Shown here one piece after another: positions 1-40,042 of a DNA stretch of 40,042 nt. The position numbers and the translations under genes were made by a program. The notes under the pieces were generated by a model. The model saw only the letters and a list, made by a program, of their open reading frames with translations, was not told the origin of the DNA and searched no databases. Source of the stretch: a virus; IMG/VR virus record IMGVR_UViG_3300045988_091053, positions 1 to 40,042 of that record, one strand, 5' to 3'. Numbering within the stretch: position 1 is the first letter of the stretch; every line of letters starts with the position of its first letter.

Positions 1-19
1 GTTTTTTTTGAAAAAAAGT

Positions 20-35
20 GTTGACAAAAAAGAAC
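20..35. promoter_or_regulatory. Operator O2: GTTGA-N6-AGAAC overlapping the PR -35 box
   Basis: Matches 9 of 10 half-site positions of O1 and has the same A-rich 6-nt spacer. Confidence 0.4.
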
Positions 36-49
36 GCTTGATTTATAAT
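21..49 (+). promoter_or_regulatory. Early lytic promoter (PR-like) for the cro operon
   Basis: TTGACA (21-26), 17-bp spacer, TATAAT (44-49). It lies about 50 nt upstream of the cro RBS AAAGGAGG. Confidence 0.7.
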
Positions 50-55
50 TAAATT

Positions 56-71
56 GTTCTCAAGAAAGAAC
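56..71. promoter_or_regulatory. Operator O1: perfect inverted repeat GTTCT-N6-AGAAC at the PR start site
   Basis: GTTCTcaagaaAGAAC read directly, immediately downstream of the -10 box. Confidence 0.5.
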
Positions 72-100
72 GGCAAAAAAACAGAAAGGAGGTCTATTAT

Positions 101-319
101 ATGACCGTGAATCATTTACGAATCAAAGCGGAACGAATCGCGAAAGGATTGACACAAGATGATATGGCAAAAGCCCTTGGCTGGTCTGATCGTGCTCGTT
201 ACGCGAAACGCGAAAACGGTCTGGTATCATTCGACGCTGACGAATTGATAAAGGTCGCGACAATCCTCGGATTCTCAAAAGACCAGATCGGAATTTTTTT
301 TACAGAAGGCGTTCACTAA
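101..319 (+). CDS. Cro-like XRE-family HTH regulator
   Basis: 72 aa. HTH_3-like segment AKGLTQDDMAKALGWSDRARYAKRENG. First gene after PR and divergent from the repressor. Confidence 0.8.
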   Translation: MTVNHLRIKAERIAKGLTQDDMAKALGWSDRARYAKRENGLVSFDADELIKVATILGFSKDQIGIFFTEGVH

Positions 320-404
320 AACGAACGAAAGACGTAAAAAAAGCACCCGAACGAGAACGTTCGAGCGCTTGAAAAAAATATCTACCTTAATTATATCAGA
401 AAGT

Positions 405-430
405 GCTTGCCCGCACAATTGGAGGAACGA
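405..430. repeat. Leader motif GCTTGCCCGCACAATTG (17 bp exact, about 26 bp near-exact), copy 1, abutting the RBS of the putative xis
   Basis: 405-421 is identical to 38509-38525. The similarity continues (GAGGAACGA vs AAAGAACGA). Confidence 0.85.
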
Positions 431-434
431 AGAA

Positions 435-716
435 ATGGAGGAGTTAAACTTGCCTCCCTTGATCTCGGACGAGATCGCGAAAGTCTATCTAAAACAGATG
501 ATCGAGATTATGAAAGAAGAGCTCAAGGAAGAAATAACATCGGAAAGATTACCACTAGATCAAAAAGCCCTAATGAAGAAATTCGGCTTCGATCATGGCT
601 ATATTAAGAAGCTAGAGCGTCGAGGGCTCGCGTTTCGAAAACAAGGAAAAAAGAAAATGTACGACGTCCGGGACGTTTACGAAATTTTAGAAAAAGAAAA
701 GGAGTATTTAAAATGA
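435..716 (+). CDS. Putative excisionase / HTH_17-like DNA-binding protein
   Basis: Start moved to ATG 435, preceded by GGAGGAACGAAGAA. C-terminal segment LDQKALMKKFGFDHGYIKKLERRGLAFRKQGKKKMYDVRDVYEIL resembles excisionase/MerR-type winged HTH. Early-operon position. Confidence 0.45.
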   Translation: MEELNLPPLISDEIAKVYLKQMIEIMKEELKEEITSERLPLDQKALMKKFGFDHGYIKKLERRGLAFRKQGKKKMYDVRDVYEILEKEKEYLK

Positions 717-976
717 ATCAAATTATTATTTCTGGGCAAGTTGCCGGAACCGTTGCTATCGGGGGCGTGTGCTTCATCGCTGGGCTTATCGTGTCATGGA
801 AGGACCACAAAAAAAGAATGAAGATCGCAAAAACTGAAACACTAAAAGCGATTGAAGAAGGACTTCCAGAACACAACGCGCAAGTCATTGAACAATACGA
901 AGACGAGCTCGCAAGCCGTAGAAAAGCAATGAAGCTCTATACAGAATCGCCGGAGGTGCCCTTCCATGTTTGGTAA
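713..976 (+). CDS. Small membrane protein, unknown function
   Basis: 87 aa. ATGA overlap with the upstream gene. One predicted TM helix (VAGTVAIGGVCFIAGLIVSW). Confidence 0.6.
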   Translation: MNQIIISGQVAGTVAIGGVCFIAGLIVSWKDHKKRMKIAKTETLKAIEEGLPEHNAQVIEQYEDELASRRKAMKLYTESPEVPFHVW

Positions 977-1139
977 AAAGGCCCGCAAAATTGAGCAACA
1001 ATCAAAAGCGCTCAATCGCTTGTGGTTTATCAATCTGCAACAGACCGAAATTTTGAAAACTACACTTGAGCGGGAAGAACGATTGCTTGACGAGCTCGCT
1101 CGTCTGAAAGGAGAGTTTAGAAATGGTAACAATCAATAA
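966..1139 (+). CDS. Small coiled-coil protein (57 aa, below the ORF-track cutoff)
   Basis: ATG 966 is preceded by GGAGGTG with 7-nt spacing. It fills the gap between flanking genes with short overlaps. Confidence 0.45.
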   Translation: MFGKKARKIEQQSKALNRLWFINLQQTEILKTTLEREERLLDELARLKGEFRNGNNQ

Positions 1140-2403
1140 GCTCGAGATCGAAAACGTAAAACGCGTTAAAGCGGTCAAAATCGAGCCGTCAGCGAAAGGG
1201 CTGACAATCGTCGGGGGAAACAATAACCAAGGAAAAACAAGCGTATTAGACGCGATAGCGTGGGCCTTGGGTGGAAATAAGTATAAACCTTCGCAACCAC
1301 AGCGCGAGGGGTCAACAATTCCCCCAAGTCTTAAAATCACGCTGTCAAATGGCCTTATCGTTGAACGCAAGGGCAAGAATAGCGATCTGAAAGTTATTGA
1401 TCCAAGTGGAAATAAGGCCGGCCAGAAATTGCTTGATAGCTTCGTCGAAGAGCTCGCTCTTGATCTTCCAAAATTTATGGAAATGACGAGCAAGGAGAAA
1501 GCAACGACGCTTCTACAAATTATCGGGGTGGGCGATCAACTCGTCAAGCTCGAAATGGAAGAGAAAACCAAGTACCAAGAGAGACACGCGATCGGCGTCA
1601 TTGCGGACCAGAAAGAAAAGTTTGCCAAAGAACAGCCGTATTATCCAGACGCGCCAAAAGAGCTTGTCTCTATTGCGGAATTGATCCAACGGCAACAAGA
1701 GATCCTTGGACGGAATGGCGAAAATGCTCGCAAACGTCAGAATCTCGCGAGAATTGAAAATGACTATCAAGGAGCGCTTGCAAACGTTCAACGTCTGGAA
1801 GAAATGCTCAAAGAAGCCCGAGAAAAAGAACAGGGACTCGCGCAAGACTTGGATATCGCTCGCAAAGACGCGCAAGACTTGATCGACGAATCGACGCAAG
1901 AGATCGAAGACAGTATCGCGAATATTGAGCAGATCAACCTCAAAGTCCGAGCGAATCTTGACAAAGACAAGGCCGAAGAGGACGCGAAAGTCTACCGCGA
2001 ACAATACCGTGAGTTAGATCTTGTTATCGAAGGTATTCGCAAGCAGAAAACGGACTTGCTCACAAATGCAGACTTACCGCTTCCGGGCTTATCCGTGGAC
2101 GATGGCGAACTCTTATACTTGGGTCAACGTTGGGATAATATGTCCGGGTCGCAACAATTACAAGTGGCAACGGCTATCGTTCGCAAGCTCAAGCCAGAGT
2201 GCGGCTTCGTCCTAATTGACAAGCTGGAACAAATGGACCAGATAACACTTGCGGAATTTGGTGCGTGGCTCGAACAAGAGGGCTTGCAAGCGATCGCGAC
2301 GCGTGTTTCAACTGGTGAAGAGTGTTCGGTCCTCATAGAAGACGGGTACAGTATCAAACCCGAAACAGTCGCACAGCCTCAAGGTTGGCAAGGCGGATTT
2401 TAA
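1123..2403 (+). CDS. SMC/Rad50/SbcC-like recombination ATPase
   Basis: N-terminal Walker A GGNNNQGKTS, long coiled-coil insert, ABC-signature-like MSGSQQ, Walker B/D-loop FVLIDKLEQMD. Confidence 0.7.
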   Translation: MVTINKLEIENVKRVKAVKIEPSAKGLTIVGGNNNQGKTSVLDAIAWALGGNKYKPSQPQREGSTIPPSLKITLSNGLIVERKGKNSDLKVIDPSGNKAGQKLLDSFVEELALDLPKFMEMTSKEKATTLLQIIGVGDQLVKLEMEEKTKYQERHAIGVIADQKEKFAKEQPYYPDAPKELVSIAELIQRQQEILGRNGENARKRQNLARIENDYQGALANVQRLEEMLKEAREKEQGLAQDLDIARKDAQDLIDESTQEIEDSIANIEQINLKVRANLDKDKAEEDAKVYREQYRELDLVIEGIRKQKTDLLTNADLPLPGLSVDDGELLYLGQRWDNMSGSQQLQVATAIVRKLKPECGFVLIDKLEQMDQITLAEFGAWLEQEGLQAIATRVSTGEECSVLIEDGYSIKPETVAQPQGWQGGF

Positions 2404-2425
2404 AAAATAGAAAGAAGAAAAGATC

Positions 2426-2794
2426 ATGAAAAAAACAGAAAAATTTATCGTTATTCGTAGCAAAGAAAATGGGTATTTCTTACAGGAGTATGAAAGCAAC
2501 AATCGAGCTTTGGCCTATAGTGCAAACTGGACCGACGACTTGCGAGACGCTGCAAACAATAGCGTAGAATCTATTGAAAAGCAGGGTGACCGTATGTATA
2601 AAGTCGCTGAAGCGTTCGAAGGTGAACTAATTGAAGTTACCGCGACGTATGAACTCAAAACCTTCGACGGTAAAGAGCCTGAAGATTTGACCGAAAAGAT
2701 TGGAAAAGCAAAACGCAAAGGCCTTGAAAATCTTCTTCGCGGGCTCTTAGAAAGCAATTTCGACGAGGATGACGACGAGGACGAGGAGGACTAA
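2426..2794 (+). CDS. Hypothetical protein with poly-acidic C-terminal tail
   Basis: 122 aa, RBS present, ends in NFDEDDDEDEED. Confidence 0.6.
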   Translation: MKKTEKFIVIRSKENGYFLQEYESNNRALAYSANWTDDLRDAANNSVESIEKQGDRMYKVAEAFEGELIEVTATYELKTFDGKEPEDLTEKIGKAKRKGLENLLRGLLESNFDEDDDEDEED

Positions 2795-2797
2795 ACA

Positions 2798-3904
2798 ATG
2801 CAAATTACAAGAGGAAGGAAGGCGCGAGCTCAAAAAGTCGTGATCTATGGCCCCGAAGGAATCGGGAAGTCTAGCTTTGCGAGTCAATTCCCGGATCCGG
2901 TATTCATCGATACGGAAGGGTCAACGGATAATATGGACGTGGCCCGTATGGACAAGCCTACAAGCTGGACGATGCTAAAGAATCAGATCGCGTTCATCAA
3001 GGCAAACCCAGACGCTTGCAAGACGCTCGTCATCGATACGATCGACTGGGCGGAACAGCTCGCGGTCGATTATGTTTGCGCACAACACCAGAAGAACGGA
3101 ATCGAAGATTTCGGATGGGGCAAGGGCTATACATACGTCCAAGAAGAGATCGGGCGCTTATTGAATAGCTTGAGTGAGCTAGTGGATAATGGGATCAACG
3201 TCGTTTTGACAGCTCACGCACAAATCAAGAAATTCGAGCAACCGGACGAGATGGGATCATACGACCGGTACGAATTAAAGCTCGGGCAAAAGTCAAGCTC
3301 AAAAACAGCGCCACTCGTTAAGGAGTGGGCCGATATGGTGCTCTTTGCAAATTATAAGACAATCGTCATGACAACGGACACAGGCAAGAAAAAGGCCCAA
3401 GGGGGCGAGCGTGTCATGTACACGAACCACCGCCCAGCATGGGACGCAAAAAATCGTCACGGCTTACCAGATCAGCTCCCGTTCACGTTTGAGAGCGTGG
3501 CTCATATCTTCAACGCACCGGCTCCCGTACCCGAGCAACCAGCTCCACAACCAGCTCCACAACCAGAGCCACAGCCACAACCGACACCAGAGCCACAAAA
3601 GCAAAACATTAACGAGCAATTGCAAGAGGTCGCTCAAGAGGTGGCTCAAGAGATGGGACGGGCTCCACAAGCGGGACTCTTACCACAAGCATTGGTCGAC
3701 TTAATGGCGCCTAACAACGTAACGGAAAACGAATTACAAGAGGTTGCTTATATCCGCGGACACTTCCCGATGGGGACGCCGATCGAAAACTTCCCGGCGA
3801 ATTACTGGGATATGATCGTCGCGAATTGGGACGCTACACTCGACGTCATTCAAAACCAAGTCCGGAAAGACCCGGAATTACCATTTAATACTAACAACTT
3901 ATAA
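2798..3904 (+). CDS. Sak4-like AAA_24 (RecA-fold) ATPase with PQ linker and extra C-terminal domain
   Basis: KVVIYGPEGIGKSS Walker A and LVIDTIDW Walker B. PAPQPAPQPEPQPQPTPEPQ linker followed by about 100 further residues. Confidence 0.7.
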   Translation: MQITRGRKARAQKVVIYGPEGIGKSSFASQFPDPVFIDTEGSTDNMDVARMDKPTSWTMLKNQIAFIKANPDACKTLVIDTIDWAEQLAVDYVCAQHQKNGIEDFGWGKGYTYVQEEIGRLLNSLSELVDNGINVVLTAHAQIKKFEQPDEMGSYDRYELKLGQKSSSKTAPLVKEWADMVLFANYKTIVMTTDTGKKKAQGGERVMYTNHRPAWDAKNRHGLPDQLPFTFESVAHIFNAPAPVPEQPAPQPAPQPEPQPQPTPEPQKQNINEQLQEVAQEVAQEMGRAPQAGLLPQALVDLMAPNNVTENELQEVAYIRGHFPMGTPIENFPANYWDMIVANWDATLDVIQNQVRKDPELPFNTNNL

Positions 3905-3922
3905 AAAAGGAGAAATTTCATC

Positions 3923-4480
3923 ATGACACAACAACAATATAACAACAACTTTGATCGCGAATTCGGTTGGGACGACACAATTCAAAAAGATTCTGAATTC
4001 GTCTTTTTGCCAGACGGCCTATACTGGTTCACGGTTAAGGAATACGAGCGCGGACGTCACACACCGAACCCGCAAAATCCCGGAAAGTTGCCAGCTTGTC
4101 CTAAAGCGACAGTACACCTTACTATCGTAGCGAATGAAGGCGAAACAGAACTCCGTCACAATCTCTTCTTACATAGTTCAACTGAGGGAATGTTATCAGC
4201 GTTCTTTGGAGCTATTGGGCAAAAACGTAAAGGCGAACCCCTTCGTATGGACTGGAACGCGATCATCGGAAAAGTCGGAGTTTGTAAAGTTGGATCTCGC
4301 GAGTACAACGGCAATAAATACAACGAAGTAAAAGGCATGATTTACGCCGAAGACGTGGACTATACGAAAGTATTGAACGCGCAACCGGGACAACAAGCCC
4401 CAGCGTACCAACAACCAGCGCCACAATACCAACAACCACAACAACCAGCACAGGGAGGCTTCACAGGAGGGCCGTTCTAA
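3923..4480 (+). CDS. DUF669-like phage protein (SSB-like accessory) with Q/P-rich tail
   Basis: Lies between the AAA_24 ATPase and the helicase, as is typical for DUF669. Ends in PAYQQPAPQYQQPQQPAQGGFTGGPF. Confidence 0.5.
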   Translation: MTQQQYNNNFDREFGWDDTIQKDSEFVFLPDGLYWFTVKEYERGRHTPNPQNPGKLPACPKATVHLTIVANEGETELRHNLFLHSSTEGMLSAFFGAIGQKRKGEPLRMDWNAIIGKVGVCKVGSREYNGNKYNEVKGMIYAEDVDYTKVLNAQPGQQAPAYQQPAPQYQQPQQPAQGGFTGGPF

Positions 4481-4498
4481 TATAGGAGGTTCTAAAGT

Positions 4499-6082
4499 AT
4501 GGAGTTAAGACCCTATCAACAAGAGGCGCGGGAAGCCGTTCAGAAGGAGTGGGCAGAAGGGCGAAAACGTACCCTTCTAGTCCTTCCGACTGGGACGGGA
4601 AAAACGGTCGTCTTTTCGAAAATTATTGAAGATCAAGTCCGAGAAGGGAAGCGCGTGTTAGTGCTCGCTCACAGATCCGAGTTATTAGATCAAGCAAGCG
4701 ACAAGCTAAAAACCGCGACGGGACTCGGTACAGCGCTAGAAAAAGCCGAAAGTACGTCAATAGGCTCTTGGTATCGGGTGGTCGTGGGATCTGTCCAAAC
4801 TATGCAACGTGAGAAACGCTTGAGTCAATTCCCGCCCAACTGGTTTGACGTGATCGTGGTCGATGAGGCACACCACGCTATATCTGACGGCTATCAAAAG
4901 GTATTGAATCACTTCCAAGATTCGCAAGTTTTGGGGGTAACAGCGACCCCAGACCGTGGAGATATGAAGAACCTCGGATCGTATTTTGACAGCTTGGCCT
5001 ATGAGTACTCACTTGTGCAAGCAATCAAAGAAGGCTACTTGTCCAAGATTAAGGCCTTAACGATTCCACTTGATCTCGACTTATCAAGCGTTTCAATGTC
5101 CGCGGGAGATTTTAAAGCGAGCGACGTCGGGACGGCACTTGATCCGTATCTCGTACAGATTGCGGACGAAATGGCCAAGTATTGCAAGGACAGAAAAACA
5201 GTCGTCTTTCTTCCGCTAGTAAAGACTAGCCAGAAATTCCGCGATATCTTAAACGAGCGAGGCTTTAAAGCAGCCGAAGTGAACGGCGAATCAAAAGATC
5301 GGGCCGAAGCGCTCGAAGACTTCGAAAAGGGCCGATATAATGTTCTATGCAATTCTATGTTACTCACGGAAGGGTGGGATTGCCCTTCGGTTGATTGTGT
5401 GGTCGTGTTACGTCCGACAAAAGTCCGGGCGCTCTATTCTCAAATGGTCGGGCGTGGGACGCGTCTCTTCCCCGGGAAAGAAGAGCTTCTTCTTCTCGAT
5501 TTTCTATGGCACACGGAACGGCACGAGCTTTGCCGGCCGGCTCACTTAATTTGTGAGAGTCCGGAAGTTGCAAAGAAAATGGTCGAAAACATGGAAGAAG
5601 AAACAGGCGTCGTGCTCGATCTCGAGGCTATGGAAGCCAAAAGCGCGGAAGATGTCGTCGCAGAACGTGAAGAAGCTCTTGCGAAACAACTTGCGGAAAT
5701 GAGAAAACGCAAGCGGAAACTCGTCGATCCGCTTCAATTTGAAATGTCTATCCATGCTGAAGATCTTTCAAACTATGTACCTAACTTCGGCTGGGAGATG
5801 GCTCCGCCTTCTGAAAACCAACTCAAGGCCCTCGAAAAGTACGGTATTTTCACCGACGAAGTGGGCAACGCCGGAAAAGCAAATCTATTGCTTGACCGTT
5901 TGAACAAGCGCAGAAACGAAGGACTTTCGACACCGAAGCAAATCCGCTTCCTCGAAAGTCGAGGCTTCCGCAACGTCGGAATGTGGAACTTTGAAAGCGC
6001 AAGAAATATGATCGATCGTATCGCTGCTAACGGGTGGAGAATACCGCACGGAATCAGAGCGAGCGAATATGTACCAGATTAA
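4499..6082 (+). CDS. SF2 DEAD/DEAH-box helicase
   Basis: Motifs LPTGTGKT (I), VVDEAHH (II), VTATPDR (III), QMVGRGTR (VI). Confidence 0.85.
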   Translation: MELRPYQQEAREAVQKEWAEGRKRTLLVLPTGTGKTVVFSKIIEDQVREGKRVLVLAHRSELLDQASDKLKTATGLGTALEKAESTSIGSWYRVVVGSVQTMQREKRLSQFPPNWFDVIVVDEAHHAISDGYQKVLNHFQDSQVLGVTATPDRGDMKNLGSYFDSLAYEYSLVQAIKEGYLSKIKALTIPLDLDLSSVSMSAGDFKASDVGTALDPYLVQIADEMAKYCKDRKTVVFLPLVKTSQKFRDILNERGFKAAEVNGESKDRAEALEDFEKGRYNVLCNSMLLTEGWDCPSVDCVVVLRPTKVRALYSQMVGRGTRLFPGKEELLLLDFLWHTERHELCRPAHLICESPEVAKKMVENMEEETGVVLDLEAMEAKSAEDVVAEREEALAKQLAEMRKRKRKLVDPLQFEMSIHAEDLSNYVPNFGWEMAPPSENQLKALEKYGIFTDEVGNAGKANLLLDRLNKRRNEGLSTPKQIRFLESRGFRNVGMWNFESARNMIDRIAANGWRIPHGIRASEYVPD

Positions 6083-6101
6083 AAAAATGAGGAGAAACAC
6101 A

Positions 6102-7736
6102 ATGAAAACTAACAAATTAACACTTTTGACAGTTGCAACAATTGCGACAGCGACACTTGGAATTAAGGGAGTAAATGCCGATGAGTCTGATCGAGGAATC
6201 ACGCCAGAGACAACAACAATTGCAACAAACCAAAGCGGAGAAGCAAGCGGAACTGAATCAGCTATTCCAACAACGAAAGCAGATCAACCGTCAAATTCTG
6301 GAAATGCAACGGGAACAGGAAGCGCTGAAGCTAAGAATAACGAACGAGAAGGACTTCCAACAAGTTTTGAAAAGAGCGGGAATGTGATTGAAGTCAAGAA
6401 TCCGGAAGTCGTTGTCGATCAGTCAAACGGCACAGGAAAGTATCAACCTTTTAGCGTGGAATATAAGAACGTACACTTCCCGGACGATCTCACGATCAAC
6501 GAAGGGGACAAAGTGACGTTTACCCTTCCAAAAGAAGTCGCTTTTCAAACGAGCTTCACGTTTGATGTACACAATCCAGAAAACGCCGTTGTCGGTCAAG
6601 CTACCGCAGACAGCACAGCCGGCACAGTTACGACCGTATTCAACGACTATTTCAAAAACCACCCACTAAACAAGCAAATGAGCCTTAAGCTCGACGCAAA
6701 ATGGACCGATAAAGTCGAGAGTGGCAAACCAGTAACCGCGAATTTTAACGGCACAGTCGTAACGGCTCAAATCGGCAAAGAGCAAGTGATTGGAAAAGAT
6801 GAACTCCTTTCCAAGTGGGGGAGCCAAGATGAAAATGACCCGACAGTCATCAACTGGACTGTACGCGTCAATTATGCGCGAAAAGTCTTGAATTACGTTA
6901 AATTGATCGACACAATGAGCGAAAATCAAAAGTTAGTTGATAACTACTTTGAAATCAAGAATATTGAAAGCGTTGATCCTTGGATTGACAAAGGATCTGC
7001 AATGGATCTTGTTAAATCAATCAGTAAGAGCGATCACGGCTTCGAGATCACTATGGACCGCTTGGATCATATGATCTATCTTTATTACAAGACCAAACTA
7101 ACAAACGCGGTCAAAGACAGCACGAATCCAACAAATAAGGTCGAACTCAAGGCTGAAACTGACGGAGCTATTTCATATAGTTACGTTCAACTTGTCGGAG
7201 GGCGTGGAGACGCTTCGGGCGAAAATAAACCCGCTCCAGTCTTTGAAATTCCGAATGACGCTCCTAAATACGAAAAACCGTCAATCAACATCGAAGATAT
7301 TCCGCTTATGCCTCCGGCTCCAATCCTTGATAAACCAGAATGGAAGGGCGGTACAGTACCGTTTGACGCTCCGCAACTTGACAAGCCAGAATGGCAAGGT
7401 GGGGTAACACCTCCGGACGCGCCAATATTGGACAAACCGGAACTAGTGATCGATATTCCAGAGCCTAAACAAGATAAACCAAACACACCAAACGAAACAA
7501 CTGACAAGCCAAACACGCCAGCGCCAAAAGAAGCGCCAAAAGTCGAAGAAGTGAAAATCACTAATCGTGTGGAAAATCACGCGAAAATCACGCGAAACGA
7601 ATCCGAAGAAACAGTCGAAGCGTACAGCGCACCGGCTACACTTCCTAATACGGGATCAGGATTCGGAATCGCGATCAGCCTCCTCGGACTATTGGGATTG
7701 AGCCTTGGAATTGCAGCAACGAAGAAAGAAAACTAA
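6102..7736 (+). CDS. LPXTG cell-wall-anchored Cna/MSCRAMM-like surface adhesin
   Basis: Start set at ATG 6102 after GAGGAG. Signal peptide MKTNKLTLLTVATIATATLGIKGVNA. Collagen-binding-type motifs (VTFTLPKEV, INWTVRVN). Pro-rich DAPxLDKPEW repeats. LPNTG (7641-7655) followed by a hydrophobic helix and KKEN. Confidence 0.8.
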   Translation: MKTNKLTLLTVATIATATLGIKGVNADESDRGITPETTTIATNQSGEASGTESAIPTTKADQPSNSGNATGTGSAEAKNNEREGLPTSFEKSGNVIEVKNPEVVVDQSNGTGKYQPFSVEYKNVHFPDDLTINEGDKVTFTLPKEVAFQTSFTFDVHNPENAVVGQATADSTAGTVTTVFNDYFKNHPLNKQMSLKLDAKWTDKVESGKPVTANFNGTVVTAQIGKEQVIGKDELLSKWGSQDENDPTVINWTVRVNYARKVLNYVKLIDTMSENQKLVDNYFEIKNIESVDPWIDKGSAMDLVKSISKSDHGFEITMDRLDHMIYLYYKTKLTNAVKDSTNPTNKVELKAETDGAISYSYVQLVGGRGDASGENKPAPVFEIPNDAPKYEKPSINIEDIPLMPPAPILDKPEWKGGTVPFDAPQLDKPEWQGGVTPPDAPILDKPELVIDIPEPKQDKPNTPNETTDKPNTPAPKEAPKVEEVKITNRVENHAKITRNESEETVEAYSAPATLPNTGSGFGIAISLLGLLGLSLGIAATKKEN

Positions 7737-7755
7737 AAAGGAATAGAGGGGACTA

Positions 7756-10032
7756 ATGGAACGAGAATTTGACCTATTACCATTGTTAGACCATATAGAC
7801 CCCTCGATTCTGTCTTATCAAGAATGGATAAACGTCGGAATGGCCTTAAAACACGAAGGGTACACGGCCTCAGATTGGGATAATTGGTCCTTACGAGATC
7901 CGGCCCGGTATCGTAAATTTGAGTGTTTCAAAAAATGGGACACTTTCAACGAAGAAGCGGGCTCGATTGTTACGGGCGGGACGATTGTCCAGCTTGCGAA
8001 AGATCACGGCTGGGTGAATCCGTACTCAAGCGATAGTGAGGGCGCTCATGAACTCGACTGGAACGATACCATCGATCGAGACTATCGCGTCATTGATAAG
8101 AACTGGATCGAGGGGAAAGAGATTCACGAGCCTACAAACTGGAACCCAGTACAAGAGATTATCAAGTACCTAGAGGCCTTGTTTGAATCGTCCGAGAATG
8201 TCGGTTATGTTACTGAGTCATATCCAAAAGTAAACGACGAAACGGGCGAAATAGAGAAATGGCTTCCGACTAAGGGGGCGTATGACCGGACAGCGGGGCA
8301 ACTAATCGAGCAATTATCCAAGTGTAACGGCGATATTGGGGCGGTCCTCGGGGACTATCACAAGGAAGCGGGCGCGTGGATTCGCTTCAATCCGCTCGAC
8401 GGTAAGGGCGCGAAAAATGAAAACGTGACTGAATTCCGCTATGCCCTCGTTGAGTCAGACAGCATGAGCATTGAGAAACAAAACGCGATCTATAAGGAAC
8501 TAGAACTTCCAATCGTGGCCCTTGTCTATAGTGGGAACAAGTCCTTACACGCTATCGTAAAGGTAGACGCGGGCAATTATGACGAATACAGAAAGCGCGT
8601 CGACTACTTATATAAGATATGCCAAAAGAACGGAATATCAGTCGATACACAAAACCGCAATCCGTCGCGCTTGTCCCGTATGCCGGGATTCGAGCGAAAC
8701 GGCCAGAAACAATTCCTCGTTGATACCAATATAGGAAAAGCCAACTGGGAAGAATGGTACCAGTATATTGAGGACTTAAACGACGATCTTCCAGATCCGG
8801 AAGGACTGGGCGATAGTTGGGACAACCTTCCAGAGCTTGCGCCCGAGCTGATCGAAGGAGTCCTTCGCCAAGGACACAAAATGCTGATCGCTGGGCCGTC
8901 CAAGGCTGGGAAGTCGTTCAGCTTGATCGAAATGTCAATCGCAATCGCAGAAGGCCACAAATGGCTTGAGTGGAAGTGTACACAAGGCAAGGTCCTATAT
9001 GTCAATCTTGAGTTGGATCGCGCGTCATGTTTGCACCGCTTCCGCGACGTGTACGAAGCAATGGGACTTCAGCCTAACAACTTACAAAATATTGATATCT
9101 GGAACTTGCGCGGAAAGACTGTACCGATGGATAAGCTCGCTCCGAAATTGATCCGCCGATCCCTCAAAAAGAACTATATAGCCGTCATTATTGACCCGAT
9201 CTATAAAGTCCTTACGGGTGACGAAAACAGCGCGGATCAAATGGCACACTTTACAAACCAATTTGACAAAGTGGCGACAGAGCTCGGGTGCTCGGTTATC
9301 TATTGCCACCACCACTCAAAAGGTGCTCAAGGGGGCAAGAAATCAATGGATCGGGCCAGTGGTTCGGGCGTATTCGCTCGAGATCCGGACGCGTTGATCG
9401 ACTTGGTTGAATTGGACGTCACAGAAGAATTACTCACGCAACGGATCAATCACACAGCCACTAGGATATACAAAGAGGCCTTACAAACGTGTAACCTTGG
9501 ATATTACCAAGAGGAAGTAAGCCTCGACGATCTCCAAAGTCCCGTGATTATGCGGACACACTTCGAACAAGCGATTCCAAACGTGCTCGAGCGTAAGCCG
9601 TGGACAGATAAGATAGAACAAGCCCGTCGAGCGATCGAAATATCGACAGCGTGGCGCGTGGAAGGAACGCTTCGAGAGTTTGCCAAGTTCAAGCCTATCA
9701 ATATGTGGTTTAGCTACCCAGTACATTTTCTGGACGATTCGGGCGTACTTGCTGATATCCAACTCGATGATACAAACGGGAACAACTCTCCATGGAAGAA
9801 AAATTTCGACAAAAAAGAGACAAAAGAAGATAAAAGCGAAAAAGTCGAAAGCGCTATTTACTCAATCTATGATGGAATCAATCCAGTTACAATAGATGAT
9901 CTTATCGAATATTTTTCGACAGATTCGAGACAAGTAAGTGAAAAAACAGTCCGTCGATGGATCAAAAATAATGGCAATTTTACAATTAAAAATAAGGAAA
10001 TATCGCCAAAAAATGACGAGGGACAAAAATAG
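7756..10032 (+). CDS. Bifunctional primase(-polymerase)/AAA_25 replicative helicase-type protein
   Basis: PriCT-like N-terminus (YQEWINVGMALKHEG...WDNWS), prim-pol-like SGNKSLHAIV, Walker A GPSKAGKS, Walker B VIIDPIYK. Confidence 0.75.
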   Translation: MEREFDLLPLLDHIDPSILSYQEWINVGMALKHEGYTASDWDNWSLRDPARYRKFECFKKWDTFNEEAGSIVTGGTIVQLAKDHGWVNPYSSDSEGAHELDWNDTIDRDYRVIDKNWIEGKEIHEPTNWNPVQEIIKYLEALFESSENVGYVTESYPKVNDETGEIEKWLPTKGAYDRTAGQLIEQLSKCNGDIGAVLGDYHKEAGAWIRFNPLDGKGAKNENVTEFRYALVESDSMSIEKQNAIYKELELPIVALVYSGNKSLHAIVKVDAGNYDEYRKRVDYLYKICQKNGISVDTQNRNPSRLSRMPGFERNGQKQFLVDTNIGKANWEEWYQYIEDLNDDLPDPEGLGDSWDNLPELAPELIEGVLRQGHKMLIAGPSKAGKSFSLIEMSIAIAEGHKWLEWKCTQGKVLYVNLELDRASCLHRFRDVYEAMGLQPNNLQNIDIWNLRGKTVPMDKLAPKLIRRSLKKNYIAVIIDPIYKVLTGDENSADQMAHFTNQFDKVATELGCSVIYCHHHSKGAQGGKKSMDRASGSGVFARDPDALIDLVELDVTEELLTQRINHTATRIYKEALQTCNLGYYQEEVSLDDLQSPVIMRTHFEQAIPNVLERKPWTDKIEQARRAIEISTAWRVEGTLREFAKFKPINMWFSYPVHFLDDSGVLADIQLDDTNGNNSPWKKNFDKKETKEDKSEKVESAIYSIYDGINPVTIDDLIEYFSTDSRQVSEKTVRRWIKNNGNFTIKNKEISPKNDEGQK

Positions 10033-10345
10033 GGACAGGGACAAATCGATGGACAAATCGATGGACAAAATTCGATATGTCCCTGTCCCTCGAGGGACAA
10101 ACATCGAAATGTCCCTTGTCCCTGAGCGTGTCCTTTGAGGGACAAAATGAGGGACAAATCGATTAAATAATCGAAATGTCCCTGTCCCTGACGAGGGACA
10201 AAACGAGGGACAGAATCTCTCCTCCTTTGGAGAGAGAGATTTAAGAAAATGTCCCTGAGGTCCAAGAGGAACAGGAACAGGAACAGGGGGGCTTTGCTCC
10301 CGCCCCCTGTAACCCTGTAACCCTGTCCCCTAACTTGGACTTAGC
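10017..10345. repeat. Putative origin of replication: GGGACA/TGTCCC iteron array plus short tandem repeats
   Basis: 16 exact hexamers, 8 per orientation, several extended to GGGACAAATCGAT. Also 3x GGAACA, 3x CCCTGT(A/C)(A/C) and a G5/C5 hairpin. Sits directly after the primase-helicase gene. Confidence 0.7.
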
Positions 10346-10411
10346 GTGAGAGTGTGGTAAGTAAAAAGAAAATGCAAAAGAAAAAAAGTATAAAAAACGA
10401 GGTGGTGAAAT

Positions 10412-10831
10412 ATGATTGAGTTCTTTTTGCCGATGAAAAAAATTCCGACGACAACGCACCAACAGAAAAAAGTAAATGTCAGAAATGGCAAGCCGATTTT
10501 TTACGAGCCCGAGGAATTGAAAAACGCTCGAGCGAAATTTGAAAGTTTGCTTGCGCGTCATGTACCGCCAGACAAATTGAAAGGTCCAATTCGGCTCACG
10601 GTCAAATGGTGCTTCCCGATGATTAAAGGGAAACGATCCGGCCAGTACAAGACGACCAAACCAGACACGGACAACCTTCAAAAATTATTCAAAGATTGCA
10701 TGACCAAGCTCGGCTTTTGGAAAGACGACGCAGAAGTCGCAAGCGAGATCGCTGAGAAGTTTTGGTCTGAGGTCGTGGGGATCTATGTCAGAGTAGAGGA
10801 GTGGGACGATGAATTATATACATTTCTTTAG
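10412..10831 (+). CDS. rusA: RusA-family Holliday junction resolvase
   Basis: 139 aa with KPDTDNLQKLFKDCMTKLGFWKDDAEV, the characteristic RusA acidic motif. Confidence 0.75.
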   Translation: MIEFFLPMKKIPTTTHQQKKVNVRNGKPIFYEPEELKNARAKFESLLARHVPPDKLKGPIRLTVKWCFPMIKGKRSGQYKTTKPDTDNLQKLFKDCMTKLGFWKDDAEVASEIAEKFWSEVVGIYVRVEEWDDELYTFL

Positions 10832-11030
10832 CGTCGAGCTCCCGGACTTTATGGCTAGAAATAACCAAGTCGCGCAAAGCCTCGGATTCGGTTCCGAGCG
10901 CTATTGGTTTTGGACCGTAGACGCGATCGCTGAGATCTGCAAAAAGTACCATGACGACGAATTAGTCGTGAAGCAATTCGGGCTCTTGTTTGAATGGCTA
11001 GAAAAGCAAGCGGAAGGAGTGGCACAATGA
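10809..11030 (+). CDS. Hypothetical early protein
   Basis: 73 aa, overlaps its neighbours, same-strand operon. Confidence 0.5.
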   Translation: MNYIHFFSVELPDFMARNNQVAQSLGFGSERYWFWTVDAIAEICKKYHDDELVVKQFGLLFEWLEKQAEGVAQ

Positions 11031-11257
11031 AAGAGAAGACGTACTATGAAGTTATTGGCAAGATGGAAGAGAAGAGATACGACGAAATAGAAAGTCAACT
11101 ATCTCTTGGTGAAATTTGCGTCGAACTCATAAAACGAATTGAAAATAAAAAAGACGTATTCGGAGCTAGTAAATTGATAACGATCAATGGCAAAAAATAT
11201 GACTTAAAAATCTTTGAGTGGGGAAGAAGGCCAAACAATGGAATACGTGAAATATGA
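11027..11257 (+). CDS. Hypothetical early protein
   Basis: Start set at the ATGA overlap (11027) after GGAAGGAG. 76 aa. Confidence 0.5.
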   Translation: MKEKTYYEVIGKMEEKRYDEIESQLSLGEICVELIKRIENKKDVFGASKLITINGKKYDLKIFEWGRRPNNGIREI

Positions 11258-11753
11258 TCCAAAACAACGCGAGGCCTTGAAAAAGAATCTTAGGCGCTTG
11301 ATGGACGAAAAAGGAGTCACGAAAGCCCAACTATCAAGAAAGCTGGGCTGGTCCTATAACACAATCGATTATTGGTTAAGAGGCGATCGCGTACCTGATC
11401 GGACAGGAATCGAGGCTATATGCGATTATTTCGGGGTCTCAGACGTGGAATTATTGGGATCTGAAATGAAAGTCCGCACGTTTGCTTATTATAAAAACGA
11501 CACGCTTCTAGCGTTTGGCACGATGGAAGAGATCGCGGAACAAACTGGCCGAAAGATCGAATCGTTGCGGAGCTTGCTTTGCAACTCGAAGCGTTTCAAC
11601 AAAACAACGAAAACATACATGATCGAGCTCGAGGACGATAGGCGCTACAAATTAAAATTCAAACAGTCGTTTACGATCGACGAGTTGAATCTAAAAGGAA
11701 TCGGGTGGCTATTAGAAAGCCCACTCGTAGAAGTTGAAGAGGTGGAAGAATGA
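11238..11753 (+). CDS. XRE-family HTH protein with C-terminal domain
   Basis: KGVTKAQLSRKLGWSYNTIDYWLRGDRVP HTH segment. The start is ambiguous (11214 or 11238). Confidence 0.6.
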   Translation: MEYVKYDPKQREALKKNLRRLMDEKGVTKAQLSRKLGWSYNTIDYWLRGDRVPDRTGIEAICDYFGVSDVELLGSEMKVRTFAYYKNDTLLAFGTMEEIAEQTGRKIESLRSLLCNSKRFNKTTKTYMIELEDDRRYKLKFKQSFTIDELNLKGIGWLLESPLVEVEEVEE

Positions 11754-12100
11754 ATAAACAGGAATTGATAAAAATTTACGAGGACACTAACTGTACTCTT
11801 AATTCGCTTGTATCACACGTTAGAAAATCTGCAAAAAGGAGGCTTTGGGAACGTGTTCGTAAACCCTCTTTTTACGGTCGAGGAGGTAGCGGAATGAGCG
11901 ATAGTGTGTTTATATACGCCTTCACAAGATATGGCTGGACTGAAGAATGTATAGATGTTGACGAAGTAGCTTATGTGGACTTTAAGAAAGGCCAGATATG
12001 TCTTAAAGCGCATGACGCGCGGATTCCACGTATGATTCAGACTACTTCAGTTGACTTGTATAACGTCGAAAAGGCTTTGTTAAGAAATCGGAGGGGATAA
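11750..12100 (+). CDS. Hypothetical protein
   Basis: 116 aa with ATGA overlap coupling. Confidence 0.55.
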   Translation: MNKQELIKIYEDTNCTLNSLVSHVRKSAKRRLWERVRKPSFYGRGGSGMSDSVFIYAFTRYGWTEECIDVDEVAYVDFKKGQICLKAHDARIPRMIQTTSVDLYNVEKALLRNRRG

Positions 12101-12103
12101 TTA

Positions 12104-12211
12104 ATGGATCTATTAACACTTATATTCGGAGGCTTATCGCTTGCGTGGCTGGGAGGCCTCGCGGTGATTGGCTGGGCTATGTGGAAAGAGGGACGGGAAG
12201 ATGATGAATAA
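12104..12211 (+). CDS. 35-aa single-TM peptide (below the ORF-track cutoff)
   Basis: GGAGGGG RBS 7 nt upstream. Sequence MDLLTLIFGGLSLAWLGGLAVIGWAMWKEGREDDE. Confidence 0.45.
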   Translation: MDLLTLIFGGLSLAWLGGLAVIGWAMWKEGREDDE

Positions 12212-12476
12212 TGATAAGTTGATACGTGCGAATTTTGCGTTTATCCTTTTCGTCCTAATCGCTGTATGCGTCAACCTTAACGCACGAGTACGGGTGCTTG
12301 AGACAAGCAACAGCGAGCTACAACAAACGATCCGGACTCAAAAGGACGAGCTGGAAAAAGCGAAAGAAAAAAATACAATGCAAGACGTGATAATTAATAA
12401 ATTGAACAATGATTATAATTCTCGTATGGCGCAACAATTACAAGAAATTGCCGATATTAACGGCGTAGGGGGATAA
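12201..12476 (+). CDS. Membrane-anchored coiled-coil protein
   Basis: Start set at ATG 12201. TM helix FAFILFVLIAVCV followed by a coiled coil. Confidence 0.55.
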   Translation: MMNNDKLIRANFAFILFVLIAVCVNLNARVRVLETSNSELQQTIRTQKDELEKAKEKNTMQDVIINKLNNDYNSRMAQQLQEIADINGVGG

Positions 12477-12477
12477 T

Positions 12478-12639
12478 GTGAAAGTCTATATCGTGAGAAA
12501 ATATAACAAGCTGACGCGTTGGGATTGCAATCATTCGACAACATTCGAAGAGTTTGAATTTCAGACCAAAGAAGAAGCGCTCGAATTTCGGAATAGTCAG
12601 AAAAGGGGCGTATTCGATATTTACGATAAAGAAATGTAA
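12478..12639 (+). CDS. 53-aa hypothetical protein (GTG start, below the ORF-track cutoff)
   Basis: GGGGGATAAT-GTG context. Fills the gap before the ArpU-like gene. Confidence 0.4.
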   Translation: MKVYIVRKYNKLTRWDCNHSTTFEEFEFQTKEEALEFRNSQKRGVFDIYDKEM

Positions 12640-12670
12640 AAGCCCATTAGTGGCTAGAAAGGAGGGACGC

Positions 12671-13096
12671 TTGCGAATTGAAACTAGATACGGCTATCTT
12701 ATAGACGCGCTCAGACGCTATCCATTCGATAAGGAGATCAAGGAACGGATCGAAGAGATCACCTTCCCGTACCAGAATTTTGATGAAAACTGGTTCATCA
12801 AGAGTAAGGCAGCGTCTAACACGCCGGAAGCTCTAAAAAACGTTATTCTCAAAGAAAATGATCCAGAATTGATCCGACTCTATACGCTTGCAGAAGCGAT
12901 CACAGAATACACAAGCGAGTGTGCTCCCTCGAGTTGGGAGGCGATTAAGGCGCTCTATGTCACACGATCGAAAAATGTTGAAGGGGTGGCGCTCGAATTA
13001 TTCATGTCGAAAAATTCAGTTTATCGGAACATCATTAAACCGTTTTTTGAGGGGTTGGAAAAGAAATATACAAGTATTTTTTTAAAAAGGGCCTAA
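12671..13096 (+). CDS. ArpU-like late transcriptional regulator
   Basis: Start set at TTG 12671 after AAGGAGGG. About 141 aa. C-terminal sigma-region-4-like HTH (VEGVALELFMSKNSVYRNI). Lies upstream of the packaging genes. Confidence 0.55.
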   Translation: MRIETRYGYLIDALRRYPFDKEIKERIEEITFPYQNFDENWFIKSKAASNTPEALKNVILKENDPELIRLYTLAEAITEYTSECAPSSWEAIKALYVTRSKNVEGVALELFMSKNSVYRNIIKPFFEGLEKKYTSIFLKRA

Positions 13097-13110
13097 ATTT
13101 GGGAAAAGTG

Positions 13111-13139
13111 TTCAAAAAAAGGTGATAAAATTGTATTAT
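13111..13139 (+). promoter_or_regulatory. Candidate promoter for an intergenic RNA
   Basis: TTCAAA, 17-bp spacer, TATTAT. Confidence 0.35.
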
Positions 13140-13170
13140 CGGAAGATTGAAGGGAACGACGATCTTCATT

Positions 13171-13298
13171 GCGGACGACAGGACAAGCCAACAGTACAGC
13201 ACGTTTTTACTTTCATAAAAAACTTTTCCCATTTTTGGGTATCTCCTTATATTTTTTAAAAATTTTTCGTTTCGGAGGTTCGATTCCTCCCGTCCGCT
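13171..13298 (+). ncRNA. tRNA-like element 1: 7-bp acceptor stem + canonical T-arm enclosing an AT-rich insert of about 96 nt
   Basis: GCGGACG (13171-13177) pairs perfectly with CGTCCGC (13291-13297). It abuts the T-arm GGAGG-TTCGATT-CCTCC (13274-13290). I can fold no D or anticodon arm. Confidence 0.45.
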
Positions 13299-13360
13299 TA
13301 TGGTAAGGTTCTTTAGTTCTTCCCCTTGCCAGACATTTCTATACTCTATACTTTTCTTTT

Positions 13361-13396
13361 CCAGCCCTCCTATTCCTTTCTGGGGGCTGGTTTTTT
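13361..13396 (+). terminator. Rho-independent terminator
   Basis: CCAGCCC...GGGCTGG stem followed by TTTTTT. Confidence 0.65.
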
Positions 13397-13406
13397 GGTG
13401 GTTTAA

Positions 13407-14474
13407 ATGCAAATCGAAAGAGTCAAAATAGTCGATCTGAGAGAATACGAGGGAAACGCGAAATTGCACCCACAGGAGCAGATCGACAAGATCAAAAAAT
13501 CGATCCAAGAATTTGGGAATAATGACCCGATAGCGATTGATGAAAATAATATCATCATCGAGGGACACGGACGCTTACAAGCACTCGAGCAGCTTGGGTA
13601 CACGGAAGCAGAAGTCATTCGCTTGTCTCACTTGTCAGAGGATCAGAAAAAGGCTTATATCTTGGTCCATAACAAGCTAAACATGGACACGGGCTTTGAT
13701 ACCGAAATGTTAAGAGACGAGCTGGACGGGATCTTTAGCGTGGATATGGCAGATTTTGGCTTTGACTTGCCAGAAGATGAAATTTTAAATTTCAGCTCGG
13801 AAGTAGAAGAGCAAGAGGAAGAAGAAAAAGAATTTCACAGAGAGACAACAATAAATCAATATAATCTCAATCTATTCGATCCACAGGCCACGGAAGGACG
13901 CTTTGAAATGCCCTCGCTTCAACCGGTGGATCACGTCCCGGAACGCTTGCAAGGCTTTAATTACGTTTTAAACAAGCCGGACTACGGCGCGGGAGTACAT
14001 TTCTTTCTTGATGATTATCAATTCGAGAGGATCTGGCAACGTCCGGAATACTATATCGAGAAGTTAGGCGAGTTTGATTGCGTGTTAACGCCAGACTTTA
14101 GCTTATATATCGATATGCCGGTAGCTATGCAAGTTTGGAACGTGTATCGCTCGAGGTTAGTTGGTCAGTTTATGCAGAGATACGGCTTTACGGTTATTCC
14201 CACGGTATCGTGGGCGTATTCGGACAGCTTTTCTTTTTGCTTTGACGGGTTGCCGGAGGGAGCTACACTTGCGATCAGCACAATCGGAGTCAAAAACAAT
14301 AGCGATCAAATGGAATTATGGCGCGATGGAATGGACGTCATGATCGAACTATTAAAACCGAAAAGATTGATCGTGTACGGTGGCGCGGTTGAATATGATT
14401 ATGGAGATATCGAAGTAAACTATTTTGAAAACGAAACGACAGAGAGGTTGAAGAATGGGCGGAAGAGGAGCTAG
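13407..14474 (+). CDS. ParB-like nuclease domain protein with DUF4417-like C-terminal domain
   Basis: N-terminus VKIVDLREYEGNAKLHPQEQIDKIKKSIQEFGNNDPIAIDENNIIIEGHGRLQA is ParB/Srx-like. The acidic linker and C-terminal half resemble DUF4417. Confidence 0.65.
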   Translation: MQIERVKIVDLREYEGNAKLHPQEQIDKIKKSIQEFGNNDPIAIDENNIIIEGHGRLQALEQLGYTEAEVIRLSHLSEDQKKAYILVHNKLNMDTGFDTEMLRDELDGIFSVDMADFGFDLPEDEILNFSSEVEEQEEEEKEFHRETTINQYNLNLFDPQATEGRFEMPSLQPVDHVPERLQGFNYVLNKPDYGAGVHFFLDDYQFERIWQRPEYYIEKLGEFDCVLTPDFSLYIDMPVAMQVWNVYRSRLVGQFMQRYGFTVIPTVSWAYSDSFSFCFDGLPEGATLAISTIGVKNNSDQMELWRDGMDVMIELLKPKRLIVYGGAVEYDYGDIEVNYFENETTERLKNGRKRS

Positions 14475-14871
14475 TTCCGGTAAAGGAAAGAAGTCGGGAG
14501 GCGGAGGCGTAAAAGCTGAAGCGGTACAAAGCGAAGTAAAACAACAAAATCAATCAAAAGATTTTTTGTTTAATAGAATAGACGAGCTCAAAAAATTCGG
14601 TGATAGAGAGTATAAATTAAAGAATATCCCGAGAGGCGCGAAAGGGTTTTTGACAATGTTTCAAAAGAACAAAGCAAGACTTGGGTCGACGTTTGGGCTG
14701 AATGAAGAATTTGTTATCGCCAAGTATGCTACAAAAAAGGGCTATAAAAATTTAGATAAAAAAACAAAAGGGGAAGTAAAAGCGATTGTAAAAGAGTATT
14801 CAAAAAATCAAAATCCTCGATTGTATGAAAAAATGAAAAAAGAAAATTTCGACTGGTACAAGTACGAATAA
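14455..14871 (+). CDS. Lys-rich small protein with MGGRGASSG N-terminus (paralog 1)
   Basis: 138 aa. 20-nt overlap with the ParB gene. RBS GAGAGG. Confidence 0.6.
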   Translation: MGGRGASSGKGKKSGGGGVKAEAVQSEVKQQNQSKDFLFNRIDELKKFGDREYKLKNIPRGAKGFLTMFQKNKARLGSTFGLNEEFVIAKYATKKGYKNLDKKTKGEVKAIVKEYSKNQNPRLYEKMKKENFDWYKYE

Positions 14872-14886
14872 AAAAGAGGTAAGATT

Positions 14887-15291
14887 ATGGGTGGACGCGG
14901 TGCAAGCTCCGGAAGAAGTAACAAAGGTAAACTATATGGGACGGAATATAAAACCGTTCATAAAGTAGGGAATATCAAATTTGTTACTCAAAACGAGCAA
15001 GGTTCACAAAAAGCCCCGATGGAAACAATGACAAAAGGTAGAGTTTATGCGCTGATTGACAAGAATAAAAACGCACCTAAAAGTATTATCTATTTTGATA
15101 AAGAAAATAAGCGTAACAAGCAAATTGACTTGGATCATGTGCATAGAGGGATAAGTCCTCATGCCCATCACGGCTATAATCATGATGAATTTGAGAAAAG
15201 CAAAAAGAGGGCAACTAATTTGACGCCAAAAGAGAAAAAACTTGTTGAAAGGGTCAAAAAAGAGTGGTATAATCATATCAAGAAAACGTAG
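14887..15291 (+). CDS. Small His-rich protein with MGGRGASSG N-terminus (paralog 2)
   Basis: 134 aa. RBS AAGAGG. Contains the DLDHVHRGISPHAHHGYNHDE cluster. Confidence 0.6.
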   Translation: MGGRGASSGRSNKGKLYGTEYKTVHKVGNIKFVTQNEQGSQKAPMETMTKGRVYALIDKNKNAPKSIIYFDKENKRNKQIDLDHVHRGISPHAHHGYNHDEFEKSKKRATNLTPKEKKLVERVKKEWYNHIKKT

Positions 15292-15354
15292 AGAGTCGTA
15301 TATAGGAATTACGCCTTGATTGAGGAGATTCCGGTTCGAATCCGGGCTTCTACG
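15288..15354 (+). ncRNA. tRNA-like element 2: acceptor, D-arm and T-arm with a mini-hairpin in place of the anticodon arm
   Basis: GTAGAG/CTTCTAC acceptor stem (6 pairs plus 1 mismatch). D-stem CGTA/TACG with a GG-containing loop. T-arm TCCGG-TTCGAAT-CCGGG. Only 15 nt lie where a tRNA needs about 22. Overlaps stop codon 15289-15291. Confidence 0.45.
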
Positions 15355-15362
15355 TTACTTTT

Positions 15363-15384
15363 AGCCCCTTAATTGGGGTTTTTT
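15363..15384 (+). terminator. Rho-independent terminator
   Basis: AGCCCC-ttaatt-GGGGTT stem followed by a T-run. Confidence 0.55.
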
Positions 15385-15485
15385 GTTTCCGAAACAAAAC
15401 GGTAGCCCCTCTTTTAGATTATAAAACGAAGTCATGAGTATAAAAACTTGTGGCTTTTTTCTTTGAACAGGAAGGAGGGGAAGAA

Positions 15486-15953
15486 TTGCCCAGAGATGGA
15501 ACAGAAAACTTGATTCCGTTTAATGAACGAACAGAGGAAGAGCAGAGAAAGATCCGGAGAAAAGGCGGTATCGCCTCCGGTAAGGCTCGAAGGGAGAAAG
15601 CGGACCTAAAAAAGAAAGTCAATCAAATTTTGGAGATGGACGTTTTTAGTCCACAGCTAAAAGAAGCGCTCGAGGAGAAGGGCTTGAGCGCGACTAACCA
15701 GACGGCGATCGCGACAGTCCTTCTTCAAAAAGCTCTTAAAGGCGATATACGAGCGATTGAGCTTTTAGCCAAGATGAACGGCAACGAGGGCACGAAAGAC
15801 AATCTCGACAAGAAAGAGCAGAAAGAACGAATCAAGGCCCAGCAGCTTGAGAACAAGAAACGCGAGCAAGCCTTGGAAGGCAATGTCGTTTCAGAAGATA
15901 TCATGTCCGACTATTTCGACAAGCTGGAAGGAGTGGTCAAAGATGGCTCTTAG
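15486..15953 (+). CDS. terS: Terminase small subunit (putative)
   Basis: Lies immediately upstream of and overlapping TerL. Basic N-terminus (RKIRRKGGIASGKARREK). TTG 15486 follows GGAGGGG; the ORF is open from 15450. Confidence 0.55.
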   Translation: MPRDGTENLIPFNERTEEEQRKIRRKGGIASGKARREKADLKKKVNQILEMDVFSPQLKEALEEKGLSATNQTAIATVLLQKALKGDIRAIELLAKMNGNEGTKDNLDKKEQKERIKAQQLENKKREQALEGNVVSEDIMSDYFDKLEGVVKDGS

Positions 15954-17178
15954 TGATCTATACAGCCAAAAACAGATTGATATCTTACGGCGCTCGGTTG
16001 ATCGTGACTGGTACATGATGATAAACCACGGTGCAGTACGGGCCGGGAAAACCAAGCTCGACAATGATCTTTTTTTGATGGAGCTGAAACGGGTCAAGAA
16101 AAATGCTGCAAAAGTCGGAGTTCAAAAGCCCATGTACATTTTAGGTGCTGTATCGTCTGGGACGCTTCAAACAAATATCTTGCGTGAGATCACGGACGCT
16201 TACGGACACGAATTTCAGTTTGACCGACACGGGAACTTTACCTTATTTGGCGTATACGTCGTTACGACGTTTACGGGGTCCATAGCGGGCCTTAAAGCGA
16301 TCCGGGGTATGACAGCCTTCGGGGCCTATGTAAACGAGGCCACGCTCGCGAATAAAGAGGTTTTTGACGAGATCTTAAAACGTTGCTCGGGATACGGCGC
16401 GCGTATTATATGCGATACCAACCCGGATCACCCGAAACACTGGCTCAAGGTCGATTATATCGACAAGGCAGACGATGAAAAGATTATCGCGAATCATTTT
16501 ACAATCTTTGATAACACGTTCTTAAATCAAAGATACGTGGACAACTTGATCGCGACAACGCCTTCCGGTATGTTTTCAGAACGTGGGATATATGGTAAGT
16601 GGGTGATCGGTGAAGGTGCGGTCTATCGTGACTTCAAAGAGGAAATGTACGTCAAGCAAGCGCCCGAGCATTTCGCGAAGATTTACGCTGGCGTTGACTG
16701 GGGTTATGAACACTGGGGCTCGATCGTTGTTATTGGACAAACAGAGGCCGGAGACGTGTATATACTCGAAGAACACGCGCACCAGTACAAAGAGATCGAC
16801 TTCTGGGTTGACGTTGCAAAAGATATCAAGGCCAGATATGGCGATATATTCTTCTGGGCTGACAGCGCACGGCCCGAACACGTCGGACGGTTCAACCGTG
16901 AAAGGCTCAAGTGCTTCAATGCGTATAAGTCGGTATTATCTGGGATTGAGGAAGTGGCCAAGCTGATGAAAGCTGGTCGCTTTTTTGTCGTTTCGAATAA
17001 GGTCGCAAAATTCAAAGACGAGATCTATCAATACGTCTGGAATGAACGATCGGGCGAGCCGGTAAAAGAGCATGACGACGTATTAGACGCGGTGAGATAC
17101 GCGATCTATTCACAGCACGTCTACGATACAAGTAGCACAGTTAAAGAGCGTATGACAAGCGCGCAATACTATTTCTAG
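15943..17178 (+). CDS. terL: Terminase large subunit (PBSX/Terminase_3-like)
   Basis: Start at ATG 15943 after GGAAGGAG. Walker A GAVRAGKT, Walker B YVNEAT, C-terminal nuclease-type acidic motifs. Confidence 0.85.
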   Translation: MALSDLYSQKQIDILRRSVDRDWYMMINHGAVRAGKTKLDNDLFLMELKRVKKNAAKVGVQKPMYILGAVSSGTLQTNILREITDAYGHEFQFDRHGNFTLFGVYVVTTFTGSIAGLKAIRGMTAFGAYVNEATLANKEVFDEILKRCSGYGARIICDTNPDHPKHWLKVDYIDKADDEKIIANHFTIFDNTFLNQRYVDNLIATTPSGMFSERGIYGKWVIGEGAVYRDFKEEMYVKQAPEHFAKIYAGVDWGYEHWGSIVVIGQTEAGDVYILEEHAHQYKEIDFWVDVAKDIKARYGDIFFWADSARPEHVGRFNRERLKCFNAYKSVLSGIEEVAKLMKAGRFFVVSNKVAKFKDEIYQYVWNERSGEPVKEHDDVLDAVRYAIYSQHVYDTSSTVKERMTSAQYYF

Positions 17179-17194
17179 GAAGGAATGAAAGAAA

Positions 17195-18724
17195 TTGAAA
17201 TTCTTAAAAGGACGACGGTTCAACGAAAACGCGAATCGTCAATTCATTATGACGGCCGAAGACTTCGAAACGATCGAATACGAGGGTCAAAAATGGATCG
17301 AGCGTCTAAAGAATTACATCGGGACGCACAGATCCGAGCAATTGGACCGCTTGAAAGAGCTCAAGCGCTATTATCTAGCAGATAACAATATCAAGTACCG
17401 CGAGGGCAAGAGCGATCCATACAGCGCAGATAATCGAATCGCGAGCGACTGGGCCAAGTATATTGCAATCTTTGAACAAGGCTATATGCTGGGGAATCCG
17501 GTCGAATACAAGAACGAGAACGCGGAAATTCAGAAACAGATTGACCAGTTTTCAAAGCAGAACAACGAAAAGGACCACAACGTCGCGATCAAGACAGATC
17601 TTGCGATCTATGGCCGTGCTTATGAACTTTTGAACACGTTCCAAGACGAGGACGGTTCGGTCTGGGTCAAGCTCTATCGTATGGATCCGGAGCAAACTTT
17701 TGTCATTTACGATGATAGTTATGAGCAACGTTCATTGATGGCGGTTAACTATTACTCTATCAGCTACGGAAATGGACACAAACGCGATTTTGTTAAGGTC
17801 TATACCAGCAACGCTATTTACGAGTATGTGGACGATAACCAAGAGACAGATACGCTTCATCTCAAAGATACGAGCGAACATTTCTTCAATGGCGTTCCAG
17901 TAAACGAGTTTAGCAACAACACGGACCGTACAGGGGCGTTCGAAGCCGTGCTTGACTCTATCGACGCTTACGACTTGTCACAGTCAGAGCTTGCAAACTT
18001 CCAACAAGACAGCAACGAGGCTCTTTTGGTGATCTCGGGGAATCCATTTACAGGAGTCGAAGATAAGGACTTTATGGAAGACGGTCGGATCAATCCGAAC
18101 GGACGGCTTGCGGTGTCTCAAGCATTTAAAAAAGCGAAGATCTTGATCCTTGATGACAACCCGATCCCGGGTGGATCAAGTCCAAATGCGAATTATCTTG
18201 TCAAATCATACGACACGGACGGAGCGGAAGCGTACAAGAAACGGCTAGTAAATGATATTTTACGCTTTACGTTTACGCCAGATACCACAGATAGCAACTT
18301 CGCAGGGACACAATCGGGCGAAGCTATGAAATATAAACTTATGGCTTCCGACAACTATCGAGGCAAGCAAGAGTTACTTTTTGAAAAAGGCCTTATGCGT
18401 CGTTTGCGCCTAGCAGTCAATATCTGGAAAATCAAGGGCAACGACTCAGACAATTACAACCTTATCAACGAGACAAACGTTGTCTTTACGCCAAACATTC
18501 CACAGAATGACGCTGAGATTGTGGCGATGGCGAAGAACTTATACGGCGTTGTCAGCGAGCAAACGATCTTCGAAATGCTCGAGCAAGTAACGGGCGTAAA
18601 TGCTGAGGCTGAGCTAAAACGTATGAAAGAAGAGACGGAAAAAGCGCTTGAAATGCTCCCACGAATCGAGCCACAAGCCGGCGAGGTAGCGACAGATGAA
18701 GAAACTGAAGCTAAACAACCATGA
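17195..18724 (+). CDS. Portal protein (SPP1 gp6-like)
   Basis: 509 aa, directly after TerL, with a typical LKRYYLADNNI N-terminal region. Confidence 0.8.
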   Translation: MKFLKGRRFNENANRQFIMTAEDFETIEYEGQKWIERLKNYIGTHRSEQLDRLKELKRYYLADNNIKYREGKSDPYSADNRIASDWAKYIAIFEQGYMLGNPVEYKNENAEIQKQIDQFSKQNNEKDHNVAIKTDLAIYGRAYELLNTFQDEDGSVWVKLYRMDPEQTFVIYDDSYEQRSLMAVNYYSISYGNGHKRDFVKVYTSNAIYEYVDDNQETDTLHLKDTSEHFFNGVPVNEFSNNTDRTGAFEAVLDSIDAYDLSQSELANFQQDSNEALLVISGNPFTGVEDKDFMEDGRINPNGRLAVSQAFKKAKILILDDNPIPGGSSPNANYLVKSYDTDGAEAYKKRLVNDILRFTFTPDTTDSNFAGTQSGEAMKYKLMASDNYRGKQELLFEKGLMRRLRLAVNIWKIKGNDSDNYNLINETNVVFTPNIPQNDAEIVAMAKNLYGVVSEQTIFEMLEQVTGVNAEAELKRMKEETEKALEMLPRIEPQAGEVATDEETEAKQP

Positions 18725-19631
18725 GGAATACTGGGAAGCACGCGCCCGTGAGATATTCGAATACGTTGATAGAAAAGATATAGACTTCTTCGCTGAATTA
18801 GAAAAAACTTACCGCAACGAGGCAGTAAGGTTACAAAAGTCGTTGTTTGACTTTTACACAAAGTACGCTGAAGATCACGCACTCACTTACCAAGACGCAA
18901 CGAAGCGCCTTCGAGGTGAGGATCTGAGCGACTATGTGGATAATGCGACGCTATACCGTGAGCAGGCCGAAAAGGATCCGGAGTTGCTGAAACGATTGAA
19001 CCAACAATACGCGTCAGCTCGAGCGATCAGAATCGAGGCTTTGCAGTTGGAAGCTATCCACAGGCTCGGAGTGCTCACAGGAGCGCTTCATAAGAGCTTC
19101 GAGAGGTATTTATCCAGCGTTGCGGAATACGCGTACAGGAAGGCTCTCGGAGGCCGTACAGGCGCGGTCAATCGTCCAGCCTTTGAAGAGATTATCAAGA
19201 CGCCGTTCAACGGTCGAAATTATTCCGAGCAACTTTGGGGCAATACCGACAACCTAGCGCAAAAGCTAAAAGAAGTATTTAAGCAAGGTTTTATCCGTGG
19301 AGATGGACCGCAAGAGATGGCCCGCGAGATCCGAAAAGAGTTCAACGTGGCACGGTCCAGAGCTGAAACGCTAGTCCGAACGGACGCGACAGCCGTCATA
19401 AATCGGGCGACTATTAAGCGATATCAGAAAGCAGGGATCGAGTTTTATCGGATCTTGGTCGTGCTAGACGATCGGACAACTCAAATTTGCCGAAGAATTG
19501 CGCAAGAAGATAAGCTGTACAAGCTCGAGGACGCTCAAGTCGGGGTTAATATGCCCCCGTTTCATTATAATTGCCGGTCTACGATCATGCCGGACGCGGG
19601 AGAGATAGGAGAGGAGGAAACGAGTGATTAA
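18696..19631 (+). CDS. MuF / SPP1 gp7-like minor head protein
   Basis: C-terminal motif DDRTTQICRR...NMPPFHYNCRSTIMP is typical of Phage_Mu_F. Confidence 0.8.
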   Translation: MKKLKLNNHEEYWEARAREIFEYVDRKDIDFFAELEKTYRNEAVRLQKSLFDFYTKYAEDHALTYQDATKRLRGEDLSDYVDNATLYREQAEKDPELLKRLNQQYASARAIRIEALQLEAIHRLGVLTGALHKSFERYLSSVAEYAYRKALGGRTGAVNRPAFEEIIKTPFNGRNYSEQLWGNTDNLAQKLKEVFKQGFIRGDGPQEMAREIRKEFNVARSRAETLVRTDATAVINRATIKRYQKAGIEFYRILVVLDDRTTQICRRIAQEDKLYKLEDAQVGVNMPPFHYNCRSTIMPDAGEIGEEETSD

Positions 19632-19770
19632 TATCTGGGATATGGTATCGTACACAGCAGGCCTTTTCTGCTTCGCCTTCGTGGTCGTGGCAGGTTGGGC
19701 CGTTATCGCTGGAATGATCGAAGGTATCATAAAGAGCATTAAACAGTCACGAGGTGACAAGAACGAGTGA
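19624..19770 (+). CDS. 48-aa single-TM peptide (GTG start, below the ORF-track cutoff)
   Basis: GGAGGAGGAAACGA-GTG context. TM helix AGLFCFAFVVVAGWAVIAGMI. Confidence 0.4.
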   Translation: MINIWDMVSYTAGLFCFAFVVVAGWAVIAGMIEGIIKSIKQSRGDKNE

Positions 19771-19918
19771 TCGGAGGTGATCCGGTATCTTGACAAGCGG
19801 GAATAGATCGCTATTTTTAATTGTCCAGACTATGCGGAGGACGTTAAAAGCTGCATTGTTTCGTCGCCGGACGTAAAACGAGAAAATCGATTGACGGCGT
19901 AACCGTCGGAGGAAAAAT

Positions 19919-20512
19919 ATGTCAGAAAATACACAAGCAGTTGAGACTGAAGCTCTTGAGCAAGACGTCACTCAAGAAGAACAAGTCGAGACCAAGCAGG
20001 AAAAGGCAGAACGTACCTTTACACGCGCCGAATTTGGAAAAGCAATCGCAGCCGAAATTGCCAAAGCACGGGCCGGCTGGGAAGCTGAACAAGCCGAAGC
20101 AATCGAAAAGGCTAAAAGCGAAGGTGAACGCCTCGCGAAGCTGACTAAAGACGAGCGCGCCAAAGAAGAGGAAGCGAAACGGATCCAAGCGATCGAGGAA
20201 CGCGAGCGAGCACTAGCAATCAAAGAAATGCGCGTGGCCACTCAAACGCTATTGAGCGAAGAAGGCCTTCCGGGCGAATTCATTGATTTTGTGATCGATG
20301 AAACGGCCGAAGCCACAAAAGAGAAGATCGGCACGTTGCGAGCTATCTTTGATAAGGCAGTCGAAGCCCGCGTCGATGAACGTTTGACCCAGAAAGCGCC
20401 TCGCAAGGGTACGGGCCCAGTATCAATGACAAAAGCGGAGATCATGGCTATTGAGAACGACGAAGAGCGTCAAGCGATGATCGCCGCGAACATCGGACTA
20501 TTTAAAAATTAG
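19919..20512 (+). CDS. Capsid scaffolding protein
   Basis: E/A/K-rich coiled coil immediately upstream of the major capsid gene. Confidence 0.7.
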   Translation: MSENTQAVETEALEQDVTQEEQVETKQEKAERTFTRAEFGKAIAAEIAKARAGWEAEQAEAIEKAKSEGERLAKLTKDERAKEEEAKRIQAIEERERALAIKEMRVATQTLLSEEGLPGEFIDFVIDETAEATKEKIGTLRAIFDKAVEARVDERLTQKAPRKGTGPVSMTKAEIMAIENDEERQAMIAANIGLFKN

Positions 20513-20528
20513 AAAGGGCTATTAAAAC

Positions 20529-21413
20529 ATGGCTGAAACAAAACTAACAACTATGAATGACTTGGGCGAAATTAAGTCTATTGATTTTGTCAACAAGTTT
20601 TCTAAAAATATCAACGATTTACTTCGACTTTTGGGAGTAACACGTCGTCAAGAGTTGACTAACGACTTAAAGATCCAAACTTACAAATGGACCGCAGACG
20701 TTGACACTACTAAAACGGCCGAAGGTGAAACAATTCCGCTTTCTAAAATGACACGCGCGAAGGACCAAGAATACACAGTAGAATGGTTCAAGAAACGTCG
20801 TGCAGTATCAGCGGAAGCGATCGCACGTCATGGTGCGTCACGCGCTATCACAGAGGCAGATACACGCTTACTCCGCGAAATTCAAAACGGAATCAAAGAC
20901 GATTTCTTGGCTTACCTTAAAAAGACAAAAACAAAAGTAACAGGTAAAGGACTTCAACAAGCGCTTGCGAATAGCTGGGGCAAATTGACCACTTTCAACG
21001 AGTTCGAAGGCTCTCCGCTTGTTTCTTTCGTAAATCCGCTTGACGTGGCTGAATACCTTGGAACGACAGCCGTTGCGTCCGACGCTTCAAATGTGTTTGG
21101 ATTCACACTCCTTCAAAACTTCTTGGGTATGCAAAACGTCATCGTTATGCCTTCTTGCCCACAAGGTAAGATTTATACAACAGCGGTTGAAAACCTTGTT
21201 TTCGCTTACCTAAACGTTTCTGGTGGTGATCTTGGCGGATTGTTTGCGGACTTCACAGATGAAACAGGTTTGATTGGTGTGGCGCGTGATCGTCACTTGA
21301 ATAACTTGACTTTCGAGTCAGTATTCTTTGGTGCTAACGTTCTCTTTGCTGAAATTCCGGACGGTGTGGTAGAGGCTACAATCCAAGCGCCAACGTCAGC
21401 AGTAGCAGCCTAG
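20529..21413 (+). CDS. Major capsid protein
   Basis: 294 aa, strong RBS, lies between the scaffold and connector genes. Confidence 0.75.
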   Translation: MAETKLTTMNDLGEIKSIDFVNKFSKNINDLLRLLGVTRRQELTNDLKIQTYKWTADVDTTKTAEGETIPLSKMTRAKDQEYTVEWFKKRRAVSAEAIARHGASRAITEADTRLLREIQNGIKDDFLAYLKKTKTKVTGKGLQQALANSWGKLTTFNEFEGSPLVSFVNPLDVAEYLGTTAVASDASNVFGFTLLQNFLGMQNVIVMPSCPQGKIYTTAVENLVFAYLNVSGGDLGGLFADFTDETGLIGVARDRHLNNLTFESVFFGANVLFAEIPDGVVEATIQAPTSAVAA

Positions 21414-21430
21414 TTTTAGGAGGTTAAGCG

Positions 21431-21796
21431 ATGGCAGCAATCAATATCGATCAAGTAACGGAAGAGCTTCGACTTTTAAAGGGTATTCCCAAAGCTGACC
21501 AAGAACAAGACGATCTTTTGGCCCTTATTGTACGGGATAGCTTCGAGCGTATGATCGCTTACGTCAACCAGTTCTCAGAAACAGCACTCGAGGAATTACC
21601 CGAGAGCGTGGCTTATATCCTTCGAGACGTGGCTGTCAGTCGCTTTAATCGACTAAACTCAGAAGGCGCGACAGCGGACAGCGAAGAAGGCCGGAGCTTT
21701 ACTTGGGAGTCTAGCTATCTAACAGATGAACACAAGGCCGTATTACAAGGCCTTGCGATCAAGCACAGAGCCCGCGGAATCGCTCGATTCATTTAA
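21431..21796 (+). CDS. Head-tail connector (gp6/gp15-like)
   Basis: Size and position fit. The N-terminal LRLLKGIP...DDLLALI pattern is typical of this family. Confidence 0.6.
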   Translation: MAAINIDQVTEELRLLKGIPKADQEQDDLLALIVRDSFERMIAYVNQFSETALEELPESVAYILRDVAVSRFNRLNSEGATADSEEGRSFTWESSYLTDEHKAVLQGLAIKHRARGIARFI

Positions 21797-21809
21797 AGGG
21801 GGCGCGTGT

Positions 21810-22088
21810 ATGATCTATAACGAACGCGTGACTTTGATCTTTGAGGAAGAGCCGGAAGATGAATTGCTCGAGAGCACGGAAACAAAGAAGAGTTTTCCGG
21901 TCCCTTGTATGCGAAATTCATTGTCTAATTACGAGATGATGGGCTTGTTTGGCAAGTATGACTTTGATTCTTTCAAATTGCACTTACAGGGCAAGTATGA
22001 CGGATTCTCGGAAGTGATTTACAATGGCCACAAGCTCAAGATCAAGGGTAAACGATATCATCATAATAGCACGGTGATCTACCTATGA
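21810..22088 (+). CDS. Head closure / head-tail adaptor protein
   Basis: Start set at ATG 21810 after AAAGGGGG. 92 aa. Synteny supports the call. Confidence 0.55.
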   Translation: MIYNERVTLIFEEEPEDELLESTETKKSFPVPCMRNSLSNYEMMGLFGKYDFDSFKLHLQGKYDGFSEVIYNGHKLKIKGKRYHHNSTVIYL

Positions 22089-22429
22089 GTTTTTCGTATA
22101 CAGTAAAAGGCTTGGACAAGTTCATTCGGAAGGTCCAAAACAAGCCACGGGAAGCGCGTCGGGCTGTATCGGTAGAATTACAACGATCGGCCTTGCGTGT
22201 GGAACGAAAAGCCAAAATGAAAGCGGCAGTCGATACCGGCTTCATGCGAAATGGGATCTTTGTCGCTCGAATGGGTATGTTACGGTACAAAGTAACGTCT
22301 CCCGCGGGTTATTCGGTCTATGTGGAGCTTGGGACTCGGAAGATGAAGGCACAGCCGTTTCTTGGTCCAGCCGTCAAGGAAGAAAGCGAAGTATTATTTA
22401 AAAACCTTCGTAAAATGTTTAGGAGGTGA
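22085..22429 (+). CDS. HK97 gp10-like tail/neck component
   Basis: 114 aa with the DTGFMRNGI motif and ATGA coupling. Confidence 0.6.
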   Translation: MSFSYTVKGLDKFIRKVQNKPREARRAVSVELQRSALRVERKAKMKAAVDTGFMRNGIFVARMGMLRYKVTSPAGYSVYVELGTRKMKAQPFLGPAVKEESEVLFKNLRKMFRR

Positions 22430-22432
22430 TTC

Positions 22433-22798
22433 ATGGCAAACGAAACGCCTTCAGTCAAAATGCTCGCAGATTTACGCGAAAAGTTAAAACCACTCAATAT
22501 TCCGATCAAATTTAAGCTACCAAAACAAGACACACTCGAGCCGTTTTTGGTGATTGGGCAATCTAGTTCAGACACGTCTAAAACAGCTCAAACGGGGCTT
22601 ATAATCGAGGATATGAGTGTACAAATTGATATCTTCTTACCGGGCACGGAAAGCCGGGCCGGGGTCGAGAAGATCAAATCAGAGGCCCTTCGCAGGATCG
22701 GCCACAATCGCAATGTAAACGCGAGCGTACTCTTAGACGATACGGTAGGCCGGGAAGTCTATCATATTGTCATTGCATTAACAGATACAATCTTTTAA
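22433..22798 (+). CDS. Tail completion protein
   Basis: Synteny: the gene directly before the major tail gene. Confidence 0.5.
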   Translation: MANETPSVKMLADLREKLKPLNIPIKFKLPKQDTLEPFLVIGQSSSDTSKTAQTGLIIEDMSVQIDIFLPGTESRAGVEKIKSEALRRIGHNRNVNASVLLDDTVGREVYHIVIALTDTIF

Positions 22799-22814
22799 AA
22801 GGAGAAATTAATAA

Positions 22815-23396
22815 ATGAGTGAAGCTGAAGATAAAGCAAAAATCAAAATTACGATCGCGAAACCGGTCGTAGGTAAAAAAGTATTTTATTTCATTCAATC
22901 GATCCACGCTGAAAAGGGCAACGGAGCAATGCTTCCAGCCTATCGTACAGACGGTACGACAACCATGGGTGGCGAATACATTGACGAACAAACACAACAA
23001 GGGCGCTTGCTTGAGAAAGCAACCGATGAGCACTCTATCGAGTTGACTCAATATTTTGCGCCTAAAGATCCGTCAGTCGAAGTTATTCTTAACGCACAAA
23101 AAACAGGGGAATCTGTTAAGATCTGGCGCGTTATCGTCGACGAATCAGTCAAAGAGACTTCAACCGGAAAAGACACTTATCCAGCACAATTCGGATATGG
23201 TAAAATCACGGACGATATCGAATTTACTGACGCGGTCGATGGATTCGTCGAGCTTAACTATACAGTCGGTATCGTTGGACGCTTGCGCGATGGTAAGTTC
23301 CCACTTTCAGCGGACGAAATCGCAATGTTAAACGACGTTTACGAGTACCAAAACCCGGGCGAAACAACAGGCGATTATAACAATATCATACGCTAA
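22815..23396 (+). CDS. Major tail protein
   Basis: 193 aa, followed by a hairpin terminator and then the chaperone pair. Confidence 0.7.
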   Translation: MSEAEDKAKIKITIAKPVVGKKVFYFIQSIHAEKGNGAMLPAYRTDGTTTMGGEYIDEQTQQGRLLEKATDEHSIELTQYFAPKDPSVEVILNAQKTGESVKIWRVIVDESVKETSTGKDTYPAQFGYGKITDDIEFTDAVDGFVELNYTVGIVGRLRDGKFPLSADEIAMLNDVYEYQNPGETTGDYNNIIR

Positions 23397-23404
23397 TTTT
23401 TCAA

Positions 23405-23443
23405 GCAAAGGGGCTTCAAATGCCCTTTTGCTTTTATTTTTTT
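23405..23443 (+). terminator. Attenuating terminator after the major tail gene
   Basis: GCAAAGGGGC...GCCCTTTTGC stem followed by a T-rich run. Confidence 0.55.
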
Positions 23444-23463
23444 GACAAAAAAGGAGTTATTCA

Positions 23464-23940
23464 ATGGAATTTACAGTCGGAAGCCGTTCAATCGAGATCA
23501 AATTTGACTATATGACTATGTACAAGGTCAATCGTGACTTGGGATCTCAAGGCCCAGACGGAACACGCAACGAAGATGGGGTCGGTGCTCTATTCCTTCG
23601 TGTCGTGGATCGTAACGATTCGGCTCTTGTGGATCTTATCAAGCTATGCGCGAGCAAAAAAGCGAAAGCCGTAAGCGATGAAGAAGCGATCAAAGCGATC
23701 GCGGACAAAATGGAAGATCTCGGAGCAGAAAGCACAGAGCCACTTTTTGAAGCACTTGAGGAAGAGATGGTCGATTCTGGTTTTTTCAAAGAGAAAGTTT
23801 CGAAATACTTAGAAAATCTCGAGCTGGGATTGAAGTATCTCAAAGCAAAAGCAGAAACAGCCGAGGACAAGGCACAAGCGGAGCTTCAGATCGAGCAGAC
23901 GGAAGCGCAAATTGGGCGCTTGAGAAGCGCAATCTCTTAA
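23464..23940 (+). CDS. Tail assembly chaperone (gpG-like)
   Basis: Lies before the tape measure gene. Contains the slippery site T TTT TTC at 23781-23787. Confidence 0.65.
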   Translation: MEFTVGSRSIEIKFDYMTMYKVNRDLGSQGPDGTRNEDGVGALFLRVVDRNDSALVDLIKLCASKKAKAVSDEEAIKAIADKMEDLGAESTEPLFEALEEEMVDSGFFKEKVSKYLENLELGLKYLKAKAETAEDKAQAELQIEQTEAQIGRLRSAIS

Positions 23941-23954
23941 TCGAATGTGCGCGT

Positions 23955-24242
23955 TTGGGTCTGACTGATCCGAATATTATATTTTCTTGTACAAAAAACG
24001 AGCTCGACGCAATTCGCGAGGGCCTTTATTATCGAGCAATCGAAGAACGGGAAAATCTCGTCGAGCTTGCTTTTAATCTTCGCTATACGTTGAACGCTAA
24101 AAAAGCGGACTTTGGCAAGTTGAGCAAGAAAAAGGATCGCGAGAAAGTGCGTCGTCTATTTAGACAACGCGAAGAGCGCGAAAGCTCTCAAGGTATGCTC
24201 GAGAAGATCGAGCGTCTTAATGAACATTTCAGAAATAGATAG
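23955..24242 (+). CDS. gpT-like extension of the tail assembly chaperone (expressed by -1 frameshift)
   Basis: The frame is -1 relative to gpG and is open from 23751. There is no convincing RBS of its own. Confidence 0.55.
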   Translation: MGLTDPNIIFSCTKNELDAIREGLYYRAIEERENLVELAFNLRYTLNAKKADFGKLSKKKDREKVRRLFRQREERESSQGMLEKIERLNEHFRNR

Positions 24243-24257
24243 ATAGGAGGTGGGGCG

Positions 24258-27200
24258 ATGGCGTTTGACGGATCAATAGAAGCGATTATCGGCGCGGATT
24301 TAACCGGCTATGAAAAAGCAATGAGCGACGTCGTGAATTCGACGCGTAAAGCATTTCAAAACGCGGCGCAAGAGGCGTCAAAAAGCGCTAATCAGATGAT
24401 TCGTGAAGTCGGTCAGCTTATGAACCGGCTCGCAAACAGTAACCAGAATATCGGATCCAAGATCGGCCAAGGTTTGACCGGCGGATTTAAAATCGCCCTC
24501 GGAGAGCTACAGCGTATCTCTTCTAACATCGGCGCAAAATTACCTGACCCCATACGGAAAGCATTTACTCGCGTTTCGGCTGATATTAAATCAGTTTTAG
24601 GCGCGATGAAAAATGACGTTGCTTCCCTCGGGTCCAGCATTAACTCGAAGATCAAAAAAGCGTTTGATTTTGATATTTCAAGCGCGATTAAATCGCCAAA
24701 GAGCGCGTTTGCTGAAATGGCAAACAGCGTCGACTCGATGGCAAGCCGTATCAGCTCCAAAGTCCACGCTATCGGCTCGGTATTTACTAATTCGGCAAAC
24801 AATATGTCCGGATCGTATAAGACGGCCTTTGGTGCGATTGGGGACTCTATGGCACGGCTCGAAGCTCGGATCCAGTCAACGGCTGGGAATATTACGAGCG
24901 CACTTGGCCAAAAAGTCTTGAATCCGATTAATTCGTCGTGGTCTAGTATGTTTTCCAACTTAACCAGCAAGGCTAACAGCTTCGCGGAACGGGTTCGAAA
25001 TTCGTTTGGCGGTCGAATCCTTTCTTCCGTCAATAATCTCGCGAGCAACGTAAGCGGTAAGCTCGGAAACGCCTTTCACACGACGGGCCAAAAGGCCGTT
25101 AGTGCATTAACTGGGATCGTGAGTCATACGGACAGAGCGGCCAGCGCGTCAACAAACTTGCTCAAGCAGGTTTTAGGCGTGGCAGCCGCTTATAAACTCT
25201 TTGACCTTGGTAAACAAGCGATCAAGAGTACTGTTTCAAAGGCTGCTGAATTTGAAGCCAAAATGAGTAACATTAAGGCCGTGACGGGTGAGAGCGCGGA
25301 AACGATGAAGAAATTCAACGACGCCGCTATCAAAGCCGGAGCAGATACAGCCTTCAGCGCAGCGGACGCCGCTGACGCAATTGGCGAGCTCGCAAAAGCT
25401 GGGGTTTCAACGAAGGATATTCTCAACGGTGGACTTACAGCGTCCCTAAACTTGGCCACAGCGGGCGAGCTCGATCTGAAAGAAGCCGCTGAAATTACAT
25501 CGACAGCCTTAAACGCGTTCAAGCGTGACGGTATGACAGCCACACAGGCAGCAAACCAACTTGCGGGAGCTGCTAACGCGTCAGCGACAGACGTCCATGA
25601 GCTGAAATATGGTCTCTCAATGGTCGCTCCGGTCGCGTCTGGGCTTGGTCTATCGTTCCGCGATACCACGAACGCCCTCGCAGTATTCGCTCAAAACGGA
25701 CTCAAGGGATCAGACGCCGGTACATCACTTAAAACTATGCTTATGAATCTGCAACCGCAAACCAAAGCACAGCGAAATATGATGATGGATCTCGGAATCG
25801 TGACCGAGGACGGCGCGAACAAATTCTTCACGGCCGAAGGTAAAATCAAGTCATTCGCTGAAATTTCTCAAGTCTTGAAAGAACACTTGGGCGGATTGAC
25901 TGACGCAGAAAAACAAATGGCCTTGAAGACTATGTTCGGTACCGACGCGGTGCGGGCCGCTACTATCGCGATGAACGAAGGGGCAGACGGCGCTAACAAT
26001 ATGCAAGCCGCCATCGACAAAGTAAGCGCGGCTCAAGTAGCGGCTGAAAAGCTGAACAACTTAAAAGGGGCTGTTGAGGCTTTAAGTGGTTCTTGGGAAA
26101 CACTTCAGATCACAATAGGGACGGCAGTCTTACCAGTATTGACGACGCTCGTAAAATGGATTGATAAGCTAGTCGATAAAATTTCAAATTCTAAAGGTTT
26201 GCAGAATTTTCTCGATGCTCTAAACTCATTAAATCCGGCATTGAATCAATTCCTTAACGGAACTAAAATGAGCGACGAGCAAGCGAGCAAGTTTAAAGGG
26301 ACCATGGAGGCCCTTAAACCGGCTGTAACTGGTCTTATTGGTGCGTTTGCCTTTGGCCCAGCGGTTCGCGGTTTAACTTCTCTTACGGGCGTTATGGGCA
26401 CGGTCGCAAGTAAAACAATGGCCCTCGGATCGGTCGCCTCAAGTGCATTTAGCACGGCCGGCGGATTTATTTCGAGCTTCGTTGGTAAGATTGGAGGTAT
26501 TCCGGGCGCACTTGGTGGAGCGGCTTCGCAAGGTCTATCAGTCCTTGGAATGATGACGACTGGGATCGCTTCCGTTATGGGAATTGCCCTCGCGTCAATC
26601 GGCCCAGCCGCTATTCTTGGCCTAGTCCTCGCTGGTCTTGGTCTGATTAACCAACAATTTGGGAAACAGATCGATCAGTTGATTACCACAGTAACGACTA
26701 AAGGGCCGATGATTATTCAAAACCTTGTAAATAGCATTACTAGTCAATTACCGAGCTTGATTGCTTCTGGTGCTGATCTAGTGGCCAAACTCGCACAAGG
26801 ATTCGCGACAATGTTTCCGGTGATCGTTGACGCTGGTATCCAGTTAATCGGTAGCCTTGTTCAAGGTGTGGGCCAAAATGCAAGCTCTTTGATCTCGTCC
26901 GCGGTGACTGTTATCGGGACCTTGGTCGATAGCTTACTTTCAGCATTACCACAGTTGCTATCAATCGGTATGCAGTTGCTTCTCAGCATTACACAAGGGA
27001 TCTTGCAAAACTTGCCACAGATCCTTACGACCGCACAACAGATTGTAACTAACTTCGTGTCGAATTTACAATCACAATTCCCACAAATCCTCGAACAAGG
27101 GATTCAAATCTTGATGAATGTCGTAAACGGTATTGTTCAAGCCTTACCAGCGATCATTGAGATGGGGACACAAGTCATTATCGGCTTTATGCAAACGATC

Positions 27201-28958
27201 TTGTCGAACTTGCCAACGATCTTACAAGGCGGTATTCAATTAATCGTAAGCCTCGTTCAAGGGATCATTAGTTCGTTGCCACAGATCGTACAAAGCGCAG
27301 TTCAGATCATCGGTCAGATGATTCGTGGGCTTGCTCAAGCCTTGCCACAACTAATTATGGCAGGGGCTCAGTTGGTCGTACAGCTCGCACTTGCGATCAT
27401 TAAGGGCTTGCCAAATATCGTTACAGCCGCTTGGGAGATTATTAAGGGGTTCGGCGAAGCCTTACTTAATTTCGTACCAGAGGCCTTGAAAGCCGTCGCG
27501 GACGCTATCGGTAACTTCTTTGGTGGTATCTGGGACTGGATCACAGGTAAGTCAGACGAAGGCGGGAAGAAAACCGAAGAATCGATCAATAACACAGCGG
27601 AACATATTAAGACGAAGAGCTCGGAAACAACAACACAATTAAGTACCGACGCTTCAACCGCTAGTACCAATGTATCGACTTCTTACGATCAGATGAGCAC
27701 AAACACGATCGCGTCAACGTCAAATATGAGTCTTGGCGTCACGGCTAACATGTCCCAAATGGCCACAAACGCGATGGACAGCACCACTCAGTTGCAACAA
27801 ACCGCCTCAACGAATTTCGGTCAGTTAAACGCTGACGGGACTATGAATATGCAACAGCTTGCTGCAAATGCGGACGCGTCATTTAATCAGATGAACGCAA
27901 ACGCACTTGCTCAAACTGGACAGATGAATACAGGCGTAACGAGCAACATCGGCCAGTTGAACGCGAACGCAAGTAACGAGCTGAATCAACTCTTTAATAA
28001 TGCGAACGCGAGCACGACGGGAGTCAATGCGGCTGCAACCACTAACGCGCAACAAGCAAGCGCGAATGTTGTAAGCAACTTCCAACAAATGCAAACGGGA
28101 GCAACGAGCGCTACAAATGCGATGGCTATTAGTGCTCAGACAGATTTTGGTAAGATGGCCCAACAAGCGGAGCAATCAAGCTCTAAAATGTCACAAGCTA
28201 TCACGACGAATTATCAAAATATGCAAAAGACTGTCACAAGCGCGATGAACGCGACAGCTCAAGCAGTCCAAGCCGGCCTCAATAAGATCTCACAAGTGAG
28301 CTCTTCGGCTGGTAAGCAGTTGGAAAGCGCGTTTAAGTCAACGTTCCAAAACGTAACAAATAGCGCTAAAAGCGGTATGCAAGCATTTACTAGTACCATG
28401 CAATCAAGCATGACTCAAGCGGTATCTCTTGCTAGTTCGGCTTGTGCTCAGATTTCGGCTTCGTTTGGCTTGCTTCCGGCAATGCTTCAAATGGTCGGAT
28501 TTAACGCGGGCATTGGTCTATATAATGGACTTGCTTCGATGGCTGGTTCGCTCTATGATCTCGCTTATAGTATTGCTTCAAATATCGCTAATATTATGCG
28601 TTCAGCGCTTGATATTCATTCGCCGTCCCGCGTTACGAAAAAGATCGGTAGCTTCACGGGTGAAGGTATGTTTCTTGGTATGCGTGACTGGGTATCAGAT
28701 ATCAATGATATGGCTCGTCAGTACGCCCAAGCGATCACAGATCAAGACTATCAGACTAATAGCGTATTGACCACAAGCGCGAGCGTGACAAGCTCGGGTG
28801 TTCGTTCGTCTCTTGAGGACTTGAGCGACGAAGTCAAGAACTCGCAACTTGCGAACCAAAAATTTGAAGTACATAACGAGATTGTGGGAGACAAGATCTA
28901 TACCACAATCAAGGAGAAAGACGCGCGAGAAAAGGCGCTAGACGCTTATTTCGCGTAA
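24258..28958 (+). CDS. Tape measure protein
   Basis: 1566 aa. TM-rich centre, LPQI-type periodic repeats and an N/Q/S/T-rich repeat region. Confidence 0.9.
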   Translation: MAFDGSIEAIIGADLTGYEKAMSDVVNSTRKAFQNAAQEASKSANQMIREVGQLMNRLANSNQNIGSKIGQGLTGGFKIALGELQRISSNIGAKLPDPIRKAFTRVSADIKSVLGAMKNDVASLGSSINSKIKKAFDFDISSAIKSPKSAFAEMANSVDSMASRISSKVHAIGSVFTNSANNMSGSYKTAFGAIGDSMARLEARIQSTAGNITSALGQKVLNPINSSWSSMFSNLTSKANSFAERVRNSFGGRILSSVNNLASNVSGKLGNAFHTTGQKAVSALTGIVSHTDRAASASTNLLKQVLGVAAAYKLFDLGKQAIKSTVSKAAEFEAKMSNIKAVTGESAETMKKFNDAAIKAGADTAFSAADAADAIGELAKAGVSTKDILNGGLTASLNLATAGELDLKEAAEITSTALNAFKRDGMTATQAANQLAGAANASATDVHELKYGLSMVAPVASGLGLSFRDTTNALAVFAQNGLKGSDAGTSLKTMLMNLQPQTKAQRNMMMDLGIVTEDGANKFFTAEGKIKSFAEISQVLKEHLGGLTDAEKQMALKTMFGTDAVRAATIAMNEGADGANNMQAAIDKVSAAQVAAEKLNNLKGAVEALSGSWETLQITIGTAVLPVLTTLVKWIDKLVDKISNSKGLQNFLDALNSLNPALNQFLNGTKMSDEQASKFKGTMEALKPAVTGLIGAFAFGPAVRGLTSLTGVMGTVASKTMALGSVASSAFSTAGGFISSFVGKIGGIPGALGGAASQGLSVLGMMTTGIASVMGIALASIGPAAILGLVLAGLGLINQQFGKQIDQLITTVTTKGPMIIQNLVNSITSQLPSLIASGADLVAKLAQGFATMFPVIVDAGIQLIGSLVQGVGQNASSLISSAVTVIGTLVDSLLSALPQLLSIGMQLLLSITQGILQNLPQILTTAQQIVTNFVSNLQSQFPQILEQGIQILMNVVNGIVQALPAIIEMGTQVIIGFMQTILSNLPTILQGGIQLIVSLVQGIISSLPQIVQSAVQIIGQMIRGLAQALPQLIMAGAQLVVQLALAIIKGLPNIVTAAWEIIKGFGEALLNFVPEALKAVADAIGNFFGGIWDWITGKSDEGGKKTEESINNTAEHIKTKSSETTTQLSTDASTASTNVSTSYDQMSTNTIASTSNMSLGVTANMSQMATNAMDSTTQLQQTASTNFGQLNADGTMNMQQLAANADASFNQMNANALAQTGQMNTGVTSNIGQLNANASNELNQLFNNANASTTGVNAAATTNAQQASANVVSNFQQMQTGATSATNAMAISAQTDFGKMAQQAEQSSSKMSQAITTNYQNMQKTVTSAMNATAQAVQAGLNKISQVSSSAGKQLESAFKSTFQNVTNSAKSGMQAFTSTMQSSMTQAVSLASSACAQISASFGLLPAMLQMVGFNAGIGLYNGLASMAGSLYDLAYSIASNIANIMRSALDIHSPSRVTKKIGSFTGEGMFLGMRDWVSDINDMARQYAQAITDQDYQTNSVLTTSASVTSSGVRSSLEDLSDEVKNSQLANQKFEVHNEIVGDKIYTTIKEKDAREKALDAYFA

Positions 28959-28968
28959 AGGGGGAACG

Positions 28969-29832
28969 ATGGACTTATTAATTGAAAAGGACGGCCAAAG
29001 CCAGAAATTATCTGGTCTTGGTCTTTACAATATCACGGTCGATGATTCGTCCCCGGCCGTGGAATTATCAAGGCGTACCGTAAAGGGGCGCAATGGTTAT
29101 ATTTTCGACGGCTTGACTTATACCGAAAAGAAAATCTCAGTCACAGCAAGACTTTCAGCGGGGTCAATGGAGCACTTTTTAAATTTAAAAGATGAATTGA
29201 CTCGCTGGGTCTTGGGTGATGATAGCTTTTATATCACGAAATTGTACCAAAACGTAAATAATATTTACGACTTCCAGACGCCGGGGCAAACGACGGGAGA
29301 CCTTAATCTTGCCCAGTTGCCACATGCTAATTGGAAATATCGTTATAACGTTGTGGGCGATGGTCAAATCGAGTTTGATTTTATCGGCAATTCTGAAGCT
29401 GGGATCAAGTACAATGTTTCGTTTTCGTTCGTGACGGCTACACTTCCGTATGGAGAGACGATTCCGAGGGATCTAGTGCTCACGGCGAACAGCTTTCCAT
29501 ACAACGGCACGGCTCCACTTAGCCAGTTAGAAGTCCCGTTTGTCGTGGAATTGACCGCAAACGCTGATAATACCAGCTTTTTTGTCGAAATTGACGGCCG
29601 TCGGTTTACTTACCAACACACTGAAACGCCTTTGAGATCTGGGCAAAAGCTCCTTTTAAAAGGGGTTGAGACAGCGATCTATCAAGGACCGACCACGCAA
29701 GATCTAAACGTCAACAACCGGACGAATTATGAATATTTCGTTATTAGGCCAAAGCCTAACCGGTCAGTCAATTGGTTTACAAATTTCAAGGGGACTGTCA
29801 AGATCCTCGGTTTCAAAGAGCTATATCGCTAG
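28969..29832 (+). CDS. Distal tail protein (Dit)
   Basis: Synteny directly after the tape measure gene. Size is typical of the Sipho_tail family. Confidence 0.7.
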   Translation: MDLLIEKDGQSQKLSGLGLYNITVDDSSPAVELSRRTVKGRNGYIFDGLTYTEKKISVTARLSAGSMEHFLNLKDELTRWVLGDDSFYITKLYQNVNNIYDFQTPGQTTGDLNLAQLPHANWKYRYNVVGDGQIEFDFIGNSEAGIKYNVSFSFVTATLPYGETIPRDLVLTANSFPYNGTAPLSQLEVPFVVELTANADNTSFFVEIDGRRFTYQHTETPLRSGQKLLLKGVETAIYQGPTTQDLNVNNRTNYEYFVIRPKPNRSVNWFTNFKGTVKILGFKELYR

Positions 29833-29847
29833 AGAGGAGGTGGATCA

Positions 29848-32800
29848 TTGATTACTTTTTACGACGAGAAAGGCAACGGATACGGAGCCCAAGTCGAGAT
29901 GAAAACTAAAAACGCTGTAAATGGCGAGCGATCGATTTCGGGAACGATTGTATCTAATACGCAGGTCCTTTCGCGTTTAGATCGTGGGTGGAGCTTTACC
30001 TTCGACGGCGAGCTCTATAAGATCATTTACGCGAAGCCAAAAGACGAAGGCAAAAACATTTCGCTATCGTTTGACGCGGTCCACCAGTTCTTTTACGATT
30101 TCGAGCACTCGAACTGTTATAAAGAGTTTAACGGTTCAAATCGTTTTGAAGTGTATATCGAGGCGATATTTAAAGATAGCGGGTATCGGTATGTGATCGA
30201 GGCACAAGCAGGATCAATTCGAAAAGAGAATTTCGGTAACGCGAGCCGCTTGAAAATGTTTAAAGACATTATCAAAGCAGCGGGCCTTGAATTTTCGGTA
30301 ACTGGAAAAGTCGTTCGAATTTTGAAGAAAGTCGGGACCGATCTTTCGACAGTCGTCCGGAAAAATTTCAACATGAACGAGCTCACGATCGAAAAAAATA
30401 TCGGTGGCTTTATCACTTACAAAAAAGGTCTGGGGGCGTGGAAAGATGAAGAAAACCACGAAGCGGGCCGATATACTTCCGAATATGAGAGTCCACTTGC
30501 TCGGATCTATGGCCGAATCGAGGGTGAACCCGTAACAGATGAACGCTATAAAAATACTGGTAAGCTCTTAGAACGACTAAAGAAAGAAGTTGACGAATCC
30601 TATTCGATCTCAGTCCAGCTTGACATGGAAGATCTCACGCAAGCCGGATATGAGTACACACGGCCCCGTGCTGGTGACTATATCATGGCTATTAACGAGA
30701 CGATCGGTTTTCGCGAGAAGATCCGTATCGTGTCTTACGAGAGCTCTTACGACGTGACGGGTCGGCTATTGTCCCACAAGGTAACGTGTAACGATATTGG
30801 GACCGTCCAGAAAGCGATCACGTCAGAAGGCTCGATCATGCGAAGCGTGGCCGAGTCGAAAGAATACGCTGAAGGAGCTCTCGAGATAGCCACTCGGGCG
30901 CTTGTGTCCGCGAACGGCAAGAATACCAACTATTACGGGGCAACGAAGCCCAAGGACGAGCCAAGAGGGACGCTTCATGAAGGCGATCTCTTGTACTTGA
31001 CCGTGGGCGAAGAAACAGAGCTCTATTATTGGAGCGGGACGGAATGGCTCCCGAAAATCCTCAAAGTTGACACGAAAAAAATTGAGACGTTGATCTCAGA
31101 CGCTCAGAAGGCTACAAATAAGGCAATCGAGCAAGCAAATGCAACAGCAAACGAAGCCCTCAAGAAAGCCGGCACGTTACCAGACACTAGCAAGCTATCT
31201 GATCAGATCAAACAACAGATCTTGAACAGCCCGGACTTGCAAAACAAAGTCACGGAAGGTGTAAAGAGCGTTGACGGTGACACGATTTATAGTAAGATTG
31301 TGTCCAAAGTGTCCAAGCAGTTCGCAACCAGAGGCGAATTTGAAAGCATTGACCGTGTGCAAAATGACATGGGTCAAAATTTAATTGGTCTATCTAAGCA
31401 GATTGCAACTCAAACGCTCGAATTCAACAAACTCACAGAGTCGAACAAAATTTATGAGCGTATTCTTGGTAAATCGGAAACCGAAGCCCCGGACAAGCTC
31501 TCACGGCTTGTCATGTCGAGCGAGATATTCCAGACAGAGGTCGGGAAGTATTCGACGAGTGGTGGGCCGAATATGCTCCGAAATTCCCGCGCTGATGATG
31601 GCTTGAAATATTGGACTGAAGCTAATGGACGGTTGACGTTCACAGCTCACCATTTTTACCTAAACGGTCAGAAGCGAATGTTTTCTCTAAGACCAGGAGC
31701 ATTTGTCCACAGTCCGCGATTTATCATCAAACAAAATACAAATTATATGCTTAATTTGATAGCTTTTGATGCTAACACAGCACGCTTTAAAATTGCATTC
31801 TGTAAGCGTAGAAAAGGATCGACGAATGACTTCGACGAAATGCAAATAATCTTTGACAAGACTGGTTCTCCTGCATTTAACTCAGACAGAGCCGTCAAGA
31901 AGTCATTTAGCTTTAACACAGGGGCATTTGATGAAGGTTATCTGTTATTTAATTATCAAGGGAATACTAACGGCTGGTCTGGTCTATTTATGACAGAACT
32001 GGACTTTTACGAAGGTTCAGCAGATCGCTTATGGCAGCCGAGCCCGGACGACAGCGTGGAGCCGATTGAATCAGTACGGACTCAAGTCACACTGCTTGCT
32101 GACTCTTGGTCGGTTAAGAACCTCAACAGCGCTGGCGACGTGTTGGGCCAGCTCAACCTCAACAAAGACGGATCAATCAAGCTGAATGAAGCACTCATCG
32201 CGATTGGTGAGAAAACCTACGTCAAAGACGGGGTTATAAAAAAGTCGATGATTGGGTATGGTCAGATCGGAACGGCCCATATTGGAGAGATTGACGCAAA
32301 CATAGCAAGACTTATCAACGTATCGGCAAAGAACATCGTATCAGATGGGCTTACAGCTAATATTATTCGCGGTGGTGTTTTAGCCTCAAAGAATGGAAGG
32401 TTAAAATTTGACCTTGACAATAGCGCGTTAGAGTCAACATCTGACGAGGCAGTCATAAAAAGAATAGGTTCGGGAGCTAGTTTTCCAACTCAATTTCTTA
32501 AATTTAGCAAAGGTTGGGTACAAGGTCGCTCACAACCAGTCGGAATGACGATTCTGGGATCGAACCGATACGGAGACGGCCGGTCTGAAGATGGAAATTC
32601 TGGTGGCTTCGCTGGTATTCGAATCTGGAATGGATCAAATGCCGAAGGCTACGCAGACTCGGTCGACGTTGTTGGAGATGAAATTGTTTTGTGTGATTCT
32701 CCTTTTCAAAACCGCAATGGGTGGCTTATGAAAACGACTTATTCGGACACGTCGTTATTCTCAATAACAAACAAGAGAAATTCGCGAATTTATGCCGGAG

Positions 32801-32955
32801 ACTTTTTGTTTGAAAAAGCTGGCGGAGGAAACGCAAGTTTACGCCAGATTCTTTGGCAAATCGGGGATAATATTGCTCAGTTATACAGGTTCCGCGCACA
32901 AAATAATGAAGGGACTCCCGGCTGGAATGACACCAACAAATGGGGGTGGAGTTAA
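29848..32955 (+). CDS. Tail-associated lysin-like / host-recognition tail protein (Tal)
   Basis: 1035 aa directly after Dit. Prophage-tail-like N-terminal third, coiled-coil centre, beta-rich C-terminal domain. Confidence 0.7.
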   Translation: MITFYDEKGNGYGAQVEMKTKNAVNGERSISGTIVSNTQVLSRLDRGWSFTFDGELYKIIYAKPKDEGKNISLSFDAVHQFFYDFEHSNCYKEFNGSNRFEVYIEAIFKDSGYRYVIEAQAGSIRKENFGNASRLKMFKDIIKAAGLEFSVTGKVVRILKKVGTDLSTVVRKNFNMNELTIEKNIGGFITYKKGLGAWKDEENHEAGRYTSEYESPLARIYGRIEGEPVTDERYKNTGKLLERLKKEVDESYSISVQLDMEDLTQAGYEYTRPRAGDYIMAINETIGFREKIRIVSYESSYDVTGRLLSHKVTCNDIGTVQKAITSEGSIMRSVAESKEYAEGALEIATRALVSANGKNTNYYGATKPKDEPRGTLHEGDLLYLTVGEETELYYWSGTEWLPKILKVDTKKIETLISDAQKATNKAIEQANATANEALKKAGTLPDTSKLSDQIKQQILNSPDLQNKVTEGVKSVDGDTIYSKIVSKVSKQFATRGEFESIDRVQNDMGQNLIGLSKQIATQTLEFNKLTESNKIYERILGKSETEAPDKLSRLVMSSEIFQTEVGKYSTSGGPNMLRNSRADDGLKYWTEANGRLTFTAHHFYLNGQKRMFSLRPGAFVHSPRFIIKQNTNYMLNLIAFDANTARFKIAFCKRRKGSTNDFDEMQIIFDKTGSPAFNSDRAVKKSFSFNTGAFDEGYLLFNYQGNTNGWSGLFMTELDFYEGSADRLWQPSPDDSVEPIESVRTQVTLLADSWSVKNLNSAGDVLGQLNLNKDGSIKLNEALIAIGEKTYVKDGVIKKSMIGYGQIGTAHIGEIDANIARLINVSAKNIVSDGLTANIIRGGVLASKNGRLKFDLDNSALESTSDEAVIKRIGSGASFPTQFLKFSKGWVQGRSQPVGMTILGSNRYGDGRSEDGNSGGFAGIRIWNGSNAEGYADSVDVVGDEIVLCDSPFQNRNGWLMKTTYSDTSLFSITNKRNSRIYAGDFLFEKAGGGNASLRQILWQIGDNIAQLYRFRAQNNEGTPGWNDTNKWGWS

Positions 32956-32956
32956 C

Positions 32957-33175
32957 ATGGACACAGTAAATAAAATTATAAATGAGATCTCGCAAAATCT
33001 CGCAAATGCTATCGTTGAGGCTACAAAATATACGGTCTTATACGAGGAAGCAAACGAAGAAAACAAGCGCGTAAACGAGCTACTAGCTAAGTTTAACGAC
33101 GTTTTAGATAGCGATCAAGCACTCAAAGAGTTGTTCGATGAAACAGCTCAAAAATTAGAAGAACAAAAGGACTAA
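32957..33175 (+). CDS. Small coiled-coil protein
   Basis: Start set at ATG 32957, 2 nt after the Tal stop. 72 aa. Confidence 0.5.
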   Translation: MDTVNKIINEISQNLANAIVEATKYTVLYEEANEENKRVNELLAKFNDVLDSDQALKELFDETAQKLEEQKD

Positions 33176-33179
33176 ACAC

Positions 33180-33815
33180 ATGGAATTTAAAATCATTAAC
33201 AAGTATCTACAAGAGGAAGGACGTACATTTGTATCAATCCGGTCAGCTAACCCTTACACAGCTTTTGAACGCGTTTTGATTGGTGATCGTACCAGCGAAT
33301 CAGATGAAGTGCTGATCCAGGCCGTACTTGGTCAAGTCGTGACCGAATTGAACCCGGCCGAGGGTGTGAAGAAATTACAAGAAGACTTGCACGTACAGGC
33401 TCAAGAATACGAGGCTAAACTTGCCAAGAAAGACGAAGAGATCCAAAAGGTAAAAGACGTGGCAGAATGGAGCGTACTCGCTCGTGTGACCGACGTAGAC
33501 AATCCACTTGATCCTACAGTATTCAAGCGTGGCCTTGAGTTAGTGGACCTTGGGAAAGTTGGCACAACATATCCAGCAAAAGCGATCTTTGCACTTGAGG
33601 ACCCTAACCACGTTGAAAAATTCAGCGAAGGCAAGCGCGTGATGGTCCAAGTGACAGAACCATTTACCTATAACGGCGAAACACTTGACCAGCTCGAATC
33701 ATTGCACCAAAACGGCAAGATCGGTATCTGGAAATGGACCGAACCAAAACCGGACGAACCAAAAGCGAACGCCCCTCAACCAGCGGGAGAGCTTGAAACC
33801 CAACCCGTCCAGTAA
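33180..33815 (+). CDS. Hypothetical tail/baseplate-region protein
   Basis: 211 aa, tightly coupled to the upstream gene. Confidence 0.5.
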   Translation: MEFKIINKYLQEEGRTFVSIRSANPYTAFERVLIGDRTSESDEVLIQAVLGQVVTELNPAEGVKKLQEDLHVQAQEYEAKLAKKDEEIQKVKDVAEWSVLARVTDVDNPLDPTVFKRGLELVDLGKVGTTYPAKAIFALEDPNHVEKFSEGKRVMVQVTEPFTYNGETLDQLESLHQNGKIGIWKWTEPKPDEPKANAPQPAGELETQPVQ

Positions 33816-33843
33816 GCAAGTGGATTGATAGGGGGTGGTTTAA

Positions 33844-34245
33844 TTGGACCTATTGGCATTAGTAGACAAGCTAACACCCGTATTAGTCGTGATCATTCCA
33901 AGTTATTTCTCTTTTAAGAGTACCAAAACCACTAAAGAAGCTGACAAACGTCTTGAGGGGTTATCAAATAAAATCGATACCCTCGAGAAGTCAGTATCAA
34001 CCGTGGAAGAAATCGGTAAAGATAACCAACGGAATTTGACGATGATCGGGAAAGGTTTGCAACGGCTTCAACGTTTTCGACTGCAGGAAAATTTGAAGAA
34101 CGCGCTCAAGCGTGGACACACAAACCAGCACGAGATCGAGGAGCTATCGAAATTATACGAGAGTTACGTCGAATTAGGCGGGAACGGAGCTATCAAAGTG
34201 CTATTCGAGCGCTTTCTGGAATTAGAAATAAAAGAGGACAAATAA
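33844..34245 (+). CDS. N-terminally membrane-anchored coiled-coil protein (BhlA/XhlA-like architecture; lysis-associated?)
   Basis: TM helix LTPVLVVIIPSYFSF followed by a coiled coil. Directly upstream of the holin. Confidence 0.4.
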   Translation: MDLLALVDKLTPVLVVIIPSYFSFKSTKTTKEADKRLEGLSNKIDTLEKSVSTVEEIGKDNQRNLTMIGKGLQRLQRFRLQENLKNALKRGHTNQHEIEELSKLYESYVELGGNGAIKVLFERFLELEIKEDK

Positions 34246-34246
34246 C

Positions 34247-34576
34247 ATGGATCAAATTACGAACATTATCACAACGTCAGCAATGAGCATTTTAGTAGTT
34301 TTAACAGGTATCGTGGTACAAGCAATCAAGAAATACTTGTTAATGCGTGGTGGCAAAAAAGCGATCGAGATCGTGGAGATCTTGGCAAAAAACGCAGTCA
34401 ACGCTACAGAGCAGGTTGCTGACAAATTGGATATTCACGGCAAGGATAAGCTAGAGCACGCTAAAACGAGCTTGATCGAGGGTCTTGAATCTCAAAATAT
34501 TCACTTGACGAGTCAAGAACTAAATACCTTTATCGAAGCAGCCGTTAAACGCGCTAATGATGAATGGAAGAAATAG
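34247..34576 (+). CDS. Holin (LL-H family-like)
   Basis: 109 aa. N-terminal TM helix AMSILVVLTGIVVQAI, charged C-terminus, directly upstream of the lysin. Confidence 0.65.
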   Translation: MDQITNIITTSAMSILVVLTGIVVQAIKKYLLMRGGKKAIEIVEILAKNAVNATEQVADKLDIHGKDKLEHAKTSLIEGLESQNIHLTSQELNTFIEAAVKRANDEWKK

Positions 34577-34586
34577 GAGATAGAAA

Positions 34587-35432
34587 ATGAGTGTACAACA
34601 ATCTATCGTTAACGGTTTTACTAGCCGTCGTGGGCTGATTACCTATTCAATGTTCGGAAGCCGTAACGGTTCTGACGGGACCGGGGACTGTTCCGGTATC
34701 ATGTCGCAAGTGCTAAAAGAAGCTGGAATCAATATCATCGGCTTGCCGTCAACGGTAACCCTTGGACAACAGCTCGCAAACAACGGCTTTTATCGTGTAA
34801 GTATCAATCAAGACTGGGACGCACAACCGGCCGATATCATCTTGATGAGCTGGGGCGCCGATATGTCAACCTCTGGCGGTGCTGGTGGCCACGTCGGAGC
34901 GATGATCGATGATACATACTTCATTTCTTGCGACTATTCAACACAGGGCGCTACAGGTCAGGCTATTAACACCTATCCTTGGAATGATTATTATGCCTGG
35001 AATAAACCGAACTATATCGAGGTTTGGCGATACGCTGACACAGCACCACAGACCAACAATCAAGCGAACACGGCAGTACAACCGAAAGACAAGGCCTTTT
35101 ACCAAGCGAATGAGGTCAAGTATGTCAACGGTATCTATCAAATCAAGTGCGATTATCTCGCGCCCGTTGGCTTTGACTGGACCGAAAACGGTATTCCTGT
35201 TTCGCTGGTGAACTGGGTCGATGAGAACGGCAATAACTTGCCAGACGGAGCAGACCGAGACTTCAAATCTGGAATGTATTTCAGCTTTGAACTTGACGAA
35301 GTTCATATCACAGACACGGGCAAGGGCGGTTACTATGGCGGTTACTACTGGCGTTTGTTTGAATTTGGGCAATTCGGCCCGGTTTGGCTGTCGTGCTGGG
35401 ACAAAGACGATTTAGTAAATTATTACGAGTAA
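34587..35432 (+). CDS. Endolysin: Amidase_5 (Pal-like) catalytic domain + C-terminal cell-wall-binding domain
   Basis: RRGLITYSM...DCSG...GGAGGHVGAMID matches the Pal/Amidase_5 Cys-His pattern. Confidence 0.75.
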   Translation: MSVQQSIVNGFTSRRGLITYSMFGSRNGSDGTGDCSGIMSQVLKEAGINIIGLPSTVTLGQQLANNGFYRVSINQDWDAQPADIILMSWGADMSTSGGAGGHVGAMIDDTYFISCDYSTQGATGQAINTYPWNDYYAWNKPNYIEVWRYADTAPQTNNQANTAVQPKDKAFYQANEVKYVNGIYQIKCDYLAPVGFDWTENGIPVSLVNWVDENGNNLPDGADRDFKSGMYFSFELDEVHITDTGKGGYYGGYYWRLFEFGQFGPVWLSCWDKDDLVNYYE

Positions 35433-35444
35433 AGGGGTGATTGA

Positions 35445-36335
35445 ATGAATCGCTCAAACTGTACAAACTTAAAGCAGTTTGAGGGCGGTCGAGTCGTCAA
35501 GCAGGGCGACTCAGCCTCCCTTTTTGGCTTTGCATTATATGACGAAAACTGGGTTCCGATTGACCTTGACGGGCAAGAGGCTACAATCCATTTTGTAAGT
35601 AAAAAAGGCAAAGCGACGTTTAGCGCTACTGTCCAAGGCTCGAAGGTATCGTTTAAGATTCCCAAAGTCTTGCCAGTCGAGAGCTATCTTGTCGAGGTTG
35701 ATTGTGCCGGGTACGTATTCCCAAGTGACCAGAGCGTCCGAGTTGATGTGGTTCAGTCAGCGGAGGAATACCAGCCGACAGAAGTGGTCGAGCTTGGTAA
35801 GATCAGCTTGCGCGATGAGATCGCAAACTATCTTGCTGGACACACTTTACAAGCGTATAATGACAGCCCACTAGTCGCACGGATCGAAGCACTCGAAGCA
35901 CGGCCACAAGTTACAACGGTCGATCTGGGGCCGTTAGAAAGTCGATTACAATCGTTGGCCCTATCGGTTCAAGCCTTGGAAAATAAACCAGCTCCGACGG
36001 TTCAAACGCTCGATTTAGGACCGCTAGAAAAGCGCGTGGAAGCCTTGGAAAACAAGCAGGCACAAACAGCCCCAGTGGTTGACTTGAGTGCGTATATGAC
36101 CTCAGAAATGGCTTATCAGACGTTTGCGACGTATGCCACGTTACAAGATAAAATGACTAATAACATTAAGAATAAGCACCTTGAGCTTGGCCTTGACGCG
36201 CTGATCGACGAGAAACTGAGGAACGGTGGCGATAACTTCCTTACTAGCCACCAAGCCAGCACGGCTTACGTGTCAAAAGAAGTGTTTCAAAACTTGCTGA
36301 AACGTGTCGAAGTACTCGAATCAGTTCCTATATAA
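35445..36335 (+). CDS. BppU-like Ig-domain + coiled-coil fibre protein encoded after the lysis cassette
   Basis: N-terminal beta-rich domain (GRVVKQGDSASL...). Tandem DLGPLE(S/K)R..ALENK repeats. Last gene before the late terminator. Confidence 0.45.
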   Translation: MNRSNCTNLKQFEGGRVVKQGDSASLFGFALYDENWVPIDLDGQEATIHFVSKKGKATFSATVQGSKVSFKIPKVLPVESYLVEVDCAGYVFPSDQSVRVDVVQSAEEYQPTEVVELGKISLRDEIANYLAGHTLQAYNDSPLVARIEALEARPQVTTVDLGPLESRLQSLALSVQALENKPAPTVQTLDLGPLEKRVEALENKQAQTAPVVDLSAYMTSEMAYQTFATYATLQDKMTNNIKNKHLELGLDALIDEKLRNGGDNFLTSHQASTAYVSKEVFQNLLKRVEVLESVPI

Positions 36336-36343
36336 TGTATTTT

Positions 36344-36370
36344 CCCTCCCATCTCGGGAGGGCTTTTTTT
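36344..36370 (+). terminator. Late-operon rho-independent terminator
   Basis: CCCTCCC-atctc-GGGAGGG stem followed by C and seven T. Confidence 0.85.
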
Positions 36371-36374
36371 ATTG

Positions 36375-36392
36375 TCTGAAACTAGTTTCAGA
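36375..36392. promoter_or_regulatory. 18-bp perfect palindrome (candidate operator)
   Basis: TCTGAAACTAGTTTCAGA equals its own reverse complement. Confidence 0.5.
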
Positions 36393-36425
36393 ATAAAAAA
36401 TCTTTAATTATTTTTATAAAAGTGC

Positions 36426-36454
36426 TTGACGAACGTCAATTATGATGATATACT
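36426..36454 (+). promoter_or_regulatory. Promoter of the accessory two-gene operon
   Basis: TTGACG, 17-bp spacer, TATACT. The -35 box lies within the inverted repeat TTGACG-aa-CGTCAA. Confidence 0.65.
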
Positions 36455-36503
36455 ATATTCAAGATAAAGAAAGGGAGATCAAAAAGATCTCGAGTAAAAG
36501 AAA

Positions 36504-36809
36504 ATGACAAAAGTAAACGCAACTATTAAAACAGTAGCAAAAGAACTTGCTGAAAATATCGGCTGGGACGGCATGGAATTTTATCTCAAACAAGACGGTG
36601 AAACTGGGGCTCGTCAAAGTGGAAGTTTTGGCCCAGACGAAAGCGAAGTAGTGTATAAAGTATCGCTTGGCAAATGGTACTGGAGAGATGGCTTGGAAAA
36701 CATCGGCCTTAATATTGAAAAATTAAATGAAGAAGATCTTGAAACGCTTGCCGATTATCTCGAAGAATTTGAACTTGGTGAAGAAGATTTCGAATGGGAA
36801 GAAAACTAA
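36504..36809 (+). CDS. Highly acidic 101-aa protein (candidate DNA mimic / anti-defence protein)
   Basis: By my count 26 D/E versus 9 K/R. The C-terminus is EEDLETLADYLEEFELGEEDFEWEEN. Confidence 0.6.
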   Translation: MTKVNATIKTVAKELAENIGWDGMEFYLKQDGETGARQSGSFGPDESEVVYKVSLGKWYWRDGLENIGLNIEKLNEEDLETLADYLEEFELGEEDFEWEEN

Positions 36810-36824
36810 CGACGGGGTGGTCGA

Positions 36825-37022
36825 ATGATTATTAACACGGAACAAGTCGAAGCGGTCTTGATGAACAAGGCCGTTTCCGGCTATTTAATTGAAAAAGAAA
36901 CGGGAATCTCTAGCGCTTCTATCTCGCGTTTGCGAAATGAAAAAAAGCGTTTTGGAGATCTATCCATCGATACCGCGATCAAGGTCCAGCAATGGATCGA
37001 CATGAACGAAAATATAAATTAA
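36825..37022 (+). CDS. 65-aa HTH protein (Aca-like candidate autoregulator)
   Basis: RBS GGGGTGG. HTH segment SGYLIEKETGISSASISRLRNEKK. Confidence 0.6.
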   Translation: MIINTEQVEAVLMNKAVSGYLIEKETGISSASISRLRNEKKRFGDLSIDTAIKVQQWIDMNENIN

Positions 37023-37046
37023 GGTCGGGAATCCGGCCTTTTTTCT
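37023..37046 (+). terminator. Rho-independent terminator
   Basis: GGTCGG-gaat-CCGGCC stem followed by TTTTTT. Confidence 0.7.
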
Positions 37047-37349
37047 GTTATAACGGCAATTTCCTAGATTGTCTATTATAACGGCAAACAAAAAAAGCCC
37101 TCGGGCTCATTCTCTCAATTATGCGGGCAATGAATACGATTTTGAATACGTCTTTTTTTAATTATCGAAAAATGACGAAAACGATATTTTGACTAATGCG
37201 CTATTTTATAACTAATAGAAACGTACAACGCAACGATGGAAACGATTTTTGAATTATGCTAAAATAATGCCACTCGCCCTCAAGTCCTTGATATCACTGA
37301 CTTTCTAAGGGGTGAGAAGTGACTGAATACGAGACTGAATACGACTAAT
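37047..37349. other. Putative attP region with arm-type repeats
   Basis: Non-coding and AT-rich, adjacent to the int 3' end. TTATAACGGCAA occurs twice (37048, 37076). TGAATACG occurs four times (37131, 37143, 37324, 37336). Confidence 0.5.
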
Positions 37350-38495
37350 TTATATTACCATATATTCAAGCAGTTTATCCACTGTATCGGTTCGTTGCTC
37401 TTCCGTTATGTGAGTGTACAGATCCAGCGTGATCTGGACAGTGCTATGACCCAGTCTATCAGAAATGTTTTTAGGTTCCACGCCCGCACTAAACAGCAAT
37501 GAAGCGTGCGTGTGTCGGAGCCCGTGGGGCGTGATCGGTTTTAGTTTATGGTCAGCCATGAAACGCTTGAAATAACGGATAAAATTGTGAATATGCACCC
37601 AATCGCCCCACTTATTCGTAAAAATGAAATTTTCTTCCCCTTCAAAATGTTTGCCGTTTTTAAAATAGTTTTTTATTTGGTCCTTTTTCCAGCTTTTCAA
37701 AATTGAAAGGGTGGCGGGATCAATAGAGATTACGCGCTTGCTATTTTTAGTCTTGGGCGTCTGAAGGGTTTGTTTCTCTTTGATCCGGACCGCCGTTTTA
37801 TTAACGGTAATTTTTTTATTTTCAAAGTCAATATCTGACCATTTCAAAGCGAGGGCTTCCCCTTGACGTAACCCGGTATAACTCATCAAATGCACCAGCG
37901 GGAAGAAATAAGACAGCGTGGCAGTTTGAGCTAGTTTTAAAAACTCTTTCAATTCTTCCTTGGTTAAAAAATTGCCCTTTCTTTGAGTTTGCCGGCTTTT
38001 CGGCTTGATAACTTTATCAAAAGGGTTTGAATTGATTATGTCCATTAAAACAGCATATTTGAAGATTCGGTTAATGACTGAAAGATAATGATTATATAAG
38101 ACATAGCTTTTACTTAATTCAATAACCACTCTTTGGCAGTATGCGACTGTTATTTTTTTTAGCTTCATCTCTTTAAAATGCTCTTCAGTCATTTTCTCAA
38201 CCTTGGACTGGACATTTTCAAAAGTGCTAGGCTTGACTGTGGTTTTATAATTCTCTAGCCATAAGGAAGCTAGTTCTTCGAATGTAGGATCTTGGAATCC
38301 GTCTGATTGATTCGACTGAAGCCCGTTCTCTTCCACGTCAAGCAGCAAATTTCTTTCGGCTTGTTTAGCTTCTTTCATGGTTTTAAAGCCCCGGCGCGTG
38401 GTCCGCCGTTCTTTTCCGGTTAAGGGATCAATTCCCAGATAAGTTTGAAATAAGTAACGAGTCTCCCCGTTTTTGGTTGTATATTTTTTTATCAT
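37350..38495 (-). CDS. int: Tyrosine integrase
   Basis: Motifs HGLRHTHASLL and LGHSTVQITLDLYTH (R-H-R-Y catalytic set). Start set at the ATG preceded by AGGAGGAATC (38495) rather than 38522. Confidence 0.9.
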   Translation of the reverse strand: MIKKYTTKNGETRYLFQTYLGIDPLTGKERRTTRRGFKTMKEAKQAERNLLLDVEENGLQSNQSDGFQDPTFEELASLWLENYKTTVKPSTFENVQSKVEKMTEEHFKEMKLKKITVAYCQRVVIELSKSYVLYNHYLSVINRIFKYAVLMDIINSNPFDKVIKPKSRQTQRKGNFLTKEELKEFLKLAQTATLSYFFPLVHLMSYTGLRQGEALALKWSDIDFENKKITVNKTAVRIKEKQTLQTPKTKNSKRVISIDPATLSILKSWKKDQIKNYFKNGKHFEGEENFIFTNKWGDWVHIHNFIRYFKRFMADHKLKPITPHGLRHTHASLLFSAGVEPKNISDRLGHSTVQITLDLYTHITEEQRTDTVDKLLEYMVI

Positions 38496-38508
38496 GATTC
38501 CTCCTATG

Positions 38509-38534
38509 GCTTGCCCGCACAATTGAAAGAACGA
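38509..38534. repeat. Leader motif copy 2 (GCTTGCCCGCACAATTG), just upstream of the int RBS on the opposite strand
   Basis: 38509-38525 is identical to 405-421. Confidence 0.85.
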
Positions 38535-38568
38535 GATAATTTTGCTATACTTAACTTATATCATGATT

Positions 38569-38597
38569 CCCCGTGGCTTGTCCTCGGGGCTTTTTTT
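38569..38597 (+). terminator. Hairpin with a T-run on the plus strand only
   Basis: CCCCGTGG...CCTCGGGG stem followed by C and seven T. The minus-strand reading has no U-tract. Confidence 0.5.
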
Positions 38598-38599
38598 AT

Positions 38600-39121
38600 T
38601 TATTCGAAAAACAGCTTAATGTTATCTGCTTGTGCATTGGTGATCTTTGCTTTAATTGTCTTGACTTCGTTTGTCTCGATATTCCGTAAGTACAATTTAG
38701 CAAGTCCGGGCTTTTCTTCTTGAGTGGTGATAGTGTCCGTGCTTACCTTCCCTTTTCGTTTTCCAGACGCACCGATCACACCACCTACAATTGTACCGAC
38801 TGGGCCAAACGCCGAACCGATTCCAGCTCCTAAAAGGGCACTCCCTTTTTTCCCCTTTTGTTTGGTCGTCCCGGTCGTTTTTGTGCGCTCTATAATAGTA
38901 GAGCCCTCAAATTGAAAATTTTCAAACTCAAACAGCTCCGGAGTGTCTGAATAAAAACCGATATAATATTGTCCGTCAATCGTTTTTCGAATCGTTGTCG
39001 TACCGATTGAAATTTTTGTCTCTTCAGCAGCTTTCTTTCTCACTTCATTCATCGATGAAATTCCGTCTACTGTTTTTTCAGTTGCTTTTTTTGCGAAATT
39101 CTTGAATTTGTCAAAGTCCAT
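38600..39121 (-). CDS. Glycine-zipper membrane protein, last gene of the repressor operon (candidate exclusion/abortive-infection factor)
   Basis: 173 aa. Central SALLGAGIGSAFGPVGTIVGGVIGASG glycine zipper flanked by basic patches. RBS AAAGGAG. Confidence 0.6.
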   Translation of the reverse strand: MDFDKFKNFAKKATEKTVDGISSMNEVRKKAAEETKISIGTTTIRKTIDGQYYIGFYSDTPELFEFENFQFEGSTIIERTKTTGTTKQKGKKGSALLGAGIGSAFGPVGTIVGGVIGASGKRKGKVSTDTITTQEEKPGLAKLYLRNIETNEVKTIKAKITNAQADNIKLFFE

Positions 39122-39133
39122 AATGTTTCTCCT

Positions 39134-39511
39134 TTATCCAACTAAACGATAGTATTCATCTATTACCATTAATTCATCGGCCGTTGTTTTGAGCTTATGG
39201 CGCTCCATAAAATGTAAATAATTGAACTCGCTCGCGTCCCCGGCTTCTAGCTCTTCCTTTAATAAGGCGTGAATCATGGCCCTATTGGCTTCATTCTCGC
39301 ACTTTATCGGGTTTATGGTATATTCGGCCGTCGTGTGCTCTAAATGGCCTAATTCGTGCAAAATAACGCGTTTCTGGGCCTCTTTAGTTAGTGATTTATT
39401 AACAAAAATGATCTTCATATCAGATAAGATCATTCCGGGCCGTGGCCACAGTTCATTGTCAAAGTAAGCGAGCGTGACGCCCGCTTCGTGACAAATGTCT
39501 TCTAGTCTCAT
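39134..39511 (-). CDS. immA: ImmA/IrrE-family zinc metalloprotease (anti-repressor protease)
   Basis: HELGHLEH (HEXXH) motif. 4-nt overlap with the upstream repressor gene. Confidence 0.8.
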   Translation of the reverse strand: MRLEDICHEAGVTLAYFDNELWPRPGMILSDMKIIFVNKSLTKEAQKRVILHELGHLEHTTAEYTINPIKCENEANRAMIHALLKEELEAGDASEFNYLHFMERHKLKTTADELMVIDEYYRLVG

Positions 39512-39861
39512 AATCTTCCTTTAAAATAGATATCAAGTATATTTTCAATCGCTTCGATATCTTCTTCATTTAATGGTTTTCCGTCGAAAGTCTTTGCACT
39601 CTTGGCCAGCTCGCGAAGATCCAAGTTTGAAAGGTCCGGTTCTTGTTTGATCGGTTTTACTCCTAAAAGATATTCAGTTGAGACGCCGAGAGCTTCCGCA
39701 TAAACGTTCGCTCTATTCAATGGAAAAGTTCTCGTCTTATTAAAATATCTTGATACGCCAGATTTTGCTTGACCCACTCGACGAGCGAGTTCGCTCAAAG
39801 ATATATCTTTCTCTTCGCACAAGGCCTTGATAAGGTCTATTATTTCGTCATTGGTACGCAT
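39508..39861 (-). CDS. CI/ImmR-like XRE-family repressor
   Basis: HTH segment ISLSELARRVGQAKSGVSRYFNKTR. Divergent from cro. Confidence 0.8.
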   Translation of the reverse strand: MRTNDEIIDLIKALCEEKDISLSELARRVGQAKSGVSRYFNKTRTFPLNRANVYAEALGVSTEYLLGVKPIKQEPDLSNLDLRELAKSAKTFDGKPLNEEDIEAIENILDIYFKGRL

Positions 39862-39889
39862 TTTTACAGCTCCTTTTCTTTATGTTTCT

Positions 39890-39918
39890 ATTATAACACC
39901 GTTCCGAAAAAAGTACAA
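39890..39918 (-). promoter_or_regulatory. Lysogeny promoter (PL/PRM-like) for the repressor operon
   Basis: The minus strand reads TTGTAC, 17-bp spacer, TATAAT. It lies about 25 nt upstream of the repressor RBS AAAGGAG. Confidence 0.6.
39901..39916. promoter_or_regulatory. Operator O3: GTTCC-N6-AGTAC inside the PL spacer and -35 box
   Basis: Degenerate copy of the O1 motif with the same spacing and an A-rich spacer. Confidence 0.35.
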
Positions 39919-39943
39919 ATAATACTAAAAAAGAAAAAAATGT

Positions 39944-40042
39944 GTTTTTTTTGAAAAAAAGTGTTGACAAAAAAGAACGCTTGATTTATAATTAAATTGT
40001 TCTCAAGAAAGAACGGCAAAAAAACAGAAAGGAGGTCTATTA
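39944..40042. repeat. 99-bp terminal direct repeat (copy 2)
   Basis: Identical to 1-99. Confidence 0.95.

Follow-up and report, generated by a model that had tools for sequence, protein, structure and literature searches.

An adhesin gene between helicase and primase

The stretch of DNA analysed here (the window; 40,042 nucleotides, IMG/VR record IMGVR_UViG_3300045988_091053) is best explained as coming from a temperate siphovirus of oral streptococci, whose host is mainly S. parasanguinis and whose relatives occur in S. mitis. All genes from 101 to 36809 lie on the + strand, as do the features described below. The adhesin coding sequence (6102-7736) is an intact open reading frame of 544 amino acids plus stop, preceded by a Shine-Dalgarno sequence, AGGAG, at 6090-6094, 7 nt upstream of the ATG; the Shine-Dalgarno sequence of Javan311 is arranged in the same way. 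The upstream neighbour encodes a DEAD/ResIII-type DNA helicase (4499-6082; Pfam ResIII, 4.5e-36, and Helicase_C; phrog_16, 4e-108) and the downstream neighbour a primase/AAA_25 replicative helicase-primase (7756-10032; PriCT_2, AAA_25; phrog_2597). The helicase stop codon occupies 6080-6082 and the primase ATG begins at 7756, leaving 19 nt on each side of the adhesin gene. These coordinates agree with those of the initial annotation, whose central observation, a wall-anchored adhesin encoded between helicase and primase, was confirmed.

The protein opens with a putative signal peptide (MKTNKLTLLTVATIATATLGIKGVNA, 6102-6179), predicted to be cut before DE (VNA/DE) from its n-, h- and c-region features and from V and A at positions -3 and -1. 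The prediction is in keeping with its conservation and with purifying selection, the variability of these codons being normal for the adhesin frame (0.193 at third and 0.020 at first positions) and their dN/dS being 0.06. Two Ig-like domains were located by Pfam, by structural modelling and by Foldseek. Domain 1 (aa 88-222; 6363-6767) is equivalent to Cna N1 or Clf/Sdr N2 and domain 2 (aa 223-375; 6768-7226) to Cna N2. Both Pfam matches, to Big_8 (aa 118-204, E 1.5e-12) and to the anticipated Collagen_bind (aa 234-347, E 4.7e-13), were over the gathering cut-off, and they enclose, respectively, VTFTLPKEV (aa 138-146) and INWTVRVN (aa 250-257), the two motifs in which the initial annotation had seen a collagen-binding-type fold.

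An AF2 model of the full-length adhesin, built on a shallow alignment (36 sequences, ~88% identity), had a pLDDT of 32 and was replaced by a model of the domain region only, for which a deeper alignment was used. The latter model (pLDDT 91.6, pTM 0.81) comprises two all-beta domains, and its best Foldseek matches were Cnm, SdrG, ClfA, Bbp and Cna (E ~1e-17, TM 0.6-0.69); matches that included Cnm, Cna, SdrG, ClfA, RspB and Ace had E values from 1e-13 to 1e-17. Sequence and profile searches of the PDB with the adhesin gave no match, and its identity to solved MSCRAMMs is 12-17%. The segment TVTTVFNDYF (6624-6653) is a candidate latching-cleft motif, which we take to resemble the MSCRAMM motif 'TYTFTDYVD'; T177, T178, F180, N181, Y183 and F184 are invariant among 16 diverse homologues. 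Because the fold matches the fibrinogen-binding Clf/Sdr proteins as well as Cna and Cnm, collagen is not established as the ligand.

The domains are followed by a proline-rich stalk with SIALI-17 repeats, presumed to span the wall (7227-7640; NCBIfam NF043031, 38.1 bits against a cut-off of 30, in two stretches of the adhesin). NCBI names relatives of the adhesin 'SIALI-17 repeat-containing surface protein', and repeat copy number varies between alleles, as is evident from length polymorphism in the alignments. The three DAPxLDKPEW-GG copies listed by the initial annotation reduce to two, the third being DAPILDKPELVI, without W-GG. Cna_B domains, which that annotation had also raised, found no Pfam match in the adhesin; Cna and Cnm typically carry B repeats, but the MSCRAMM class does not require them. 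The sorting signal (7641-7733) consists of LPNTG (7641-7655), the 22-residue hydrophobic segment SGFGIAISLLGLLGLSLGIAAT and KKEN, all as first described, and the L, P, T and G of the motif are invariant in aligned homologues. The C-terminal 45 aa scored 16 bits against the Gram_pos_anchor profile (PF00746), below its cut-off of 20, so the assignment is based on the motif itself, its constancy among homologues and the PF00746 matches on record for adhesin relatives. Judged from its sequence and the model, the adhesin is a probably Sec-exported, LPXTG-type, Cna-like MSCRAMM with two tandem IgG-like (DEv-IgG) domains, in accord with the sortase-anchored MSCRAMM first proposed.

A recurrent accessory slot in the early operon

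A census of the helicase/primase junction in 72 backbones found it empty in 30, occupied by a methyltransferase or HNH-like gene in 18, by the adhesin in 23 and, in one, by nothing but the small ORF described in the next section. The junction is thus a recurrent hypervariable accessory slot. Javan311 carries the adhesin in the same site, and in Javan377, Javan380 and Javan381 the junction is empty and 14 nt long, which bears out the suggestion of an insertion between helicase and primase. Presence/absence polymorphism between otherwise collinear phages, one mark of a 'moron', is therefore seen both in the comparison of Javan311 with Javan377 and in the census. Beyond this junction, adhesin homologues occur in the early operons of at least six other replication-module types of oral streptococcal phages, and in 80/80 IMG/VR loci the gene runs in the same direction as early genes and is closely spaced with them; the gap upstream of it measures only 12-30 nt in most of these loci, as in the window. 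An adhesin relative is encoded on at least 164 IMG/VR contigs. Relatives made up 7,996 of the 8,000 scored candidates, many of them on ~40-kb contigs, and all of the recovered genome loci (11/11) were prophage-like, with no close chromosomal source of the adhesin among them. Literature searches found no published study of these phage adhesins.

The adhesin is intact in about 90 independent alleles. Purifying selection on its Ig domains is strong (dN/dS about 0.05; 0.04 for domain 1 and 0.06 for domain 2), equal to that on the flanking helicase and on Sak4.

The gene has no recognizable transcription signals of its own. No sigma-70-like site was found on the + strand between 3190 and 6937 and no extended -10 between 5342 and 7875, and searches of the + strand ahead of the adhesin in four backbones (those of the window, Javan371, YMC-2011 and Javan535) found no consensus promoter of either type. 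A terminator-like hairpin was not found downstream of the adhesin gene. These scans agree with the initial annotation, which had seen no flanking promoter or terminator, and set the gene apart from an autonomous 'moron' with a promoter and terminator of its own, the 19-nt gaps holding no such sites; nor does it occupy the 'moron' position between lysin and integrase. An early sigma-70-type promoter (TTGACA-17-TATAAT, 12/12 consensus match) lies at 21-49, upstream of a cro-like gene. Since the adhesin gene has no recognizable promoter or terminator of its own, it is most likely transcribed with the replication genes from an early promoter, for which the site at 21-49 is the probable candidate. 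Consensus scans may, however, miss real promoters, so a weak internal promoter could exist in the helicase gene, where there is one candidate (CGATATAAT at 5333). In the S. salivarius clade, homologues come directly after the genetic switch and have 200-350 nt of intergenic DNA in front of them, an arrangement that could permit independent expression.

Overall, the initial interpretation stands as regards the type of adhesin, its location, the lack of its own signals and its insertion. It does not stand as regards Cna_B or the oddity of the position, since the slot is recurrent and the same family is found in the early operons of many backbones, and it overlooked the nested gene described next.

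A small gene nested in the adhesin linker

A hydrophilic, low-complexity linker (aa 27-95; 6180-6386) joins the signal peptide to the first folded domain and makes up the 'variable N-terminal region' of the adhesin. A small ORF is nested here in the +1 frame (6175-6387), with 70 codons from the ATG at 6175, or 68 from the conserved ATG at 6181, and a TGA at 6385-6387. Its product would be rich in Q, K, E and L and is helical by composition. The ORF appears to have translation signals of its own, a start codon and an SD-like sequence, AAGGGAG (6165-6171), which is spelled by codons for Lys, Gly and Val in the c-region of the signal peptide. Every unique allele that has the motif (81/81) uses GGA or GGG for this Gly and continues with G, although these two codons make up 48% of Gly codons genome-wide, and GGAG or GGGG stands 8-10 nt before the conserved ATG in 80/81 of these alleles, against local codon usage.

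Selection data indicate that the linker codes in two frames. In the overlap dN/dS was 0.18 for the +1 frame, compared with 2.01 for the adhesin frame and 1.2 for the other frame (dN and dS of the linker in the adhesin frame being 0.166 and 0.102). Counted by adhesin-frame codon position in four allele groups, variability in the overlap followed the order first > second > third position, whereas elsewhere the third far exceeded the first. Segregating sites numbered 42/27/25 in the overlap and 72/41/235 in the Ig domains (p=7e-12); among +1 codons of the overlap the second position was least variable and the third most. Two control clades that lack the nested ORF had the normal codon-position pattern. 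Start, length and stop of the ORF are kept gap-free across six types, and the adhesin frame would be open by chance in only 1.8% of cases, given the small-protein sequence. The statistical case is therefore strong that the variable region is dual-coding and holds a nested +1-frame gene under purifying selection.

That the ORF is not a gene at all, and that the pattern stems from diversifying selection at the N terminus of the adhesin, from recombination or from an element in the RNA or DNA, is hardly probable. Openness of the +1 frame was dropped as evidence, since linker composition alone explains it (resampling null, P=0.76), and identity between allele types is saturated, being low in all three frames and hence uninformative. 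Family searches would also fit a sequence that is not a gene: comparison of the small protein with PHROGs and Pfam returned coiled-coil noise and no family. A tblastn search of phage records matched Javan311 only, and the small-protein family is tiny, comprising 28 clusters among 1.84 billion representatives. None of these possibilities, however, sits well with a coding +1 periodicity seen in four independent allele groups and absent from the two clades without the ORF, with the low dN/dS in that frame relative to the others, with the gap-free boundaries in six types, or with an intact ORF that persists on its own after deletion of the adhesin.

Such free-standing homologues, which have been shown only for D-like and E-like types, occur both in the same slot (loci L103-L105 and L173) and in other early regions (L099-L102 and L106-L108), with signal-peptide codon remnants upstream of them (z=4.8). 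Because the small gene is kept where the adhesin has been lost, it evidently has a selective value of its own. Two apparently free-standing copies of the window's own type (P0122 and P0128) proved to be artefacts of N-gaps in scaffolds. Gene callers had reported the small ORF only from loci whose adhesin gene was absent or interrupted by an assembly gap, an annotation blind spot. A neighbour-joining tree of the Ig domains, by which gain or loss of the nested ORF might have been polarised, gave no answer because the N-terminal modules are mosaic.

Nested and overprinted genes are a general phenomenon in phages and other viruses (PMC8227390, PMC6188560), and the temperate dsDNA phage studied here would provide a clean example of dual coding. 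Since embedded, free-standing and absent states all occur in otherwise collinear genomes, the origin of an overprinted gene and its gain of independence become directly tractable. We tentatively suggest, at clearly less than even odds, that the linker gave birth to the small gene de novo by overprinting, that deletion of the adhesin later freed it, and that the adhesin is an early-lytic, sortase-anchored aggregation substance serving the phage and not the lysogen. If true, this would be one of the rare instances in a dsDNA phage in which the birth of a gene and its later emancipation can be dated.

A probable mobile two-gene cassette and its relation to known systems

The explanation that we favour, with a probability of about 0.6, is that the locus is a mobile two-gene accessory cassette in the early operon, composed of an MSCRAMM-type adhesin gene and a nested small gene. 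It builds on the anatomy and fold of the adhesin, on the presence/absence polymorphism and on purifying selection in the two genes. The adhesin would be transcribed from the early promoter with the replication genes when a cell is infected or a prophage induced; it would then be exported by Sec, and host sortase A would link it through LPNTG covalently to peptidoglycan. The proline-rich stalk would then present the two-domain Ig-like head, which may capture its ligand, a peptide or a protein, by dock-lock-latch or collagen hug; host matrix, salivary pellicle and another cell surface are candidate ligands. We conjecture that the benefit lies in transmission, the infected or induced cell being tethered or aggregated so that burst or lysogenisation takes place among new hosts, while wall fragments bearing the adhesin stay in the biofilm. 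The small protein, of ~68 aa and ~8 kDa, helical and probably cytoplasmic, would be translated in the +1 frame from its own SD and ATG.

An unlikely alternative is that the adhesin acts in classical lysogenic conversion, the lysogen producing it from an unrecognised internal promoter or by leaky or read-through early transcription, to the benefit of colonisation by the host. Its presence/absence polymorphism and mosaic allelic diversity resemble those of colonisation factors, and the S. salivarius-clade copies, with their long upstream intergenic region directly after the genetic switch, are placed as such a factor might be. In S. parasanguinis, collagen-binding MSCRAMMs encoded on the chromosome promote attachment to tissue and the structure of biofilms (PMC7565896), and prophage-borne LPXTG proteins are already known, such as SasX, a sortase-anchored surface protein tied to colonisation (PMC7047976). 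In the window and most of the 80 loci, however, the gene sits deep in the early lytic operon behind a 12-30 nt gap, away from the lysin-integrase position, the scans found no promoter-like site, and its slot is shared with methyltransferase and HNH genes that act in lytic growth.

We consider it improbable that the adhesin serves superinfection exclusion or receptor masking, in which a protein made early and displayed on the surface would keep further phages from adsorbing, or progeny from binding again to debris. T5 Llp and the Ltp lipoprotein of S. thermophilus phage TP-J34 would be analogues in function. Such a role would suit the early operon and the surface location, the high allelic diversity could track receptor or phage diversity, and temperate phages of streptococci are known to encode surface Sie proteins (PMC3952083). 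Against it, known Sie proteins are lipoproteins or membrane proteins made in the lysogen, whereas the adhesin has a ligand-binding MSCRAMM fold on a long stalk, far from the wall where receptors would be masked, and binding domains that are conserved (dN/dS about 0.05) rather than diversifying. Absence from two-thirds of otherwise identical backbones is what one would expect of a decaying passenger gene from a host chromosome, without phage function, but this is highly implausible given ~90 intact alleles, domain dN/dS of 0.04-0.06, an invariant LPxTG, a spread over many phage backbones and 11 recovered genome loci that are all prophage-like, with no close chromosomal source found; the selection data rule out pseudogene or passenger status.

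Under the cassette explanation, the adhesive phenotype may be switched by prophage induction rather than be constitutive, a logic unlike that of classical lysogenic conversion. Where oral streptococci such as S. parasanguinis, S. mitis and S. salivarius live is decided by their adhesins, and these species act both as pioneer colonisers and as agents of endocarditis; a phage-borne MSCRAMM family of such abundance implies that an adhesive phenotype can move horizontally.

The adhesin resembles the 'collagen hug' proteins Cna (S. aureus), Cnm (S. mutans) and Ace (E. faecalis), as well as the 'dock-lock-latch' Clf/Sdr proteins (SdrG, ClfA), in its two tandem Ig-like domains, stalk and LPXTG anchor, and probably in its putative signal peptide and candidate TYTFTDYVD-like motif. 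It differs from these MSCRAMMs in being only 12-17% identical to those with solved structures, in having no Cna_B and a SIALI-17 stalk, in being encoded in an early operon and in its dual-coding linker. SasX/SesI of the phiSPbeta-like prophage of staphylococci is likewise sortase-anchored and prophage-carried, but SasX is not known to be a two-domain MSCRAMM and is placed as accessory cargo outside the replication operon. PblA and PblB of S. mitis phage SM1 are also phage proteins on the bacterial surface and bind platelets, coupled to lysis of a subpopulation; they are virion tail proteins that bind wall choline after lysis, whereas the adhesin here is predicted to be dedicated, Sec- and sortase-dependent, and outside the virion. 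With Asa1/PrgB aggregation substance, an LPXTG adhesin of enterococcal conjugative plasmids that is co-expressed with the transfer or replication programme of the element and unites donor and recipient, the analogy is functional only, fold and type of mobile element being different. As for the nested gene, lambda Rz/Rz1 offers a parallel: there, too, the +1 frame of a larger gene contains a complete small one that starts on its own, and both frames are kept. Rz and Rz1 are, however, partners in lysis, whereas the small gene described here is kept when the large gene is deleted, which points to an independent function. It also occupies, specifically, the disordered stretch that joins the signal peptide of a secreted protein to its first folded domain.

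Anatomy and fold of the adhesin

The adhesin gene occupies window positions 6102-7736 (+) and encodes 544 amino acids. It is preceded by AGGAG at 6090-6094 (+) and lies 19 nt from both the helicase stop codon (6080-6082, +) and the primase start (7756, +); LPNTG, at 7641-7655 (+), precedes a hydrophobic segment of 22 residues and then KKEN. The reading frame, sorting motif and gaps described in the initial annotation are therefore borne out by the sequence. That annotation had also called the protein Cna-like. Pfam searches recovered the Collagen_bind domain above its gathering score (aa 234-347, E 4.7e-13) but no Cna_B repeats, and the Gram_pos_anchor model remained below threshold (16 versus 20 bits). 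A Big_8 domain (aa 118-204, E 1.5e-12) also exceeded its gathering score, and the proline-rich region matched the SIALI-17 repeat family of NCBIfam. PHROG yielded no match to the adhesin, nor did the PDB when queried by sequence or by profile.

AF2 modelling on a shallow alignment (pLDDT 32) was superseded by a model limited to aa 80-375 and built on a deeper alignment, to which a divergent clade had been added via a CJLB-5-type homologue. This model has two all-beta domains (pLDDT 91.6, pTM 0.81), and its top Foldseek matches in the PDB were exclusively two-domain MSCRAMM ligand-binding regions: Cnm (8jl8), SdrG, ClfA, Bbp, Cna (2f68; TM 0.69), SdrE, ClfB, RspB and Ace (E 1e-17 to 1e-13, identity 12-17%). 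The agreement of profile and modelled fold supports membership of the MSCRAMM class, a fold from which the ligand is not readable. The segment TVTTVFNDYF (aa 175-184) is invariant among homologues and resembles the MSCRAMM latching motif TYTFTDYVD. Among viral proteins in BFVD only one has the same fold, a 'Clumping factor' of a metagenomic siphovirus. At the end of Ig-like domain 2 stands the tripeptide RGD (7203-7211), which reads KGD in many alleles. All 36 close homologues and 15 of the 16 diverse ones keep the site, which might bind integrins or platelets or simply belong to the latch region.

Early-operon setting and expression

The early operon runs in the order AAA_23 protein, Sak4, phrog_2698 protein, DEAD helicase, adhesin, primase and RusA; packaging, head, tail and lysis modules come later, and the integrase and an ImmA/HTH repressor pair are on the minus strand. 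The window represents a whole temperate siphovirus genome in circularly permuted form, cut within its genetic switch. A strong, terminator-like, leftward-facing hairpin with a 13-bp stem (341-370, T-run on the minus strand) separates the cro-like gene from the early gene that follows it, where the operon begins. Straddling the window ends are a perfect consensus early promoter preceding the cro-like gene (21-49, +) and, on the repressor side, a divergent extended -10, TGTTATAAT (39890-39898, -). The classical 'moron' position, the lysin-integrase interval, holds two plus-strand ORFs of 296 and 101 aa with no Pfam match (35445-36335 and 36504-36809).

Plus-strand scans found no sigma-70-like site in 3190-6937, no extended -10 in 5342-7875 and no terminator after the adhesin, in keeping with the earlier view that the gene lacks a flanking promoter or terminator. 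Because no signals of its own were found, co-transcription with the replication genes would be the default inference. Going by what is established about Sec export and sortase A, the adhesin would be exported, cleaved after VNA and anchored via LPNTG. Its expression, given the absence of own signals and a constant co-orientation with its neighbours, would be timed with the early lytic genes, whether in infection or after induction. As conjectures on the benefit, the infected cell may be tethered or aggregated, in a logic like that of aggregation substance, or adhesin-bearing debris may aid kin lysogens, in a logic like that of SM1 PblA/B. The adhesin might instead be a classical lysogenic conversion factor; we consider this a real but doubtful possibility, and a role of the surface protein in superinfection exclusion improbable.

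Selection and a nested reading frame

Across 29 collinear backbones, dN/dS (NG86) was 0.042 for the helicase, 0.055 for Sak4, 0.083 for the primase and 0.144 for the whole adhesin. Within the adhesin it was 0.06 for the signal peptide, 0.04 for the Big_8 domain, 0.06 for the Collagen_bind domain, 0.16 for the proline-rich repeats and 1.63 for aa 27-95, where dS is strikingly low (0.10 versus ~0.8 elsewhere). This anomalous segment matches exactly a +1-frame ORF of ~68-70 aa (6175-6387, +) that is open in 29 of 29 sequences. Its openness was not counted as evidence, since +1 stops need NTA or NTG adhesin-frame codons and, under a resampling null, the +1 frame of a hydrophilic linker stays open with P=0.76. 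The adhesin frame would be open across the overlap by chance in only 1.8% of cases, so both frames are maintained.

In four separate allele groups, variability in the overlap declines from adhesin-frame codon position 1 through 2 to 3 (for example 0.154, 0.087 and 0.059), whereas in the Ig domains position 3 far exceeds position 1 (0.305 versus 0.066). Segregating sites at positions 1, 2 and 3 number 42, 27 and 25 in the overlap versus 72, 41 and 235 in the domains (chi-square p=7e-12), and for the overlap the +1 frame gives a dN/dS of 0.18, compared with 2.01 for the adhesin frame and 1.24 for the third. The linkers of two ORF-less adhesin clades, used as controls, have normal periodicity. 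This periodicity is, at the level of sequence, the decisive evidence for a nested gene: it indicates that the +1 ORF is itself subject to purifying selection in its reading frame and that the 'variable N-terminal region' of the adhesin is a dual-coding linker. That the nested ORF, for all its uninformative openness, is not a gene is very unlikely. The adhesin itself, judged by its dN/dS values, is plainly a functional gene that the phage lineage maintains, and that it is a decaying passenger gene is scarcely credible.

The nested start ATG arises from GAT-GA at the predicted signal-peptidase site (cleavage between A and DE), with GGAG or GGGG, from Gly-Val codons, 8-10 nt 5' of it. Of 81 unique motif-bearing alleles, 80 have the ATG and all have GGAG/GGGG, although across the genome GGA and GGG together supply 48% of Gly codons and GAT supplies 44% of Asp codons. 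Six types of the small protein, 13-49% identical, align without gaps over 68-73 aa. Three database proteins (P0148, P0165 and P0221), from contigs of up to 40 kb, start as adhesin signal peptide and linker and then shift to the small-protein frame, which could reflect either natural frameshifts or indel errors.

The accessory slot, free-standing copies and known systems

Comparison with relatives confirmed the adhesin gene as an insertion. In Javan311 (S. mitis B9) this site holds an adhesin of 84% identity, and in Javan377, 380 and 381 (S. parasanguinis), on the same backbone, helicase and primase are only 14 nt apart. Among 72 helicase-primase backbones surveyed in IMG/VR the junction was empty in 30, held other cargo in 18 (C5 DNA methyltransferases of ~400 aa, other methyltransferases of ~250 aa, HNH-like genes of 170-210 aa), an adhesin in 23 and the small ORF alone in one; 9 of the 23 also have a methyltransferase or a ~232-aa gene, the latter, after the adhesin, guessed to be Mom-like. 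In view of this varied content, the junction (6083-6101 and 7737-7755 in the window; loci L109-L184) is a hypervariable accessory slot. The initial annotation was right about the position of the adhesin; the operon at this point is not inviolate.

The adhesin gene behaves as a cassette, recurring in early regions of quite different phages and always co-directional with its neighbours. It follows a DNA-binding protein, SSB, primase or RusA gene at IMG/VR loci, is flanked by Ant/HTH and replication/recombination genes in SA-TP2 and YMC-2011, and lies upstream of the entire replication module in Javan535; packing against neighbours is tight at 80 of 80 IMG/VR loci. Members of the family are very numerous (of 8,000 scored candidates, 7,996 were relatives), and nearly all of the best 120 each form a 90% cluster of their own. 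Named hosts in genome records are mostly S. parasanguinis. One strain of that species, OMI650, has two different adhesin-bearing phage genomes (L092, L093), and the 40-kb contig of one may be an extrachromosomal or complete phage. MW057932.1, 'Campylobacter phage CJLB-5' (L007), recorded from Campylobacter jejuni, encodes an LPXTG MSCRAMM at 5929-7359; every close relative of that protein comes from streptococci (S. panodentis, S. sanguinis, Streptococcus sp.), and the host attribution looks wrong. In the S. salivarius phages YMC-2011 (L006 5860-5879) and Javan535 (L004 4693-4712) the adhesin is directly preceded by a conserved hairpin, GCACAGGCCCTTACCTGTGC, with T6 after it on the minus strand; the adhesin alleles there have a long N-terminal extension of the signal peptide and no nested ORF. 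Unlike the window, Javan371 (L003 9563-9578, +) has a terminator-like hairpin right after the adhesin stop codon.

A profile search for the small protein found 106 proteins (39-97 aa, mostly 67-73 aa). E-like members are ordinary free-standing early genes after RusA/HTH or post-SSB genes and 5' of a 119-aa gene, which resembles the 119-120-aa ORF after E-type adhesins in size and position. D-like genes stand alone between helicase and primase on the window's own backbone (L103-L105, L173). Aligned with L049, L103 differs solely in ~90 nt of signal-peptide coding sequence and ~1.2 kb of adhesin body, with breakpoints at the short microhomologies AATTAA and GAAA(A/G). Decayed signal-peptide codons 1-9 persist 5' of the free-standing gene in L099 and L101 (z=4.8, p<=0.003), so at least these descend from the embedded state. 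Two seemingly free-standing genes of the same type as in the window were rejected as scaffold-gap artefacts. When 1.84 billion representatives were searched exhaustively by HMM, only 28 clusters emerged, all short, marking the family as a lineage-restricted orphan; this is consistent with a possible birth by overprinting in the adhesin linker.

Within the searchable literature, the novelty lies in the systematic occurrence of adhesins in the early operons of many phage backbones, the view of the helicase/primase junction as an accessory slot, and a dual-coding linker whose nested gene can turn free-standing. The adhesin alone is not new in kind, since GenBank already labels those of Javan311, YMC-2011 and SA-TP2 as LPXTG or collagen-binding proteins and SasX is a known prophage-borne LPXTG protein (PMC7047976). 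Viral overprinting in general has likewise been described (PMC8227390). Nested genes are a known kind in lambda Rz/Rz1, of which the adhesin and its small ORF are a variant.

What the first reader, a model, noticed from the sequence alone, without database searches (positions are those of the whole stretch)
36371..37046. Self-contained acidic-protein + small-HTH operon between the late terminator and attP: acr-aca-like anti-defence architecture
This operon is insulated by strong terminators on both sides (36344-36370 and 37023-37046). It has its own near-consensus promoter (TTGACG-17-TATACT, 36426-36454). The -35 box sits inside an inverted repeat, TTGACG-aa-CGTCAA. An 18-bp perfect palindrome, TCTGAAACTAGTTTCAGA (36375-36392), lies just upstream. 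The first gene encodes a 101-aa protein with 26 D/E versus 9 K/R by my count and an almost purely acidic C-terminus, which is DNA-mimic-like. The second gene encodes a 65-aa HTH protein. This matches the known layout of anti-CRISPR/anti-restriction loci: a small effector followed by an Aca-type HTH that represses a strong promoter through inverted repeats. The locus also sits at the classic moron position next to attP. I recognise neither protein as a named family.
Basis: partly seen in the sequence, partly recalled or inferred. Interest (0 to 1): 0.72.

Follow-up and report, generated by a model that had tools for sequence, protein, structure and literature searches.

The report
Anti-CRISPR-type operon with Aca12 repressor
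This is a small self-regulated phage operon of the known anti-CRISPR (acr-aca) kind: its second gene belongs to the named Aca12 repressor family, and its first gene encodes an uncharacterised acidic protein that is a strong but untested candidate inhibitor of bacterial immunity.

Summary
The window is a temperate Streptococcus phage, closest to Javan311 of S. mitis. The two-gene operon is a roughly 670-bp, lower-GC cassette that Javan311 lacks, and it is the last transcription unit before the attP crossover at about 37272.

ORF2 (65 aa) is not unnamed. It is a short form of Aca12, with 58% identity to the reference HTH domain (E 4e-22) and PDB hits to Aca11 and to the AcrIIA15 HTH domain. In 80 related loci this HTH follows variable cargo, including close homologues of AcrIIA5, AcrIIA26, AcrIIA30 and AcrIIA31.

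The repeat TTGACGAACGTCAA over the -35 box lies on the symmetry axis shared by 50 distinct promoters. Its outer bases covary, and the operator class tracks the recognition helix.

ORF1 (101 aa, pI 4.07) belongs to an unnamed family. It has no Pfam, NCBIfam, PADLOC or PDB match, and its confident AlphaFold model has no significant solved-structure match. Its homologues sit in operons with AcrIIA5 or AcrIIA30, and distant relatives are fused to Aca-type HTH or Arc-like domains.

Verdict: a new member of a known kind. ORF1's target and mechanism remain untested.

The parts
36344..36370 (+). Intrinsic terminator of the upstream late (lysis-module) transcription unit. It insulates the cassette from late transcription.
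   Evidence: The stem is 36344-36362 with 7 pairs (6 G-C) followed by a T-run. Folding gives -14.0 kcal/mol, z -4.0, with 0 of 200 shuffles as stable. It is shared with Javan311, which lacks the operon.
36375..36392 (.). Perfect 18-bp palindrome TCTGAAACTAGTTTCAGA. It is a conserved upstream element of unknown function and holds the left junction of the cassette relative to Javan311.
   Evidence: It is a perfect palindrome. The core TGAAA(C/G)TA(G/C)TT(T/C)C occurs in 42 of 65 related promoter contexts at a fixed 41-44 bp from the -35 box, with centre CTAG 20, GTAC 15 and GTAG 7. It is unique in the window. Identity with Javan311 ends at 36381, inside the palindrome. As RNA it is only a weak hairpin, -5.6 kcal/mol.
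36393..36425 (+). A/T-rich stretch upstream of the -35 box, probably an UP element (inferred).
   Evidence: The sequence AATAAAAAATCTTTAATTATTTTTATAAAAGTGC is conserved in related loci. A/T-rich UP elements are described for the homologous early promoters of S. thermophilus phage variable regions (PMC13575424).
36426..36454 (+). Strong sigma-A promoter of the operon: -35 TTGACG (36426-36431), 17-nt spacer, TG extended -10 (36446-36447) and -10 TATACT (36449-36454).
   Evidence: The consensus scan gives 10 of 12 matches plus TG. The scaffold is homologous across 50 distinct Aca12-type promoters. The promoter region is also about 80% identical (query 96-177 = window 36395-36476) to the promoter upstream of variable-region genes in S. 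thermophilus phages.
36426..36439 (.). Predicted Aca12-type operator: the inverted repeat TTGACG-AA-CGTCAA overlapping the -35 hexamer.
   Evidence: It is the only exact copy in the window. The family-wide symmetry axis lies at this position, with 4.8 of 6 pairs against 2.7 or fewer at other axes. The outer pair covaries as G..C (22) and C..G (22). The operator class tracks the HTH recognition-helix class. An Aca12 inverted repeat in acr-aca12 promoters was confirmed by EMSA in PMC13551039, but its sequence is not printed in the text.
36475..36491 (+). 5'-UTR hairpin GAGAUC-AAAAA-GAUCUC, lying between an SD-like AAAGGGAG and the start codon.
   Evidence: Folding gives -7.8 kcal/mol, z -3.1. 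In 36 distinct UTRs, 98% of cells are paired and 4 of 6 pairs show compensatory changes. None of 500 shuffles reaches the observed covariation or percentage paired, and slid controls pair at 47% or less. This probably corresponds to the RNA motif predicted for aca12 operons in PMC13551039, for which Aca12 binding was not detected. There is no Rfam match.
36504..36809 (+). ORF1: a 101-aa acidic protein and the candidate anti-CRISPR or anti-defence effector. It belongs to an unnamed family.
   Evidence: Charge is -17 and pI 4.07. The family has 52 close clusters, all hypothetical, and 64 clusters at 50% identity by profile search. The AF2 model has pLDDT 89.6 and pTM 0.79, with no PDB fold match and no Pfam, NCBIfam, PADLOC or PDB sequence match. 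Homologues sit in operons with AcrIIA5 or AcrIIA30 homologues and Aca12. Distant relatives are fused to an Aca-type HTH (P0075) or an Arc-like RHH (P0068).
36825..37022 (+). ORF2: a 65-aa short-form Aca12-family HTH protein and the predicted dimeric autorepressor of the operon.
   Evidence: It is 58% identical over 59 aa to Aca12 WP_033585136.1 (E 4e-22) and 39% identical to Aca11. PDB phmmer hits are the AcrIIA15 HTH domain (E 9.8e-6) and Aca11 9lx2 (E 2e-5). The counterparts of Aca11 residues V3, T5, L44, Y18, K22, S32 and K38 are retained, R39 is replaced by K, and Q28 is replaced by S (alignment read against PMC12658196). An SD, GGGGTGG, lies 4 nt upstream of the ATG.
37021..37046 (+). Intrinsic terminator of the operon.
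   Evidence: The stem is 37021-37040 with 8 pairs followed by a T-run. Folding gives -11.9 kcal/mol, z -3.6.
37260..37284 (.). Context: the attP crossover region, which makes the operon the last unit of the prophage right arm.
   Evidence: The integrated copy L096 is 99.97% identical to the window up to 37272 and then continues into host pepF. Javan311 identity ends at the same position. Two metagenome contigs break at 37284. The integrase gene lies at 37350-38522 on the minus strand.

Best explanation
The locus is an Aca12-controlled anti-defence (acr-aca) operon carried as a cassette at the right end of a temperate Streptococcus phage.

Inferred mechanism:
1. When the genome enters a cell, host sigma-A RNA polymerase fires the strong promoter at 36426-36454. 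The promoter has an extended -10 and an A/T-rich upstream region.
2. This makes a bicistronic mRNA that ends at the 37021-37046 terminator.
3. ORF1, a compact and very acidic 101-aa protein, accumulates early and neutralises a host immune effector. The most likely target is a CRISPR-Cas system, and within that a type II-A Cas9.
4. ORF2, a short Aca12-type HTH protein, then dimerises and binds the repeat TTGACGAACGTCAA over the -35 box. This shuts the promoter down by negative autoregulation.
5. The conserved 5'-UTR hairpin next to the ribosome-binding region probably adds a post-transcriptional layer.

Shown here: the anatomy, ORF2's family membership, the operator position with covariation, the cassette nature of the locus, and ORF1's association with validated Acrs and with Aca fusions.

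Inferred: repression by ORF2, early timing of expression, and any inhibitory activity or target of ORF1.
For: - ORF2 belongs to the Aca12 family: 58% identity, E 4e-22, with PDB hits to Aca11 and the AcrIIA15 HTH domain.
- In 80 IMG/VR loci the HTH is the conserved anchor downstream of variable small cargo. The cargo includes homologues of AcrIIA5 (84% identity), AcrIIA30 (83%), AcrIIA31 (80-93%) and AcrIIA26 (54%).
- Relatives 85-93% identical to ORF2 carry four other unrelated cargo families.
- The repeat at the -35 box lies on the family-wide symmetry axis. Its outer pair covaries G..C and C..G, 22 to 22. The operator class follows the recognition-helix class.
- Every ORF1-family locus examined lies in an Aca12 operon: L004/L063, L005-L008, L103-L104 and the window. 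Three distinct IMG/VR loci (L005-L007) also carry AcrIIA5, as by gene order and length do L103-L104, and one locus (L008) carries AcrIIA30.
- Distant ORF1-domain relatives are fused to an Aca-type HTH (P0075: profile E 1.5e-9, HTH against AcrIIA15 E 4e-5) and to an Arc-like RHH (P0068: E 5e-8). Such fusions are the published 'more confident' marker of an Acr (criterion from PMC8934645).
- The operon is a clean indel relative to Javan311. Its GC content is 0.37-0.42, against 0.46-0.51 upstream.
- Aca11 and Aca12 repression or DNA binding is shown experimentally in PMC12658196, PMC12282945 and PMC13551039.
Against: - No activity of ORF1 has been measured, and its family is unnamed in every source.
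- In the published Streptococcus screen, about 30 Aca-associated candidates yielded only 9 Acr families. orf1-17, including cargo types found next to this HTH (orf5, orf8, orf14), showed no activity on SpyCas9, St1Cas9 or St3Cas9.
- In the window itself, ORF2's only neighbour is the uncharacterised ORF1.
- The model has no fold similarity to known Acrs or DNA mimics: best PDB E 0.13, TM 0.32.
- One distant branch of the ORF1 family (the P0063/P0114 cluster) sits among unannotated genes with no recognisable regulator next to it.
- The host and its CRISPR-Cas content are unknown.
- The sequence of the Aca12 repeat validated by EMSA is not printed in the paper text, so its identity with my operator is inferred.
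Confidence: 0.6

Rival explanations
1. The operon has the same architecture and the same Aca12 autoregulation, but ORF1 inhibits a defence other than CRISPR-Cas. Examples are restriction-modification by DNA mimicry, or another innate system.
For: ORF1 is extremely acidic (pI 4.07), as are Ocr/ArdA-type mimics (established knowledge). PMC13551039 argues that Aca-regulated operons also carry non-Acr anti-defence genes. Many Aca12-associated candidates were inactive on the three Cas9s tested.
Against: Every validated cargo found beside this HTH family here is an AcrIIA. There is no fold or sequence similarity to Ocr, ArdA or any other known mimic. Most cargo families in these loci are acidic, including validated Cas9 inhibitors such as AcrIIA26 (pI 4.1-4.3) and AcrIIA31, so acidity does not discriminate.
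Confidence: 0.2
2. ORF1 is a moron with a function unrelated to defence, such as superinfection exclusion, host physiology or competence modulation, or a co-regulator. ORF2 is then simply its small autoregulator.
For: The position next to attP is typical of lysogenic-conversion genes in general (established knowledge). ORF1 has no recognisable domain. About two thirds of the Aca-associated candidates tested in the literature had no detected Acr activity. One distant family branch lacks an adjacent regulator.
Against: ORF1 homologues share operons with AcrIIA5 and AcrIIA30 homologues. Fusions of the ORF1 domain to Aca-type HTH and RHH domains mirror known Acr-Aca fusions. Strong-promoter-plus-autorepressor logic is characteristic of genes needed immediately on entry (PMC13551039).
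Confidence: 0.15
3. The pair is a type II toxin-antitoxin or other addiction module, with the HTH protein as the antitoxin.
For: It is a two-gene, autoregulated small operon. ORF2 has a weak sub-threshold NCBIfam match to HigA (E 0.082, 12.7 bits against a cut-off of 47.7).
Against: Neither protein has a PADLOC hit. ORF1 is acidic, folded and unlike known toxins. ORF2 matches Aca12, Aca11 and AcrIIA15 far better. The upstream partner is freely exchangeable among unrelated families, which a cognate toxin-antitoxin pair would not tolerate.
Confidence: 0.03

Closest known systems
acr-aca12 operons of Streptococcus phages and prophages (Song et al. 2022, PMC8934645; Feussner et al. 2026, PMC13551039)
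   Same: The HTH family is the same, at 58% identity to reference Aca12. The layout is the same: a strong sigma-A promoter, small cargo gene or genes, then aca. The repeat sits in the promoter, the 5'-UTR RNA hairpin is conserved, and the genomic position downstream of the lysis module is the same.
   Different: ORF2 is a 65-aa stand-alone HTH. It lacks the roughly 80-aa C-terminal domain of the 140-aa reference, which is described as carrying AcrIIA36 activity. About 32 of 81 loci have this short form. The cargo (ORF1) is an untested family that is absent from the published candidate table.
acrIIA25.1-aca11 operon and the Aca11 crystal structure 9lx2 (PMC12658196, PMC12282945)
   Same: The small HTH repressor is homologous, at 39% identity, with the dimer-interface and most DNA-contact residues conserved. 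The promoter scaffold is almost the same (…GTG TTGACA-17-TATACT ATA…AAGATAAA…), and autorepression works through a promoter repeat.
   Different: The Aca11 operator is a 24-bp repeat (two 11-bp half-sites) that fills the spacer and overlaps the -10 box. Here the repeat is TTGAC-N4-GTCAA, centred 7 bp into the -35 region. The key base-contact residue Q28 is S in ORF2.
Acr-Aca fusion proteins (AcrIIA13-15 of Staphylococcus; AcrIIA29 and AcrIIA32 of Streptococcus)
   Same: ORF2 matches the AcrIIA15 N-terminal HTH domain (E 9.8e-6). Distant ORF1-domain relatives exist as HTH-effector (P0075) and RHH-effector (P0068) fusions, which is the same design.
   Different: In the window the two functions are on separate genes. 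The ORF1 domain is unrelated in sequence and predicted fold to the effector domains of the solved fusions.
'Variable region' downstream of lysin in S. thermophilus virulent phages (PMC13575424, citing Johnson et al. 2025)
   Same: The early sigma-A promoter with its A/T-rich upstream region is homologous at about 80% identity. The position right after the lysis genes is the same, and the content is a shuffled set of small genes including Acrs.
   Different: Here the region is in a temperate phage next to attP and the integrase, holds only one cargo gene, and ORF1 has no tblastn match in any of 50,697 GenBank phage records.
AcrIIA4 and AcrIIA2 (acidic DNA-mimic Cas9 inhibitors)
   Same: These are small alpha/beta proteins with very low pI. 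Low pI has been linked to blocking DNA binding (PMC10711425).
   Different: There is no sequence or fold similarity: best Foldseek PDB E 0.13. DNA mimicry by ORF1 is a conjecture only.

Membership tests
Aca12 (anti-CRISPR-associated HTH family 12) | Sequence homology to the reference Aca12 HTH domain (WP_033585136.1) | tested here: met
   BLASTP gives 34 of 59 identical (58%), E 4e-22, over residues 1-59 of both proteins. ORF2 is closer to Aca12 than to Aca11, which gives 39% and E 3e-11.
Aca12 (anti-CRISPR-associated HTH family 12) | Contains a DNA-binding (HTH) domain | tested here: met
   phmmer against PDB hits the AcrIIA15 HTH domain 8jfr (E 9.8e-6) and Aca11 9lx2 (E 2e-5). Pfam HTH_26 and Trp_repressor matches are sub-threshold only. 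The single-sequence AF2 model shows four helices but has low confidence (pLDDT 61.8), and its fold search was inconclusive, with AcrIIA15-DNA as top hit at E 0.39.
Aca12 (anti-CRISPR-associated HTH family 12) | Family associates, adjacent and co-oriented, with more than two distinct Acr types (criterion of PMC8934645) | tested here: met
   In 80 loci the HTH lies directly downstream of homologues of AcrIIA5, AcrIIA26, AcrIIA30 and AcrIIA31. The nearest such case to ORF2 is L019, where a 72%-identical HTH sits next to an 83%-identical AcrIIA30.
Aca12 (anti-CRISPR-associated HTH family 12) | This copy's own neighbour is a validated Acr | tested here: inconclusive
   The only neighbour is ORF1, which is uncharacterised and not in the published candidate table.
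Aca12 (anti-CRISPR-associated HTH family 12) | Inverted-repeat operator within the operon promoter | tested here: met
   TTGACGAACGTCAA overlaps the -35 box. The family-wide axis, the covarying outer pair and the helix-operator correspondence all agree. The EMSA-validated Aca12 repeat (PMC13551039) could not be compared base by base, because its sequence is not in the text.
Aca12 (anti-CRISPR-associated HTH family 12) | Full 140-aa architecture with the C-terminal domain (reported as AcrIIA36) | tested here: not met
   ORF2 stops at residue 65, directly before the terminator. About 32 of 81 homologues are likewise 61-66 aa. This feature concerns the fused effector and not the Aca (HTH) function, so ORF2 is filed as a short-form member.
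Aca12 (anti-CRISPR-associated HTH family 12) | Binds the operator and represses its own promoter | not testable with these tools
   This needs EMSA and reporter assays.
Anti-CRISPR protein (Acr), for ORF1 | Inhibits a CRISPR-Cas system | not testable with these tools
Anti-CRISPR protein (Acr), for ORF1 | Candidate criteria of PMC8934645: under 300 aa, directly adjacent to an aca or acr gene in the same orientation, and fusion with Aca as the more confident marker | tested here: met
   ORF1 has 101 aa and ends 15 nt upstream of the aca12-type gene. Homologues lie beside AcrIIA5 or AcrIIA30. Remote homologues are fused to an Aca-type HTH (P0075) and an Arc-like RHH (P0068).
Anti-CRISPR protein (Acr), for ORF1 | Homology to an already named Acr family | tested here: not met
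   There is no match to PDB chains by sequence or profile, Pfam, NCBIfam or PHROG functions, the AcrIIA24-32 and orf1-17 table, or GenBank phages. The sequences of AcrIIA33-36 and the S. thermophilus type I and III Acrs were not available for comparison.
DNA-mimic proteins (AcrIIA4, AcrIIA2, Ocr type), for ORF1 | Strong net negative charge | tested here: met
   Net charge is -17 and pI is 4.07. This does not discriminate, because most cargo families in these loci have pI 4-5.
DNA-mimic proteins (AcrIIA4, AcrIIA2, Ocr type), for ORF1 | Fold or surface charge pattern resembling B-DNA or known mimics | tested here: not met
   Foldseek of the confident model against PDB gives a best E of 0.13 and TM 0.32, with no mimic among the hits.
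Type II toxin-antitoxin module | Recognisable toxin and antitoxin families, with a cognate fixed pairing | tested here: not met
   There are no PADLOC hits. The HigA match is far below the cut-off. The upstream partner varies freely.

The most novel reading that the evidence does not exclude
ORF1 defines a new anti-CRISPR or anti-defence effector domain. Its conserved core is W-D/E-G-M-E ... R-Q-x-G-S-x-G ... Y-W, and its predicted alpha/beta fold has no significant match among solved structures. The domain is spread over at least 64 clusters at 50% identity in phage and metagenome sequences. It has been joined repeatedly, by operon linkage or by gene fusion, to two unrelated classes of Aca-type repressors (HTH and RHH). 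If it binds a Cas effector, it would be a new inhibitor family, possibly active on the Cas9s of commensal mitis-group streptococci.
Probability: 0.5. Interest if true: 0.55.

Novelty: new member of a known kind. Interest (0 to 1): 0.42.

Why it matters
The architecture itself is established biology, so the value lies in what it singles out. ORF1 is a small protein with a confident predicted structure that has no significant match among solved structures. It has unusually good circumstantial credentials as an immune inhibitor: co-operonic with AcrIIA5 and AcrIIA30, anchored by Aca12, and fused to Aca-type domains in remote relatives. If active, it would add a Cas9 or other CRISPR inhibitor from phages of human commensal streptococci, with possible use as a genome-editing off-switch.

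The comparative set also gives three further results. It provides a data-derived operator model for Aca12-type repressors, with protein-DNA covariation. It shows that short stand-alone Aca12 forms are common. It lists several other recurrent untested cargo families.

Tried and rejected
Searches on ORF1 that found nothing:
- Pfam, NCBIfam and PADLOC gave no hit for ORF1. PHROGs gave only one weak hit to a family of unknown function (phrog_15453, E 0.0096).
- PDB by sequence, PDB by profile, and Foldseek against PDB found nothing. BFVD gave one uncharacterised 88-aa phage protein.
- tblastn of ORF1 against 50,697 GenBank phages gave no match.
- Scans of 185,579 species-representative genomes with the ORF1 alignment and with ORF2 found nothing.

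Other negative searches:
- Rfam on the locus gave no match.
- Full-text search for ORF1 peptides found no paper.
- Supplements of PMC10711425, PMC12282945 and PMC13551039 are not held, so the AcrIIA33-35 sequences and the Aca12 EMSA probe could not be compared.
- Johnson et al. 2025 (CRISPR J) is not held, and record BK039523.1 is not in the collections.
- The single-sequence AF2 model of ORF2 was low-confidence and its fold search was inconclusive.
- Pfam on ten longer ORF1-domain relatives and on four other cargo families gave nothing beyond a weak HicB/RHH hit.
- The context of a distant branch (P0114) and of P0060 was uninformative.

Ideas considered and rejected:
- The 18-bp palindrome as the Aca operator. 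It does not covary with the HTH, and part of it survives without the operon.
- A phage CI/Cro operator. There is no second copy in the window.
- A CodY box. My count from memory of the consensus gave only about 10 of 15 matches, and this was not tested.
- A toxin-antitoxin reading.
- A disordered acidic tail. The model shows a structured helix.
Full report
**1. Observation**

- ORF1 (36504-36809) encodes 101 aa with 7 D + 19 E against 7 K + 2 R, net charge -17 and pI 4.07.
- ORF2 (36825-37022) encodes 65 aa.
- A TTGACG-17-TATACT promoter lies at 36426-36454. It matches 10 of 12 consensus positions and has a TG extended -10.
- Two intrinsic terminators flank the operon. Their stems are 36344-36362 and 37021-37040, each followed by a T-run. 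They fold at -14.0 and -11.9 kcal/mol (z -4.0 and -3.6), and no shuffle is as stable.
- TCTGAAACTAGTTTCAGA (36375-36392) is a perfect palindrome. TTGACG-AA-CGTCAA (36426-36439) is a 6-2-6 inverted repeat.
- A good SD (GGGGTGG) precedes ORF2, 15 nt after the ORF1 stop codon, so the two genes form one bicistronic unit.

**2. Genomic setting**

The window is a temperate Streptococcus phage.
- Its last 25 kb is 88% identical to prophage Javan311 of S. mitis and 87% identical to Javan377, 380 and 381 of S. parasanguinis.
- The same phage occurs on 13 contigs, those examined coming from human gut metagenomes.
- Pfam annotation of an identical contig gives this gene order: holin, Amidase_5 endolysin, a 296-aa protein of unknown function, ORF1, ORF2, then on the opposite strand the integrase, a 173-aa protein, a Peptidase_M78 protein and an HTH_3 repressor.
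- Javan311 has the upstream terminator and the attP-side DNA but not the operon. Window 36382-37047 is replaced there by about 7 bp.
- An integrated copy (L096) is 99.97% identical up to 37272 and then runs into host pepF. Javan311 diverges at the same base.
- GC content falls from 0.46-0.51 in the late genes to 0.37-0.42 in the operon.

The operon is therefore a discrete cassette and the last transcription unit before the attachment site. The 'moron next to attP' description is correct.

**3. ORF2 is a named family**

- phmmer against PDB sequences hits the N-terminal HTH domain of AcrIIA15 (8jfr, E 9.8e-6) and the anti-CRISPR-associated protein Aca11 (9lx2, E 2e-5).
- The supplementary table of Song et al. 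2022 (PMC8934645) gives the Aca12 reference, WP_033585136.1, at 140 aa. ORF2 is 58% identical to its first 59 residues (E 4e-22), against 39% identity to Aca11.
- I read the alignment against the mutational data for Aca11 in PMC12658196. ORF2 keeps the equivalents of the dimer-interface residues V3, T5 and L44 (as I3, T5 and L46). It also keeps the DNA-contact residues Y18, K22, S32 and K38. R39 becomes K, and the base-specific Q28 becomes S. This fits a related protein with a different operator.
- The reference Aca12 carries about 80 further C-terminal residues. Feussner et al. [quoted passage not shown] ORF2 lacks that part and ends at the terminator.
- Among 81 homologues collected here, about 32 are 61-66 aa and about 47 are 138-143 aa. 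The short stand-alone form is therefore common, not a truncation artefact.

**4. Guilt by association**

- A scan of IMG/VR with an alignment of six such HTH domains returned 80 loci.
- I chained co-oriented upstream ORFs and clustered them together with the proteins of Song's table. The HTH is a fixed anchor behind variable cargo:
  - homologues of validated Acrs: AcrIIA5 (84% identity), AcrIIA30 (83%), AcrIIA31 (80-93%) and AcrIIA26 (54%);
  - Song's tested-but-inactive orf1, orf5, orf8, orf13 and orf14;
  - several recurrent unnamed families.
- HTH proteins 85-93% identical to ORF2 follow four other unrelated cargo types.
- Javan348 of S. oralis has the homologous promoter, an orf14-type cargo gene and a 46%-identical HTH.

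**5. Operator**

- All these operons share one promoter scaffold: an A/T-rich upstream stretch, TTGAC(G/A), 17 nt, an extended -10 and TATA(A/C)T.
- In 50 distinct promoters, the symmetry axis 7 nt into the -35 region (TTGACGA|ACGTCAA in the window) has on average 4.8 of 6 complementary pairs. Every other axis scores 0.3-2.7.
- The pair flanking the repeat, at positions -1 and +14, is G..C in 22 promoters and C..G in 22. That is a symmetric double change, as expected for a site bound by a dimer.
- Operator class follows recognition-helix class. Helices of the type G-I-(S/N)-R-S-A-(I/V)-T-R-(I/L)-R go with GTTGACA-TA-N-GTCAAC. Helices of the type G-I-(Q/S)-(E/G/S)-(S/A)-S-I-S-(L/R)-L-R, which includes ORF2, go with CTTGACG-AA-CGT(C/A)AA(G/T).
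- The exact window operator occurs once in the 40 kb.
- Feussner et al. report an Aca12 inverted repeat in these promoters and a gel shift with purified Aca12. The sequence appears only in a figure, so its equivalence with my consensus is inferred.
- For comparison, the Aca11 operator (AGTATATAACA-AA-TGTTATATACT) fills the spacer of a nearly identical promoter scaffold and overlaps the -10 box.

**6. 5' UTR**

- Between an SD-like AAAGGGAG and the start codon lies the hairpin GAGAUC-AAAAA-GAUCUC (36475-36491; -7.8 kcal/mol, z -3.1).
- Across 36 distinct UTRs, 98% of cells are paired and 4 of 6 pairs carry compensatory changes (GAGAUC, GAGAGC, GAGUUC, GAGAAC, GCCGA and others). No shuffle reaches the observed covariation score or percentage paired, and slid controls pair at 47% or less.
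- Some operons lack the hairpin and have the SD at normal spacing.
- This is very probably the RNA motif predicted for aca12 operons by Feussner et al., who did not detect Aca12 binding to it. Rfam has no match. Its role is open; it may control translation or mRNA stability.

**7. The 18-bp palindrome**

- Its core, TGAAA(C/G)TA(G/C)TT(T/C)C, is present in 42 of 65 promoter contexts, always 41-44 bp from the -35 box. The centre is CTAG in 20, GTAC in 15 and GTAG in 7.
- It occurs with every HTH subtype and is unique in the window.
- Its left half persists in Javan311, where the cassette junction falls inside it.
- I therefore do not think it is the Aca operator. It remains unexplained. It could be a site for another dimeric factor, or a recombination hotspot for cassette exchange.

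**8. ORF1**

- The family has 52 close clusters, all 'hypothetical', and only one of them is held in NCBI nr, where it is a hypothetical protein of an uncultured phage.
- A profile search of 1.8 billion representatives finds 64 clusters. Those looked up are unnamed in every source.
- There is no Pfam, NCBIfam or PADLOC hit. The only PHROG hit is weak and to a family of unknown function.
- No PDB chain matches by sequence or profile. No peptide match exists in the Song candidate table or in the searchable literature.
- There is no tblastn match in 50,697 GenBank phage records or in 185,579 species-representative genomes.
- AlphaFold2 on a 16-sequence alignment gives a confident model (pLDDT 89.6, pTM 0.79). 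Its elements are helix 8-18, strands 24-29, 34-38 and 49-54, and helices 43-48, 57-66 and 76-90. The acidic C-terminal third is a structured amphipathic helix plus a short strand that carries the nearly invariant W98.
- Foldseek finds nothing significant in PDB (best E 0.13, TM 0.32). In BFVD it finds only one uncharacterised 88-aa phage protein.
- Invariant residues cluster in W21-D22-x-M24-E25, R37-Q38-x-G40-S41-F42-G43 and Y59-W60. These motifs persist in distant relatives.

**9. Context of the ORF1 family**

- Every close homologue whose locus I could read lies in an Aca12 operon.
  - Some are alone with a short HTH (L004/L063 and the window).
  - Some are first gene of an operon that continues with an 89-aa gene, an AcrIIA5 homologue and a long Aca12 (L005-L007; L103-L104 show the same gene order and lengths).
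  - One sits in a longer array that ends with an AcrIIA30 homologue and a short HTH (L008/L019).
- Two distant relatives are fusions.
  - P0075 (158 aa) has an N-terminal HTH that matches AcrIIA15 (E 4e-5) and ORF2 (E 2e-6), followed by the ORF1 domain (profile E 1.5e-9).
  - P0068 (143 aa) has an Arc-like ribbon-helix-helix domain (PHROG E 5e-8) followed by the ORF1 domain.
- Song et al. treat fusion to an Aca as the more confident marker of an Acr. An RHH-type Aca (Aca14) has since been described.
- One distant branch (the P0063/P0114 cluster, 116 members) lies among unannotated genes with no obvious regulator. P0060 lies in a small array of unknown genes.

**10. Mechanism and its limits**

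The best reading is a classic acr-aca circuit. A strong early promoter produces a burst of ORF1 and ORF2. ORF2 dimers then occlude the -35 box. ORF1 inhibits a host immune effector.
- The homologous promoters of S. thermophilus phage variable regions are early sigma-A promoters. [quoted passage not shown]
- Repression by Aca11 and DNA binding by Aca12 are experimentally established for relatives.
- What is not established is any activity of ORF1. In Song's screen about 30 candidates gave 9 Acr families. orf1-17 were inactive on three Cas9s, and some of them are cargo types seen next to this very HTH family.
- Acidity does not discriminate between active and inactive cargo, because most cargo families here have pI 4-5.
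- I therefore give about 0.85 to 'Aca12-type autoregulated cassette' and about 0.6 to 'ORF1 is an anti-CRISPR'. Within that, I give roughly 0.35-0.4 to a type II-A Cas9 target. The rest goes to another defence target or a non-defence moron. A toxin-antitoxin reading is very unlikely.

**11. Novelty and score**

The architecture, the regulator family, the operator principle and even the UTR motif are published. ORF1 is a new, uncharacterised cargo family with above-average circumstantial support. This is a new member of a known kind. It is useful as a prioritised candidate and unsurprising to a specialist, so I score interest at 0.42. I could not compare ORF1 with AcrIIA33-36 or with the S. thermophilus type I and III Acrs, whose sequences are not held. 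A match there would make ORF1 already known.

Noticed in passing
window 37041-37087, 37131-37150 and 37324-37343: The attP region carries direct repeats. TTATAACGGCAA occurs twice. TGAATACG occurs four times, in two pairs on either side of the crossover at about 37272. These are probably integrase arm-type binding sites. A minus-strand terminator-like hairpin lies at 37095-37108.
   Followed up: partly
L096 3770-4948 (integrated copy of the window phage): The prophage integrates immediately upstream of the host oligoendopeptidase F gene (pepF, TIGR00181, E 4e-104). The window itself is the circular or excised arrangement, with the integrase next to the cassette.
   Followed up: yes
IMG/VR loci L014-L093 (for example L015 2163-2504, L018 2214-2489, L019 region of the 89-aa gene): Several recurrent uncharacterised small cargo families lie in Aca12-type operons, and none has a Pfam hit: fam0 (113 aa, MIKWTGKSTDKRW..., 17 loci, pI 4.1-4.9), fam2 (91 aa, 13 loci), fam9 (89 aa, pI 4.1), fam11 (93 aa, basic) and fam21 (77 aa). 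These are further untested anti-defence candidates.
   Followed up: partly
L002 (Streptococcus phage P7631) 3032-3060 and 1273-1301: The promoter scaffold is the same as in the window. However, a different perfect palindrome, TATCATATATGATA, lies between the -35 and -10 boxes in front of an orf11-type gene, and a related one lies upstream. This suggests a different cognate repressor in S. thermophilus virulent phages.
   Followed up: no
window 35445-36335: A 296-aa protein is encoded downstream of the endolysin and conserved in Javan311. Its central part has repeats of the LE(A/N)(R/K)P type. It matches only PHROGs of unknown function, plus a weaker (E 5e-10) match to a 'neck protein' PHROG. 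Its role after the lysis genes is unclear.
   Followed up: partly
L003 (Javan348) 3152-3343 minus strand; L004 3162-3353 minus strand: A second small HTH gene (63 aa, MSVDIKAIRWLLDNATAY...) resembles Aca11-type proteins. It is encoded convergently just downstream of the Aca12-type gene in some loci. It may belong to a neighbouring Aca-regulated unit.
   Followed up: no
window 36470-36503 and related UTRs (alignment A4): Two SD-like elements bracket the UTR hairpin: a strong AAAGGGAG partly inside the 5' arm, and a weaker (G/A)GGT or GAGT 8-9 nt before the ATG. Operons without the hairpin have a single SD at normal spacing. The hairpin therefore looks like an inserted module that could gate translation.
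   Followed up: partly
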